Part shown: one piece after another, positions 1 to 64,000 of the stretch
Numbering within the stretch: position 1 is the first letter of the stretch
How the letters are laid out: each line of letters opens with the position of its first letter
DNA from: Dimorphilus gyrociliatus
Lineage: Eukaryota; Animalia; Annelida
Reading direction: 5' to 3'
Assembly (NCBI GenBank): GCA_904063045.1
Contig: CAJFCJ010000023.1
Location: forward strand, 372,001-436,000
Length of the DNA stretch: 64,000 nt
The notes under the pieces: model-generated
What the model was told of the DNA's origin: nothing
Databases searched by the model: none
The model's input: only the letters and a program-made list of their open reading frames with translations
Program-made: the position numbers and the translations under genes

Positions 1-20
1 ACGTACATTCTCTGTCTCAC

Positions 21-44
21 TCTCTCTCTCTCTCTCTCTCTCTC
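21..44. repeat. (CT)n microsatellite
   Basis: Direct reading of the sequence. Confidence 0.95.
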
Positions 45-493
45 GTTCACAACACTTAAGTGTTAACAAAAAAAAAGAAATGAAAAATCCTTTTCTATTT
101 TAAAAAGTTGGACTTTTTTTTTCTACTCCATTGTTAATTTAACCTACTAAAACTAACTTACAATATCGTGAGGTTTTTATTGCTAAATATGTTACATGGT
201 ATATTTTATTCAAGATGAATATATTGCTAACCGATTTATATATCATCATCATATGGCATTACAATTCAAATAGAAATCGATTGATTTTGTTTTTTTTTAT
301 TAACAACAATATCTAAAGTTTAGAAACAGGTTTTTTAACGGGGAGGGTTTTTTTAAGTAATTTAGAGGTTAAGCTGGAGTAAGTGTTTTTTTTTTGCTCT
401 ATCTCTCTCTCTCTCTCTCTCTTGGAGAGCTCTTTTAAATGCATAGCCTATTTAATCATTCAATTAATAGTCTATGAGAAAAATTTCACTTAC

Positions 494-1866
494 GATTAGT
501 TCGGATTTTAATCCATTCTTCTCGTCTGTATCGTCGAGTATTTCTTCTTGTCCAACTACTCCTCTTGTCCAATACAATTTCGGTTTTGGATTTCCGCTTG
601 CTGTGCAATTGAATGTAACCATCTTATTAGCTTCCAGAGACACTCTGCTCCTCTCACACGTTAAGACGGGCTTATATATCACATTAACTTGGGCAGAAGC
701 TTCTAGTTTATTCTTTCCCAATTCGGCAACACATCGTAAATCTTTACCGTGAAAATGACGAAAAGTCTTGGTGACCTGTCTGAGCAATGTTACATAGACA
801 TTGGCAGTTCTAGCGCAGCTTGTTTCAAACCATTCAAAAGCTTCATCTTGAGTTTTTGAATCATCTACTATAAAAAAGCTAGTCACATCCTCATTTTCTG
901 AGAAAATACGTACGGATGGCATAACTAGCGTTTTCTCTGCAAAGACACGACATCCAATACTAATACCCTGATCGCTTTCATTAACTTTAACAGCAGTTAA
1001 TGTATTATACGTAGCATTACTATCCTGCTGCAGTTGGATTCTTTCAACAATTTCAGCCGATACCAATTTACCAGGTACAGTATAATTACGAAATTCGGTT
1101 TTAATGCCACCTTTTTGCCACGAACAATAATAATTGCCACTATCTTCCGGTTGAGCATTAGTTATTTGCAATGAGAAATAGGCAACATCTTGAGATACTT
1201 CAAAAGAGGTTTTAAAACGTTGGCAATCCTTTTTCAGACCTACTTGACCTTTCATAAGAATATCTTCTTTATCTCTAGTCAGTTTACGTATGGAAATACT
1301 AGCATCGGCGCCTTTCGCTTCGCAGAATATATTTATTTCATCGCCAACGTTCAGCTCGGAAGATGGAGTAGACTTTTCATTCAGCAGTAGAGATGCTGCT
1401 TCGTTAAGGCCTAAAGTAGTAATTAGGGAAAAAACAAAGTCAATTATATAAATAGATTAAAAACGCATTTGTTTTATTCATTTTCCAAAAGACAATTAGT
1501 CAATTTATTAAGACGCCTTATAAATAAGATATCGAGTTTAAGAGACGTCGCTCTCTTACCTCACCTTGTATTATTTACAGGTTTTTTTCCAATAAACATT
1601 TCATAATCAGTGTCACAACTAAACTAAACTATATTATGTTGAATAATATGATAAAAATGAAACTACTATCGCTATTAAACATCATATTTATGGAATTAAT
1701 TCAAACATTCTATTCAAAAAACCGATAGTTAACAGAAGGAAAAGATGACTGTTTTGCCTCTAAAATTGATTTATTCCTATTTAAAACATATGAAAAAATT
1801 CGTCAGATTCTTACCTGAATCTTTTAAAATTACTGCTAAAACTATAAAAATCCTATAGGAAACCAT
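494..1866 (-). CDS. Immunoglobulin-superfamily cell-surface/secreted protein (signal peptide, V-type Ig, C2-like Ig, start of a third Ig domain). 3' part probably lies left of the window.
   Basis: Exon 1 1866-1815 encodes MVSYRIFIVLAVILKDS-G, a signal-peptide-like start with a phase-1 gtaaga donor. Exon 2 1410-494 follows a ...actttag acceptor and is in frame with ORF 464..1255. It contains Ig motifs IFCEAKG...LQITNAQPEDSGNYYC, IGCRV...DLRCVAE and FNCTASGNPKPKLYW. A gtaagt donor at 493 precedes the ORF stop, and the third domain lacks its second Cys, so the gene is incomplete here. Confidence 0.85.
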
Positions 1867-3312
1867 GTTTAAAGGCTTCCGTTACGATGATAATATTATT
1901 TTCCCCTTCAAAATGGCGCGTCGGCGGTTATGGCGCTTTAAGCGGGGAAAATAGAAATAGTATGGTTCGACATTCATTGAGTTGACAGATGGCTAAAAAT
2001 TAGCCTGGGATAGCGAACCAAATCAGATTGAATGAATGAGTCGAGGGTGACACCTAGTTCTGTGAAATCTTTGCCCATATTATACAGTATTAGGTATATA
2101 GGGAAAAATGTATTATATATGTAAATATAGAGAGAAATTTCTTCTCTTAAACAATCGTCTGTGTTTATTCGTATATTAGAAATTGTATACTCTACGTATA
2201 GGTTTATTCAGAGCGAAACAACGCTGAAGGAATGCCAATGGGTAACTACTACTCATTACATGCAATAGCCTCAATGAATGTACAATAAACTCGCAAACAA
2301 TAATCTAATTCCCATTAAACTTTATCAATAATCATCTGTTCCATCCCCGAAACAATATTGAAAAAATATACGTAATCAATATGGAATTTCTATCAATTTC
2401 CCTACCTTTTTTTCATCAAGGCACGGCACAAAAAATCTATATAACGTTGCGTTTGGCATACGTGTATGCGTACGTACATGTTGCGCCAAAACACTGAACA
2501 TTTATACAACTTTCTATACACCATTTTCATTTACCATAGTTGGAGCTATTGTTAGGCAATTGATGATTTGATCCTGATTAGGAGGATATAGGCGAGTGCG
2601 TTGAGATTAGGACTTAGATTGAAGGATTTTACTATACACAGGAATTGTGGGGGCGGAGATAGAGAAAAGAGTGAAATTCTATGGCCAAAATACATATAAA
2701 GAATCTATAAGAATACATTTAATAGATAAATTATATCTCCTCCATTTATATTATCCACTCTTCTCAATTGTTCGTATAATATATACACGTTTTTATCGAA
2801 AAGGAATGTGTTAAGGAAGCGAACCGAGGAGACATCGCTTCGTTGAAATTTCTATATACTTTGAAGCAATTAAAATTGAATAAAACAGTTTGAACGCTCT
2901 TAAACAGCCGTGTAATTAAGCCCTTATACTCTTTCTTCACTCGTTCAAAATTCCTTTGCCGAAAGCTACTTTCTAATTATAAATATCGTCGCGACGCTTC
3001 CGGATCACTAACAAAATTTCCACTATATGGCGCTAACGTATTGTCCCATTGTTCAATCACGTGACCTTGTCAATAGCCAATAGGTACCGAGTCGAATCTT
3101 TGGCAAGTAGATCAAAATTCCTTGGACGTTCAAGCAGATCGTTACAAATTCGGTTGTAAACAGAGAGAAATATTTAGAAAAGAAAGTTTACGGTTACAGG
3201 CTCATCTGACATTTGAACAATTGAACAAACGGAAGATATCTTCAACAAGACAAACTTTCTCACCAACATTTGGCGTCTTTACTTTGAAGCAAGTTAAAGA
3301 ATTATAACAGAG

Positions 3313-5863
3313 ATGACGGCTCCCCGACCAAAAAAGGTATAAGCGAAATGTTTTTAATTAATTATTGAGTAAGAAAGAGAGAAAGTACACGTATGCGAAT
3401 GTGTGCAATAGAATAAGACAGAGAGAGTGGCAAAGAGAAATAGAAAGATAGGAAAAGGGGACAATGGAAGAGAGTAATATCGAAAATAGAAAAAGACCAC
3501 ATATATTGCAGTCATAGCTAATTATTGCGGATGAATGATTATTATTAAATATAAGATAGACAATATCATTCGATAAAACTTCAATTAAGATACTGAAATA
3601 TTTTTAAAATATCGACGGTTAGAAATTCAAAAATGAAAAAAAAATAAGTCACTTATCCTACGCTCTGATAGGCCAAACGAAATCCTAACCGATGGAAATT
3701 CAAAACCGCTTCCAACCACCCTTTTTCTCTTGCATTCTTCAAAGGAAGGCCTATAAAAATTTACGACTGCAGGTGGTCGAATAAAGAGCGTCATTTTGAA
3801 CGGCCCTGAAGGGGCTACCGTGCAACTATGGCATTAACTATTGTAGAAATTCTGATTGGTGTCTTTTCGGGACAAATCAAGCAATGTGCCATTTAAGGAA
3901 TCTCTCTACCGTATTTTAAACCTATAATTATCAAAATGAGAAGAGAGTTTCTTGTTCTTTCTATTAAATTTTTCGTCGAATTTTTCAGATATATCGAATG
4001 GTTGTCGGTGAAATTTGTAAAAAGATTAAAAGGAAGTATCGGAAAAAGCCGAACAAAGAATATAAACGACTTAAGTCTATCGTTCCATCGGTGAGGAATG
4101 TACCTAAAGTCGACAAGGTATGTACTTTCTTTACATTACTTCTGCTCCGACTCCACCCATTTCATTTCTTCTTTTTCTTCCTTTATTCATCTTTTATTTG
4201 ATATTAAATGTTGTTTCTTACTTTCACTCTCTCTCTTCTCTTTACAGATAGAATTAATAGAGGAGGCTATAAAATACATAGATCAACTTCATTATCAACT
4301 AGCCGAACGTTTAGGATTACCGAATGGTGAGTTATTTTCTCCGTTCCATTTCGTTCGTCCCTAATGGTGGCGTTGGTTTACATGATTTACATATAAAACC
4401 AACCGTAAACAAGACCATACCTAACAAGGAAAAACAATACCGGCTTATCTTATTCCGAATAATTTAAATATTTATCAAAATCTTTTTTTTGCTGGAATAT
4501 TTCCCACAAAAGTAATTTGTCATTGAAACTCCTCCCTTGAGCTTCGAAGCCCGTTTGACCCTAATTAACATATTCCCCTTGACCTCTTGCGTTGCTTTGT
4601 TGGACGGGAAGAGACCAATGCGGTGTATTAATAAAAGAATAAGGGGTCGAGTGCTATTTTAGGTAGAAAGGACCATACAGTCTGTAGTGGTCTTGCGTAA
4701 AAGCCTTTGTTCACATTACGTAATACTTTCTAATTATACATGAACTAGCTTACGTAACCAAGAGGGTACAACTGCCCTAATTTGACACTTTTGAATTGTT
4801 TGAAGAGGGGCGATAAATCATGGATATGAGAGGCCAAATAAGAGGAAAAGGAAGAGAAAACTAAAGATAGCAATAACGAACTAAAGATAACAAAGTAGCA
4901 ATCTTATTTAAATAGTATTAGGAAGTTAAAGCTTGAATAAGCAAAAAAAGGTTATATAGTAAAGGGAATAAAGGATACGCTAAAGGAATTTTTATAGATG
5001 TTCCGGAAGTGTATATTTACACATAAATTATTTTAATCGCCTAGAAATATGCAAATTTTTTAATATAGATATGATTTATATTTAAAGAATGACTTTTATT
5101 ATGATATACACTGCATCTCATCAATTACTTTTTATAAAAAATTATCACTTTTACGTTTCCCACGTACCAGCAGACGCTATCATTTACTTCCTCTATCAAC
5201 AATAAAATCTAGCAAATTTTAAGTGTTCAATGGCTACTTGAAAGATAACCTTAAACCTATTCAATCTTTCTTCCCACGGGAAACTGTCCCTCATGCATAT
5301 GTAAATAAGGAGTCATGATACAAAACCTTTCCACACCTGGCTGTCGTAGGTGGCCTACGAATTTTTCGCATACCTTAATAGGCCTAGTGGAAAACTGATT
5401 GAACAGGTGGATAGAAGAAAGGTAGATGAAAAGAAAGCGACTAATAGTTACCATTAATCCGACAGTTTAAAACTTTTCTGTAAAAATTAATTAAAACTGT
5501 TTGATTTAATTGGATATGTTTTTATTAACAGAGAAATTCACTACGACAAACGGACAAGTTGACGCTCAAAAATTCGTTGAACAATTACAAATGAAAATAC
5601 CGAATTCTCTACCTCCCTACTTACAAAGCAGACAAACAACGTGCCAAACTAACAACGATGCAGACTGCAAAGAACGCCAATTAGTAAGTATGAATGGGTC
5701 ACGTGACGCGTAACATTGACTACCCCCGAGGCTGTGAATTTTTTTGTTCATAGTTTATAGTTGACACTAAATAAACGAGCGTGTCATCGCCCATCTCGTT
5801 GTTTGAATTATTCGCCACCTGTTCAAGAATTTGTATTGTTTGCAGGTCGAACGCGTTCGATGA
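3313..5863 (+). CDS. Small (~133 aa) helix-loop-helix protein, Id/Emc-like, with an atypical basic region
   Basis: Exons 3313-3336, 3989-4117, 4248-4326, 5532-5683 and 5846-5863 all have GT-AG boundaries and compatible phases. The spliced HLH reads EYKRLKSIVPSVRNVPKVDK|IELIEEAIKYIDQLHYQL. The last exon is less certain; the alternative is read-through to the stop at 5713. Confidence 0.8.
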
Positions 5864-7772
5864 TTGAAGGGATGCTGGTTGACGAGGACGATTCGTCATT
5901 GTTGAACTTTACTCCTATTCGACGTAAAGCAAAACTTGTTTTCTTGTTTTTTATTTTTACCCTTTTTATGGATTTTTTATTATTGTTCTATTTCTTGTTT
6001 AAAACGCATTCAACGTATTGTCGTTAAAGAAAAATCTCTGTGATCTATGGGCTAAGACGTTTATCCCACCTTCTCTTCCTTTTTAATAATAATAAACATG
6101 TATAGATGCAATAGATTACTACCTTTTACTTTTGATTATTATTATATTGCTATTATTATTATTATTAACACTATCGACTCGATACCTTCTCCCTATCCTC
6201 GTCAGACTCCCCACCTTCTTTTTACTTCTTCCCTTTCTCATTGCCAGACTTAACCCTAATAAAAACCATTTACGAGCAAGGTCTTTCTATTTAGGTCAAT
6301 GATAAATGCAACTAACCCTGGCTAAAATTTCGATTACAAACAAATGTAAAAAGTCGTTGTAAAGTTTAAGAGGAGGACTATATATGTATTTTTTTACCGC
6401 TTGGTCACACACTACGACGTTGATGGAAGCAGGGATCTATGAAGAATTTCTACTGGAAATAATGCGTAGACAGTTGTATATTATCAGCACTTTTATATTT
6501 CAATACATAATGTTGGAATTCCTGTTAGAAGTGTGAATAGTTTTATTCATTTCATAGGGATAGACTGGCATATAAAAGTAATAGAGAAGATTATTATTTA
6601 AAAGGATTTTCTTCCGTTAATTGTTTTTAATTTATTCTTGACAGGTTCGACATTTTATAAATAAATTAGGAAAATTGTAAAATCTATGCCGCTATCTTGT
6701 ATATTTTTTTCTCTTTCTCTTTTACTCTCTTTCTCTCTTTCTTTCCATTGAGCCTTTTCATTTAATTTAATCCTTAAAAAAACTAGGTGTGTTTTTTCAC
6801 GAGTGTCGGCGCTTTTGTAGTGGTTTACCTTCGTGGGAACCAAATTTCCCCCACACTTTCTTCTTAGTACATTTTTACGGAGTACCTGGTCATACAGACT
6901 GATATATGCCATTCCTAATAATATTTAGCCTTAATATGTGCGTATGCTTTCTCTCATAGTTGATTTAATTAAACAATCTCCATTTTTTTCTTTTCATTCT
7001 TAACAATCATAACGTCTCTCCGAGTGTCATAATAGGTGGAGCTGTTGAAGACTTTTAATTGTAGAATAAGCCAAAGGGCCGGATGAGGACAGAAAGATAG
7101 TATTAATAGATAGAATAAGGGAGAAAAGAGAGAGAGAGAAAGAGAAAGAGAAAGAGAGAGAGAGGAGCAAAAGCAAGAATTGCTAAACGAGGTTAAGAGT
7201 AATTGAGGGAAGGGAAAGTGAGAGAAAGGTGGAAAAGATCTTTTTGAATAAACAAGTAATTTGTTTTAAGAGGTTTTCTCTTTATTTTGATATAAAAAAA
7301 ATATTAAATCTAGACTTTGCTGTAAGATAAATAGACATATTCTATTAATTTTTTACTTCTTTAACTGAACTGAGAGTTGTTGAGTTTATATACGCTATCC
7401 TAATCGTTCATATTTGGATGATGATTATACAGAGTATGTGTGCTCTCTATAAAGATTATATCCACGCTGCACATGTAACACACTCATCATGTACAAACAC
7501 ACATATATACGTATACACACACAAACATATATAGATATACATTATACACAGTATACATATATATTTATAAATAGATATGCTGTTGTAAATCCTTTGGCAT
7601 ATACGATACAGATATACTGGATATATTAAATTTAGTCCTGTATATGTGGCTTTATAATATTACAAAAAAAATATATCATTAGTTATAAATCTCTATTTTT
7701 TTATTTTACTCTTATGGCGTCTATTTGAAGCGTTTAACTTTGAACGTTACTCTTTGATTACTGGTTTTTATA

Positions 7773-8525
7773 TTAGAATTCGAATATAGGGTTAGAATGG
7801 CCTTGAAAATCAATTGTGGCGTGGTAGTTTACCAGGGTAGACTTTTTCCCTCTCTTCTTAAATTTCAAGTAACAAATTAATTGCATAGATAGAACAAAAA
7901 GGGTTTTAGTAATAAGAATCGGAACGAACAAAGTCAAATATATTGATTTTGCTCTACCAGGACATGTTGAACAATTAAATGAAACGTAAAGAAACAAGGT
8001 GAAATTAATTAGACAAAAAGCGATGACGTGATTTAAGTATGAATAGGCAGGCCTAACCTTATACGTAATTACCATCTGTACTGTACCAATAAGGACAATT
8101 ATTGATGTTATAATAACCAAATAAGATCTTTGATAGAATTTTGTCCAGTCGCATACTTTAATCGAACTGGATTGATTCCAACCGAGTAGAGGAGAAAAAC
8201 CTAGTCCAAGAGAGAAATTCCACAATAAAATAAATATGGTTATTTTCTGCAAGTTAGTCAATTGGAAAATGAGCGTGAATCCTTCGGCTAAGATGGCTGT
8301 CACTAAAAATGATTCGGCCAGGAAGCAGTTGGTAAACGAATAGCCGAATAGAGTCTGACAGGTCTTGACAATAGCCCAAGTTCCGGTGAGTAGATGGACG
8401 ATGGCGGATGAAGTGAGTAAAAAGTTTGGTGGATAGAACGATAGTACAAATAATAAAAAGCTTAAAAGACCAATAATACAAGCGAAAATGAGACAAACAA
8501 TAACTGCTGCATTAGGTATGTTCAT
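7773..8525 (-). CDS. Intronless compact 7-transmembrane protein (~250 aa), divergent rhodopsin-class GPCR-like
   Basis: Open frame 7773..8540, first ATG at 8525. Seven hydrophobic segments, a Cys at the top of TM3 (FTNCFL), and a TM4/ECL2 motif FSPLLGWN...VCDW typical of class A GPCRs. No DRY or NPxxY motif. Confidence 0.65.
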   Translation of the reverse strand: MNIPNAAVIVCLIFACIIGLLSFLLFVLSFYPPNFLLTSSAIVHLLTGTWAIVKTCQTLFGYSFTNCFLAESFLVTAILAEGFTLIFQLTNLQKITIFILLWNFSLGLGFSPLLGWNQSSSIKVCDWTKFYQRSYLVIITSIIVLIGTVQMVITYKVRPAYSYLNHVIAFCLINFTLFLYVSFNCSTCPGRAKSIYLTLFVPILITKTLFVLSMQLICYLKFKKRGKKSTLVNYHATIDFQGHSNPIFEF

Positions 8526-9474
8526 CCTCCGCAAGAACAATTAAGAATAATGAAGAAAGAAGATAAGAAAAGAGAGAGAGAGAGAGAGTGAGAAAGAAGG
8601 AAAGATTACCTATCACGCATTATAACGTATTAGATATGAATATAGATATAGATATAATGTATATAAATATGGTGGATGTGCAGATGTATAGAATAAAAGA
8701 TAATGAGAAAGATGGTGAATGTATCCACTCATAAAATTTGCTCTGATTCTTTCCTAGCAGGCAGCATGAAATATAAAACTGATGTATATCAATAAGTACC
8801 ACTGTTTATACTTATAGAGTAATTTCACTTTAAAATGTCATACGTATAGATTAACGGAAAAAATTGTTGCTTGGTGATAAATTGCGTGATTCAGTACTGT
8901 TTGCCGAAAAGCTTTTATTATCTTTATCTTTGTAAATTGTCACTTTACTCACCATGACGGATCGCAAATCTTTCAGATTGTAATTAACCCGATTTTGCAC
9001 TCTTTTTCCTTAGTCTATCATTAGCGTTCCCTATAAGCACGGATGAAAGGATAGGTTAAAAGTTTCTACTAACTCCACAAAAAGCACTTTAGTCGGCAGA
9101 TTTTCGTTAATTTTCTCTTTAATTAGTATCAGTGCAAGTAGATAAGGTTAATATAAGCGTATATCATTTGCGTGACAACCTTTGGCTTTGAAATAATAAA
9201 CGACGAAAGCTCCATCTATTTCTTACAGAACTTATTTCTATATTTGCTTTGAAGATTCATTGTATTAATTAAATAACGAACCACCTCTTAGCCTATACTA
9301 CAACCTTTAATCAGATGTATTTCTAAGGGGTTAATTGTTAAATTCTATGAAGAAGGTAAACATTATTGGTGTTCGAGGAACTTCAATTCGTTTATATTCT
9401 CTGGAATTGTATTAAATATCAAATAATTTGTCTAAATTTGCATGGGAATGTTAGTTTCCATTTCCTTCACACTT

Positions 9475-11723
9475 TTATAAATTAATAAACGGATTCAGTC
9501 CCCGACAAGAGCTTATCAAGCAGAGCAGAATTACTGGATAGAACATAGAACTAGCTTGACGTTGGTCCGTCACTCCACTCTTTTCAAAAAGCCACGTTTG
9601 ATTGCTGTCAATTAAAGATTCACATGGACTGTCATAAAATGTACAACTGTACTTGAAACGAGTCTCGTATGATCTCATATTCCTGTAGAAAATAAAATAA
9701 ACACATGTTTTCATAGAAGTACAAAGAGAAGCGCAATCGTCTGGGTGACCAGTTAAGTGTCCAACAGATTTCTTTTCCGATGCGCACTCCTTAGAGACTT
9801 TCTTATAGTTTTTTAGTAATAATCTCTCTGTTGTAAAAAAGTTGTTGAAGCGAAAAATGGCTATTTTAATCAAATAAAGGTATTTTGTACCTATATCAAC
9901 GAGAACGTGAGTGAAGAGAATATGATGTCGAATCTTTCTAGTTTGGTATTTTACACTATTGACGCCATTCACTTGATATAGCTTAGGACGGTATGTGTTT
10001 GAAGACAATCTAAAATAAAGCAAGCAGACGAATAGTGAACAATAGTGCCTTTAATGATGATTAATAATAATAACATAAGAGAAGTAGAGAGAGGATGAAG
10101 AATGAATGAATGAATGAATGTGAATAAGTACACAGTATATTATATAATGGGTAAATATAGGTATAAAGGTGTACATATATTCAGTATATAAATTTATATA
10201 CCTGTAATAAGAGTCAGGATTCGCTATATCTCTTTTATGCTTGATCATAACATATCGGCTGATGGAGCTTGGCGCTCGACTTACGGTACCACCCAGCCTC
10301 ATCCACATATCATCGTCCTCTCCCCCATACCCGAAAATATTGTTGCTAAATCCATTTATACGGATAAAGAGTGACTTGGAAAACGATAAGGCTCCTCCTA
10401 CCAAACTAGGGTAGAATAATCTTTAATGTTTGAAAGGGGGGTTATCGGTTAGAAATATGTAAGAATGATAAACAAAGGAATTTAAAGAATTTTATTTGTT
10501 CTACTTGTAATCAAATTTATCGACGTTAGCTCCTAAATGTCTTGGGGCGTAATAGCAATTGTAGTAATTTCGTTCGTCTTGCGCAAGCATATCGACATCG
10601 TGAAAAATGAAGCAATCAACTGATGGCCAAAGTTTTGATGCCTCGAGAAATCCTATATTCATCAAGGCTGCTTTATTAAACGTATTATTCCCCTTCTGTT
10701 CTATAACTAGAACTGTATAATCAACATATTGTCGCTTTAAAAATTGCATGTAATGACGTAAAAATATCTTTAAATGGGCTTCTCTATCTCTGAACGGAAC
10801 AATTATGATAACTCTGAAATTGGGTTGGCAGATAGTAGTTTTCCCAGAATCTGTAGGGATGATAAGTAACAAGGTCGGTATATTAATGATTTTAAATTTT
10901 AATAATTGGGTTAGAAATAAGTATTAAAAGGGCTAGAAAGAACAGAGAGCAGGTATGAGGAGTGTGGAGTATACAAGTATGGAATATATACGTAATTGTT
11001 TTTTAAACAGCATCTTGGATCAGTTGGAGATGTTTCTTTCCCTTGAGGAAAGATGCTAGAACGGTGCCGCAATAAACAGGAAGTAAGCTCTGAAAGGTTT
11101 GCAAGAGGAAGTTTAGTCAAAGAAAGTATGACTAATACTTTTCAATTTTACGTTTTCGAAAAGAAATCAACTTTCCCTTAGGGAAGAAATTGATGGAAAC
11201 TTGTTTATAATAATAATCAAGATTCCGTCTTTTTCTTCCTATCTATCTTCATTTCGTATCATTTCTCTTATTTTAACAAAAAATATCTTAACCTCAATGA
11301 AAATTTACCTTTTTATTTTTTTACGTTTAAAAATAATAATGGCATTATAGAAATAATTTTTCACGTTCTCTCTGAAATTCTTTACTAACCTGACGAAATG
11401 TTTTTATATAACAACTCCAGCTCAATCCAGGTTGGCTCTGTCAGATTAATGGAAAAGCATTTGACGATGTCATCACGTATACATTTGCAATTGTTGCTGT
11501 CAAATGGACGGGAATGGTATTTTTCATGACACCATTGGAGATATTCTCTCAGGAAGTAATATTCAGGAGTCGTGTTCACGTGTTTAAGAATGGTTGCATT
11601 TATAATCTCCTCTGATAAACTTACTTGCTTGTAATCATTCGCTACGTAATGAATAGTAATAAAATAAGAGCCATACACGAGAAATATCGTTAAAATAATA
11701 AAGTGTATTTTTTTCAATCTCAT
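9475..11723 (-). CDS. GT7-family beta-1,4-galactosyl/N-acetylgalactosaminyltransferase (type II membrane) with C-terminal PAN/Apple-like domain and hydrophobic tail (~456 aa)
   Basis: Exons 11723-11390, 10850-10505, 10420-10202, 10009-9891 and 9827-9475, with consistent phases. N-terminal TM segment, then GT7 motifs IIVPFRDRE, FNKAALMNIG, FHDVD, GGEDDD, MIKH and VDIG. The frame stays open into a Cys-rich module: C-ASEKK...DDCASLCTSMKTCVYFIF...SCTFYDSPC. Confidence 0.9.
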
Positions 11724-12932
11724 TTATGAATCTTGAACAGACTTGATAAAACTATGCTCGACGGGCTCCCCTCTCCCCTTCAATTCTTTGTGACAGTTTC
11801 AAGCTGTGTATTCAGCCCAGATAGCAATAAAAGAGATAAATCGATATTATCAAAAGATTTGTTAGTAGACTGGGGTTATTACACATACCAACGTTTAAGT
11901 AGACCTAATGGAAAAGTAGGACATAGTAGATAGCAAGAAAAAGTCGGAAATACCTATTTAACGATAAAGTGAAAATCTTCAATGGTATAAATGAAATAGA
12001 ATCGAAAATATTACTAATAAATTAGTATAAGAAGATACGTTTCAAGAGTGTCATATTATTAATATCGTATATATTATGTTTAGATTATATACATATTGTT
12101 AAATAATAAAATATTGATTCTGAACGAGACGGAAATAATAACTTTATAATAGAATTATGAAAATAGTCAAGTTGTCGCTTGCAATAACCTCTTAGTATAG
12201 GCTTAGCAATAGTGGTTTTATGTCCAAAAAAGCATGAAATAAACTCAAAAAACATCTTAAATAGGATTAGAGTAAACGGGTAGGTTTTTTCCCTCTGTGT
12301 GGAAGGGAGAAGGAGGTTATGAGAAAGAGAAAGAGATAAAAATACTCTTAGAGGCTAATAGAGTAAAATTAGGGTTGTATGTAGTAGATAGTCTTAAAAG
12401 ATTAGATTAAATTCGAAAAGAGTTGGAGTATAGGCGCAGTATATAAAATTTCTCTTCCTTTCTTATAATCTTTTTATAACTGAAAGACGTTGGATGTATA
12501 ATATTTTCTAAAAATATAGTCTTATATATGTTCCATATCGCTTCTAAGAAGCGCATTCAAAGTTCGTTCCGGCAATTTCCAGATGCTAGTTAAAGTCTAT
12601 AATGAAGTGCAAATGAGGACGGAGATGTAACTTTGCGTAAAAAGAAAAGTGACAAACTGATATCTCTCTTTCCTTTTCTATTATCTCTACAGAATGTCTT
12701 GGATATTATATGCGCTTTTAGAATGTTAAAAGAATAGGAAAAATAATAAAAAGAGAAGGAAATACTACTACAAAAAGAGAAGTTCTTTTAACAGCAGGAA
12801 CTCGTAGGGAATCCTCTCGACCTGGCCTATTATAATTGCCCTTCAACTACATGCCATGCCTAACAAACATATACATGTGCACACACACATATTCCGTCCT
12901 GGTCGCTTCAGTTTCGTTTTAACGGGGTATAC

Positions 12933-13037
12933 ATGATGCTTACGGCAAAATATCTTTGTTATTCTATAGCTTTATTAATATTCATGAGATACGGACAGGC
13001 GGCGCTCCATAAGCGTCATTATAAGCAACGACTATGA
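12933..13037 (+). other. 34-codon upstream ORF whose stop overlaps the proposed GPCR start codon (ATGA)
   Basis: ATG at 12933 reads MMLTAKYLCYSIALLIFMRYGQAALHKRHYKQRL. Its TGA (13035-13037) overlaps the ATG at 13034-13036. Confidence 0.35.
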
Positions 13038-13290
13038 ACGTGTCGAACACTTCTGGAGGTATGTCAAACTTTATTCTCTTTAGTTTGCATTAGGACAAAG
13101 AGAAGTAGTAAATATATTTTACAAGTTGTTATTAAAGGTGATGTAACATTTAAAAAGAGTCGAGTTGAATGAACTAATTAGGTTAGTGATGAATTTAATC
13201 AAAAAGAGATTGAAAGAGAGAAAAAAGAAAGAATGAGAGGAAGAGATATAAAGATAGGTAGATAGATAGAGAGATAGAGGGTGAGATAGA

Positions 13291-13330
<40 letters not shown>

Positions 13331-16300
13331 AAGACGTGGTGTAGTTGTAAACTGTTTACCAGTTAGTTCTTTGGTTTTTTTCTTTGACTGAAAGTCTGTT
13401 TATCTCTCTTGGAAAAGGTGAAAAAAAATTAAAAAAATCTATACACTTTAACAGTTTAAACATTTTTTAAAGTAATATTTATACGAGACTGGAAACATGA
13501 CAAAGTGAATATGATTATTAGTTGACTGTTAAAGCTGGTTATCTACGTCACAGGGCAACATGTTAAAATCTCGTCTTTAAAAGATAAAGATGGAATAATA
13601 CAAACGGCGTTATGCCAACTTTAGTCTGGTTGATTAAATAGGAATTATCTTATGGGAAAAGTGGCAAATTTATAAAAAATTGTAGACACATACACAGTAT
13701 ATTAATATATATATGTATATAAACAACTAATATAACAAACAATGCAGTATGCATACGCGGAAAAGGAAAAATAGCTGATTATAATAAAATATATATTTGT
13801 TAAGTAAAAAATTACTTTTTATGTTTATAGTTTGCGTTTGAGACTTGATTAGAAGGATTTCAGAGTTACATACTATCAAAGATAGGCGCATTGCATTAAT
13901 AAGACTTGATATTCTGAGGTAAATCTTACGCATAAACAGTTATTATAGTATTTCTTATATTTCTTTTACTCGATAGAAAAGAGAGTGACTTTTCTCTCTT
14001 TTTTATTTTCTACTTAAAACCTATAAGAGTGTGAACGAGAGTTAAAAATGCTGAAAATAGACTATAATCGCTCCAAAGTAGAGAATTAGGTATTTTCTCC
14101 CATTTCTCTATTCTGCTATCTGTAAAGAGATGTTCCCTAATAATAATAAAAGCTATTACTAAATCTTCTACAAGAGGAAAGTGAGAAAGTTATCCGAGGT
14201 AAAGAATAAGAGAAAGAGAGAAAACAGCAGGAAAGGTAGAGAGAGACAAGGAGAGAGGGAGGGAGAGGTTAAGGAAGAATTACATATCAAAGAGAAAAAG
14301 GTACGACTTTTTATTTTTATAAAAGAAGAGGAGAGGCATTGAAAGAAGATAGTAAAATAATCATTTTTTATTACAATTAAAGAAACAAAGGGATATCACA
14401 CTTTTTTAAAGTATTATGTATTTTGTAGTTTGAGAATTCTAATTATTAAAACGACTACAACTGTCGCTATCTATTACTGTACTTTTACTACTAAGTAAGA
14501 GTCAAAATACTACTAGCTCAACAACCACTACACCTTACCAAACCACACTACTAGTACCGCCACCATCAATAACACCTTAACTACGTAGAGAAGGGTAACT
14601 GTACTGGTGCTTGACTGAAGAAATCTTTTGCACTCTTTTTCACATTTCGTTAATATCTAGATGCGATTATAAACAGTCTTTGAGAAAGAAAGGGATGTTA
14701 GTCTCTCTCTTCTTATTTCTTAGTAAGAAGGGAGAATAGGATTTAATGGTCCTTAGCTAATAAGAGATTTGTATTAGTTACACAATGCCTATAGTTCATG
14801 AATATATATTCTGTATATTTGATGTATAAGATATATACATATACTAGTATCTATACACATATTTATACGAGTATAACTTATATTATGTAATAGTGATAGC
14901 GTGAATATAAAGGCAATTATTGTATAATTATATATATTGAGGGGCAATCTTGTATAATAAATAAACAATACTGTGTGCTAGGGAATAGATTAAAGAAGGA
15001 TAATAAGCGTAATTGAATAAAATAAGTTCATAGACTTATGTATAGTGTATTTATTAAACTCATCCTTTTATTAATCGTGTAGTGATATGAATTATTTAGC
15101 ATGTTACCTATTGCTTTTCATTCTCCAACCAGTTGATATAATACTCTCATCATGTAAGCGATTTCTTGTAGTAGCATATTTTACACTATCTGTCAGTCTA
15201 ACTATCTACTCTACCTTGTTTATTTATGACGTACAGTTTTAATGAGTTACTATAAAGGTATATGTAGAGGATAAATGAAAATCATAAGAAACTTATACAC
15301 ATCTTCCAGTATATTTATACTGCTCGATCAAATCTACCTTACGCATTTAATTTTCTGTTTACTGTACACGTATACGCATAACCTTATACGCTTTCAGTAT
15401 CCCATACTGGCAATAAGCCGTATCAATATTATATTCTCCCGCAATACCGTGTCTTCTCATTTTGTAGTAGAAAACAAGTGCAGATCTAGCAAACGTCCAA
15501 GATAGAATTTACCTTATTTACATAAGATATTGAAAAAATTTTGTTATAGATCTACGCTCAATAAAATTATAAATATTTATTTAAATGTAAACCGAGTTAA
15601 GAGGGATAGAAATAAAAGTCAACTGGAATTATTTTATTATCAACTCCATCCTAGCGTTTTTCATTTTAACATAAAGCAATTAGCATTGAATCAAATTCTT
15701 AATTTTCGAAAGTGAGAAAATTCATCATTATAAGAGATATTGGTTACTTTATTCTCCCTTCATGAAGAAAGCACTCTATAGAAAGTGCATTACAAGTTGT
15801 TCGTTATAAGCAATTCCAAAATATTCATTGATCGTTTAGAGTCCCTGAATTCTTTATTTGTTGATGGGTAGAGAAGTCTAAAGATAGGCAGGTAGAGGAG
15901 TGAGATGATGGAAAGATAGAGAAGAGAGGTGAGATGCAAAGAACATAAGAAAAATTATTGAAGAATGACAACAAGATGTAGAATATTGTTTTCGTGTTAA
16001 TTTGACTAATCTAATATATAATTTCTAAATGTATGTTCCAAGCAACTATCATGAAGAATTCTAGATTTTTAAATAACTTAAACATGACTCATATTGATAT
16101 AAGAAATTTTATTTGAATATCATCTTTTCACAACAAATCAGAAAGTAATTTAATTGTTCGTTTATTTGTTTTTCACACTGAATTGATAATGCTTTTGTCT
16201 TTATAGGAAAAAATATGAAATAGTAGGAATAAGGGGAGGAGTAGGAGGGGGAGGTGAAAGCGAGAAGGTAGTGAAATAATTGGCAACAATTCATTGAAAA

Positions 16301-17001
16301 GCGCTATTCACATAAAGTATTTACATGTATACATAGATTACTTTTATATAGGTATATGAAAAGTGGGAAATAAGATAGTATAAATTTAAATATAGACTTA
16401 AAAGAAACCTATAAAAATCATGCATACAATCGTTTTGCCAAGTTATTTTTCGCATCATTTGATTTTCTTGCTAGGTTTCCTCAATTTGTTAACATATTCC
16501 TAATTTTTTCCTTTCTCTCTTTTTTTATTCATTTACTCTTATTAATAAAAAAAAACTGACATGTCACATACAGTAGTTATTTCTATGAATAAATCGCATA
16601 GATAAACATAACTATATCTTTTTGTCGTATTACATATCGCTTAATATACAGTATATGTGCTATATTATTACATTATACAACTTTAACACTTTGCTTTATG
16701 TTCTCTAATTATTTATTTATATTTATAGTCGAAAAGCTAGTTTTGTTAGCAGACAGTAGGTAAGATACAGGTTACTGTAGGCAGCAGCGTCAATTAGATT
16801 GGCATGAATGGTTTCTATAATGATAATAATAATAATAATAATAATAGTAAATATTATATACTAATACAAACATTATTTATTAATCACAGAGAGTTGTTAC
16901 TTTTTCCTTTCGATTGATCGATAAAAGATTTGTGTCTCCTTATCACGTTCTTTAATTCTTACTACTTTCCCTTTAGGCGCTAGCACCTCATTCTCTTTTT
17001 C

Positions 17002-17058
<57 letters not shown>

Positions 17059-19703
17059 AATCTTTCCAACAGCTTTAACGAATATATCGGGCATCTTAAT
17101 TAGTGTCATCTCTTTTTTATGAGATCAACACAATTGTAAAAATAAACAATACGCAAGTACTTTAGAGTAATTTATCAAGAGAAATAAAATACAATTAACC
17201 AGAAATTATGAGTGAAAATAAGACATCTTCCCTTTGCTTGATTTATTTAAAAGAAAGAATATAACAAGTCAAACGATGTGATTAAATCTGCTGGATAAAA
17301 TGCAGAAAGTAACACACTTTTCCAAACGTTTCCATTAGGAAAATGACTGGAAAATAGGCGTAAATCAATAAAGGAAACTAATTTTCCAGTCCCCTTAAAA
17401 TTTTGGTATGAAACGTTTTACATATTTTCATTTTTAGTTCTACCTGAGAGATTACCAAAGAGTCTTAAATATAGGAAAGTAAAAAGTCAACTCTTTCTTT
17501 CTTTCTACCTTTCTTTCTTGTCCTCCCAAACTTTATTGGGATTCCCATTACACGACTACTGTAGTAAAGTAAATAGTCGACATATAAAATTGATAGAGAG
17601 ATTATAGTTGACATTACTGCAACAAATTGTAAATAGTATAAAACAGTACTTGATACAAGTGTACTAACTTTTATGCGACAATGACACTGTATTTAAAGCG
17701 TGTCAGGGTTATGCATAATACAGTATGTCTAGTAGATTCGGCTATATACAATACCTAAATTATCCAGCAAAGCAGAAAAAGGAAAGGATAGAGCGTTTAG
17801 AAAAGAAATCTAAAAAGTTACCTTGCTTAGAGAGTGTCATACTCTTGGCGACATGAGAAATCATTTGTATAAATATATCGACAGAGTCCCTAGATAAAAT
17901 ATGAGTCTAAATGATATAATTATTTAAATATTCTCACGAAATTGAGTAAAAGATAAGCGATATATAGTTATAAGTGGAGTACCACCTTTTTTATCCTCTT
18001 CCTTTGCTCTACCTTTTTCTATCCTTATTCGCAAATGTTTGCAGGAAAAAAGTAGGTGATCGGTTTTATTGAACAATCAAATACAAATATAATATGACCT
18101 TTTTGTCTCTGCTTTCAAATGAAACCTTGCGAGTAAATTAGACTGACAGTTATATATACTGTATATATATTTTTATGCATATACTTGTATAAATGTAAAA
18201 GTATACGCGCAGACAGACAGACAGACAGACAGACAGGCGGAGACAAAGGGGGCAAAGACAGGAAGAAATAAATAGAGAAAACAATTTTTTACCAAGAAAT
18301 GCTAAAGGATTTTTTTTTGTTATAAATGCACTAAAATATTGCAACCGAAAAGGTTGCGAAATCGAGTAAAAAGACAATAGAATAACACTAATTACGATAT
18401 GGAGATACAGGGAAAAAAATGTAAAAAGAGAAAACTTGGATGATAAAAGTGACAGACATTTATAAAGTAGAATATGCGCTCTCATATAACAAATAAATAA
18501 TTATACGTCATTATTAATAGTTTGTAAAGGCTTGATGCAGTTTTGATCACATGATCTTATCCGTTACAATTCCCTGTGACTTAATGTAACAGAGGGGAGG
18601 AGAGGAGGAGTAGAAAAGGAGATCATAAAAGTACTATAGAAAAGTAAAACTTTAACAATTTGTTGCGTAAATAAAGTAAGAAATGGTAAATTATTATAAT
18701 CTTTGCAGATAATCCCACGGACACGCTATGGACTTCATACCTGTTGAACGTCTCTGGTACAGTGTTCTTTATTGTTGGAACAATTGGGAATATCCTATCG
18801 CTGATAGTTATTGCCCGATTGAATTACTCTTCGGAGAATTCATATAGATATTTTTTGTGTGCGTTGGCAGTTTTTGATACCAGCGTACTCTTTCACAGAT
18901 TCTTACCAAGAGTATTCGAATCGTACGGAATATCAATATTCGTAAATAACTTTACATGTGCATTGTTTAAATTTACTCTTCATTCTTCCTATCTTCTCTC
19001 CGGTTGGTTGATTGGTTGCATTTCTGCAGAGAGATTTGCCGTTGTTTTCTTTCCATTTGTAAGAAAATCTACAACATTTAACAAGAGAGCTAAACTATTT
19101 ATGGTTGTCGTTGTCATTACTGGATTCCTCTCTCAGAGTTATAGGTTGTTTATGGTCAAATACAAGATGCGACTCAGGACATGTCAGCCTACAAAGACCT
19201 ACAATAACATCTATTTAAACTTACATATATATCTTTATCAACTAGTCGAACTGGTCATTCTTCCTGGCTTATGCATCTTCGTATGTAATGTCGCTATATT
19301 GTATAAGATTCATACCTTGCCATCTTTGAATCTAATTGAGAATAATAAGAGAAATGGCGAAGCTAGATATAGAAAGGCGACATTTATGCTGTTGTTTATA
19401 TCCTTTTTATATCTGATAACTGTTTTACCAGGATTAATTCACAGTATTAGTATCATCGTCGTCTATAAACTCTACGGAAAGGAGACTGCGGGAAAAGTAT
19501 GGAGAAAAAGAGAATTACAAGATTTATTCGAGTTTGTGGCTGGATTTAATTACGCAACAAATTTCTTTGTCTACATTTTCTCGGCAAGAAAATTTAGAGA
19601 CGAAATCAGAGTTTTAATAAAATGTAAAAAAAGGAGATTTATTCAAAAGAAACCTTTTGTAGCCTTTTATAAAAGGGTTTCTACTTCAAAAACTGATTTA
19701 TAA
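13034..19703 (+). CDS. Class A (rhodopsin-like) GPCR, peptide/FMRFamide-receptor-like (~339 aa)
   Basis: Main exon 18709-19703 follows a tttgcag acceptor. It has 7 TMs with GTIGN, LAVFD, SAERF (DRY equivalent) and NYATNFFVY (NPxxY equivalent). The proposed first exon 13034-13058 (MNVSNTSG, two N-glycosylation sequons, phase-1 gtatgt donor) matches the required phase; this join is inferred. Confidence 0.85.
13296..13325. repeat. (GA)n microsatellite
   Basis: Direct reading of the sequence. Confidence 0.95.
16823..16846. repeat. (AAT)n microsatellite
   Basis: Direct reading of the sequence. Confidence 0.9.
17007..17058. repeat. (CT)n microsatellite, slightly interrupted
   Basis: Direct reading of the sequence. 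Confidence 0.95.
18210..18236. repeat. (CAGA)n tetranucleotide microsatellite
   Basis: Direct reading of the sequence. Confidence 0.9.
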
Positions 19704-21777
19704 AACTTTTCTTTTATTAGTAAACATAAAGTATTCATTTAAAGAATTTAATTCAATAACGGAGAGGATGGAAATGTTTATATACGTAGTTTATTGGATG
19801 TTGATGGTGTACCTTGCGTATTCAATGTATCTATACTGTATATACTGTATATACAGTATATACTCTATACGCTATATTCATAGATATACAATTATATATT
19901 TTTTGAAGCGTCTATTCATTAACGAGATAAAAATGAAAAAAATACCAGTCTACAAAAAAAATTGAAAGACACGCAAACTCAGGAATTACCTATTAACTAG
20001 TATGTACCTATCCACCTACTTTCTATTTATTCATGTCTCTATCTCTCAATTTATCTCTCTTTCTATCTGTCTTGCTACTCATCTGAAATTTAAAAATTGA
20101 ACAAGTGGATTATAAATAAAGCATTCTCTCCTCAATAATTCTATTTATCAATTGACCTAAAACAAGAGCAACTGGACAAAAAATTCTCAATTCTTGGTAT
20201 TAGATTGGATTTTATTTAGCTTTGGAATGACTATTTTATATGTTTTTTTCCAAAAAAAGGAGCCACCAAAGTCTCGCATCTATTAACCTTGCCCAAACGT
20301 TTCCTAATTATTCCTTTTCATGCGAATTCCTCGCTTTAAATGAATCAAAAGGACAGAAGAATGTAAATTTTACAAGCTTATTTGAATAATAAGAAGTTGA
20401 GATTGACTCTATTTTTCTCCTCTTTCACGGAGAAAACAAATTATAGAGAAAAAAAAGAGAGAAGATAAAAAAGTAAGAAAAAAAGAATTAAAACAAAAAA
20501 AAGGACAAAAAAAGAAAATAATAACAGAAATATGGAATTTTGATTTGTATACACTATTACCATTACTATTATTATTACACAGTATATGTTTATAAACGCG
20601 TGTTTACCGTTCTATTTATATCCAAGTCATTTATTTATATATTTAACAAGTTGTACTGGTAAAATGAATATGAATTATGTAAATAATTGTCTTTTTCATA
20701 GGTACAGTATTGTATTAGTATAATGTGAAGAAAAAACTTTCCTTCTCCTCTCTCTCTCTCTCTCTCTTCTCCTTCCTCTCCTCCATCCATCTTTCTTGGC
20801 TTTCTTTCTTTACCCTTCATTTTACCCAAAATGCATGTTTCTTGTCCAAAATTTATATTTAATATACAAACAATAGAAACTTCCTAGCAATCTATTAAAT
20901 AAGAAAGAAGGCAAAAGAGAGAAAAAACAACTTCTCATGTATCATTTTCTCATTTTAATATGGTTCGTATAAGCTTAAGTGATGGCAAAAATAGAAAAAG
21001 GAGTGAGGAAGAGGATATTAAAAGAACGGAGAGGAAACTTCTACGAACCAGTCAATTACACTTGAACGTGACTTACGTGAGTTATTATGCCTAACCACAA
21101 GAAATATAACCAAACCTTATTCCCAAACTAACACTTTTACGAAAAATTGAAAAATTGAATGGGAAAAATGATATCTTCTTTTCTTAAAACGAGAATAACT
21201 TTCATAACTCTTAACAAGATTATTTGTAATTAAATACTCTATCACTTATCGTGAAAACATTGTCAATACTGAAATAAGAATGCTTGATTAGAAAATTGGG
21301 AACAGGAAATGTTGCGTTTGAAGCAGAGTTGGAGGAGAGAAGAAATAGAAGAATTTCAAGTAAGAAGAGATGAATTGGTAGTTAATAGAGATAATAGGAA
21401 AAGTGGAAAATTTCTGCAACTTATAGTTTTTCTACTGCTTTCAATTTTTCATTATGAAAGTAATTAACAAGAAATGATAAGACTTTGGAACATAATTGAA
21501 TAAATATCTAAATAAGACGGACTATATTTTAAAATTGAAAGTAAAGACGTTAATCTTCGAGATAAGGTAAATTAAAGAAGAAAGACAACATGAAGGATAG
21601 AAGAAAAGACATCAAAAAAAAATGGACTAAAGGAAGGAATGAATGAATAAAAAATGAAAAGCAAAAAAAGACAAAGGCAATGAAAAGATTATTTCATAGA
21701 AAAGAAGAAAACATATTCTGTCTAACATTATTTTATTACCGATTGATTTTCATTTTAATCCTTCTATGTAATATAAA

Positions 21778-21780
<3 letters not shown>

Positions 21781-21812
<32 letters not shown>

Positions 21813-21931
21813 GACCTCTGTCGTTCCCCCATATCTTCAATTTTACATCCCTCTATCACTCTGACGAACAGATGTTGTCATCGATTTCCTTTCGTTTTTC
21901 TTTAATATTATATACATGGAGTTTAATGTCA

Positions 21932-21962
<31 letters not shown>
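21781..21962. repeat. Two (AT)n microsatellites (about 21781-21808 and 21934-21962)
   Basis: Direct reading of the sequence. Confidence 0.9.
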
Positions 21963-21963
<1 letters not shown>

Positions 21964-22829
21964 CTGTATTATATAATATAATATAAAAATACCAAGTGCA
22001 AATGGAAAAGAACGAATACCCAAAAAAAAAAATATTAAATATATGACCTTGAACTCTCTCAGCTGTTTTCCTTTAGGTCGTTTGAAAAAAAGAAAAAGAA
22101 TAAAATTAAATAATATGTTGAATAAAACGGAAAACAGAATTTGCGAGTGCAAGGTGCCCAAAATTGCACTTAAAAGTAATGTTATTGGTTAAAAATGATA
22201 AGAAATTATAGAATTGTTGTGAATTGAATAAGAACTTTGAAGAATAATATTTGAAAAAAAGAATGAAACAGTAATAGTTTCCTATGATCTTCTTTAAGAA
22301 TAGGAAGTTTGTTGCTATCCACGAAACTTCCGTGAGTGTTTTTAGTCAGTTTCCTGGTTGACAAACAGCATTTCTTTGATGAAGTTTAGATGAAAATTTC
22401 TAAAAATAAAGATAAATGCTACTAGCTAACGCCAAATGGATATTAATGCATAAAGTTTGCCTCTCAGCGCGTTATCGTAAAAAAATTTTCCATTACTTCA
22501 TGTCTAAAGAGCTTCATAACTTAAATGTCGACCAGGGAAGAACCTGCCCTAAACCATTGTAAACGCTTCTCATTATACTAAGTCGGTTTAGTCGGTGTCA
22601 GGAAATAGGTTTAAATCAATATTTAACCGGTTGCATCTATAATTTTGCAGGCATATTTCCGACCAAGCGTATTATCTTAATTGCCTTACTGTGGACACTG
22701 CGTACGTTTTAATGCCTGAATCAATAAATCACACAGTCGGACCACTCGTTTCGCTTACTTTTAATAGATATAACCAAAAGTGGAAAAATAAAACCGAAGA
22801 GTGGGAAAGAGAGAAAGACATAGAGAGAG

Positions 22830-22832
<3 letters not shown>

Positions 22833-22871
<39 letters not shown>
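22833..22871. repeat. (GA)n microsatellite
   Basis: Direct reading of the sequence. Confidence 0.95.
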
Positions 22872-22874
<3 letters not shown>

Positions 22875-25261
22875 GCGATGAAGGAATAAAGAACGGACAG
22901 TCGCACGAAAAGGAAAGATGAAAAAAAAGCCTGTGTCAATTCTTAATAAAAAAAATTCGATTTTCTGATTCCTTAGACAAACAAATCTAATGCAGTTTGT
23001 TAATCTATGTATATGTATTATGTTTGTATAATAATTTATAAATAGCCAGCTCCTACGTAACAAGTTACGACATTGAATATGACACATAAATGACCATTTT
23101 AGTAGCCAAAATCTACAAAAAATGTACGGTTTTATTCCCTCAAGGCCATACTAATGCACTGAATCAACAAGGATCCATTAAAAGTAGTCGATTGAAGGAA
23201 CGACAACGTTCCGAGTTGACTTCCTGTTACCCGATACAAGGGTCAACAAGTCGACGTGAAAAAAGCAGATTCGTCATTGTACAATGTCCCGTTCATTAAC
23301 TTTTACTGCTCGGAAGCCTCATATTCTTTCGAGGTCAATTCTCATTTCTTTCTTCTTTCTATCAGTTTAAACAGATATTATTTTTCTTTTTAATTTCAAA
23401 ATATGCTTTATCTTTACCTAAATTTCTATTGCTATTTTATTCTCTTTTTCCTGTTTCTTTTCTATCTATCTATATATTATCCGCACCCTCTCTCTCTGTC
23501 TCTCAATCCCAGTCTTTAACTCTTTCTTCTTAAATCACCCGACTATTCAGGCTTTTAAGCTCAACTCCCCAACTATTAAACCAACAATATAAATCAATCA
23601 ATTTTTGTAGGAGAGGGAATTGAAAATCAGTTTTTAATTCTCTCAGCACTACAAAATAGAATGTTATTTATTTGGAAACCAGATTGCCCCTCTTCCATTT
23701 TTACATCAGATGACTTAAAGGGATATTAGGAAGGGAGTCTCAATAGAGGACAGGCTTACTTAGAGCATAAGAAGCCCTCTATGTGACATTTTTCCAGTAA
23801 ATAATTTAGGGGTAAAAGTTCCCTGAACCTCACCAAACAAAACAAACATAAAAAGCAGCAAGTAAGAGATAAGAAAACAAGGTGAAGATAGTTTAAAAGT
23901 GCTGTTTACCTTCGAGAAAAGCCTATAAGAAAATTCGATTAAAAACATTCAGTTTGTTGAAAAATCCAAAGGATAAATAGAATAGGCGGAAAAAAAAGTA
24001 AAGAGAAACAGAAACACATGGAAAGAGAAAAGAAAGACACGGAAAGAGAAGGGGAAAAAAGAAAGGATAGATAATGGAAAAAAAGGAAAAAGAATAAAGT
24101 GTTTAAATGTTCAATAAAATGTTAATTAACTCTAGTTCTATCGATTTTACCTTAAAAATGGATTTATTTCTATAACAAGAATTTTGAATGAAAAATGTAA
24201 GAGAAAACTTTACTTTTTTATTAATTAATTAAGTAAACAGATACGGAGAATAAGAAGTTTAAATTATTCCTCGAAAAAGAGAATGTTCAAACGTTTATTA
24301 GCATGTATATACTCTCGTTTAAAGACAATATTCCGAATAGCTTATTATAACATACATGTACCGTATATATTTTATATATATATTATCTATGTATATTAGT
24401 ATGTTTATATATATATATATATATATATACATTCTATATATTCATCTATATATGAACGTTAAATAAAGTATATAAAATGTATATACACAACTAGTTTCAA
24501 TAGAATACGCATACAATTACATTGTGCCTGAAAGTGTACTGTTAATAATAGAAAATTGATGATATTGTACAAATAAACAAGGTGAAATGATTGAATTTTT
24601 CTCCGATCATATGTCCTAAGGAAAATGGTAGAAGATGATAGAGAAGAAGGGATAAAGAAAAATGAAGTTAAATGCTAAATCAACCCAATCCTCTACAAAT
24701 AGAATATATGACAGTTATGATATTATTACTTTTGGTAATAAAAGTAATTATCTTTTGTATATAGACGTGGATGTGAATGACGTGAATATCTAGGAGTTGG
24801 CAATAAACTGGACTATGTATACACTTAGGCTTAATTAAAGGCTGATGAATATCTTTATTAAAATACTCATTATATACAGTATATATATATATAAACTACT
24901 ATATATATATATATATATATGTGTGTAAAATATACATGGCATATTTTATATATAATATTTATAATAGTATACTCTTTATATAAATATATACGATCTAAAA
25001 AACACTTAAAAGAATCTACGTATGCAGACTATATTTAATAATTGTTAGATATATTCTTTAGGCTAATAAACATTCTACGTAGTTAAAAAACCTTTCAGCT
25101 ATAACTATACCAACAACTTGACAAACTGTCTGTTTTATTTTGCTATAGTTTATAAAATAAAAATCGCTCATCAGCTTCGACGTAAAGTATTAAAATCACG
25201 TTCTGTTTTTAACAAATTACAACTAAGACAGTAGCAAACCGACTTCCTCAACTATTAGACT

Positions 25262-25263
<2 letters not shown>

Positions 25264-25299
<36 letters not shown>
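25264..25299. repeat. (CT)n microsatellite
   Basis: Direct reading of the sequence. Confidence 0.95.
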
Positions 25300-25302
<3 letters not shown>

Positions 25303-26034
25303 CTTACTTTCCTTCATTTCGTTCCCTCTACTTCTGTCAACCTTCTCCAATCTGCCTCTGCTTCTGCTTCTCCTCCTCTTTCTCTCTCGTTGCCTGCTTC
25401 TTTCTGTATATACAAACTACATACTTACAACATTCTCTATCATTTCTATCTCTGAATTCCTTTTCCCATCACCCTCTTCCCTACTACCTTTCCCCATGAT
25501 TCTCCTTTTCCTTCTCTCACCTTCATTTATAAAGAGTCGTTTTTTAATAATCGTGTAGATGGCGTCCTCTGACTCTTAAACAATTAGTAAACAAACAAAA
25601 GGGGAATTCTTCGAAAAGCAAGTCTTTTTGAAATGGCATTTGAATTGTTTTCTATGGGTATTCTTTCTTTTTTGGAAAAATCTCCTCTCATCTCTGTATA
25701 TGAGGAATAAGGAAAAATAAAATGACTATCAAATCCATTCGTCTCCTTTCCTCAGACAGTCCCTCCCTTACGCCATCTATGTTTTCTTCTTAAAAGTAAA
25801 AAGTGAAATTAAATTTCGAGTCACGTGATCAACAACAAGGTTTTAAAGGGATTGAATTGGCGCGCGTGACGTTGTTCAATTAAATTGAATATCAAACAAA
25901 GAACTATTGACATAGATATGTGTTTAATTTTAAAGACCCCAACAACCGTCGTTCAGGAGAATTCGTTTTTGTTGAAGAAGAGGAAAAGATGGATTAAACA
26001 CGACATTGAATTAAGTTAATAATTAAATTTAATT

Positions 26035-29000
26035 ATGCCGCCTGATATGCTGGCAAACCGTTACAGCAGGCGGGATCTGGAATCGGTAAGAAGAACTGTA
26101 TTTGACGAAATGTCAAATAAACCTGTTTCATTACGTGAGAAAATGGATTTATCAAAAACAAAATTGAGGAAATTCGAGAGGAAAGCTGCTGAGGACGCCT
26201 ATCTTTTAGATAAAAGTTCTAAAAGCGTTAGATTTGATTTTGACGGAAGGAAAAAGAAAAAAATTGTTACAGGTTAATCAAAACTTTGAATAATTAAATT
26301 ATCTATTTTTAGAACAACCATATTTAATCAGAATCCAACTTTTATCCGGAAGAAGATCGACCTTTCACCCCTGAATTTCCTAAATCTTTTACAATTGGCA
26401 AAGGTTACAAGCCTGATGCTGATAAGATTAAAAAACTAAAGCAAAAACAAGGATACCCCACAGACAACCTCTACAGAACATTGAGTAGATCTTCGTCCAT
26501 AGATATTCCTAGTAGATCATCATCGGCAAGGACTTACGTTCGAACTCCAGACGGTGGTATTATTCGCACTTACCCTAGAGCTAGCTATACACCTCCAAAA
26601 AAAGGAGTTGTTCCTCCAATAAGAAGAACGCAAAGGTACTATACCTATCCCGATAGACACTCCCCGCCACTTGATGGCTACAGACCTCGTGGTAAAAGGC
26701 CAACAGTCCCAGTTGGTTTTGGATTCAATAGAGCTGTTGAGGTGCCAGACTATCTGATTGAACGAAGATCGAGATCGAAGACTCGTTCGAGAAGGAGGTC
26801 CAGATCCAGACAGAGATCAAGGTCTAGACATAGATCTGTATCGGCCTCTTCTATAAACTCTCGGCATGCTTATCCCGTCCATCTACCTTATATTGAATAT
26901 CCCCCCGAATATGTTAGACGTCCCCGATCAAGATCCTGGTCCCGTTCTCGACCAGTTAGCGTCATTAGCAGAGCTTCAATGGCGTCCAATAGGGTAGTTA
27001 AGCATTATCATTGGTCTGATAGAACCAATAGATTAGCTGAGCCAAAGCGTTACAGACGCCATTACGTCTATCATCAACCAGGGTAAGATTTAATTGATAA
27101 ATTTTTAGAATGTTTATTTTTTATATAGCGCTACGTTTCTTTTATTTTCATAGATACGATAGTCGTTATCCACGCATAAATCACGAGGACCCTGTCGATA
27201 TTCGACTTAAGAGATGGATGAGGGCGAATGAAAAGAGAATGAGAGAAGTTGAACGTCTAGACGAAGAACGTTTTTTGCGTATGAAGCAAAAGGAGCAACC
27301 AGTAAAAACGATTCATGTCGTTCATGTACCAAAAAAGGAGAGACGAGTACCTGATCCTCTACAATACAAGCCAAAGAAACCAGAAGAGAAGAGTGAAGTA
27401 TTCCAACGTCGTAAACAATATGATGAACTTCTGAGGTATAATTTTCCTTACTCTCTTATCTTCCTCTTTCTCCTGCTCGTTCATCATGCTACACATTCTT
27501 TTCGCTTAACACAACTTTGATTTCTGCTATGTTTGTTAACAGGAGATACCATGCGGAAAATAAAACAGTTTACACAACACTTAAAGAACATACGAAACCT
27601 CAGGGAATTTTGAAAACATCCACTCAAAAGGTTACTGTAGTTCACGAACCGAAACCTCCATTATCCCCCAAGACTTCAACAACAGGAACAGTTAAGTATA
27701 CGAGGAAATTAAAGGGACCACAGAAAAATGAACCATGCCCTTTTCGAGGAGGTCAAAGTGAACCGGACACTGTTGTAGTTGAGAGAAAATACGAAAGGGA
27801 CCCTGGAACGGAAGGTAATGGACCTGCTTATTTGACGAGATACAAACAAAGGCTGGATCAATTAGAGAATGACTCGAGAGAAGAAATAAAAATTATTGAA
27901 AAAGATAGAAAAACTGTCAGGATCAATGATATTGATAAAGAATTGTTAGAGGCGGATGAAAGATCAAAAAAACTTCAAGAGTCGGGAAATGGGAAGAGAG
28001 GTAGCGAGAATCCTGGGCGCGCTTACCTCTTCGACTCTGAGCCCAGGCAAGGAACAATAGATTTGGAAGATGAAATTGGATCAGAAGCTTCTGGTGTACG
28101 AAACCCACGAGATATCTCGGAGACTTCTACGGAAATTGAAGAGACGATAGATAGAAGCAATATCGAAACGGGTTCGGTCATAGAGAGAAAGGAAAGATAT
28201 AACCATTCGACCTGGCCGTCGTACAGCATCGACAATGCTGACGGTGACGGAAAACAATGCGTTGTAAGGGCCATGTCTTATAAGATGCCAGAGATAAAAC
28301 GAGGAATTAAATCGGATGGAGAAGATCAATTAAAAAATCCAGAAATGACTGTCCCCTCTTCATTGGAAATTGACGAAAATAATGAATCGTTTATTCTAAA
28401 GTCATCGTCTTTAAAATGGGATCATCCGTTTGTTAAGAAACCAGAATTTAAAGATCCGATTTACTTATCTATACCTATTCAATTGAATGATTTTAATGAA
28501 ATCCTGCAGCAACTCGTTGTCGTTTATTGTATTGATGGTAAACATTCATGTAATTATTCAATCATTTATTCAATATTTGTATAAAATTTGTACAGGAGAG
28601 AAATGGGACTACAAGGAAGGTGACATTAAAAACTACGAAGACGGTACAAGGGTTGAAATCCCTTTTACCGATTCGTTTCAAAACCTCAGGTACGGATTAA
28701 AGATACGCTATAAGGAAGATACTAAAGATTTTAGTCCATATGCTGACGGTCATCTTCAGTCCACGCTGGATAAGGGTGTTCGAGTTCAGGTTCCAGAAGG
28801 CTGTTACGAGAAAAAGGCCAAATTGAAAATAAGGGTTGAACCTCTCGATATGAATGAAACGGATCTTAGCGAATTGATGGCATCGAATATTGCGCTGCAC
28901 GCTTTAGCAGTTAGTCCCGTTGTCAAGATATCTTCCAGTGAGCCTATGTTTACTCCTATAAACTTGAAAGTCCCCTCTCCAGGACAATCATTCTTTGGGA

Positions 29001-30103
29001 GCAAAAAATTGGGTTTGAAATGTCCGCTAGGCGAAGTAAAGAATGCAAGAGTTAATTTATTAACTAAAACAAAGCGTTTCACGAGATATCAAGTACAAGA
29101 TACACTTCATTCTGAGCTGGCACAGCAATACGATTTTCCAGTTCAAATTCCTGAAAAGAAGTAAGGGGTGTCATTGTTTCTTCGTTAATCTATCGTCTTT
29201 ATAAATAGATATTGTTGATATTGTTTCTATTTTTATTTTTCTTTCAGCGGAGTATGTTATTGCGTCTTAGTTCTGGAGGGAACGGAACCAATAAGCAATG
29301 TGAGTGAATACAACTAGATATACTGCAGAATATAATGTATTGTTCTACTATCTAATTTAAAACCACAGCATTACGTTAAGAAAGACTCTCAAAGGTCCGA
29401 ACCTTTCCAATTTATCAACGGAGACTTCCTTAAGAAACTTTCCTTAAAGGTCGCCTTAGACGAGCTAAAAGTGAAATCATTAGGGAGGCAGTTGGTTAAC
29501 GTAACAGCAACGGATTCGGTAATAAGACAACACGGGTCTGACATAGGTGTCTCTGCTCATAAAATATTAAAAATGTGGCATAATCAGAATGTAAAAACAA
29601 ATGAGAATGTTTTAATGAATCAATTAATTAAAAGCTTAAAATTATCCGATATGAAAGAAATTGCCGAAAACGTTCGAGAAGAATATAACGACTATTTATG
29701 GACGAAGGAGGAGCATAAAATAGATGAAATATTTAGAGAGATTAGCGAATGTTCGGCTATTTTGATAAATTGGAAATATATTGCTAGAGTATGCGCTCTG
29801 GAAGAGGAAGAAATTGATAAAATTGACAAATCTACAACTAATCTAAAGACTAAAGCATATAGAATGTTTAAAAAGAGTTTAAGTTTAATGAGAGAAGCCT
29901 ATGATAGTATACGAAGTGTTCTCCAAGCCTACATTTCTATTCTTAGAGAGAGTGGATGTCCAAAGATTGCGGGTAAGACTATTAATTACAAATGCAATAT
30001 TTTTTTCGCATTAAAACTATATATTTCTTTTATCCCTCTTCCCAACAAAATAGGCTATGTAGAAAAGCGTTATTTGGATGGATTCAACGTTCAAGTGACC
30101 TAA
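26035..30103 (+). CDS. Large (~1178 aa) protein: RS-rich/disordered N-terminus, ZU5-like region, two C-terminal death domains (DTHD1/ankyrin-C/PIDD-like architecture)
   Basis: Eight exons (26035-26272, 26332-27082, 27154-27435, 27543-28537, 28596-29160, 29248-29299, 29369-29972, 30054-30103) join in frame, totalling 3537 nt. RSRSKTRSRRRSRSRQRSRSR tract; ZU5-like GVRVQVPEGCY...AVSPVVKISSSEPMFTPINLKVPSP; helical DD-like units ending KILKMWHNQ...MKEIAENV and NWKYIARVCALEEEEIDKID...KAYRMF. AATAAA at 30215-30220. Confidence 0.8.
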
Positions 30104-30811
30104 ATTTGCAAATTTTTACCCAACTATTTTGTTACTTTAAACAGCAATTCTCTTCATCCGCAATATTGTCAAAAATTCCTTAAATCCTTTTTTTTGCATA
30201 AAATTTAAATGATTAATAAAAATTTATGTAAATTTGTTCCGCCATTTTTTTTTCATTTTTACTCGGACACTAAACGCTTTAGCGTTGTTTTTACTACAAA
30301 GACTAGGCCTAGGCGTCCATTATACGTTTTCTAAAGTAAAGAACGCGTCCGGTAGTAAGCCTACACCCTGGAGGCGCGTAAATAAAAAGGTTGAGTTGAA
30401 AAAACGCTAAAAAAATTGTTATTTGTCTCGGTTAACTGAAAAATAACAAAAAGGACATTTTTGGACAAGAAAACCAAGTTTGCAGATGAAGAAGGAAAAG
30501 AAAAATTGGCGGAAAATAGACAAAGTTGATACAAGGTTAAAAATCACATATCAAGAGAGTATAAGAAGTAATCGTTTGAGAATAGCATATAGAAGCGCCA
30601 TCTGAGGGGGATTTAGAGGTTAAAATTAAGTAGTGAACACATCTAACTGTAGCTCAATATAGATAGTGCAATAAAGAACTTTTAATGGCCCTTCAAAAAG
30701 TTATCAATGGTTAAGAGATGATCATTTAATCTATAAAAGAGCGATTATTATATAAAGAAAATCTATATAATTAATAAGCGTAGGTGTTTGAATGAGCGTA
30801 TGTTTGCTTAC

Positions 30812-31512
30812 CAATCACTCTCTTGCTTCTGTCTAATATAGCTGAAGGAAGAAGAATGAATAAAAACACTATTATTCTCCTTAAAAGTAAATTAATTATA
30901 GAACAAACTTTAAGTTTTTATCTTGATAAAGGATTGTAGAAGGGTAAAATTGATTATTTCAACAAAAGTGCAAAAGAAAGAGATGGAGGTGAGAAAGTAA
31001 AAAGCATGTAATGAGTAGAGGATGAGAAGAAGAAGAAGAAGAGGAAGAAGAAGGAGGAGAAGGGGGTGGAAGATAGTTAGAGAAAGCGAAGAAAGAGAGG
31101 ATGCAAATGCAATCAAATGCATAGAGGCAAACGACAAAGCGATAAGAAAAAAAAGGTTAAGAAGGGAGAAAGGGAAAATAAGAGTTGTAAGAAAAGTGAG
31201 TAACTGTAAAAAGCGTATCCTTGCATGTTGTCACATTATCAATATATCTATATTATATAAACAAATCATTCACTCTGTATAAATAAGAAATATTTTTCCC
31301 CTTACGAGAAATATCATTGGCAGCTGTCGAAACAAAACTTTCAACAACCCAAAAAGTACACACTTACAAAACGCATGCCACGCTTTCAATTCACCTAATA
31401 ATGACCTGTACAATTCGTCCTTCAACCTCCTAACCTTGACCTTATTAGTCGCTATTTCCTTAAAATGTATCGTCGCAATACCGTTTAACAACTCAAACTG
31501 AAAAGTGCGCAT
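30812..31512 (-). CDS. Candidate small spliced ORF (~59 aa), function unknown
   Basis: Exon 31512-31368 (MRTFQFELLNGIATIHFKEIATNKVKVRRLKDELYRSLLGELKAWHAF, gtaagt donor) joins in phase to a 30-nt exon 30841-30812 (polypyrimidine ...ccttcag acceptor, gtaagc donor). The next acceptor gives an immediate stop. No recognisable homology. Confidence 0.3.
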
Positions 31513-32355
31513 GTGAGAACGGCGTCACATGTTCGTCAACATTCTGTTTATTATAGGTTAGTTGAGGGATTTTCTTATTTTATTGCGTGATAATCAACGA
31601 TATCGTGTTTATAGAATATCGAACGTGTTCATAAGAGGATTTTTTAAATTTAGCACTTCTATTATCATTATTGAGTATAGATTATCATAAATATTGATAT
31701 ATGATTGTCAATAAAGCTTTAGATTTTTCTCTACTTAAGAAATTCATAATAGATCTTTAATGATAATTTTCAATACATAAAGGAATTATTAATAATTAGT
31801 TAACGGAATTATTACGATTAGTTATCCTATTGGCGGAAGAGGATGTCGCTGTTTCTATAAACTTTTTTTTTATATGTAAATGACAGCGCGCCAAATCTTG
31901 TCCAACATCTGAGGACTCGCGCTTGCACCTAAGTAGCTTTTAACGCCTATTTGTTCAAGTCATAAAGTGTATAACTTGGCAGTATTTATACCCTTTTTTT
32001 GCAATTTTCTCTTTGTCCCTAGCCCGTCTCCTTCCGTTTTGCTCATCAAGCACATTCATACATTAACCGATTCCCGTTATTACCAATCTATTATCAATAC
32101 TAATGTTGTTATTACTCTTATTATTATCAGCATCTGTATTATTATTATTAATATTTATATATTTATATTTGCCGTTTATGCGATAAAAAATAGAAGAAAA
32201 ATACTAAAAAACACTTTATTTTATTTTTAACCTAATGAAACTGTTTTAATATAAAAATAATATAAAAGTTTAAATAAACTTTAATCTTTATTTTTTATCT
32301 CTTTTTAAAAATATTATCTCAGTTGTTCTCAAGCGAATGAGAAAGGAAGGAAGGA

Positions 32356-32358
<3 letters not shown>

Positions 32359-32393
<35 letters not shown>

Positions 32394-32577
32394 AGAAAAA
32401 GAAAGAAAGAGAGAGGGAGACAGAAGATATGTAAGTAGATTGATGGAGAGAAAAAGAGATAGCGAAAATTCTAGACTATTGTAATTTGTATATTATATAT
32501 ATACATTAGTATATATATACTGTATATACTTTATATAGAGCGTATGACTAGACTGTATTTATTATATATATATATAC

Positions 32578-32610
<33 letters not shown>

Positions 32611-32617
32611 ATATATA
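32359..32617. repeat. (GA)n at about 32359-32390 and interrupted (AT)n at about 32560-32617
   Basis: Direct reading of the sequence. Confidence 0.9.
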
Positions 32618-32904
32618 CAAAACGTCGGAACTATATATGACAATCACAACAAACTCGTTACAAAAACAGCGACACTGTTAAATCAAATTATTCGTTTTCG
32701 ATACATTATTGAATAGTCTTCACGACTGTATACGCTTTTTATATCGTCCTTTATAATCAAGATTTCATCGATTTATTAGATCAACTTCCGTCGATAGACG
32801 CTTTTGTACATAACAATCGATCATATGACCTTTTTTTCGGGGCGTTTTTTCACGTGCGAACTTTTTCTGCGTGCGAATATTTGCATAACGCGAATAACAG
32901 ATGG

Positions 32905-32932
32905 TGATTGGCTGAGAAAAGTTATGATTGGC
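32905..32932 (+). promoter_or_regulatory. Two reverse CCAAT boxes (TGATTGGC) 20 bp apart upstream of the Arx-like ATG
   Basis: TGATTGGC at 32905-32912 and 32925-32932, in a CpG-containing patch about 110-135 nt upstream of ATG 33041. NF-Y binding is inferred. Confidence 0.45.
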
Positions 32933-33040
32933 AGTAGTGCTCCGCCTTACATGCTTCAGGTGGTGTCATTTCGCGTCGATACCTGGTGTTGAATAGTGCT
33001 GAAAATTGAATAAATTGATTGAAAAAAATACTAATTAAAT

Positions 33041-36444
<3,404 letters not shown>

Positions 36445-36559
36445 TAAGAAGAAAATGGAGAGATAAAGAGGAAGAAGGGCAGAAAAGTAAACACAATATA
36501 TAGTATATTTATTTATTTATTTACTTGTTATGTTATATTTATTCAATATTATTTATATG

Positions 36560-36595
<36 letters not shown>

Positions 36596-36602
36596 CATTA
36601 TC

Positions 36603-36635
<33 letters not shown>
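36560..36635. repeat. Interrupted (AT)n microsatellite
   Basis: Direct reading of the sequence. Confidence 0.9.
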
Positions 36636-36639
<4 letters not shown>

Positions 36640-37913
36640 AGTACACAGAATATAGTTATCAGGACGAAAGAAAATATTGATGAAAATCAATAATTCATAA
36701 ATTAAGGCCTATAAAATATTAAACTATAAGAATAAAGAGAATTCAAGAAAATAAATTTCTATTCTACTATATATTCAATTAGAAATGATTAAATAAATAT
36801 ATGCTTACAGTATATAGGTTTATATGTATACATAAATGAATATATACTATGTATATGTTTGTGGATATAACATAGGTATATAATGTTCGCGACGTTACAC
36901 GATATAAGAGAGAGAGAGAGAGGGAGAGAGAGACAGAAAAAGACAGAGAGATAGAGAAAGAAAGAAAGAAGAAGACAGAGAAAGGAGGGAGCTGGATAGG
37001 AGAGAGAAGGAGGGAAAACCGAAGGGAGAGGTGAAATTAGACACGCGTTCAGCATATACTCTTTTCTTGAATTACAATGAAATTTGTACACTCTATACCT
37101 TTATTTGTTCATAAAGATATAAACGGTTTATTCGTTTAATACAACATTACTACTACATAGACGTAATTTATGAATTGATTGATATAACAAAGATATTACA
37201 TATATATTTGTTCATAAACTGTATATACATGTTTTTTTGTCTACGTTTGTTTTATTGTTGATAAATTCAAGTGTCGATTTGAATTTATACGTTTCAAAGT
37301 ATGTTTGTATATGTACATTTGTTTGTGAGTAAGTATGTACTGGCTCTATGTAAATATATACAGAATATACTCTGTATATAGTGAAAAAAGAAGAAAACCC
37401 GTGGTGCCATAGGTGCAATACACGACTAAGAGTTTAATTTAAATAAATAGATAATTTATGCTAATTTATTCACGAGAAGTATTCGTATTATCACTATTAA
37501 TATTATTATTATCTTAACTCGTAGATAATCATCAAGCTTTTCTCCTTCACTCTTGTATTCTTGTCTTTTTTTTAAATATTAAAAATCAATAGTATAAAAG
37601 GAATTATTGTTTATTCTGAGAGAAAAAATACATTCGGTAGATAGGCTGAGATAGTGTTTGCATAACGAACAAGAATTTATACTGATACACTAGAACAACA
37701 TGAATGTATGTACAAAGAAACTAGTATAATAATAAGGAAAAGATGATAAATAATAAACATTTTTCATTTCCTTCGGAAATTCGATTGGCCATCCTGCTGA
37801 GAGCTAAATACAACTTAAACTATACCATATACAAATATTCTATCTTTTACTTTTTCTTTTTATATATAATGAAATAAAATTGATAAAACTAATATTTAAT
37901 ATATTTATATAGA

Positions 37914-37980
37914 GAATATATATATATATATATATATTAGATATATACTGTATATATATATATATATATACATATATATA
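37914..37980. repeat. Interrupted (AT)n microsatellite
   Basis: Direct reading of the sequence. Confidence 0.9.
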
Positions 37981-40214
37981 CTTTTATCTTTATTTAGTAG
38001 CAGATATACTTTCCCCCCGTTTTCAACCTTACCCATTGATGGTCTATTTGCATAGATTCTCTCCTGCTATTATACTCTTTGTTTACTATAAATAAAGTAC
38101 ACTTTTTTATATTATTTATAAAATTTTGTATGCTTAACGATGAACATTGGCGATCGGAACGAGTATAATGAACCGTCTAGAAGGAAACGTACATAATAAA
38201 GCCATAATCGTCTATTGACACTAGGTTTGAAAGAAAACAGGAAGAGACGAATTTGACACTTGTATACGCGCGATTATATCGAATTTAACGACTGTTTTCT
38301 TTACAGCCTGACGAAATGTTTGAAGAGAAGAATTATTCTGTTATAACAAAAGGGAAAAAGAGAGGAGAAAAAAAAAATACTTTACGCCCTGCTCTCCTTA
38401 CAAATATTTTTTATTATATGTGTTCATTTAGAAAACTTCCAATTATTAATTAATTAATTAAGTCTATATGTTTATCATTAATAATTAATTTATTCATATA
38501 ACTTTTTAATTGTTTAGGAAAGTATAGAGAAAAACGTCTTTAAATATTTAATAATTTACTATTATTTAATAAGGAAACTTATCCAGTCATTCGCTTAATA
38601 CTTCCTTAACAAAATACTATCTTTGCCCTTAGCAGATATTATCTATTACAAAACATTCAGTTAGTGTTTACCTTCGCTTTTCCCTTTATTAACCTAAAAT
38701 TTGCCTCTCTCCCCTCTCTTTTTTCTTTTCCTGTTCGCAAAGCCTATTTGTTCTTCTTGCCTATTTTCTTCTTCTCTTCTCTTCTCTCTCTCTTTCTTTC
38801 TTTCCCCGTCCTTTTTTTCTGCCCCTTTCTTTCCGCCTCTCTTCTATGACCTTTTGTCTATTGCGCTCACTCGTCGTAGCAGGTGCAAATATATAAAAGG
38901 GAACGGAAAAGATTAAGCTTACGCTGACCGCCCGTTATCCAAACGTGAACACGTGTGGCCCGAGTTCGAGTGCAATTATCATCTATTAGCCATTCAATAG
39001 ACGAGTGGATTGGGAAATGGTGGCCCGGATTGAAAATTTCCTTGAAGTGGACCGTGCTAAGAGTATGAGGTGAGAGAAAAAGTCACGTGACCAAATCCTC
39101 GACGCCTTTAAAGGGTATGTAATGTAAATGAAGGGAAAGAAGGTGGTAAGAAGTGTAGGGGGAGGGCGCGAAAAAGAAGTTGAAACGACTTCATAATATA
39201 ATAATATAATTATAAAATCTCTTTGCCGATCGCCTCTAGTTATTGACTCGCACCAGTCGCTTTGAAAAAGCCTAATCCGGCAATTTGTTAAGAATTATTT
39301 ATTCAAGATTAACCAAACACTTTGACATTATTTTGCTAATTGCGCTCTGTACATATAATTAATAATCGACAATAGTTTGTTTTCGTTTGTTTTCAACCGA
39401 CGAAACAGGGGCCTTTTCGTTTTCACACCTGCGTTAATGGAATATTTTCGCTCCCTTCTGTCTGCTTCGAATCTCTTTTCCGTTCTGTCAACTTTTTTCT
39501 CTTTCCCCTCTCTCCTCTAAGAAGAGTGCACTTTCTATCCTTTCTACTATTTCTCCCTCTTCTTCTTCTTCTTCAGGCCTTCTGCACAAGTTTTAGCCTA
39601 GAATTCCATGGCATAAAATCACTAAGGCGCTAAACGGTTTACTAATTTGCATTGGGTGCTTTGCTTTGATTTAAATCAGTTGGACTTGCATTCAAAGTGG
39701 GCGCCAAACGTTTTTTTTCCCCTAAATAAAATATATATACGAATGACTATACAGGTTATGTATATAAAGAGGGTGGTATAAGAATACAGGCGCAACTTGT
39801 CACCTCCTCGCCAGGCGCTTTAATCGAACTAAAGTCAATAGAGGAGATGAGCAAAAGAGATTTTCAATGAATCCAATTTGATCCAACTTGCTAGCGAGAC
39901 GTCGACCCGGTTAAATTGTGTCAACAAATGAAGAGGATCAACGGGCAATTGTGATAATTTTTATGAGTTCGATTTGTTGACTATCCCACTTTTTTGCATA
40001 CCTTTTATGTCTTTGCGATCTATGTTCTAAGTCTCATCGTACGGTTCGCGTTCCTTTATTAACCGACAGACGGCGCTCTTTCTCACCAACGTCCAATGAT
40101 TATATATTTGACCACTAGATGACTCTTGTTGTCAGTTATTATTAAGTACCAATGATAATAATAATACAAGTATAAAGTAATATGAAAGACAAATAAAAAT
40201 TGTTAATCCTTTAT

Positions 40215-41073
40215 TTATAATTTTTCTGAAAATTGTAAATTCTTCTCTTGGTTCTCCTTTTCCTTTTGCTTCACACCATCTTCAAGTCTTTTTAACTTTC
40301 TGCCTAGCGAAACGTAAACGAATCCTAATATGATTAAATTGAAAAACAAACATAAGCCGGCGGCAATTGCAACTGATATCGCTACTGTCAAAGTCGAGTT
40401 ATCATCGTTATATCTTTTTTTGTCTTTTTTGTGTTTCTTTTTTTCCTCATCTGCATGCAAAGAAGTTTCAGTTTTTTATGACCGCTTTCTCCTTTCTCTT
40501 TCATTTCTTACCTTTTCGCTCGGCAACCAAGCTGTTCGGACCTGGTGGACCTGGAGGACCTGGTTTACCAGCAGGACCTGTTGGTCCATATCCTGTAGGT
40601 CCGGGCTCCCCGGTGAATCCTATATTACCAACTTTTCCAGTTGGTCCTGGCGCTCCAGGCATTCCCATGTGTCCAGTAGGACCAGTCGCTCCAGTTGCGC
40701 CTCGATAGCCAGCTTTAGTATCAGGATAACCTACAGATTTTTCATATTACATCTCTGTTAAGATTATATAGGGAGATTTTCTAACTTTTTGACCTTTGCT
40801 TAGACCACGATGCAAACATTTTAGTCAATATTTAATAAGTAAAAAAAGAGAAGCATACCTGTATCACCCTTCCTCCGAGGTGGTGTATTTGGCGGTAGAG
40901 GGGTTTTGGCCGAAATTTTCCATATATTTAGGACTGCAAAGAAATATTTTAACGTTTGAAGATTCAAATTTATCTCAAAATGAGATAATAATAATCTTAA
41001 AGCAAAACAAAGTAAAAATATACTACAGACCAATTAAGAAGAGAGAAAGGATAATAAGGTGAGAGAAATTCAT
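40215..41073 (-). CDS. Small type I transmembrane collagen-like protein, copy B (~190 aa)
   Basis: Exons 41073-41031 (MNFSHLIILSLFLI; weak gtctgt donor), 40933-40859, 40730-40512 (Gly-X-Y run) and 40450-40215 (Lys-rich linker, TM VAISVAIAAGLCLFFNLIILGFVYVSL, tail RKLKRLED). All introns are phase 1; total 573 nt. Confidence 0.8.
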
Positions 41074-41701
41074 CCTCTCTCCACACAACCAATAAAATAT
41101 CAATACGAAGAGTGTTCATAGAATTTGTCTTTTTTAGCCTAAATCTTAGGCCACTGGCTTTCTTACTATCGTACCTGGTACGTAACGTCTCCTCTAGACC
41201 TATGATTTACTATTGAAGTCAAATAAAGGTATAATTCTAAAGTTTAACAGCGATTATTATAAAAGAATTCCAGAAAAAGCGACTGGCCTTGTAGATTGAA
41301 CTTTTGCTGTTTTTAATCTGATCAGAGAAAGGTTACTATAATACAAACTGGAACAATGCCTTAGTTTGAAGGGTTATTTTCATTTGAGAAAGAGTAGGAC
41401 TAAAAGGTAAAAGAAAAGAGGGTATAATAGATATTCTTCTTATAAGAGCCACCAAAGAAGATGGAAAAGAAAGAACTTTTAAAACTAAAAGATAAACATC
41501 TCTCATTTGTAAGGAAAGAGGGTAAAAAAGGGGCGTGCAGGGGATTAACCTAAATTCTAAAATGTATAATGATAATCGAACAAACTGAGCGCAAAAGGTA
41601 CTTCTTAATATAAATATATGTGTATATGTTTATCGAATTATCCTTTATAATAGGTGAAACAATGTGCAAAAGAAATTTGATTATCTAAAAGTTTTATTCA
41701 T

Positions 41702-42363
41702 TCAAGAGAAACTACTCTTCTCTGTAGAATATTTAAGCATATTTTCCAATTTTTCTATTCTTCCCTTCATCGATATGTAAATAAAAATAGTTATTGCCAT
41801 ATTAAAGAACATGCAACAAACTGCAGCAACCGAAATGGAAATCGTTAAGGTTATTGTTAAATTCTTATTGTCGTCGTCATCGTCGTCGTTTTTACAATCA
41901 CCGTCTCCTAAAAAAGCAAGAAAATTGTCATATTGGTATTATTAACGATTAACAGATATAGTACTGAGGCTGTCTGGATTTTCGAATGTTCCCGGTGGGC
42001 CAGGAGGTCCCGGAGGTCCTATCGCACCCTGCTTTCCAGGTAAACCCACACCAGGACTTCCTGTATATCCCGTAGCTCCAACTCTACCCTTCATTCCTAT
42101 AGAGCCTGGAGCCCCTGGATATCCCATTCTACCAGTATGACCAGTTGCACCTACATATCCAGTATCACCTTTTCGCCTACTCGGGGCTGGGGGACCAAGC
42201 GATTCAGAGCCTATTAAAGATGAGGAAAAAAGTGTATACATATATTATATGTATAATATGTATTACATATATGTTTAAGAATTCATAATAAGTGTATTTA
42301 TAGCAATAGATCGTTGTAATTGACTGAGGAAAGGAATTTGAATAAATAAAGCAAAAGTTTGAA

Positions 42364-42394
<31 letters not shown>

Positions 42395-42639
42395 TTCTGA
42401 TATGCGAAAGAGAAAAATTAATAAATGGACTATTGCTCGAAATGCAATTATTAATTAATATAAACTATTATAAGATGTAGAATGAAAATGTTACCTTTGG
42501 GGCCTGGAAAACCAGAATTTCCTTGGCAATCTGTTGTATTGAAACTAACTGCTCTTAACCAAATAAATTGATTGAATATTTAATACTTACAACTTAAAGC
42601 GAGTAAGCAGCAAGTCAACAAAGACAATTTTAAGAGCAT
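41702..42639 (-). CDS. Small type I transmembrane collagen-like protein, copy A (~178 aa)
   Basis: Exons 42639-42591 (signal peptide [16 protein letters not shown]), 42530-42495, 42210-41965 (Gly-X-Y run) and 41907-41702 (poly-Asp linker, [31 protein letters not shown], tail RIEKLEN, TGA). All introns are phase 1; total 537 nt. Confidence 0.85.
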
Positions 42640-44701
42640 GATTAAAACTTTGATAGAGTTTTGATAACTGACGAACGAAAACTAAAATCACTTATAGAAA
42701 AAATGTTTAATATAACTTTTTCTTCAAATATTGAACAATATCATTATATTAGTCATTCATTCCTTAACCCTACTAGTATCAAGATTTCTCTTTTTCTCCT
42801 TTGATCTTGTAGAGGGCAGTCCGCGGAGAGCATACTCTTCCCAATCAAAAACAAAATAAATAGTCTTTATTTAACATTTCTAAGAAATCACTTTTCGCGA
42901 GTGGGCAAAAATGCATAAAATTCTGTTTGTCACCTAGGCCTAGTAGAGAAAAAATGGAATCTGTAGGAAGAGAATATAAAATAGAGATAGCGAATTAGAG
43001 GGTATGGTTGCCAAAGAGATGTTGTTTAACTCAGTGAACGTCGGATAGGAATAGTTGGGTAGGTATGAAACAAAAGAAGGAAAAGAATAGAAAAGAATGT
43101 GATTTATGTTTGAATGATTGAACAACAATGGTAGATAGATTTTGTATGATTTCAATAGTAAAACAAAACTTTCCAACTAGTGAGACTATATTAGACAGAT
43201 GGCGTTGTATGCAAAAATACGTCCAATGAGTAGAGACGGTTTAATTGGTGGGGGGCAAAAGGGGCATAATTAGTTTGTTTAAAGTATAAGAGGTTAATTT
43301 GTTGGAAATGAGGAGACATTGGCATTTTATGGTTAGGAATGAAGGAAATATTTTAACTCTGAAAGCATAATTCATATATATTTATCCATATGCCATCCAC
43401 GTGCAAAGATCTGAGTTCATTTAGGCCAAAATCTCAGCAAAAGTAAGTTTTTTTGAATATATTTTACTGAGTTTTAAGTTGGATTTTACTTGACCTAAAT
43501 CTTATCGTAACAGACTGTCATATAATTGTATAGGCTGAAGTTACTTTTGGCCATTATTTATAACTGTATCGTATGTATGAATCGATTGATACGCTTTGTT
43601 TAAAGTAAAAAAGAAATTGAGAGAGATAGGAAGGAGATTTGTAACGATACATTTTCTGATATAAACACTCTCAATATTTGTGTGTGCGTGTTTTTGTGTG
43701 TAGATACAAATATCATTAATTCAATCAACCTGTCAATCGATTGATTATTTCCCTATATTCATAAGATGGCAATGATTTTGGAATACGGTTAGTTTTTATT
43801 AAATATCAAATTTGATGATAATACTATAATGAATTATATATATATCCGTAATATACCAATATCAACTGTATATAGATATGAAATATTTTTTTACAATAAC
43901 TTTATTTTTATTGTCGAAGCCTTCTTTCCATATATTTTATATTTTTTAAAGCTATAAAGTCTTTAAGTAACGTCAGGGAGAAACTTCTTACGTTACTGAC
44001 AAATTTACAGGCCGCACAGAAAAACGGTCGTGATGAATACTTTAAGGTAAAAAAAAATCATAATAGAAGAATTAAAAACAAAGTAAAAAGCTTTACAACG
44101 CTAAATTTCACAATATATATATATATATAGATATCTATACAGTATATACCTTCTGTATAAAGTATCTATATATATATATACAGTATATATATATATCTAT
44201 ATTTATAAAATATGTTTATATACAGTAGTTGTTGTAAATAATATTGCACTCATCTCTTCTCTTGTTTTTACTATACTGTGTTTTTTTTCTATATTCAGTA
44301 AATTTTGAATATTTACTTTTCTTCTACCAATCACCATCATTATTAATCATTATATTATATTCATTCATTTATCAATCATCATTGAGTGTTATGCTTCTGT
44401 TTCTATTGTGCCATTTACTAATACTCTTAGTAAAATTCTTACTCCGTTTGCTCAACATGATAAATTAAAAGAATGTAATCAAATAAGAAGAGAAACCGTT
44501 GAATGCTATCTAGTATGTCTCTTGAATAGCAATACATTTTCACTTCCTTTCTCTTAAAAAGCAGTTATTGCTATTTTCTCCCTTTATATTCTATTGGTCT
44601 TAAACGCCTCTGATTTTTCTCTATTTCTTTCTTTTCGTAAATATGGCGATTATTATTATTAATAATATAACTTGTTTTGTTTGTCCGTTTATTCAAATTA
44701 G

Positions 44702-46934
44702 GAGAGGGACGGTTTAAACACTTCGATTCTAGTCATTCAAAGTTTGTTGGTAGAGGCAAAGGATAAATTTAAAAGAATGAATGAACACAATGGCCAGGAT
44801 GAAAATGGATCTAGCAAGACAAAACTAAATAATAACAATAATAACAGTAGTAATAGTAATAATAATAATAATAATAAAGAGTACGAATCGTTAAAGAGGA
44901 AGAAAAGTTTTAAAGCTTGTAAGAGATGCGAAGAATTGAAAAGTCAAATAGAAACTTTAACGGATGCTTTCAAAGGTATAAACAGAAGTATTATTATTAT
45001 TAATTAACTATATAAAATATTTACAAATGTTATTGTATTATGTTTGCTTAGACGAAAAGAGAAATTTGAGATTGGATAAAATTAATCTTATGCACGAAGT
45101 TAGAAAATTAAGGAAATCTCAGATGGGTAATAGAATTATTGATATTTTATTATAATAACTTTAAAGTTAAAACATTGGTTTTAGTGTAAGAGTAAATATT
45201 TCCTATTCGTTGCAGAAAGGGAAATCTTTGTTGAGAATTTCTGCCGTCAATACGAACAGAAAATGATTAAATTTGATGAAACTCTTTTGGAAACTATTCG
45301 CGAAAAGAAGAATTTGGAAATTCTCAATTCAGAATTGAAAAAAGAAAAGGAGAATCTCGCTAAAAAAATCGATACTAGCAGACAACAATTAATGCTTGTA
45401 AAGTTTCTTTTACTTTTTCCTTTGATTAGGCCTACATTTGCGCTCTCTCTCTCCGTCTCTCTCTCTCTGTCTCTCTCTCACATTCAAAACGCTTTTTTCC
45501 CTTTTAATCACTTAGGCAAATTCGAGAATTTTACTATTGGAAAGGGAACGAACTACGTCGACCAAAAAGAAAAAAGGACAGACGAGAGCTCATTCGGCGA
45601 GCAATTTAAGCCCCTTGGACCGTCATCTAATCATTTCTGAGCCTATTGAATCGCTGATTAATAGGAATATAAACGGAAAGCCAATTTCCTCCGAAAGCTT
45701 ACATTCTTTCAAAAATCGAGACAAAGACGTCCAAAATGAGGAGAGTTTAAAAGCTACAGATGGAGCCACCGATAAGATTGATCGTAAACGAATGGAAGAG
45801 GATCAAGTTCGGCAAGTGGTAGACACTTGGCAAAAATTGAGTAAGAAGAGGACGAGCTTTTCAAATATTTCCAAGTTTTTCGGTAGAAATCGAAATAGTA
45901 GAAGCGATTTGAGAAAGACGAAAAGTCTTCGAGATTTTACAGTCGATGAAGTCGCCGCCTGGTTTGATCAATTTTTAGGTATGGCTTGCTATAAAGAGGA
46001 GATAAAAGATAGCGTTTGCGATGGAAAGGTAAACTATAATATAATATATTAGCCAATCGCAAGACTAAACGATTAATTAATTGAGTTATATAAACATTAA
46101 TTAACTAATTAATTAAAATTGGTTCATTTTAAAATGAATTGGGTTTGTTATCTTAATAGTTTAACTTTAATTTATAACAAAACAGATGCTTTTGGGTGTT
46201 GATACTTCGGCGTTGAGTTCAATCATTAAGTTCAAGTCACCTTTACATTGTAGAAAAGTAAAAATCGCTTTGGAAAGATACAGAAACGATACCTCGAATC
46301 CGTATTCTTTAACGGATTACATAGACAACTATTGGGTATCGACTACGTTCCTGGAACACGTTGGACTTACTAGATACGCAAATAAATTTACTGAACAAGT
46401 AAGATGGCGCTTGAAATAGAATAATGAAGTAATTGAATCATTCGTTTGTCTCTTTCCTTTCTTCAATATAGTTGATTGACGGTCCAGTTTTATTATCATT
46501 AGTCGAAAGAGATTTGGAAGAGTTTTTAGAAATAAACGAATCTTTCCATAAAATTAGTATCATTTGTGGTATAGCAATGATGAAAATTCTCTCAATGAAT
46601 AAGAACGTGAGTATCCCATTTTTGTATGATATGATCTTATAGTTTTTCTTATTATTCTTATGTAAAGTTGTTGGAAGAGAGGCAGAAAAAGTGCGAGACT
46701 ATTGACGAAGATTTATTGGTTTGGAGCAATTATCGTGTTCGAAAGTGGTTAGATAGTATAAATCTTCAACAATATTCGGATAAAATTGTAGATAGTGGTA
46801 TACACGGTGCAGTTTTCCTCCTTGACGAACACTTCCAAGCTGAATATTTAGTGGAAAAATTAGCTATTAGTCAGAGAAGTTTGAGGAAACACCTGTCGGA
46901 GCGCTTTGAAGTTCTTACGAGATCTGCCAGGTAG
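44702..46934 (+). CDS. KAZN: Kazrin-like protein (coiled coil plus three SAM domains); 5' end unresolved
   Basis: Exons 44702-44975, 45052-45126, 45216-45397, 45516-46028, 46186-46398, 46472-46606 and 46668-46934 join in frame. The triple-SAM motifs (PLHCRKVKIALERY, YWVSTTFLEHVGL, LIDGPVLLSLVERDLEEFL, LVWSNYRVRKWLDSINL, SGIHGAVFLLD) match the kazrin/liprin SAM module, and the coiled coil resembles kazrin. A possible upstream 36-nt exon lies at 44011-44046. Confidence 0.85.
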
Positions 46935-49900
46935 GTCTTAAAATTACTGAAATGCAATTTATCGATAAACTTAATTAGCGTTACCACTGGGGTACGCAGT
47001 AAGGTATGATTAACAGGATAGACTAGTAAATTCAGTGTTATCTACAATAAAAAAAAATACATGTGTATAGTTGTCGTTGATACAGGCTTAAATTAGCATA
47101 TAACGAGTCGCACCTTTTGTTTATACTATACTCTTTGTGTACGCTGTGTAATGTATCCAATCTATTTAAATATGCTGAACAATTACATATAATGTAATTT
47201 GTAACCTAATACAAGGTAACAAAATACCTTGTACGGAGGTTATTGAAAACAGAGGGAGTAAAAAGAGCAACTAACACAACTGGCAGAAAGATAGGCTAAT
47301 GTTACTTTTTTTTAAATTTGTATACAAAGTATTGTTCCTTATACTATTAATAATTTCTTCTTTGAAAAGGAAAGTGCGAAGAAGAAATCGGTAGGTGATA
47401 AAAAGAGCAAATCTTGTCATTCATTTATTTAAATTTGAGTTGAGTAAATTATTAAATGAAAGGAATACATTGAATTAATAAGTAAATGAATAAAGAAGAG
47501 ATTAATGAGATTTGCTATACTCTTTCCTATTATTTTCAACCTTAAAAGCTTAAGATGATTAAGGAGAAAGTACACGTTTTATATTTGTCTCGGCACGTGT
47601 ACATTTCTAAATTTTCCTTGTTACCACTTTTCTACTTTTCACCCCCTCCCGCTCTTCTTTCCTCTCCTTACCAATTTATCTACTATGTATAGAGATGGCG
47701 ACACTGAATTAATCAGCTTGCATACTGTAAAAAGTAGAAATTTAACAATTTAAAAGGGGATTTTTTTTCTTAAAAGGAAACAATTTCAAAAGAAAAAGAT
47801 GAAATAATTTAACTTATCTGTGCAGTTTTAATTCCGCGTAAAAGATTACATAAATGTAAAATATCTACCATTAACGACAAGTTCATTGATTTATTCTTTT
47901 TTGTGTGCGAATGGAATCATATTTTTTTCCTTTTATCTATTATAGTATTTTGAGATTACGTGTGCAGTGTTTCGTATATGTACATGTCCTAGATAATAAC
48001 ATATATATTATATATCTTTAATTTACATCAACAGACCCACTAGTGCGATTTTTAGTGATTCGACGAACGAAAGAAGAAGCTCTGCAAATTCTTGGAAAGT
48101 GGGTATTGAAATATTTCTGTTTTCGATAATTATCATTGATGTACGCTTCTTTTTTTTTGGGTCATTATAGGATTCTCTTGGAAGGATTTTAAGAGGAAGA
48201 TCGAGAAGTAGATCAGACGCTTTTAATTGAAAACTTTCATTTTTTTTTTGACAAGCAAATTTTATTGACATATACAAAATATTTACAGAGCATATGATGA
48301 ATGTTCATGCAGTGTAGGCGACATATATAAAAATATAAAATATATTTGCATGCATTAAATATATACATATATGTATATATATAAGATCTATGGAAAATGC
48401 ATATAGAATTTTAGCATAAACTCTTACAGCATAGCTTGGATGTATGCATATATACATACTGATAGTCGTTTTTATAAAAGTACGTACTGTTCATACAGTA
48501 TGTATATTAAGGAAACAAATATATTTTTGTATTAGTATTATGTCTACAACTACGAAGAATTTGCACAATTATTAAACTTTTATCGTTCATTGTTTCTTAC
48601 ATTTCTCCTTTTTCTATTTATTTTAACATTTTTCTTTTAAAAAAAAAAAAAACAATAAAAGAAAAGTGAGAAAACCTTAAATTATAATTCAAACAAATAA
48701 AAAAAAAGGAAAAACAAACAAACAAACAAACAACGAAAAAATACTGAAAAGTATAACATATAATATCACATTCTGTGCTCTTTTTCATTATTTTAAGTAC
48801 GAAAAGGGAAGGAAACAAATGTTTTTTCCCTTTTTTCTCATACTTATTCACCTTTGACGGAGACGATATTATTCAAAGCAAAAAATTGGCACATGGAAAA
48901 AAAATTACAATACACCCTTTTCATTTTCCTCCGACTGACTAAATGAAACGTGGAAACTGTTTCTTTTTATTTTGTTTTTTTCTCAATTAATTTTTATTTT
49001 TTTGTTATTTTTTCCTCTTTTAATAAAGATTTTGGACGGATATTCAATTCTTTCCATTATGTAAAATATATATAAAGATATTCCACCTCTAGATAAATAT
49101 TCAAAAATATATTATTATTATTATTAATATTAATTGTGTTCATTAGTCAATTTTTACGAATAGATTATGTAGTGTTGTTTTATGATGCTACTGCTACAAA
49201 AAACAATTCAAAATTTGCTCAAATTGTCATATTTTACAAATAAAGGAAAAAGGTATAAAAAGGAAAACAAAAAACAAAACTGCACATTTTAATACATCTT
49301 ATATTATCATACAATATATGACAGAAACATATTGTGTAATGCGTGACGTAACAATGCTGTTGGACAGATTGCAGGTATGTGCTTGTTCTTCATAAAACTA
49401 AAAAACAAACAGAGAAAAACAAACAAATAAACGTTTCGTTCGATTGGTCCGCTTTCACCAGCCTAGAATTATTCTTGTTACTCATTATTAGGTCAGCGTA
49501 TTTTAGAAAAAATAACAATCGTGTTGATATGATTTATTTTTTCTGAAATGGTGTGCTTTCCTAATAAAAAGCAATAAGATTTTTCTCTCTTTATATATAT
49601 ACTGTATATGCTTTTAATACAATTTAATATATAACAACCTGGATAAATGAGGCACTAAATATTTTCAATTTTGCATATGTTAATTAATAAATTACATTGA
49701 CGATACATATGTGTACCTGTAAAATTTGGATTTATTCCTATGTACAAAGATGATATGATTGTAGATTGTTATATGTATAAAATGGACGTTATGCAACTGT
49801 ATCTCGTAAAAGTAGAGAGTAGAATAGATGTTTAGAATAGAAAATAACGATTATATACTATACAAATATATATATGTATATTTAAAGAATTTAGTGTTAT

Positions 49901-52770
49901 ACGCTACAAATTCTCTTTCCCTCCTTACAGGCGAAAAGTTTCAATTCTTTCTTATTTTCCTCGAAATTACTTTGATTGCATTTTTCAAAATGATTATTAA
50001 GAAAGAACTTGAACAAACAAAGAAAGAAGACAGCAAGGAGAAAAAGTTAATGTCATTCGTTTCATTCCTTTTTTTTTTCACTTTAAAAGAAAAAAGACGA
50101 AGAAAAGGAAGAATATACACAGGGATGACAAAGGATAAAGTACACCAATTTTATCCTATAAAAGTCTATAATCGTTAATTAATTATAAAGCCGTCTGATG
50201 CACGTAGATATGTCCGTCGAAAGCAGCCGTAAATAGTATTTCCTTACTGCAGTAAAGGTGTGTTAAGTAAGTAATGGCGATAGAATTCATTTGACGGTAA
50301 AACTCTCATTAATTGCATTATAGGAGCATGAAAATATATACTGTATACATATATATGTACATATACATGTATATATTAATATATATCTATATACGGTATA
50401 TATAATTTACTTAGGGTGTGTATTTCGTAATTCCCTATATGAGAATAGAGTTTTGGCAAACTTCCAGAAAAACATTGTACCTTATTGTATCTGCCTTAGC
50501 TAATGATATGCTATTTTCTAATATTATCCTAACCCCCAGCAATTTCTTTTTTTTTTTTTGAGAGAATTCTACAAGATTTTAAGTACGGAAATGTTTCTTC
50601 TAGAAAAAAGTCACTCTAAATTAAATAGAGAGTATTGTAACATCAATGTGGACAGGCAGATTGGGGGGGGGGGAGAGAGAGGGAATAAACTAAGGAAATG
50701 AAACAATATATATATATATATAAACTGCTATATAAATAGCCTACGTTTTTAATCTTATCAAGAAAAGATATGAGTCATAAGGAAAACAGAAATATTTTCT
50801 GATTATTCATTCTCTGTCGTAACTTGCGTTATTGGTTTCATAAATAAATAAAGCTTGTTTTATCTTAATTTATTTTTTGTTTTACTTTACAGTCCTAATA
50901 CACACTCCACTACTACTGAACAGATGATGTTGAATGATTGAAAAAAAACGCGCGTCACGCATTATTGATTACTTTTGCCCCTAAATTATTCTCGGCTGCT
51001 TTAATGAGACATGTTTTTCACCCAGGTATATTTTTCGAAGGGAGCTGTGCATTTCCATGGAAACGCCGTGGTAAAGATGAAACGGAAATACCTGTTCCCT
51101 TATTTCCCTGATACATACAGCCTGCGAGTATGCTTAATATGCGTATACAACACATTTATACGTAGAAAGGTGTTATGGAACAAAGATATATATATATATA
51201 TATATATTTATAAACAGTGTACAATATATATATTATGTATAAACTATATATACATATATATATATATATGTATATGTTGTATATAATTCGTTAATAAATT
51301 GACTTAAGTACTACTATCGTCCTTTGATTTTGTGACAAAAGTATCTATACAAACAGTAGAGTCGCTATTGAGAGAGTAAAAAGTGTATAAAATACAGTTG
51401 CATGACGTCAGTTAAAGAGTTACTGTTGTCGTTTTTGTACTGATTGACCTGGTTTTTGAAAATGTTCAATTAAGTAGAAAAAAAATGGCATATAAAAAAA
51501 GAAAGAAAGAGTAAAGAAAAATATAACAAAAAAAAAACAAGGGTCTTGATTATTATGGACTTTGTATAATTAATTAACCGACGTGTGCCGTGCCCGCGTT
51601 ACGTTTCTTTCTTTCAGTCATTCATTCAGTCAGTTAGTCGAATACGGTTGACGGATTGTTAATCGGGTTTGTGAACACTGTATATGTTTTCCTACTTTTC
51701 ATTTCTCCCTCAATAGAATAAATACAAAAGTAGAAGAATGAACAGATAAACTCTCTGCTAATATTTTATTGCATATTTTTTTTCTTTTCGCTTATTTACT
51801 ACTAAAAAAAATTCAACAAATTCTATTATCTTCTTTTATGCTTATTTCTTTTTGTAGACAAAAAGAAGAGAAACAAAAATAAACAAAAACAATTTGAGAG
51901 AGAGAGATACAGAGACTGAATAAGTGTTTTTCGTACCAAAAATTCACACAACACACAAATAAAAGTATTATTATTAAACTAAATTGAATTGTAAGGAAAA
52001 GGGAAATTATCACTTCGCATTTCATTTATATTATCATTAATAAATTGTCAAAAATATCTCTTAAAATGTTAAAAATATCAAAAGAAAATAAAAATCCTCT
52101 TCTTATAAATTATGAAGTATTTACGTCCCTTTTATTTATTATTATTTCTTATAATTCATATATTTGAATACTATACTAGGTCTTAATACGATTTAGGATT
52201 TTCGTTTAATATTATAAACAGTAACTCTTTAGTTGATGTTCCTTTTAAAAATTTTAAAAGGAAACACTTACCAAGTGTTTTGTTAGCTCTGCAGAAATTA
52301 TTCACACACAGTTTTTGTTTTTCTTAACTAAAATTAATTGCCCATTTTGAGAAATTGAGAGAAGTTAGGAAGGCGGAGATGCGTGTAACAGTTACATATA
52401 CACTTACGTACGAATACATATTGGTCTATAAATGTATATATGTATAGCATTATATCTTACTTGGAAGATACAGAGAGAGAGCAAAAAAAAGAGAGAGAGA
52501 TAGAATATAAGGATATATAAATATATGAATAGATAAATAGAGAGAGAGAGAGAGACTGACCGGTTAATAAGGGAAGTATGAGAATACAGTAATATCTTGA
52601 ATTTTCTTTCCCTTCTTACTATTCTTCTTTCTCTGATTATCTTCATCTTCGTCTTCTTTCCATTGACGTTTTTCTCCTTCTTCTATTCCTTCTCTTCTGA
52701 TTCCTTCTCCTCCTTCTCCTCCTCCTCTTCCTTCCACTTCTTCTCTTTCTTCTTCTTCAACTTACTTATC

Positions 52771-55700
52771 TCAAATGTTTGCTACCAACTCTGATAGCAT
52801 TTGAGGATAATTTTGTTCAATACTCAACGACGGTAGGGTTATACTTTTATCCCCTTCCCTTAAAGTTATTAATTGAAGAGCTGCAGAAGCATTTTTATTA
52901 TCCAAGTTCAGTTGAGGAAATAGTTTATCAGTAACAGCATCCAATAAATATGGATCTTCTCCCGTAACGAGTGTCTTATTAGAGCAGGAGAGAACTTTTC
53001 TTGGCCTAAAGTGTTAAATAGATTATTAATTAATGGTTTTTACAGGCAATGAATAAATATTATAGATCTAAACTTATTTTCTCTTCTTCTTTTATGGCAT
53101 TTTTTTCCCTTTCTATTTTTATATAAATCATTTTTTTTCTACTTAAAAACATTGTTAGGTTCTATCGAGTTTTGACTTTTTTATTTGCCTCAAAGGACAT
53201 TTCTAATTTCGTCTATCACGTGATTGAACGTAGGCTTGCTTCAATATGTTTTATAGTCTGACAGGCTGTTATAGAAAAATTATTGGCTTATCAGACAACA
53301 GTAGATAAGCCGATGGGTCAAAAATTGTACGTACACTTGAATAGCAGGAGGTATTAGATAAGCGATGTGATTTTCTACGAAGATGAAGCTAAATTATCAT
53401 CTTTGAATAAAAGAGATATTGTTGAGATTAAGAGAAAAAATATAGAAAAATCTTAAGAGAGAGAGAGAAAGAAAGACAGAAAACATAGAAGAAGAAGAAA
53501 AAACAGCATTATATCTGTTCATATAAAGTAGCATAATGATGATCGATTCAAAAAGACACGAGCCACAAAATAAACATTTCGTGTACATAGGTACACGTAC
53601 AAATAAACATGAACGTTTGACTACAAGGGGCGAACATGTGACGCTCTTAAAATAAATCATCGATTAGAGTAAGCATTATACGATAGATTTATTACGATTG
53701 TAAATTAGGGCCACTAAAAATTGAATGGAAGGTTTTGTTTACTATTTTTTTGTATATTTTGTTCGAAATCCTATTAATTGATTGATGACCTAAAAAGGGA
53801 CGCCATACAGTTGCCATAAAAAGCATTGCATAACTGTCCTGAACAACGTTTAATAGAGCGAAAAATCTATTGATCACTGTTCAGTTGTCTTAAAAAAAAA
53901 AGAATTGTAGATTGTCCTACTTTTCCTTATTCTACATAAGGAATATGATAATTGTGAATTGAATTATTGATAGTTAAAGCGCTAACTGACCTTCCTCTTC
54001 TGGCGGGGGCGACAACAACATTTTGCCCTTTTTCCACGCTTTCGAAGAGTTTATTCAGCAAATCAGGATTGGCTACCGAAATCTTCCTCTCACCTTTAGG
54101 TGCCATTTTGGACGGAGGTGTTACTGGGCGAACTTCTTCGTCGCTGTCTTTGGTTCCAAGAGGCGGAAGAATTGGATAGTTGACTGCTGGAGAAACATGA
54201 GAGGGCCTATTGGGTTGTTGCCAGAAGGATTGTGGGAATGCCCTTAGTCTCATTGGTAAAGGTTTCGGTTCTAGGTAAAAAAAGAGTAAGGTATAATTGT
54301 TAGCTTTAAAAAAATGTAATTGAATATTCAATATTTCTATAGAGAGAACGAGAGAAGAACGAAAAAAGAATTAAATAATAAAGAGGGAAAGAAGTAGGCC
54401 AAGTTAAGTTTTTACATATAGATTATTAATACTATTATTTCTCTTATGTATAAAGTATTTCTAGGCTTTTACTAATACTTCTACAGATAAACAAAGAGCT
54501 TCCACGCGATATACCTATTTTCTCTATGTATATAGATGTTTTTCTATAGTATTAAAATACAAATACAAAATTATCAGCAAGTTCAATATTTAATAAATAG
54601 TTTAGACTATAGTTTTTTGTAACCTACTTAAGGATACTCTTCCCTTAAAGCTTCATTAACCTTAGATTATTGAATTCAAGGTAATCTATTCTTTACGACA
54701 TTATCACGATTCGATAGTTTTCCCAAGTTGATTCGTGAGTTAGATAACCTAATTATTTAAAAAACAGACCCATTCGAAGTTTGTAAAATGGGCAGGCTTA
54801 TCTTTTAGCCTATAGATTTAACTACAGTCGATAAATGATTCGGATAGATTACAGAACTTATATTTTTATAAGATTTTTTTGGGTGGATTAATAGCGGTCA
54901 TGGTTACCGGAAAACATGGTCAAACACCTAAGTCGTCAATTGATTATAGGCTTAATCCGTTTAGAAATAGTGCAAACTGTTTACTTTAATACACGTTTAG
55001 CGTGCCTTGTAGATCATTCTTAAATATATCATCATGCTAGGCCGTTTTCGTCAATTAAGCCGATTGAAGCCTACTTCCGATTCTATTGCACTTTCAATGA
55101 ATTTTTATTATAAACGTTTTTCACTAAGAACAAAATAGAAAAGAGACATAAACTGGTAAGAATATCCAACAAATATATAAATAGTTAAACAATTTCGTTG
55201 CACTGAGTTATGAATATTTTAAAGGATTCTTGTTATTATAATCTATAATCATTTTGATCAAAAAAATTCCTTCCTTTTTTCTGTCATTTAAAGAATTTCT
55301 TATCAATTTAACTTCATCTTTAATAAAATAATCTATAAATCTCTTCTGTTTGCGTGAATTTTATTATTGTTTGAGGAATATTTTTACTATTTATGCTATC
55401 ATTATTATGTAATAATTACATTTTAAAGTACCATTAACCCAAATGTTTACCGTCCTCCTCTCTTTCTCATCCTCCGCCCTTCTCACTCACTCTCTCTCTC
55501 TCTCTTTAGCTTGCTATTGTATTCAACAACACACTGTTCTCTCTTTCATTTTCATGAATAAATCAATATAGATGGAATGAGAAAGAAATTTTTCTAAAAT
55601 TTTCAACCGCTACCTAACATGCAGATTAATTATTCTATTATCCTAAAGAAATCTTAATCTCTCTCTCATTCTCTCATTCTCTCTCTTAATAAAATGCTGA

Positions 55701-56143
55701 AAAGAGGGAACAGCACAGATCCGCTCTCTAACTTATATTGCTTTTATATGTACGAATACATTAATACAAGAACTTAATGCAAAACTATTACCTTTATGCC
55801 TTGGTTTACACAACTTTGGCGGTGCAGGTTGTTTCCGAAGACCTGGTGCAGGTTGCTGACTGGCGTGAAATCTCATCAACTTGTTACGTCTCACTGTTAT
55901 AGGCTTCTTCTCTTGAAACTCGTGGGCGTGATGCTCAAACCCTGGTTTTCTTACATATGTAGGTCCACTTGCTGTAGACGAATTAGGAGATCCTAAACTT
56001 TCGTAATCGTGATCCTGCAGTGGAAGAGGGCTAAAGGTAGAAGAACTATCCGAATTATTATTTATTCTTGGAGAATCCAATTCTTCTTCATCGCTTGTCG
56101 TAACCAAAGGCCCTGAGTTTGTTCTTTTCGATGAGGACGACAT
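52771..56143 (-). CDS. ~288 aa largely disordered protein with a YAP/FAM181-type TEAD-binding omega-loop motif; no WW domain
   Basis: Exons 56143-55792, 54270-53991 and 53005-52771 join in frame (867 nt). It contains PLPMRLRAFPQSFWQQP, compared with YAP PMRLRKLPDSFFKPP. The last exon (RPRKVLSC...LPSLSIEQNYPQMLSELVANI*) is not in the ORF track. Confidence 0.75.
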
Positions 56144-57461
56144 GTCGATTCTATTCAGCTAAAAAATTTTGTAGACTATAGAAGGCGACTATAACATCGT
56201 CGTTACTCCACTCTTTCTATCACTCTGTACAAACACCTGAGCGTAAATTTTCTGTTGCTATGGCTACCGGACAAACGTTTCACCTTGATAATCGATTCGA
56301 CGTTTATATCTTATTCTTTTTCCAGCTTTAAATCGTCTTTTTTAACGATATCAGAGCAAGCGACAGATTCTAGAAGTAAATGCTAATCAAGTATTGACCT
56401 GTGCATGCGCCTGACAAGTTTATTCATGTTTACCTGCTTTAGCAAAGCAACGATTGGTTGTTAAGAACGCCGTGGCGCTTTGTCGGCGTTGCTAAGAGGA
56501 TTGGTGTTATTTACCAGTTATTTCTTTTTGGCGCCAATTTTGAACAGTAATTTTTTTAAAAGTCATTCAACGTAAGGTAAATCGACCAATAGAAAACGAA
56601 CTTTCAGCGCCACCATTTTTGGCTCGCTATTTCTATTTTACTTTTGATCAGCTAATTAACATCATTGAGTAATTGATTATCGTTTTACAATGAGTAAAAA
56701 GCCATTCTTAACTGCTTCACCCTAGTTTTCAAAGCGTTTCCAAACCGATTCATTCGCCATCTACTGTATAAAAAATGTTGAATTTTCAAGAAAGAGGAGC
56801 AAGGCGAATGAAAGATTTTTTCAACGTGCATAACGTAATACTTGAAAAAATATCTAGAAGTTTCAAATATCAATTAGCATACATAGGTATTAATTTCATA
56901 TACGCAATATATTGTATAATAAATATATAGTTGATTGTATATACTAATAACAATAAACTTTGCAGTAGTCGTTGTTGAATAAACGAACTTTTACAAACGT
57001 GGGAAACGTCGGTGTATTTTTTTTTTATATAACTGCATACAGTAATGCAGTAGAGATATACTATATTTTATAAAGTATATACAGTATACATATACTAATA
57101 TATATACAAGTAAATAAATACTTTATTCATATATAAAATTTCATTTATTCGCACTAACTCGATACTAATGTATGTTTGTTTATATAGTAAAAATGCTCAG
57201 TAATCTAAGATAGGTTTGAAGATATTAAAAAAATTATGATAAAAATATATGCAATTAGCAGAAATCAATTAAAAGGAAATGCATAGCCAAAAGGCAAAAA
57301 GAGTAGAGCTAAAACAAAATTGTATGCATACAGGAAGCTAAGTCAGTTAGATAGTTTTAATAGTCTTTTTTCTCCTTTATAGATAAATTAATCTTTTTAA
57401 GATAAAAGGGAAAATTGATTGCAATTTAAAGAAAAGGCAAAATCAGAATATGAATTGAGCA

Positions 57462-58547
57462 TTATTGATACAAGTTAATTAATTTTATCCAATTGTCCCT
57501 TTTATAATCATTGTCACATTGTAATAAGACGGGTCTTAACGCTTTCCTTTTAATAACAACAACATGATTTTGCTTTGAACTAATCGATTCGTCGTTTACG
57601 TATTCCAGACAAACAGCTTCGCTCTCCTCTAAATTAATGACCTTCAGTGGTTTTTTATAATCGGTTTGTAAACTTTTTCCCGATGAATATAGACGAATTT
57701 CCTTAGGATCTTGAAACAACACAGCCTTCCTAACTCTCCAATTTCTTCTCCTATTACTCTTTATCCTGATTATGTCGATTAACAAGCTTTCCCTGTTACG
57801 GTCTAGATTGTCCTCGCTTTCATCACCAGAACTTGTAGAATCTGAAGGTTCTGTGCTACTCTCCAGTAAGGCAATCATCGATATTCTTCTTATACTGGAG
57901 ACGGCAGAAAATGCATACATTACAAAGTCTCTATCCTGGAAGTCCTTAGCTTTTTGCTGAGGCACAATTTGTTGAAAGTAGCCACCGGAAGTTAATTGTT
58001 GGCAGATATCAAAACCTTTTTGACGACTAGGAGCAAAATCCCAATTGAGTAGCCAATCGATTGCTTCCTTACCGCTAAAGCATCGGATATTATTTCTGTT
58101 TTTCAGTTGTAATCCGGCTGTTGGATCTTCCATTGAAACTAAAATTTCACTCAAGTTATAACCTAAATCTACTAAATTGTTGGCGTCGAAGGAACTCCTA
58201 GTTAATTCTCTGATAGCAGCGCCAATCAAGCTTAACCAGTAATTCTTCTCCGAATCAGATGCCGCTTGGAAGATTACAGATCTCTTCTTTTTTGATAGGA
58301 TGACTTTGAAAGTATTCTCCCTTTTCGTCTCGTTCTGATTGACATTTGAAACGCTACAATTGCTTAATATAATTCTAGAGCATAAATGCTTGCATCTTTT
58401 TCTATAATATTCTAGGCAATCCTCCTTGAGTATCGTCCATCTTGTTTTCCACCTTCCGGTTCGCTCATTCTTTTGATTTAAATAGCCCTGCTTAAGTACT
58501 ATAGAGGAAGACATGTCGATCGCGTTGTCCTCATTCTTAACTTGCAT
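57462..58547 (-). CDS. PLEK: Pleckstrin-like protein (PH-DEP-PH), single exon, 361 aa
   Basis: N-terminal PH (LKQGYLNQKN...WKTRWTILKEDCLEYY...EKNYWLSLI), central DEP (CFSGKEAIDWLL...FQDRDFVMYAF) and C-terminal PH (WRVRKAVL...RDNWIKLI). Confidence 0.85.
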   Translation of the reverse strand: MQVKNEDNAIDMSSSIVLKQGYLNQKNERTGRWKTRWTILKEDCLEYYRKRCKHLCSRIILSNCSVSNVNQNETKRENTFKVILSKKKRSVIFQAASDSEKNYWLSLIGAAIRELTRSSFDANNLVDLGYNLSEILVSMEDPTAGLQLKNRNNIRCFSGKEAIDWLLNWDFAPSRQKGFDICQQLTSGGYFQQIVPQQKAKDFQDRDFVMYAFSAVSSIRRISMIALLESSTEPSDSTSSGDESEDNLDRNRESLLIDIIRIKSNRRRNWRVRKAVLFQDPKEIRLYSSGKSLQTDYKKPLKVINLEESEAVCLEYVNDESISSKQNHVVVIKRKALRPVLLQCDNDYKRDNWIKLINLYQ

Positions 58548-58841
58548 GTTAGCAGATAATTCATGAAGACTTCATAAGCACTAATATCATTAACAAAGAC
58601 TTAATCAATCATATGAAATTATCAACACATTAGTTGATTCAAAGCTAGACTTAGGCCATCGTTGCTGCTAGACTTGCAGGCAATAATTTTGGCCTAGTTG
58701 TTATTGTATACACAGTAGATAATAACAATACGAGTCCAAAGAGTAACATGGAATAACAGAGAGCCAGATAGAGAGAGAGGGAGACAGAGAGAGCGAACAA
58801 AATTAGATATATAATAACCAAATGCCTAAAGAGCGACGGAC

Positions 58842-58847
<6 letters not shown>

Positions 58848-58886
<39 letters not shown>
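58848..58886. repeat. (GA)n microsatellite
   Basis: Direct reading of the sequence. Confidence 0.95.
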
Positions 58887-58892
<6 letters not shown>

Positions 58893-59756
58893 AAAAAGAC
58901 TGAAAAGCACAGTAAAATACAGACAAAGCAGAAATGTCTATATATATTTATATATGAGAAAATGTAAGAAATTTTCTTGTTAATTTCTGTCCAAAAGTTC
59001 TCTTCTACAACTCCAACATTTATTGAAAATAGTTAGCGATAATAAGGATTACTGAACCGAAAAATACATTCGTCTGCTATGAATTATGCCTATATTTTCA
59101 TTTGTAAAAAAAAGAGCAAGAGATGGAGCCACAATACAGATTATCATACAAGACTTGAATGTACAATGCGATTGAATGGAATTTAAGCCGATAATGGGCG
59201 TTAGTTGTAAATAAAAAAAATAGATAGATACTATATAAAATGAAAGAAAGAGAGGAAGAGAGAGAGAGAGAGATTTTTGTAATTTTTTTTATTATTTTTG
59301 TGGATGAACTGACAACACTTTAAAATTTGATTTGAACAACAATGAGGATAAATTAAATATATAAATACATTGAATAGTTTTCTCTAAAGTAAGAAGATAG
59401 CTTTAGAGAGAAGCCGATTTTTAAAATCGACTAAATATCCTAAAAATTATATCTTTAGACAAAAGAACGAACGATAAAACTTTTATAAATAAAGAATTAT
59501 TTATATTATAAACAAGTTCATATTGTATAATGTCTTCATTTAAAGGTTTACTTTAAATTATGAACAATATACAATATTCACTGTTTATATATATATATGT
59601 ATAATATCAGTATATAAATAAAGATAAACTCTCTGAGATCTAATTTCTAATTAATCTTATTCTTGTTTCATTCAAATATTTCTTCAACTTATGTAAGGGA
59701 TTTCAACTAATCCCTAAAACTTTGAACAACTAATTTAACTATCGTTCGCTAATAAT

Positions 59757-61247
59757 TCATTGGCCAACTGCCAGACTGGAATTAACTTGCGGCTTAATTC
59801 TAAGCCGATAAAGTTTATTGTAGCTCGGCATGTTGTCGTCTATAGCTTGTCGAACGTGTTTGGGGAGGTCGGGCATGATATTTGGACTCTTTGGCTTAGT
59901 TGCAGATGGTTGAAAAGTTGTACTTGTCAAAACCCCTTCAAACCACGGCATCCAATCCCTAGTTTAGCGTAAAAATAATATTAATACAATAACAACTAAG
60001 AAAGTTAAGATATTTGCAAAAAGAGCAGTAATTAAGCGTATAACATGACGTGGAGGGGGAGACAGAGGGGGATGAAGTGAGATAAAGGGATTGTTGAGTG
60101 AGAAAATGAATAAGAGATAGTGAGAGCGGGGGCGGGGTAGAGAAGGCGATATATATTCAAAAGAAGAAGTAGCCGTTTCGATCAAAGTACTTACTCAAAA
60201 ACATTCATATTTTGAGCTGTTTGCTCCCAATTCAACATTGATTCTTCATATTCCATTCCAACCTTTTCGCAGTATTGTTTGAGCAGAGAGTCTGAAAGAA
60301 AAAGACGAACGAATAAGAAAGTATGGATCAATAAACATAATTATCAGGCACTAGGCAAACGTGATTACAGCATAAAATCCATAAACGTCACCAAATGACT
60401 TATCTACGTGAATGATGGCCTAATAATTTTTCTTTGGTCATTTAATGTTACAGTTAAAAATTACCCGGATATTTTAATAGATCATCAGCATCTACGATTA
60501 TTGCCTGTTGTCCCAATTCTTCAGTAACCAAGTTGTAAACTTGAACAAGTTCTTTAAAACCCACTTCACTGGCGTCAAAATGATCCCAACCAGTTAATTC
60601 CTTGTTCAGTGACATTTTGTATAGGGAATAAACACTCTTTTGTGGATTCCTAATCAAAAAAGTATGTCGATAACCCTCGGGAATATAGTCTGCATGCTGG
60701 AGTCTGCCGACCAGGTAATAGGCCATATCCTTGACAAAAATGGAAGAGTATCCTTAAGATTGAAGAAACAATGCAAATTGAAATCAGGTGAAAATACGTG
60801 TAAAGCTCATCTTTTTTTTTGCATACTTACCAGGATATTCTTTTTCGCAAAGAGCCTTGATGTCCTTAAAGGTGCAATTGTCCTGCGTCGGCTCGTTTCT
60901 GTACCTAAGATGGAATTGTAAAGCTATTAGTGCTTTCTTTCTTGCCTTAATAAGGGAGAAAAGTAAAGTATTTATTGGGGGAAAAAACACCACACAAACC
61001 TGGAGCTAACACGCTCTGACGAGAAGTAATAAGCGCGCGAAAACGGCTCCAATAGCACCTGTTTGTTCATAAGTAGCAAGATATAATGTACTGTGGTTAG
61101 GGAGAATATCTCCATTAAGAATTTCTTTCTTACTTTGATGTCCTGTTTGTTCATCATGGCGCGAAAAAAGGCGGTTGAGATGGTACGGGGGGCGGCCCAC
61201 AAGAAGGCTCTCGACTGATGCTTCTTATTCAATGCTGTTGCGTTCAT
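59757..61247 (-). CDS. P-loop sulfotransferase-fold protein (~277 aa), of the type found as the N-terminal domain of BCAT-like proteins
   Basis: Exons 61247-61134, 61058-61000, 60904-60831, 60752-60465, 60291-60195 and 59958-59757 join in frame (834 nt). Motifs: LWAAPRTISTAFFRAM, VLLEPF, FVKDMAY, HTFLIRNPQKSVYSLY, IIVDADDL, YCEKVG...MLNW, WFEGV..STTF. Confidence 0.85.
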
Positions 61248-61819
61248 TTTGATTGAAGTAAGACGTTGATGCTGTCCGGAGAGTCTAAAAAGGATGCGGT
61301 TTGGATTAACACCGATAGAGTTGTTAAAAAGAGGAGGTATTAAAATGAGAAGAGGAAAAGGCGTTTCCCATCTTTCAGCTGTCACAGAATCCGTAATAAA
61401 TTAAAAAAAGAATTTAGTAAAGGTGGCGCTCCAGTACGAAAAAATTATTATAAATCAGAATCACTAGAGTATTTTTGAATGGAATAAATACAAGTTTCAA
61501 TTTCAAACGTTATATAAGAGCTATTAATCAACTTATACATATTGTTTATATAGCGGATTAACGTTGGCAATATCTTAAATTCTAACTATCACCTATCGAT
61601 ATGCATACAATGTATAAATTATATAATATCCAGTATATAATATATCTATACTGCCTTTAAATAGCTACACGTAAAAGTATTATATAAAACTTTCTCAATT
61701 TCTGTTTGCAAATTTGATGAGACGCAACCGGAAAAAATTTCCAACGCCTCATTACGAAACGTAAGCGCCGATTTTGAAAAGGTGTTCTTCGTCACGCATA
61801 CGACGCTAATTTTTGCAGA

Positions 61820-62362
61820 GGCGTCACTTTTGGAAAGCTCCCCCTATAACATTCCTCTAAAGATTCTCTATTTTTTTTTATACATACATATACTAATAGT
61901 AATCATTCCTTGCCACGTGACGCTCTCTCACAGTAGGCGCTTACTGATAGGCGTCATCTACTTATACACGTTGTAATGAGCTTAGCAAAAAAGACGCCTA
62001 TACGAAATTCGACCGGCGTCACTCCGTTTCGCAATCAACTTGTTCGATTGATGAGTTGTCAGGCGTTAGAACAATAACGTGAATTTTATTAATCGCTTTT
62101 TTTTCAACTTCCGAGAGGAGTGACAATGTCCTCGTTGATCGTTGATAAAGCGCTAATCCGATTAATGGATTATCTAAATTCGCTAATTCGTTTTGTCGAG
62201 CATTATGTATAATTATTAATATACTTCGACGTCGACAGTTTTTCTCACCTTATTCTAGAATTTTAAAAGGAACTTTTTCCTCCGATTGCGCTGGTCGAAC
62301 TGACGGCGTCTGAGAATGTGACGCCGTTCCTGATTGGTCTGCATACGAGACATCGACCAATC
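61820..62362. promoter_or_regulatory. CpG-rich patch with a homotypic GGCGTCA(C/T) cluster and inverted CCAAT boxes upstream of the sulfotransferase-like gene
   Basis: GGCGTCAC at 61820 and 62015, GGCGTCAT at 61950, GTGACGCC at 62318. GATTGGTC at 62332 and GACCAATC at 62355. Confidence 0.4.
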
Positions 62363-64000
62363 GTACGTTTCGATGCTTTTAGACGCCTTCGAAGCTCGTC
62401 GGAATGCGGCCGCCGTAGAAGTTTCTAACAAGCGGTATGTAGTCAAAGTTTTAATATAAGGGGTAAAATATCAAAATATAGTTTGCCAAGCATCTGGGGA
62501 AAAGTCCGTAGAATGTAAATGTAAAGTTTGATTGAGTAGCTTAATTAACCTGGCTTTTCTTCATTGCTTGCCATCTTTGGTTCCCTTGACAAACTTTTTT
62601 TAATAAACAAAAACGGAAAGGTTTGCCATCATATTTGAAAGGTAACCCTATATCAACACAATTCTCAATTACCGTTTCGTTAAAAGTATTGTAGCTGTTT
62701 GTTTTCTATACAAATTTTATTGTTTTCCTTCTGGTCTACTTGAATGTTTTGGTTAGGAAAAAAGCAAAAAGAGAGGGTAATGCTTTTTTTAAAAATGTAT
62801 CTTTTATATCTCTTTCCTCGCGTCTCTCCTCTCCCTTTTCTGTCCGCTTCTCTTTTTCTCTTTTTCCCTCTTTCTTTTTCGATCTATCTCTGTCTCGCTC
62901 ATTGTCGTGCTCCATCTTTGATGAGGGAGAAAAGACTAATTGTCGGATTATAACTTTAATATAGAATGGTATTTAATGCATTTTTTATATATCCTTTCCT
63001 TAATGATGAAGGACTTGCTTAAGATTAACTAAGTAGCTGAGGAATTTTCGTGTAGAGCAACGCGGGAATATCACAACCTGTCAGGTATACGTTCCCCAGA
63101 TTTACATCCATATCAAATCAGGGATAACGGTCTTCTTTTCAATCACGATTCTCATCAGACCTCTTCAAAGCTCCAGCGTAAATGAATATTCATTAGACCG
63201 ACAGAGAACGTGTAAATTCTCAACGTTTTCTTAATACGTTTTTATTTAGAAAGAAAATTATATAAATTCTTTGTTTTATTTTTACTAATCATTCATCAAA
63301 GCTCCTATTTCACTTGCACTTTCATTCACTCTATACTCTTTCGCTCTCTTGCTCTTTCACTCTTTTCTTCTTAGTCGGTTTCTTTGATTTATTGAACGGA
63401 GAAGTTTTATCTATATCTTTTTATCCAGCGTCTATTAAAAGATGAAATGATAAATAAACCAAATGGTCTGGCCCGTCTAAATCCTATTTCAACTTTTTTA
63501 GATATTTTCGTAAAGCAAAAGGAAAAAAAACATTACCAAACTAAAAATAGAAAGAGATATGCATTATTTTTCATACGTGGAATATATTAATTACATCCTT
63601 ACCGATCAGTCCTTTTGTATCCATTGTTCTTTTTCTCTCTCTAAAACAGTGGTTTCAGCGAAAAAACTACTACATAGCATACTTTTCCTCGCTGCCACTA
63701 TTCATATAGCTTCTGAGCGGAATATATCAATATTTTTACTTGTTTCAATACAAATAGAGATATACTTAGTTGTATATTAGACGACGTCGGCGTCTCTTTC
63801 TATCGCTCCACTTCCCTCCCTTTCTGGCTCTCTCTCTCATTAAAATTATTTTGAAAAGTCTCAGCTGTTAATTTTAAATTAAAGAAATAACGAGAAAAAA
63901 AACCAGTAAAATATTCTAACAAGCGTTTTTTCACTCTTTCTTTTTATTATATAGAAATAAAAAGTAAAGTAAAAAATAGAAAAGAAATAAACAGAATAAA

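Follow-up and report, generated by a model that had tools for sequence, protein, structure and literature searches.

Substrate choice by Golgi glycosyltransferases is poorly understood, and the built-in lectin domains of the GalNAc-Ts, MGAT4 and B4GALNT3 are among the few mechanisms known. In the polypeptide GalNAc-transferases (GT27), a C-terminal ricin-type lectin domain reads the substrate (PMC4432651). A C-terminal lectin domain likewise controls the activity of MGAT4A/B on glycoproteins (PMC9296478), and a built-in PA14 lectin domain does so in B4GALNT3, the vertebrate LacdiNAc synthase (PMC13018970). A PAN/apple domain and a glycosyltransferase domain occur together in Couscous of S. rosetta (PMC6322860). 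The enzyme described here closely resembles the invertebrate GT7 beta1,4-N-acetylgalactosaminyltransferases, namely Drosophila beta4GalNAcTA/B, C. elegans BRE-4 and NGAT-1, and Bombyx BmGalNAcT, with which it shares a type II anchor, the Glyco_transf_7N and 7C domains, both the DVD and the EDDD motif, and an Ile or Leu where the bovine enzyme has Tyr289 (PMC7943597). In the literature we found no paper on a GT7 enzyme with a C-terminal PAN domain. Here we analyze such a design in the annelid Dimorphilus gyrociliatus, within a stretch of 64,000 nucleotides that we refer to as the window.

A five-exon GT7 gene on the minus strand

Reading splice sites and phases from the sequence, we delineated a five-exon GT7 gene on the minus strand (11723-9475), the strand on which all features below are located. 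Exon 1 (11390..11723) comprises the ATG, a cytoplasmic RLKK, a signal anchor and a stem with four NxS/T sequons, and closes with a phase-1 donor (G/GTTAGT, the slash marking the splice site). MRLKK followed by a hydrophobic stretch of ~20 residues amounts to one signal anchor and a type II topology; this anchor (11646..11708, ~residues 6-26) reaches a Kyte-Doolittle 19-residue maximum of 2.04, against the usual threshold of 1.6. Exon 2 (10505..10850; acceptor CTACAG/A, phase-2 donor A/GTAGAA) carries the Glyco_transf_7N part, and exon 3 (10202..10420) the Glyco_transf_7C part, including GGEDDD and the M..H metal ligands. The final GT7 segment is encoded by exon 4 (9891..10009), which closes with ...LFTHVLVDI and the initial base of the following codon, while the coding part of exon 5 (9478..9827) adds a linker, a PAN-like module, a spacer and a hydrophobic tail before the stop codon (9475-9477).

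A preliminary description of this DNA had reported a frame from 10009 to 9475 that runs past the GT7 end motif LFTHVLVDIG without a stop. Both limits were recovered, the first set by the acceptor TAG/A at the start of exon 4 and the second by a TAA at 9477-9475, and a single open frame (9475-10023, 182 codons) holds every string quoted at that stage. At the ~33% G+C of the window, stops are expected in ~7.5% of codons, so that by our own arithmetic from base composition the 116 open codons after 9827 would arise by chance with a probability of ~1e-4. The description had also stated that vertebrate B4GALT1-6 end within a few residues of VDIG; canonical GT7 genes of the D. gyrociliatus genome do so too, one B4GALT among them ending with ...VDIGKPPQGF.

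Between exons 4 and 5, we predict a 63-nt phase-1 intron (9828..9890) that runs from G/GTACAA to TTTTTTACAACAG/A, with GT..AG ends and a pyrimidine tract, and that is stop-free and in frame. The segment 9890-9828 is almost certainly an intron, and the median intron of D. gyrociliatus measures 66 bp (PMC7854359). With this segment spliced out, the mature protein most likely reads ...VLVDI-E-RLLLKNY..., without the 21 residues of the unspliced frame.

Protein searches were run exon by exon rather than with the spliced five-exon protein as query. A word-index protein search with the 182-residue frame gave no match, over a length window that left out full-length relatives. We also looked 3' of the stop for a further conserved coding exon and found only a conserved non-coding block, which has no Rfam match and no convincing structure.

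The catalytic domain and its predicted donor

Both halves of the catalytic domain were detected well above the Pfam cut-offs: exon 2 matches Glyco_transf_7N (PF13733) with an E-value of 3.7e-37 and 127.4 bits against a cut-off of 27, and exon 3 matches Glyco_transf_7C (PF02709) with an E-value of 9e-17 and 60.9 bits against 23. The same exons align with bovine B4GALT1 from the PDB (E 1.1e-26 and 7e-12, respectively). The DVD metal-binding motif (10591..10599) is the equivalent of bovine D252-V-D254, with fhDVDml aligning with fsDVDli. The segments ggEDDD and vMikH align with bovine ggEDDD and rMirH, so that the ligands Met344 and His347 and the E317-D318-D319 loop are present. With the DVD motif, the Met/His metal ligands and EDDD all in place, the enzyme is probably active.

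Where the bovine enzyme has Tyr289, which determines the donor sugar, the window gene has a Leu codon (10402..10404), as the alignment of ypsLvgg with yvqYfgg shows; the corresponding chain index, 173, we take to be residue 289, on the assumption that the 286-residue chain has a 13-residue tag before residue 130. Enzymes with Ile or Leu in place of Tyr289 are of the GalNAc type (PMC7943597). Under this established residue rule, the Leu points to UDP-GalNAc as the probable donor, and the product would probably be GalNAc-beta1,4-GlcNAc (LacdiNAc), as for other invertebrate beta4GalNAc-transferases.

At the position of bovine Trp314, the window gene has a Tyr codon (10327..10329; FGYGGEDDD versus WGWGGEDDD), whereas the Trp is kept in three paralogs (L053, L051 and L049). 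Trp314, which belongs to the short flexible loop and is absent from the window enzyme, is a functional residue that is conserved without defining the family, and it is important for the function of bovine B4GALT1. The replacement by Tyr could alter the activity.

Conservation of the junction in an ortholog and in paralogs

The fusion could, in principle, be an illusion of the gene model or be confined to one isoform: the main mRNA would then stop at the GT7 end or close to it, leaving a PAN exon that is rarely used, part of another transcript or a decaying relic. We consider this reading very unlikely, given the evidence from the window, from an ortholog and from paralogs. In the window, the intron contains neither a stop nor an AATAAA, so that every transcript extending beyond it encodes the module. 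Neither a Met nor a signal peptide lies between the acceptor and the Cys module; the module thus cannot start a gene of its own.

The ortholog of a second species (L016-L018) has the same layout, and its exon 4 is 72% identical. Its intron, at the same place as that of the window, measures 62 nt and contains an in-frame TAA, which cuts both ways. An unspliced message of the ortholog would stop five codons past the GT7 end and yield an enzyme of canonical length, as the illusion reading proposes. On the other hand, the Cys module of the ortholog is in frame only after splicing at the homologous sites, and the frame is kept across these 62 nt. Conservation between the two species begins exactly at the acceptor, with RxLLKNYxK directly after it. 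Over the coding part of exon 5, pN is 0.37 and pS 0.77 (saturated); for the PAN part, the values are 0.33 and 0.71, with a dN/dS of ~0.19. Synonymous sites are saturated, yet the linker has been kept together with the NxT sequon and all six Cys, which also speaks against a decaying relic. Judged from these substitution rates, the PAN module is under purifying selection (dN/dS ~0.2).

In the D. gyrociliatus genome, PAN hits lie 3' of at least seven GT7 paralogs on the same strand (C2:3508021; C4:2365353, 2370152 and 2375418; C24:477457; C23:605277 and 607665), in a survey that left out the twelve weakest Glyco_transf_7C loci. Six of the paralog PAN modules reach the PAN_1 gathering score. In all five paralog junctions that we read, the donor lies exactly one base after the homologous codon, in the same position and in phase 1; an identical junction in five paralogs is hard to reconcile with an illusion of the gene model. 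Exon 2 of these paralogs is 41-57% identical to that of the window gene, and the six Cys of their PAN modules are spaced as in the window module. We read the PAN exons of four paralogs in full; these have two or three PAN modules, with no hydrophobic C-terminal stretch seen, whereas the window gene has a single, more divergent module followed by a hydrophobic tail.

The GT7-PAN architecture is thus not unique to this locus; the window gene belongs to a family of such genes in the D. gyrociliatus genome. Since the family shares the intron position, the fusion is old and maintained by selection. Ortholog conservation and the intron position and phase shared by five paralogs together support the original proposal that the Cys module is attached to the GT7 enzyme as a real coding exon. 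Although the joining of the exons rests on comparative and splice-site logic, these observations show 11723-9475 to be one predicted gene. It encodes a GT7 enzyme of type II membrane topology, to which the last exon contributes one divergent PAN/apple module, followed by a hydrophobic tail of short length.

A divergent PAN/apple-like module

The module (9580..9804) contains six Cys in the spacing C-x16-C-x3-C-x5-C-x19-C-x6-C and ends with ..TWLFEK; an N-glycosylation sequon, NQT (9595..9603), is NET in the ortholog. Its Pfam matches, PAN_4 (E 0.0034, 17.8 bits versus 27) and PAN_1 (E 0.0082, 16.4 bits versus 21.4), both lie under the gathering cut-off, and the ortholog module scores 18.7 bits with PAN_1 and 17.1 bits with PAN_4. 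A phmmer search of 1.8 billion proteins with the 116-residue tail returned four hits, among them P0004, a genuine multi-PAN protein (E 8.4e-4). Two other hits of this search, P0002 and P0003, are bacterial repeat proteins that share a short N-E-T-W-like word and were discarded as spurious. A profile built from the paralog PAN modules gave 15.4 bits (window module) and 16.5 bits, against 10.8 bits for the best of 4000 shuffles, with six of six Cys aligned.

The window module escaped detection by a home-made profile of 20 canonical PAN domains from the genome, and hhalign against these domains gave only a local alignment (21 columns, 22% probability), which places the module far from the genome's canonical PAN domains. 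A direct search of its own genome revealed no paralog of the module itself, and the notion of a module unique in the genome was dropped once the PAN modules of the GT7 paralogs had been tested. The core Cys (C-x3-C-x5/6-C ... C), which would form the two inner disulfides, align, four out of four, with the invariant Cys columns of the 20 genomic PAN domains and with the apple domains of factor XI (FXI). The outer C1-C6 disulfide of the apple type, which joins the first and last residues of the domain, has no counterpart here: the two extra Cys are located 16 residues before C2 and 6 after C5 instead of at the domain ends. Because this shifted pattern also occurs in the modules of the paralogs, it represents a family-specific variant, and we use the term PAN-like.

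Structural modeling was less decisive. The PAN fold consists of one helix packed on a curved antiparallel sheet. An AlphaFold model of the module from its single sequence has a pLDDT of 43, too low to be informative. A model built on an alignment of PAN domains reached 68, and nearly all of its 21 best VIA matches are of the PAN/apple type (Z 7.7-5.0, rmsd 2.0-3.4), including HGF-N, plasminogen PAp, TgMIC4 and SML-2 (Z 7.0-7.7), a resemblance that is partly circular given how the model was built. With the same model, the top Foldseek hits are PAN domains with E-values of 0.16 or worse. Overall, the Cys module is best described as a divergent PAN/apple-like domain: the PAN/Apple-like assignment first made for it stands in this divergent form, on the strength of the P0004 match (E 8.4e-4) and the paralog profile, and with a Pfam score under the cut-off.

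What such a module would bind can be read in two ways. By analogy with glycosyltransferases that carry lectin domains, it is reasonable to regard it as a built-in acceptor-recognition module. Alternatively, it may be a protein-protein module that oligomerizes the enzyme, retains it in its compartment or docks it on abundant PAN-array matrix proteins, setting its place and protein targets without binding sugar. Contacts made by PAN/apple domains can be with proteins or with carbohydrates (PMC6322860). Among PDB sequences, the module is matched best by the apple domains of FXI and prekallikrein, and large arrays in the genome contain PAN_1 matches numbering well over 150, both of which would fit protein binding. 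The galactose-binding PAN lectins SML-2 and TgMIC4, however, fit the alignment-built model about as well as HGF-N (Z 7.0 versus 7.7). We regard a purely protein-binding role as a possible but rather unlikely alternative.

The C-terminal tail

The module is followed by an uncharged stretch of 17 residues (ASSMFYPVILLCLISSC, 9505..9555), then by RGLNPFINL and the stop; the position of the stretch is conserved in the ortholog. The Kyte-Doolittle 19-residue maximum of the tail is 1.55 in the window and 1.31 in the ortholog, where the rule of thumb is 1.6 and the N-terminal anchor scores 2.04. In the ortholog, the hydrophobic stretch comprises 14 residues with an internal Lys, and the 23 residues after it include nine that are charged or His; a basic C-terminal flank after the hydrophobic stretch is found in both orthologs. 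In one of the four ortholog contigs, a shorter A-run truncates the tail, which may indicate either that the tail is dispensable or that the contig is in error.

The tail had been suggested to be GPI-like, and a GPI-attachment signal would leave the enzyme lipid-anchored at its C-terminus. Inspected by hand, the window sequence does show such a pattern: the small residues S-G come after the module, seven polar residues form a spacer, and the final 23 residues are mostly hydrophobic. The ortholog argues in the opposite direction, since the charged extension beyond its 14-residue stretch is incompatible with a GPI signal, and we therefore consider this reading highly improbable and abandon the suggestion. 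A short C-terminal membrane segment is possible: if the tail is functional, it more likely acts as a second, short segment in the membrane, its basic end in the cytosol, than as a GPI signal. As neither tail reaches the Kyte-Doolittle threshold, the proposed anchoring of the enzyme at both ends is a possibility.

Discussion

The explanation that we favor, and judge moderately probable as a whole, is that of a five-exon GT7 gene in which the single PAN module serves as a lumenal non-catalytic binding module. The module would be located in the Golgi lumen, with which the conserved N-glycosylation sequon and the six Cys fit, and it would act as a binder that keeps the enzyme attached to its acceptors or products, be they glycans or glycoproteins. 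A more elaborate version of this explanation, which we consider unlikely, is that of a hairpin-anchored Golgi glycosyltransferase: both anchors would hold the lumenal catalytic-plus-PAN unit at the membrane, and the PAN module would recognize either a PAN-rich matrix glycoprotein or a glycan, which might be the LacdiNAc made by the enzyme itself. The enzyme and its multi-PAN paralogs would then stand for a so far undescribed and lineage-specific targeting of GT7 enzymes to particular secreted matrix substrates. If hairpin anchoring is true, the second anchor would keep the enzyme membrane-bound even after cleavage of the stem. Golgi transferases anchored in the membrane at both termini are rare, and the single-PAN copy with its hydrophobic tail would be a candidate for one. 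The unusual abundance of secreted PAN-array proteins in this genome suggests an enzyme-substrate system.

Among known systems, the invertebrate beta4GalNAc-transferases, which to our knowledge end shortly after the catalytic domain, differ from the window enzyme in lacking its extra PAN exon and hydrophobic tail and its Tyr in place of Trp314. The GT27 GalNAc-transferases are comparable as Golgi type II transferases with a C-terminal non-catalytic domain, but they belong to another catalytic family and carry a different lectin fold, and the lectin function that is proven for them is a guess for the PAN module of the window. B4GALNT3 and MGAT4A/B are similar in being LacdiNAc-forming or glycan-branch enzymes with a built-in domain; their folds are of the PA14 and MGAT4 types rather than PAN, and the domain order of B4GALNT3 differs from that of the window enzyme. 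Couscous, from another enzyme family and lineage, carries its PAN domain on the N-terminal side of an MNN2-like mannosyltransferase domain. To the built-in lectin domains known from the GalNAc-Ts, MGAT4 and B4GALNT3, a conserved family of the beta4Gal/GalNAc-transferase type with PAN/apple tails would add a new type of module.

Gene structure and inferred joining of the cysteine-rich exon

The GT7-PAN gene occupies five exons on the minus strand (11723-9475) of an AT-rich window with ~33% G+C. Exon 1 (11723-11390) supplies the ATG, an RLKK motif, a ~20-residue signal anchor and a stem bearing four sequons, followed by Glyco_transf_7N in exon 2 (10850-10505; Pfam E 3.7e-37), Glyco_transf_7C in exon 3 (10420-10202; Pfam E 9e-17) and the last GT7 segment in exon 4 (10009-9891), which ends ...LFTHVLVDI. 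Exon 5 (9827-9478) carries the six-cysteine module, with its TAA stop following at 9477-9475. Searches were run exon by exon. In alignments with bovine B4GALT1, the DVD motif is retained, as are the Met/His metal ligands and the EDDD loop. The preliminary description had reported a reading frame continuing past the GT7 end, and this was confirmed: all the strings it quoted are present in a single frame of 182 open codons, and the 116 open codons beyond 9827 have a chance probability of ~1e-4, calculated from the window base composition.

Exon 4 and the module are separated by 63 bases that begin G/GTACAA and end in a pyrimidine tract and CAG/A (slashes mark the splice sites); the median intron of D. 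gyrociliatus is 66 bp, and its published assembly has ~350 scaffolds (PMC7854359). These 63 bases keep the frame and contain no stop codon, so a fused protein would result whether or not they are spliced. Neither a Met nor a signal peptide was found upstream of the module's first cysteine in the exon 5 frame, and the module therefore cannot start a separate gene.

Conservation in a second species and among paralogs

A library-wide protein search retrieved an 83-residue relative (E 4.5e-17) whose contigs (L016-L018) run from the end of exon 3 through an intron and exon 4 to a further short intron and the module. This gene is the ortholog in a second species; exon 4 identity is 72%, versus 39% to the best paralog of the own genome. 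The ortholog's short intron, 62 nt long and beginning C/GTAAGT, holds an in-frame TAA, and its module is in frame only with splicing at the homologous sites. Protein conservation between the two species begins exactly at the acceptor, with R-x-LLKNY-x-K. Synonymous divergence has reached saturation (pS 0.71-0.77), but non-synonymous change is lower, at 0.33 for the module and 0.19 for the linker, and the rough dN/dS is 0.19; exon 5 is coding and constrained.

Comparisons within the own-genome assembly, in which the window lies on contig C23, covered 77.9 Mb in 349 contigs and included 20 GT7 loci, seven of which have PAN-type matches downstream on the same strand. These seven are the copies nearest to the window gene (exon 2 identity 41-57%), and six of their modules reach the Pfam PAN_1 gathering score. 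At all five paralog junctions read, the GT donor lies exactly one base past the codon homologous to the window's ...DI, the same phase-1 position as in the window gene. The canonical B4GALT of this genome, in contrast, ends ...VDIGKPPQGF, and one further GT7 paralog likewise stops soon after the catalytic domain. Given the lack of an independent start, the ortholog and the paralogs, we strongly infer that the 63 bases are an intron joining the GT7 exons to the module. The same three lines of evidence indicate that the fusion is an old feature common to the gene family and not a chance open frame.

No PAN match was found downstream of a tandem GT7 paralog at C2:3504837. The expected place of its PAN exons is occupied by a small open frame (L015:885-1214, minus strand; C2 ~3504220-3504550) whose match to the homeodomain-like HTH_23 is weak (E 3e-4); we would guess it to be a transposase fragment, and this paralog may be disrupted. 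PAN_1 itself is hugely expanded in the genome, with more than 150 matches scored among 487 candidates, many of them crowded into one 45-kb region (C20:801000-846000) and others on further contigs.

Identity of the module

The assignment of the module to the PAN/Apple class is supported, with limits. A profile of the paralogs' PAN modules aligned all six cysteines end to end, with the window module at 15.4 bits and the ortholog at 16.5, versus 10.8 for the best of 4000 shuffles. Against 20 canonical PAN domains from the own genome, the four inner cysteines fall in invariant columns, and the module's ..TWLFEK pairs with their terminal ..YWEK strand. Pfam PAN_1 and PAN_4 also match the window and ortholog modules, but with scores under the cut-offs (E 0.002-0.008). 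Among 1.8 billion proteins, the sole non-spurious match besides the ortholog was a multi-PAN protein carrying four or more such domains (E 8.4e-4). A two-sequence profile searched against the PDB returned only the apple domains of factor XI and prekallikrein, at a non-significant E of ~1, and the nearest named ESM-Atlas clusters were PAN proteins (0.87-0.89), which serves as a lead only. Other results limit the claim: the outer cysteine pair lies off the canonical apple positions, and hhalign against the canonical domains gave a local alignment only. The sole usable structure model (pLDDT 68) has only PAN folds as top matches (HGF-N and plasminogen PAp, Z 7.7; TgMIC4-A5 and SML-2, Z 7.0), a result that is partly circular because the model was built on a PAN alignment. 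We read the module as a divergent, family-specific PAN-like module.

C-terminal tail and downstream region

Past the module follow a conserved NxT sequon, a polar spacer, 17 uncharged residues and RGLNPFINL. In three of the four ortholog contigs the corresponding position is also hydrophobic, over 14 residues with an internal Lys, and 23 further residues follow, of which nine are charged or His. Such an extension misfits a GPI signal and speaks against the GPI-like tail proposed earlier. The residue pattern agrees only moderately well with a short membrane segment whose basic end is cytosolic; Kyte-Doolittle maxima are 1.55 for the window tail and 1.31 for the ortholog tail, whereas the N-terminal anchor reaches 2.04. 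The protein could be anchored at both ends, which would be topologically consistent. An A-homopolymer run differs between ortholog contigs (6 versus 7 A; L016:415-470 versus L017:790-942), and the contig with one A fewer encodes the shortened 83-residue product without the hydrophobic stretch. The 116-residue form is present in three contigs from other runs, and the loss reflects an assembly error or a genuine variant. No such tail was seen in the paralog reading frames examined; the window copy is set apart by its single divergent PAN module and hydrophobic tail.

A single-copy block of ~100 nt (window 9162-9266, read minus; L016:1002-1094), 210-310 nt past the stop codon, shows ~85% identity in the two-species comparison, interrupted by a single 12-nt indel, and exceeds the coding exons in conservation. 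Stops interrupt each of its three minus-strand frames, although the plus strand has ~32 open codons. The block matched nothing in Rfam and gave no convincing sign of a structure shared by the two species. A 3'UTR or regulatory element, or a promoter element belonging to the next gene, would be possible explanations. The GT7-PAN gene is directly followed downstream by a single-exon open frame of 255 residues with several hydrophobic segments (7773-8540, minus strand), for which Pfam gave no match up to E 0.01.

Predicted activity and comparison with known transferases

The window gene has Leu aligned with bovine Tyr289, a site at which Ile or Leu is characteristic of invertebrate beta4GalNAc-transferases and Tyr of galactosyltransferases (PMC7943597); the enzyme is thus probably a LacdiNAc-forming GalNAc-transferase. 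It also has Tyr (10327-10329, minus strand; FGYGGEDDD) where bovine B4GALT1 has Trp314, a Trp retained in three GT7-PAN paralogs (L053, L051 and L049). Kinetics may consequently differ, and in the window copy only, the substitution may affect how the loop closes or how the acceptor binds.

Transferases with lectin domains, namely GalNAc-Ts and MGAT4A/B (PMC4432651 and PMC9296478, respectively) and B4GALNT3 (PMC13018970), suggest by analogy that the PAN module would most likely bind the acceptor glycoprotein or a glycan and tune the choice of substrates. A serious rival is that it acts as a protein-protein module, for example by docking on the PAN-array matrix proteins, which are numerous in this worm. 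Full-text literature searches found no description of a GT7 enzyme with a PAN domain. The nearest precedent is the PAN domain on a choanoflagellate mannosyltransferase (PMC6322860), which differs from the window gene in that PAN is there attached to another glycosyltransferase and here to GT7. The GT7-PAN design looks like a new form of a known theme, a transferase with a built-in binding domain.

Follow-up and report, generated by a model that had tools for sequence, protein, structure and literature searches.

Two neighbouring genes, A and B, are predicted on the minus strand of the window, the whole 64-kb stretch of Dimorphilus gyrociliatus DNA that was analysed. Each comprises four exons, and the spliced frames are open and encode 178 residues in gene A (537 nt) and 190 residues in gene B (573 nt). 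All six introns have GT-AG boundaries and all six lie in phase 1. The features of the locus, including a short non-coding element conserved on a genomic contig of a second species (L001), are as follows.

42858-42895, minus strand: conserved non-coding element, 87% identity over 38 nt with an 18-nt identical core, against L001 positions 253-290
42591-42639, minus strand: gene A exon 1, ATG and hydrophobic signal-like segment, ending in phase 1 at donor gtaagt
42495-42530, minus strand: gene A exon 2, 36 nt, ending G-P-K-(G)
41965-42210, minus strand: gene A exon 3, RRKGDT followed by the collagen helix
41984-42169, minus strand: gene A collagen helix (residues 43-104), 14 triplets, a G-V-G break and 6 triplets including GPPGPPGPP
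41702-41907, minus strand: gene A exon 4, Cys and poly-Asp linker, NLT sequon, membrane helix, 25-residue tail and TGA stop
41780-41842, minus strand: gene A predicted membrane helix, within exon 4
41693-41698, minus strand: AATAAA polyadenylation-type hexamer, 4 nt past the gene A stop, read directly
41031-41073, minus strand: gene B exon 1, ATG and first part of the signal-like segment, ending in phase 1 at the weak donor gtctgt
40859-40933, minus strand: gene B exon 2, end of the signal-like segment (candidate cleavage site ISA|K), Pro-rich stretch and RRKGDT
40512-40730, minus strand: gene B exon 3, carrying the collagen helix
40534-40710, minus strand: gene B collagen helix (residues 47-105), 14 triplets, a G-Y-G break and 5 triplets including GPPGPP
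40215-40450, minus strand: gene B exon 4, Lys-rich linker, NST sequon, membrane helix, 33-residue tail ending SEKL and TAA stop
40317-40379, minus strand: gene B predicted membrane helix, within exon 4
40210-40215, minus strand: AATAAA hexamer overlapping the TAA stop of gene B

The junction between exons 2 and 3 of gene A is spanned by four short Gly-X-Y triplets, and the counterpart of exon 2 in A', the gene A orthologue of the second species, is 48 nt long, keeps the phase and likewise ends in GPK. At the place on L001 that matches the weak donor of gene B exon 1 stands gtttgt. The AATAAA hexamers at or beside the stops of A and B are as expected of last exons in a compact genome, and A' likewise has AATAAA directly past its stop. 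Neither a third gene copy (tblastn, with the whole window as subject) nor an Rfam match (scan of 36000-42232) was found. The region belongs to an AT-rich animal genome (GC about 32%), and the neighbouring ORFs, judged by eye, resemble GPCR, immunoglobulin-domain and galactosyltransferase genes. Plus-strand ORFs across the collagen exons represent the antisense shadow that Gly-X-Y coding sequence usually casts. One sequencing run of unknown kind contains a fraction of 0.55 of the words of the region, roughly the share of two transcripts with their untranslated regions, which proves nothing.

The two predicted proteins share a common plan of signal-like N-terminus, Pro-rich spacer, RRKGDT, collagen helix, linker, N-x-T sequon, membrane helix and tail. 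The N-terminal hydrophobic segment begins at residues 5-8, comprises about 10-15 hydrophobic residues followed by candidate -3/-1 cleavage positions, and reaches 2.4 (A) and 3.5 (B) in its best 10-residue Kyte-Doolittle window; the call of a cleaved signal rests on the -3/-1 rule and the length of the h-region. Exon 3 matches the Pfam Collagen family (PF01391) at E 2.6e-9 and 37.1 bits in A and at E 2.4e-9 and 37.3 bits in B, the gathering cut-off being 27.2 bits, and with Gly-X-Y repeats above the Pfam threshold both proteins belong to the collagen superfamily. The helix contains 20 Gly-X-Y triplets in A (14+6) and 19 in B (14+5), its one-residue G-X-G break occupying a matching alignment column in the two proteins. 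Only 9-14 of its residues are imino acids, and the stability of so short and imino-poor a helix as a free trimer is uncertain. No Pfam domain besides Collagen was detected in A or B, including any lectin, C1q or other head domain.

Beyond the collagen helix, the linker of A consists of a Cys and a poly-Asp run, and that of B is Lys-rich and includes K-K-R. The membrane helix comprises 21 hydrophobic residues (Kyte-Doolittle 2.27 in A and 2.51 in B), and carries CMFFN (A) or CLFFN (B) at its centre; the charged tail behind it measures 25 residues in A and 33 in B. No more than about 7 residues separate the N-x-T sequons from this helix, a distance probably too short for glycosylation. Cysteines are present at positions 10, 11, 18, 115, 141 and 142 of A and at position 146 alone of B. 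The membrane exons of A and B align with 41% identity over 49 residues (E 5e-14) and are, by this similarity, paralogous. A preliminary description of this DNA had proposed most of this anatomy, and the analysis agrees with it in the lengths, motifs and exon ends of two adjacent four-exon genes, all of which were correct and the exons placed exactly. It also found a charged linker, a C-terminal membrane helix and C-x-F-F-N in both proteins, RRKGDT in both genes with the expected count of about 20 triplets, and, in the Pfam scan, the proposed lack of a lectin or C1q head.

A HMMER profile built from the two membrane exons returned a single match among 1.84 billion representative proteins, P0001 (58 aa, E 5e-13). 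This sequence is an ORF fragment of a gene B orthologue encoded on the genomic contigs L001 (3344 nt) and L002 of the Logan assemblies. L001 carries the entire pair, A' and B', on one strand and in the same order as in D. gyrociliatus. A' comprises exons 585-630, 715-762, 902-1147 and 1232-1428, encoding 178 residues, and B' comprises exons 1933-1978, 2087-2167, 2252-2305, 2384-2623 and 2771-2988, encoding 212 residues, or 194 without the 54-nt exon. All introns of A' and B' are GT-AG and in phase 1, and the position of the weak donor of B exon 1 is kept. Protein identity is 60% between A and A' and 51% between B and B', with dS of 1.3 and above 2, respectively; at these saturating values of dS, the dN/dS ratio of A is 0.26 and that of B is 0.19. 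The duplication that produced A and B is older than the split of the two species.

Comparison of the window with L001 by blastn and tblastx, which took in the letters on either side of 42233-42274 in gene A intron 2, aligned the collagen and membrane exons alone, together with the 38-nt non-coding element. This element lies about 220-260 nt upstream of the gene A ATG and is the sole non-exonic match between the species; it is a candidate cis-regulatory site. The GPCR ORF of the window is 74% identical to a Logan ORF, which probably comes from the same relative as L001.

The four proteins A, A', B and B' retain a strict glycine at every third residue over 13-14 and 5-6 triplets, the G-X-G break in a single alignment column, and (GPP)2-3 at the membrane-proximal, C-terminal end of the collagen helix. 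Also kept in all four are one mid-helix triplet whose X residue is basic (GRV, GKQ, GKV or GKI), an N-x-S/T sequon ahead of the membrane helix, a Cys four or five residues ahead of the membrane-helix Asn, and A-A, F-N, I, Y and S positions in or just past that helix. A and A' share in addition the linker Cys, the poly-Asp run and a nearly identical tail ending SFS, the A tail containing one conserved Tyr, and B and B' share a C-terminal SEKL.

Two of the motifs that had been read from D. gyrociliatus do not extend unchanged to the second species. C-x-F-F-N, present in A and B, reduces across the four proteins to F-N with the upstream Cys, and the dibasic RRK of RRKGDT, again present in A and B, is replaced by RPK in A' and SRK in B', K-G-D alone recurring. 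The K-G-D of B' is located in the preceding exon and not at the aligned site. These replacements led to the rejection of RRK as a conserved convertase site. A charge-matched A/B heterotrimer, pairing the acidic linker of A with the basic linker of B, was also rejected, as the linker of B' is of mixed charge.

The topology of the proteins was assessed from the distribution of hydrophobic and charged residues. The net charge of the 15 residues ahead of the membrane helix is -5 in A and -6 in A', and that of the 15 residues past it is +1 or +2 in all four proteins. AlphaFold2, given a four-exon alignment with the B exon as its first row, predicts one helix; pLDDT is 87-94 in its membrane part, and the tail is modelled less confidently. 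The N-terminal segments of signal length, the C-terminal location of the sole long hydrophobic helix, the K/R residues after it and the acidic run before it in A and A' lead us to infer that A and B are type I single-pass membrane proteins with the N-terminus outside. A GPI anchor is excluded by the tails past the membrane helix, which in all four proteins are charged, conserved and 25-34 residues long. By its features, exon 4 comes closest in the ESM Atlas to the tails of small proteins with a single membrane pass (syndecan/neurexin type, stannin and opalin), but the scores are all at or below 0.84 and make these a lead only. No significant periodicity favouring one face was found in the conservation of the membrane helix among the four sequences (373 of 2000 shuffles reach the observed value), leaving the idea of a trimer interface without statistical support from these sequences. 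The preliminary proposal of an undescribed family with a C-terminal anchor is partly supported by an architecture that is kept under purifying selection in a second, diverged species, its topology being deduced from sequence.

It is conceivable, though unlikely, that the membrane form is a precursor from which the rod is shed by cleavage of the charged linker, yielding a soluble ligand or matrix component in the manner of the furin-shed MACIT collagens. Shedding is the rule among type II membrane collagens (PMC4678570), and the K-K-R of the B linker could provide a basic site. Such a site is absent from the poly-Asp linkers of A and A', however, and the K-K-R of B has been lost in B'. An RXXR furin site was not found in the linkers of A, A' and B', and B has just K-K-R. 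The conservation of the tails also argues for a lasting role at the membrane: the A tail is 79% identical to that of A' (dN/dS 0.155), above the N-terminus and linker of A, and the B tail is 41% identical to that of B', compared with 55% for the N-terminus.

A less probable alternative, to which we give little weight, is that the gene models are in part mistaken: the collagen exons would end as small secreted collagens, with the membrane exon not joined to them. Read-through into intron 3 would continue for 8 codons in A and 12 codons in A' before a stop, and a short secreted isoform is possible on this account. Exon 4, however, lacks its own start codon and signal and is open from its acceptor in the phase left by exon 3, and its order, phase and place after the collagen exon are kept in both genes and both species at saturated divergence. 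It is also the best-conserved part of gene A, with 84% nucleotide identity over 189 nt. The survival of exon order, phase, open frames and protein constraint through saturating divergence is strong comparative evidence that the gene models, including the join of collagen to membrane exon, are real. Equally improbable is that Gly-X-Y merely forms a flexible Gly/Pro spacer in a small protein of an internal membrane (secretory granule or ER/Golgi), a reading that would suit the shortness and low imino content of the helix and the lack of a trimerisation domain recognised by Pfam, but is opposed by the strict glycine period, conserved break column and terminal GPP repeats, the selection pattern expected of a triple helix.

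Beyond the second species, no relative of the membrane exon was found by HMMER run without a length limit on the 1.84 billion representatives, a word search with the four-exon profile returned P0001 again and nothing else, and a scan of metagenome contigs with the membrane exon gave no match. As a control, the GPCR ORF of the window failed to find itself, the collection being without the proteome of this genome, and the second species is represented there solely by ORF fragments from raw assemblies. That A and B are missing from the collection is therefore uninformative. The profile spans 66 columns, half of them membrane helix, and its reach is short. Given such a profile and a collection without proteins of the genome itself, absence outside the clade is weak evidence, and it is in this weak sense that the sequence relatives so far appear confined to D. 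gyrociliatus and one relative. No described type I membrane collagen was found in the literature that was searched. Orthology to such a family, an outcome named in the preliminary description as refuting its proposal, was not encountered in the sequence searches or in that literature, with the same weakness attaching to the absence of relatives.

The reading that we consider fairly likely is that A and B are real, anciently duplicated minimal type I membrane collagens, which would serve as an anchoring or adhesion stalk to a collagenous matrix or cuticle, possibly with signalling as an added role. Cleavage of the signal peptide would leave the N-terminus outside the cell, and the C-terminal helix would stop transfer, so that the tail (25 residues in A, 33 in B) remains cytosolic, as suggested by the helix itself, the K/R residues after it and the conservation of the tail. 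Polar Asn residues drive the association of membrane helices, and three chains may be joined in this way through the membrane helix, whose mid-membrane Asn is invariant, together with the juxtamembrane segment; the conserved juxtamembrane Cys beside the poly-Asp run of A may help the chains to associate. GPP-rich C-terminal ends nucleate collagen folding, and the (GPP)2-3 block of these proteins would start the triple helix, which would then zip from C- to N-terminus as in fibrillar collagens. The product would be a rod of about 18 nm (62 residues x 0.286 nm) that stands on the cell surface and has a single intrinsic kink.

Since the proteins lack a globular head, any binding would have to sit in the rod or at its tip. 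The candidates are the K-G-D or X-K-G start of the helix, X-Lys-Gly being a lysyl hydroxylase site, and the basic X-position residue of the one mid-helix triplet found in all four proteins. The conserved tails may couple the rod to cytosolic partners. A wider proposal, which we put forward tentatively and hold to be rather less probable than the stalk itself, is that A and B represent an undescribed class in which an Asn-bearing membrane helix takes the place of the trimerisation domain and initiates C-to-N folding of the rod of about 18 nm, and that such reversed-polarity collagens belong regularly to the cell surface of annelids, perhaps of lophotrochozoans, where they would connect cytosolic partners with matrix or cuticle.

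If true, these C-terminally anchored collagens, each below 200 residues, would provide the smallest membrane-bound triple helix in nature, and would permit a direct test of whether three chains can be brought into register, and their folding from C- to N-terminus initiated, by a membrane helix alone. This has a bearing on collagen folding, on synthetic collagen design and on how cells are tied to the collagenous cuticle or basal matrix in small soft-bodied animals. The reach of the finding is limited by the family having been seen so far only in D. gyrociliatus and one relative.

The predicted anchor polarity of A and B is the reverse of that in every well-described membrane collagen, and their size is minimal. 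To our knowledge, the membrane collagens that have been well studied are all type II, and their folding starts at an N-terminal coiled coil beside the membrane. Type II topology, a coiled-coil NC1 and furin sites for shedding characterise the MACIT and other described collagenous membrane proteins, and those of the MACIT type have an N-terminal cytosolic domain, a signal anchor and several COL domains over hundreds of residues (PMC4678570). A and B have neither an N-terminal cytosolic domain nor a signal-anchor helix, their long helix being C-terminal. They would resemble the type II set (collagens XIII, XXIII and XXV, COL-99, collagen XVII, SR-A/MARCO, ectodysplasin and gliomedin) in being single-pass proteins with a membrane-adjacent triple helix, and trimerisation in that set is thought to begin beside the membrane, as is proposed for A and B. 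Unlike the type II set, A and B carry their anchor at the C-terminus behind what appears to be a signal peptide, possess one helix of about 20 triplets, and are without a coiled-coil domain detected by Pfam or a conserved furin site; the sequences of the two groups show no relation outside Gly-X-Y.

Cnidarian minicollagens have a helix of about 15 triplets with polyproline flanks and terminal Cys-rich domains, and are secreted proteins without a membrane helix (PMC12549020). They share with A and B a very short collagen helix as the core of a small protein, whereas A and B lack the Cys-rich domains and possess a membrane helix and tail. Nematode cuticle collagens have an N-terminal membrane helix, homology boxes with RXXR and Cys clusters flanking the collagen helix. 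By direct reading, the four proteins considered here differ from them in having no flanking Cys clusters and a C-terminal anchor.

Closer in outline are two microbial systems that are unrelated to A and B. The STP-C488 protein of herpesvirus saimiri, of about 100 residues, combines some 18 collagen-like repeats, which serve oligomerisation, with a C-terminal hydrophobic anchor; it has no signal peptide, its repeats are cytosolic and it contains TRAF/SH2 docking motifs. The combination of collagen repeats with a C-terminal anchor is the likeness to A and B, and there is no sequence relation. The streptococcal proteins Scl1 and Scl2 present a C-terminally held collagen-like rod with the N-terminus outward, an LPXTG sorting signal and a globular N-terminal V domain. 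A and B differ from them in having spliceosomal introns and in lacking both LPXTG and a head, but would resemble them in being a rod anchored by its C-terminal end with the N-terminus pointing outward.

Conservation at the nucleotide level between gene A, the first of the two minus-strand mini-collagen genes, and its orthologue on L001, a genomic contig of a second, diverged species, was highest in exon 4, which encodes the linker, membrane helix and tail. This stretch and the other features of the locus and its surroundings were as follows.

Features, in window coordinates unless L001 is named
41702-41889, minus strand: stretch of gene A exon 4 with high nucleotide conservation against the orthologue
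42858-42895, minus strand (L001 253-290): conserved non-exonic element, from a cross-species match
L001 2252-2305: additional exon of the gene B orthologue, 54 nt, phase 1, Pro/Ser-rich, ending in SRK
18747-19700, plus strand: rhodopsin-type GPCR ORF, whose matches carry PF00001
38700-38850 and 39440-39570, minus strand: regions downstream of gene B with long GA/GAA tracts, rich in purines
44744-46934, plus strand: upstream neighbour of gene A, on the opposite strand

The exon 4 stretch is 84% identical over 189 nt, with low pS in the membrane helix (0.23) and tail (0.41), against a remainder of gene A that is saturated at synonymous sites (pS 0.6-0.7). Selection acting directly on the DNA or RNA sequence is one possible cause; a chance effect in a small number of codons is another. 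Outside exons, the only match between the pair locus and L001 is the 38-nt element (87% identity), a possible promoter or enhancer that includes an 18-nt AT-rich core identical in both species and lies 220-295 nt upstream of the gene A start codon in both.

In the alignment, the additional exon of the gene B orthologue corresponds to the final part of B exon 2, and a separate K-G-D-N-G is encoded in exon 2 of the orthologue itself. Because skipping these 54 nt preserves the frame, this could be a cassette exon.

The GPCR ORF has a 74%-identical counterpart in a Logan assembly and was itself not found in the searched protein collection; the D. gyrociliatus proteome is therefore missing there, which bears on every claim of 'no relatives' for this genome.

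Downstream of gene B, the stretch holding the purine-rich tracts is higher in GC (0.36) than its surroundings and ORF-poor, with no ORF of at least 110 aa and no match in Rfam. On the other side of the pair, the neighbour of gene A is divergently oriented, with approximately 2 kb between them, and encodes a poly-Asn run and coiled-coil-like stretches, together with exons that, by eye, look like tandem SAM domains of the liprin/kazrin type.

Follow-up and report, generated by a model that had tools for sequence, protein, structure and literature searches.

A WW-less metazoan protein family with a YAP-type omega loop, represented by DgyrCDS13063 of Dimorphilus gyrociliatus, as a probable cofactor of TEAD

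Described TEAD cofactors

The output of TEAD is set by the cofactor on its surface, and the cofactors known are YAP/TAZ, VGLL1-4, FAM181A/B and, as a prediction, PERCC1. YAP, TAZ and Yorkie carry one or two WW domains and HxRxxS LATS sites, and the hydrophobic C-terminus of YAP/TAZ is a PDZ-binding motif. In YAP, the LxxLF helix precedes the omega loop (LF 68-69 ahead of Ser94) with a short linker of 25 residues from F69 to S94. The hot spots of YAP for TEAD binding are M86, R87, R89, L91, S94, F95 and F96; tryptophan is found at YAP position 96 in FAM181A, and phenylalanine at the position of L91 in some fish YAPs (PMC7784741). Vestigial and VGLL2-3 are WW-less and have an omega-like loop. 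In Vg, a Tondu strand and a VxxHF helix, the latter on interface 2, lie ahead of the loop.

In vertebrates, FAM181A and FAM181B interact with TEAD (Bokhovchuk et al. 2020, as cited in PMC9710580). They are largely disordered, have no WW domain, bind TEAD through an omega loop that matches Pfam PF15238, and have a conserved N-terminal helix region (Nt-F, residues 59-106 of FAM181B). The LF of FAM181B (168-169) precedes its loop Ser230, the LxxLF being 54 aa away from the loop (PMC7784741). PERCC1 is a protein of about 275 aa, also without WW domain, in which LF 177-178 precedes Ser216 of an omega loop ending in SFW; it has conserved N- and C-terminal regions, including an Nt-P helix. According to Sanchez-Pulido et al. 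2022 (PMC9710580), the invertebrates with PERCC1 or FAM181 include molluscs, annelids, echinoderms, chelicerates and amphioxus.

The DgyrCDS13063 gene and its family

The window analyzed here is a stretch of 64,000 nucleotides of the annelid D. gyrociliatus (GCA_904063045.1, contig CAJFCJ010000023.1). From 56143 to 52771 on its minus strand lies a gene of three exons with GT..AG introns (CDS of 867 nt, 288 aa; Table 1). The annotated hypothetical protein, DgyrCDS13063 (CAD5124800.1), was found to be letter-for-letter our spliced prediction. All strings quoted in the original prediction, which had proposed a WW-less TEAD/Scalloped cofactor at this locus, were located on the minus strand, and the start of exon 2, which reads PLPMRLRAFPQSFWQQP, is as it had claimed, (E)PKPLPMRLRAFPQSFWQQP.

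RNA contigs from run X6, and from X7, skip exactly 54271-55791 (intron 1), and contigs from run X1, and from X7, skip 53005/6-53990 (intron 2). In X7, a run of unrecorded library type, depth was 200-375 over the exons and 0-21 over the introns, contig depth being a rough guide only. No contig was taken to be human. The N-terminus, M..KR..GPL..SDEE, agrees with the family consensus. These findings show that the gene is real, spliced and represented in RNA libraries. In addition, a single X7 contig spans 53990-54270 unbroken, indicating that D. gyrociliatus has no intron between the loop and the helix.

An orthologue on L002, unlike that of D. gyrociliatus, has an intron between loop and helix. 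GA/CT microsatellites were read from the sequence inside the 3' UTR.

Table 1. Features of the DgyrCDS13063 gene, in positions of the window
Feature	Positions	Strand	Residues	Sequence, content or evidence
5' UTR (minimum extent)	56144..56356	(-)		X6 record 9 spans 56136-56356; X7 record 16 up to 56246
Coding exon 1	55792..56143	(-)	1-117 + one base	ATG at 56143; donor AAG/gtaata; spliced translation; joint 54270/55792 in RNA run X6 and X7
N-terminal linear motif	55919..56014	(-)	44-75	DHDYESLGSPNSSTASGPTYVRKPGFEHHAHE
Coding exon 2	53991..54270	(-)	118-211	Omega loop, LPPL, RPVTPP stretch, LxxLF helix, first half of the RRGRPRK patch
Omega loop (TEAD interface-3 motif)	54212..54259	(-)	122-137	LPMRLRAFPQSFWQQP; Pfam PF15238
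LPPL motif	54158..54169	(-)	152-155	About 18 residues past the loop
LxxLF helix block	54029..54091	(-)	178-198	ERKISVANPDLLNKLFESVEK; conservation, AlphaFold2 helices
Basic patch RRGRPRK	53991..54001 + 52996-53005	(-)	208-214	Split by intron; family consensus RGRPKK
Coding exon 3	52771..53005	(-)	211-288	TGA stop 52771-52773; joint 53004/53990 in RNA run X1 and X7; 20 ORF-level homologues
C-terminal module	52774..52962	(-)	226-288	GEDPYL..VT.KLFPQL ... GDKS.TLPSLS.EQNY.QMLSELV..I-COOH
3' UTR (minimum extent)	52200..52770	(-)		X7 record 10 links 52766-53004 to 52200-52694

When exon 2 alone was used in a word-index search, four exon-sized ORFs only were returned, owing to the length window; the C-terminal exon was the productive query for homologues. 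The profile of the C-terminal module, run against 1.84 billion proteins, found 129 with E<1e-3, of which 70 reached E<1e-10. The full-length profile gave 117 matches, all of them named uncharacterised. The family comprises more than 100 proteins with a common architecture, from Trichoplax (Placozoa) and cnidarians to amphioxus (cephalochordates), and has members in corals, molluscs, annelids, crustaceans, cockroaches and sea urchins. Neither the full-length nor the C-terminal profile search had a vertebrate, a holometabolous insect or a nematode among its named matches. The members have in common, from N- to C-terminus, an N-terminal motif, the omega loop, an invariant LPPL, the LxxLF helix, an RGRPKK patch and the C-terminal module. 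Sequence comparison shows that this architecture, with the loop ahead of the helix, has been kept in members as far apart as Placozoa, Cnidaria and cephalochordates. The literature search gave no description of the family and no match for TEADIR3.

Beyond what the original prediction had proposed, the gene is thus one member of a pan-metazoan family, and its loop had already been flagged by Pfam.

Omega loop, helix block and remaining conserved blocks

The Pfam model PF15238 (TEADIR3), only 16 positions long, matched residues 4-19 of exon 2 with 27.1 bits against a cut-off of 26, and the whole of DgyrCDS13063 with 25.1 bits, slightly below it. All 31 relatives of set A2 were matched (best E 3.5e-8), as were 10 further relatives including a jellyfish and Trichoplax (31.5 bits). 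When the family profile was compared with the PDB, the best match was FAM181A (6l9f_C, E 3.3e-4), whose loop QVPMRKRQLPASFWEEP has the SFW ending in common with the family, and YAP1 followed (9fza_B, E 4.1e-4); the TEAD-bound peptides of Yorkie (4re1_C) and, weakly, of Vg (6y20_C, E 0.24) were also matched. The equivalents of the YAP hot spots in DgyrCDS13063 are M124, R125, R127, F129, P130, S132, F133 and W134. R127, P130, S132 and F133 do not vary among 89 sequences, M124 and W134 are conserved in at least 90%, and F129, which corresponds to L91 of YAP, is leucine in most relatives. In the single-chain AlphaFold2 model, the pLDDT of the loop was only 62-64. The loop claimed in the original prediction as YAP-type is therefore borne out, since it passes the curated Pfam model of TEAD interface 3 and keeps every hot-spot position of YAP; moreover, lack of conservation, which the original prediction had named as grounds for refuting it, was not found, the motif being near-invariant across the homologues. 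Taken together, these likenesses make it quite likely that the omega loop of DgyrCDS13063 binds TEAD.

In agreement with the WW-less nature claimed for the protein, the Pfam scan gave no WW match in DgyrCDS13063 or in any of 41 relatives, and no Vg_Tdu or other domain in the relatives. Tondu, which in Vg lies ahead of the loop, was thus present in no family member scanned. No HxRxxS LATS site was found in DgyrCDS13063, and 8 of the 97 members carry one. DgyrCDS13063 differs in both respects from YAP, TAZ and Yorkie, with which the family has in common the omega loop with the same hot spots, an amphipathic LxxLF helix and a conserved hydrophobic extreme C-terminus; the C-terminal module itself differs from theirs.

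The second element of the original prediction, NPDLLNKLFESVE, was found downstream of the loop as claimed and begins 48 residues past the loop end. Its LF (192-193) stands 60 residues after loop Ser132. The family consensus of the helix is NTDLLFKLFDxVE, in which conservation at the equivalents of L188, L189, L192 and F193 reaches 90% or more, and AlphaFold2 placed helices at 186-192 and 194-197 (pLDDT about 74). The reversed order turned out to be a family trait, with the loop before LxxLF in 96 of 97 members, and the conserved columns upstream of the loop contained no LxxLF among family members. The distance from the loop serine to LF ranged from 57 to 213 aa among the 97 members, unlike the short and fixed linker of YAP, and this spacing speaks against a YAP-like grip. 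In YAP the helix comes first; in the family it follows the loop.

This helix is either a candidate interface-2 helix of TEAD or an effector-recruiting helix. A role as second TEAD contact at interface 2 is possible, and we put it forward tentatively. The competing explanation, which has a substantial chance of being correct though one short of even, is that the omega loop binds TEAD and that the LxxLF helix makes no TEAD contact, serving instead for recruitment or activation as an acidic amphipathic helix. It would do so jointly with the adjacent basic patch and the C-terminal module, for instance through binding of a co-activator or co-repressor or through folding back on the module, and the reversed order would be due to chance, the two short motifs being unrelated. 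The distance from helix to RGRP is near-constant (10-35 aa, median 16, in 97 members) and that from loop to helix is variable, a pattern that fits the helix as part of a C-terminal effector module at least as well. Moreover, the profile of the helix block matched no YAP, TAZ, Yki or Vgll chain of the PDB even at E<=10, and the PSSM of the helix scored LEALFNAV of YAP at about 1e-3 per window, no better than an unrelated piece of the YAP omega loop. The composition D-LL-x-K-LF-D/E-x-V-E-E is one that we take to be typical of hydrophobic-acidic activation motifs. In contrast, L-x-x-L-F followed by D/E-x-V aligns with L65, L68, F69, N70 and V72 of YAP (checked against PDB chains), and the helix accompanies the loop in nearly every member. 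The LxxLF of FAM181B is likewise distant from its loop (54 aa; PMC7784741), and a disordered linker of at least 45 residues could easily bridge both TEAD surfaces. To judge from these comparisons, the likeness to the YAP helix is at motif level only. The original interpretation was thus partly supported: the loop, the order of the elements and the absence of WW domains stood, and the reading of LxxLF as the second TEAD interface, based on a motif of five to eight residues, is a tentative one.

The N-terminal motif has the consensus DYE..SP.SST.SGP.YVR.PGF.HHA.E, with the core SSTASGPxYVRPPGF, and conservation at its P53, P61 and G68 is 90% or higher; AlphaFold2 left it unstructured and predicted no helix in residues 1-120. 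In the LPPL motif, L152, P153 and P154 show no variation in 89 sequences and L155 is kept in at least 90% of them, with a pLDDT of about 73 in its surroundings and a helical turn at 145-148 in the AlphaFold2 model. The basic patch, with its RRGRPRK core, resembles an AT-hook or nuclear localisation signal. Pfam AT_hook (PF02178) gave 13.9 and 14.7 bits in two relatives compared to a cut-off of 17.4 and no match in DgyrCDS13063, and the RGRP motif is absent from the gastropod and rotifer family members.

The C-terminal module, which always forms the end of the protein in the family, was present as claimed (...GEDPYLLDAVTDKLFPQLNL...LPSLSIEQNYPQMLSELVANI, followed by the stop). AlphaFold2 predicted a helix, a beta hairpin and a second helix, with a pLDDT of 74-91 in the hairpin and the last helix. 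The original prediction could not name this module, and it remained nameless in Pfam and in the fold libraries. In Pfam, nothing was found at E<=1 for DgyrCDS13063 and its relatives. Searches of the ESM Atlas by features gave bacterial hypothetical clusters only (0.91-0.92), which were taken as noise, and by shape the module reached TM<=0.2. In VIA-align against 48,161 PDB representatives, the whole model had no match at Z>=2 and the isolated domain a best Z of 2.3; the best E of the module in Foldseek against the PDB was 1.7.

Alternative origins and proposed mode of action

It is improbable that the family just represents the FAM181 or PERCC1 orthologues of invertebrates, and hence nothing new. 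The phyletic overlap with invertebrate PERCC1 and FAM181, as published, is striking, and both are missing in Drosophila as well as in C. elegans. PF15238 was formerly the FAM181 family in Pfam, and FAM181A, the best PDB match, also has SFW. PERCC1, for which TEAD binding is predicted too, is of similar length (about 275 aa) and likewise conserved towards its C-terminus. However, LF stands before the loop serine in PERCC1, FAM181B and YAP and after it in 96 of 97 members here, a separation that is drawn from descriptions of those proteins. Descriptions of FAM181 include no C-terminal module, RGRPKK patch, LPPL or SSTASGPxYVRPPGF; the family has all four. Moreover, no protein named FAM181 or PERCC1 was among the 117 full-length matches, none of which was a named vertebrate, or among the C-terminal profile matches from 1.84 billion proteins, where no recognisable vertebrate occurred among the named matches.

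There is little likelihood that the loop-like motif serves another partner or a structural role and that the family lies outside Hippo/TEAD. Family scores against the 16-residue Pfam model are close to its cut-off (21-31 bits), every member is named uncharacterised, and the extra invariant residues QQPN and LPPL surround the family loop and are missing in YAP. In contrast, all energetically important positions of YAP are retained, among them R89 and S94 with their polar contacts specific to TEAD, and the known carriers of the motif, YAP, TAZ, FAM181A/B and Vg/VGLL2, are all TEAD binders. A chance motif or false gene model is excluded by the RNA-confirmed splicing and the deep conservation, and a truncated Yorkie/YAP model without its WW exons is excluded because the ATG region and the stop fit the family N- and C-termini, with the RNA contigs over both UTRs and the absence of WW from every member scanned also against it.

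The best explanation overall is that DgyrCDS13063 and its relatives are WW-less, mostly disordered, probably nuclear cofactors of TEAD/Scalloped, and we consider this probable. Because the protein has the same TEAD-docking loop as YAP, it is probably an overlooked partner of TEAD. What we infer about TEAD binding, rivalry with Yorkie, location in the nucleus and the part played by each downstream block is as follows. Residues 122-137 would enter the interface-3 pocket of the YAP-binding domain of TEAD/Scalloped; since this site would be common to Yorkie/YAP, the proteins would compete for it. Output would then come from the remaining parts, that is, LPPL, the amphipathic DLLxKLF helix, the RGRPKK patch and the C-terminal module with its free hydrophobic C-terminus, through recruitment of a partner or contact with DNA. 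With neither WW domains nor an HxRxxS LATS site, DgyrCDS13063 would act outside the control of the Hippo kinases, as FAM181 and VGLL proteins do. A bolder version is that the family is a fourth, pan-metazoan group of omega-loop TEAD cofactors with a permuted grip, interface-3 loop first and interface-2 LxxLF second, an unnamed effector module and a DNA-touching patch, which was apparently lost in vertebrates, Holometabola and nematodes and is a Hippo-independent rival or partner of Yorkie in most animals. We consider this full version rather unlikely.

If the main reading is true, a conserved extra occupant of TEAD would alter the interpretation of Hippo/TEAD read-outs in animals other than the model species. 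Flies, nematodes and vertebrates, the three systems in which the pathway was worked out, apparently lack the family, and for vertebrates this would mean that the gene was lost on their stem lineage. The permuted order would be a natural experiment on whether both interface elements of YAP can work independently of chain topology, a question that is relevant to peptide and stapled-helix inhibitors of TEAD.

Gene model and transcript of DgyrCDS13063

Three open reading frame pieces on the minus strand (56143-52771), joined across canonical GT..AG introns, were found to give a coding sequence of 867 nt and 288 codons. By exact look-up the predicted protein was DgyrCDS13063 (CAD5124800.1, A0A7I8W9I9), an unnamed gene model from the annelid Dimorphilus gyrociliatus. 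Exon 2 opens with (E)PKPLPMRLRAFPQSFWQQP, NPDLLNKLFESVE begins 48 residues past the omega loop, and the C-terminus reads ...GEDPYLLDAVTDKLFPQLNL...LPSLSIEQNYPQMLSELVANI; on minus-strand reading, all strings quoted in the original prediction were present where it had placed them. Both introns were base-exact in contigs of public runs, the joint 54270/55792 in RNA run X6 and in run X7, and the joint 53004-5/53990-1 in RNA run X1 and in X7. Contig depth in X7, a run of unrecorded library type, was 200-375 in the exons compared to 0-21 in the introns. The run contigs extended the UTRs at least to 56356 and 52200. In the orthologue on contig L002 the loop, helix and C-terminus each occupy their own exon; the loop-helix intron has been lost in the compact Dimorphilus gene.

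GA/CT microsatellites and CT-rich runs were present in the 3' UTR and intron 2, and were passed over as repeats in the read comparison. One X7 contig (depth 2.7) skipped 305 bases within intron 2; the skipped stretch has GT..AG ends when read on the plus strand, and the contig could represent a minor antisense transcript, an unrelated transcript or noise. The upstream neighbour is a single-exon, pleckstrin-like ORF of 361 aa with the order PH - DEP - PH (Pfam: PH 8.5e-25, DEP 9.1e-9).

Features of the window and consensus blocks of the family in their order
Feature	Window position	Strand	Family consensus	Basis
Exon 1	56143..55792	-		spliced translation
Exon 2	54270..53991	-		spliced translation
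Exon 3	53005..52771	-		spliced translation
Microsatellites, CT-rich runs	52470-52565, 52695-52765, 53451-53513			
X7 skip in intron 2	53668-53974	+		X7 contig
PH - DEP - PH ORF	57462-58547	-		Pfam
N-terminus			M..GKR.P..PL..SDEE	block 1
N-terminal linear motif			DYE..SP.SST.SGP.YVR.PGF.HHA.E	block 2
KKKK stretch			KKKK	block 3
Omega loop			EPLPMRLRALPQSFWQQPN	block 4
LPPL	54158-54169		LPPL, invariant, ~18 residues past loop	block 5
RPVTPPE			RPVTPPE	block 6
LxxLF helix			ER...V.NTDLLFKLF(D/E).VE	block 7
RGRPKK			RGRPKK	block 8
C-terminal module			G.DP.LV...TE.LFP.LSLE ... GDK.V.LPSL.VEQNYSQMLSELV..(I/L)-COOH	block 9

The omega loop and its family

Pfam PF15238, currently named 'TEADIR3, Omega loop, TEAD interacting region 3', matched residues 4-19 of exon 2 with a score of 27.1 bits (cut-off 26). 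When a profile from 31 full-length relatives was compared with all PDB chains, the loop block aligned with the crystallised TEAD-bound FAM181A peptide 6l9f_C (QVPMRKRQLPASFWEEP, E 3.3e-4), with TEAD-bound YAP1 peptides (9fza_B, E 4.1e-4, plus other chains), and with TEAD-bound Yorkie (4re1_C) and Vestigial (6y20_C) peptides. The energetically important YAP positions are M86, R87, R89, L91, S94, F95 and F96, L91 being replaced by F in some fish and F96 having W as its counterpart in FAM181A (Mesrouze et al., PMC7784741). At the YAP hot spots DgyrCDS13063 carries M124, R125, R127, F129, P130, S132, F133 and W134. Across 89 aligned relatives R127, P130, S132 and F133 were invariant, and M124 and W134 were conserved in at least 90%. 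These findings confirm the omega loop claimed in the original prediction, together with the conservation among homologues on which it had made its case depend.

Two contigs of related species carry repeats of the omega-loop exon. At L003:5523-6098 (2.9-Mb contig) its 5' half and the upstream splice region occur five times with a 111-nt period; every copy contains PVPMRLRALPQSFWKQPNNP, copies 1-4 hit a stop and only the last reads on into the exon. This could be a real minisatellite with alternative acceptors or an assembly artefact. At L004:101-1059, on a contig of 3.7x coverage, at least eight copies of the 3' half (QPNIPNNVSPANLLPSLPPLGSKDTNEDI) occur in shifting frames; the exons for the helix and the C-terminus lie downstream of them (6496-7798).

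A word-index search found only four exon-sized ORFs with exon 2 and twenty with the C-terminal exon. Among 1.84 billion representatives, the C-terminal-exon profile matched at least 129 proteins at E<1e-3 and at least 70 at E<1e-10, many of them full-length proteins (250-500 aa) in which the domain forms the extreme C-terminus, and the full-length profile matched at least 117. Members were found in annelids (Owenia, Lamellibrachia, Paralvinella, Dimorphilus), many molluscs, Lingula, nemerteans, one bryozoan and one rotifer; in chelicerates, one myriapod and crustaceans, barnacles and a copepod among them; in hemimetabolous or palaeopteran insects (Periplaneta, Blattella, Zootermopsis, Timema, Schistocerca, Ephemera, Ischnura); in Saccoglossus, echinoderms and Branchiostoma; and in corals, one scyphozoan jellyfish and Trichoplax. 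The named matches listed in the profile searches included no vertebrate, holometabolous insect or nematode. DgyrCDS13063 is thus part of a large and unstudied family; no paper describing this family was found, and members are already tagged by Pfam's short loop model.

Source-named matches to the full-length profile were 'uncharacterized', 'hypothetical' or had evidently wrong automatic names. Misleading names on the mollusc orthologues P0033, P0192, P0043 and P0187 were 'serine/threonine-protein kinase phg2-like', 'mucin-2-like', 'CARMIL C-terminal domain-containing' and 'DDB_G0271670'; Pfam found nothing besides the omega loop in P0033, P0043 and P0187.

Block order was constant across the family in the alignment consensus. 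Pfam on 41 members, long ones included, returned TEADIR3 only, with neither WW nor Tondu, in agreement with the earlier description of the protein as WW-less. The HxRxxS site was absent from DgyrCDS13063 and present in only 8 of 97 members. LPPL (residues 152-155) equals the loop in invariance across 89 sequences, and no counterpart is described in YAP, FAM181 or PERCC1.

Basic patch and C-terminal module

RRGRPRK, AT-hook-like in appearance, spans the exon 2/3 junction. Pfam AT_hook scored under the cut-off in two relatives and did not match DgyrCDS13063, and the RGRP motif was missing from gastropod and rotifer members. DNA minor-groove contact and nuclear localisation are both possible roles. 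For the C-terminal 65 residues AlphaFold2 predicted two helices with a long beta hairpin between them, at pLDDT 82-91 when the whole protein was modelled and 74-84 for the isolated domain. The module matched no Pfam family and no fold in fold-library comparisons, and is so far unnamed. Family proteins always end exactly three residues past ELV, the last residue being I, L, F or M; this suggests that the free C-terminus may matter, for example as a PDZ-type ligand. The YAP/TAZ C-terminus is such a ligand.

Order of loop and helix, and the proposed action on TEAD

The Leu-Phe of interface 2 and the serine of interface 3 are at 177-178 and 216 in PERCC1, 168-169 and 230 in FAM181B, and 68-69 and 94 in YAP (Sanchez-Pulido et al. 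supplement, PMC9710580). In contrast to this helix-first arrangement, the loop serine of DgyrCDS13063 (132) precedes its Leu-Phe (192-193). The Phe lay 57-213 residues (median 72) downstream of the serine in 96 of 97 aligned members, so that the reversed order originally noticed in one gene is a family trait.

AlphaFold2, using the 89-sequence alignment, predicted helices at 186-192 and 194-197 (pLDDT ~74), and L188, L189, L192 and F193 were conserved in at least 90% of those sequences. Anchored on LxxLF, the family's L-F/x-K-L-F-D/E-x-V aligns with YAP L65-E-A-L68-F69-N-A-V72, the YAP sequence having been verified against PDB chains. The helix-block profile matched no PDB chain at E<=10, and the helix PSSM gave YAP LEALFNAV 3.8 bits (chance level roughly 1e-3 per window), below the 6.5 bits of LRKLPDSF, an unrelated segment from YAP's own loop. 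Spacing from the helix to the RGRP column was 10-35 residues in all members, whereas helix-to-loop spacing was very variable. Given the weak YAP match and these spacings, a helix that forms part of the C-terminal module and serves as effector or in recruitment is plausible, if short of an even chance, and a second TEAD contact at interface 2 is held tentatively. For such a contact, a disordered linker of at least 45 residues could span both TEAD surfaces whichever element came first in the chain.

FAM181A/B and the predicted PERCC1 are functionally closest, being also WW-less, disordered omega-loop proteins. The family differs from YAP, FAM181B and PERCC1 in lacking the order of interface 2 before interface 3, and its C-terminal module and other conserved motifs are not described for FAM181, PERCC1 or YAP, as compared by descriptions only. 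Identity of these genes with the invertebrate 'FAM181' or 'PERCC1' entries of PMC9710580 is improbable, as is a correspondence of helix and basic block to the N-terminal conserved helix of those proteins.

Loop and reversed order from the original interpretation stand, and its interface-2 role and TEAD binding are kept as proposals. DgyrCDS13063 would be a TEAD/Scalloped cofactor independent of the Hippo kinases, with localisation and sign of transcriptional effect likewise putative. Its omega loop would anchor it on TEAD interface 3, and it would therefore be mutually exclusive with Yorkie/YAP on one TEAD, with output presumably carried by the blocks downstream of the loop.
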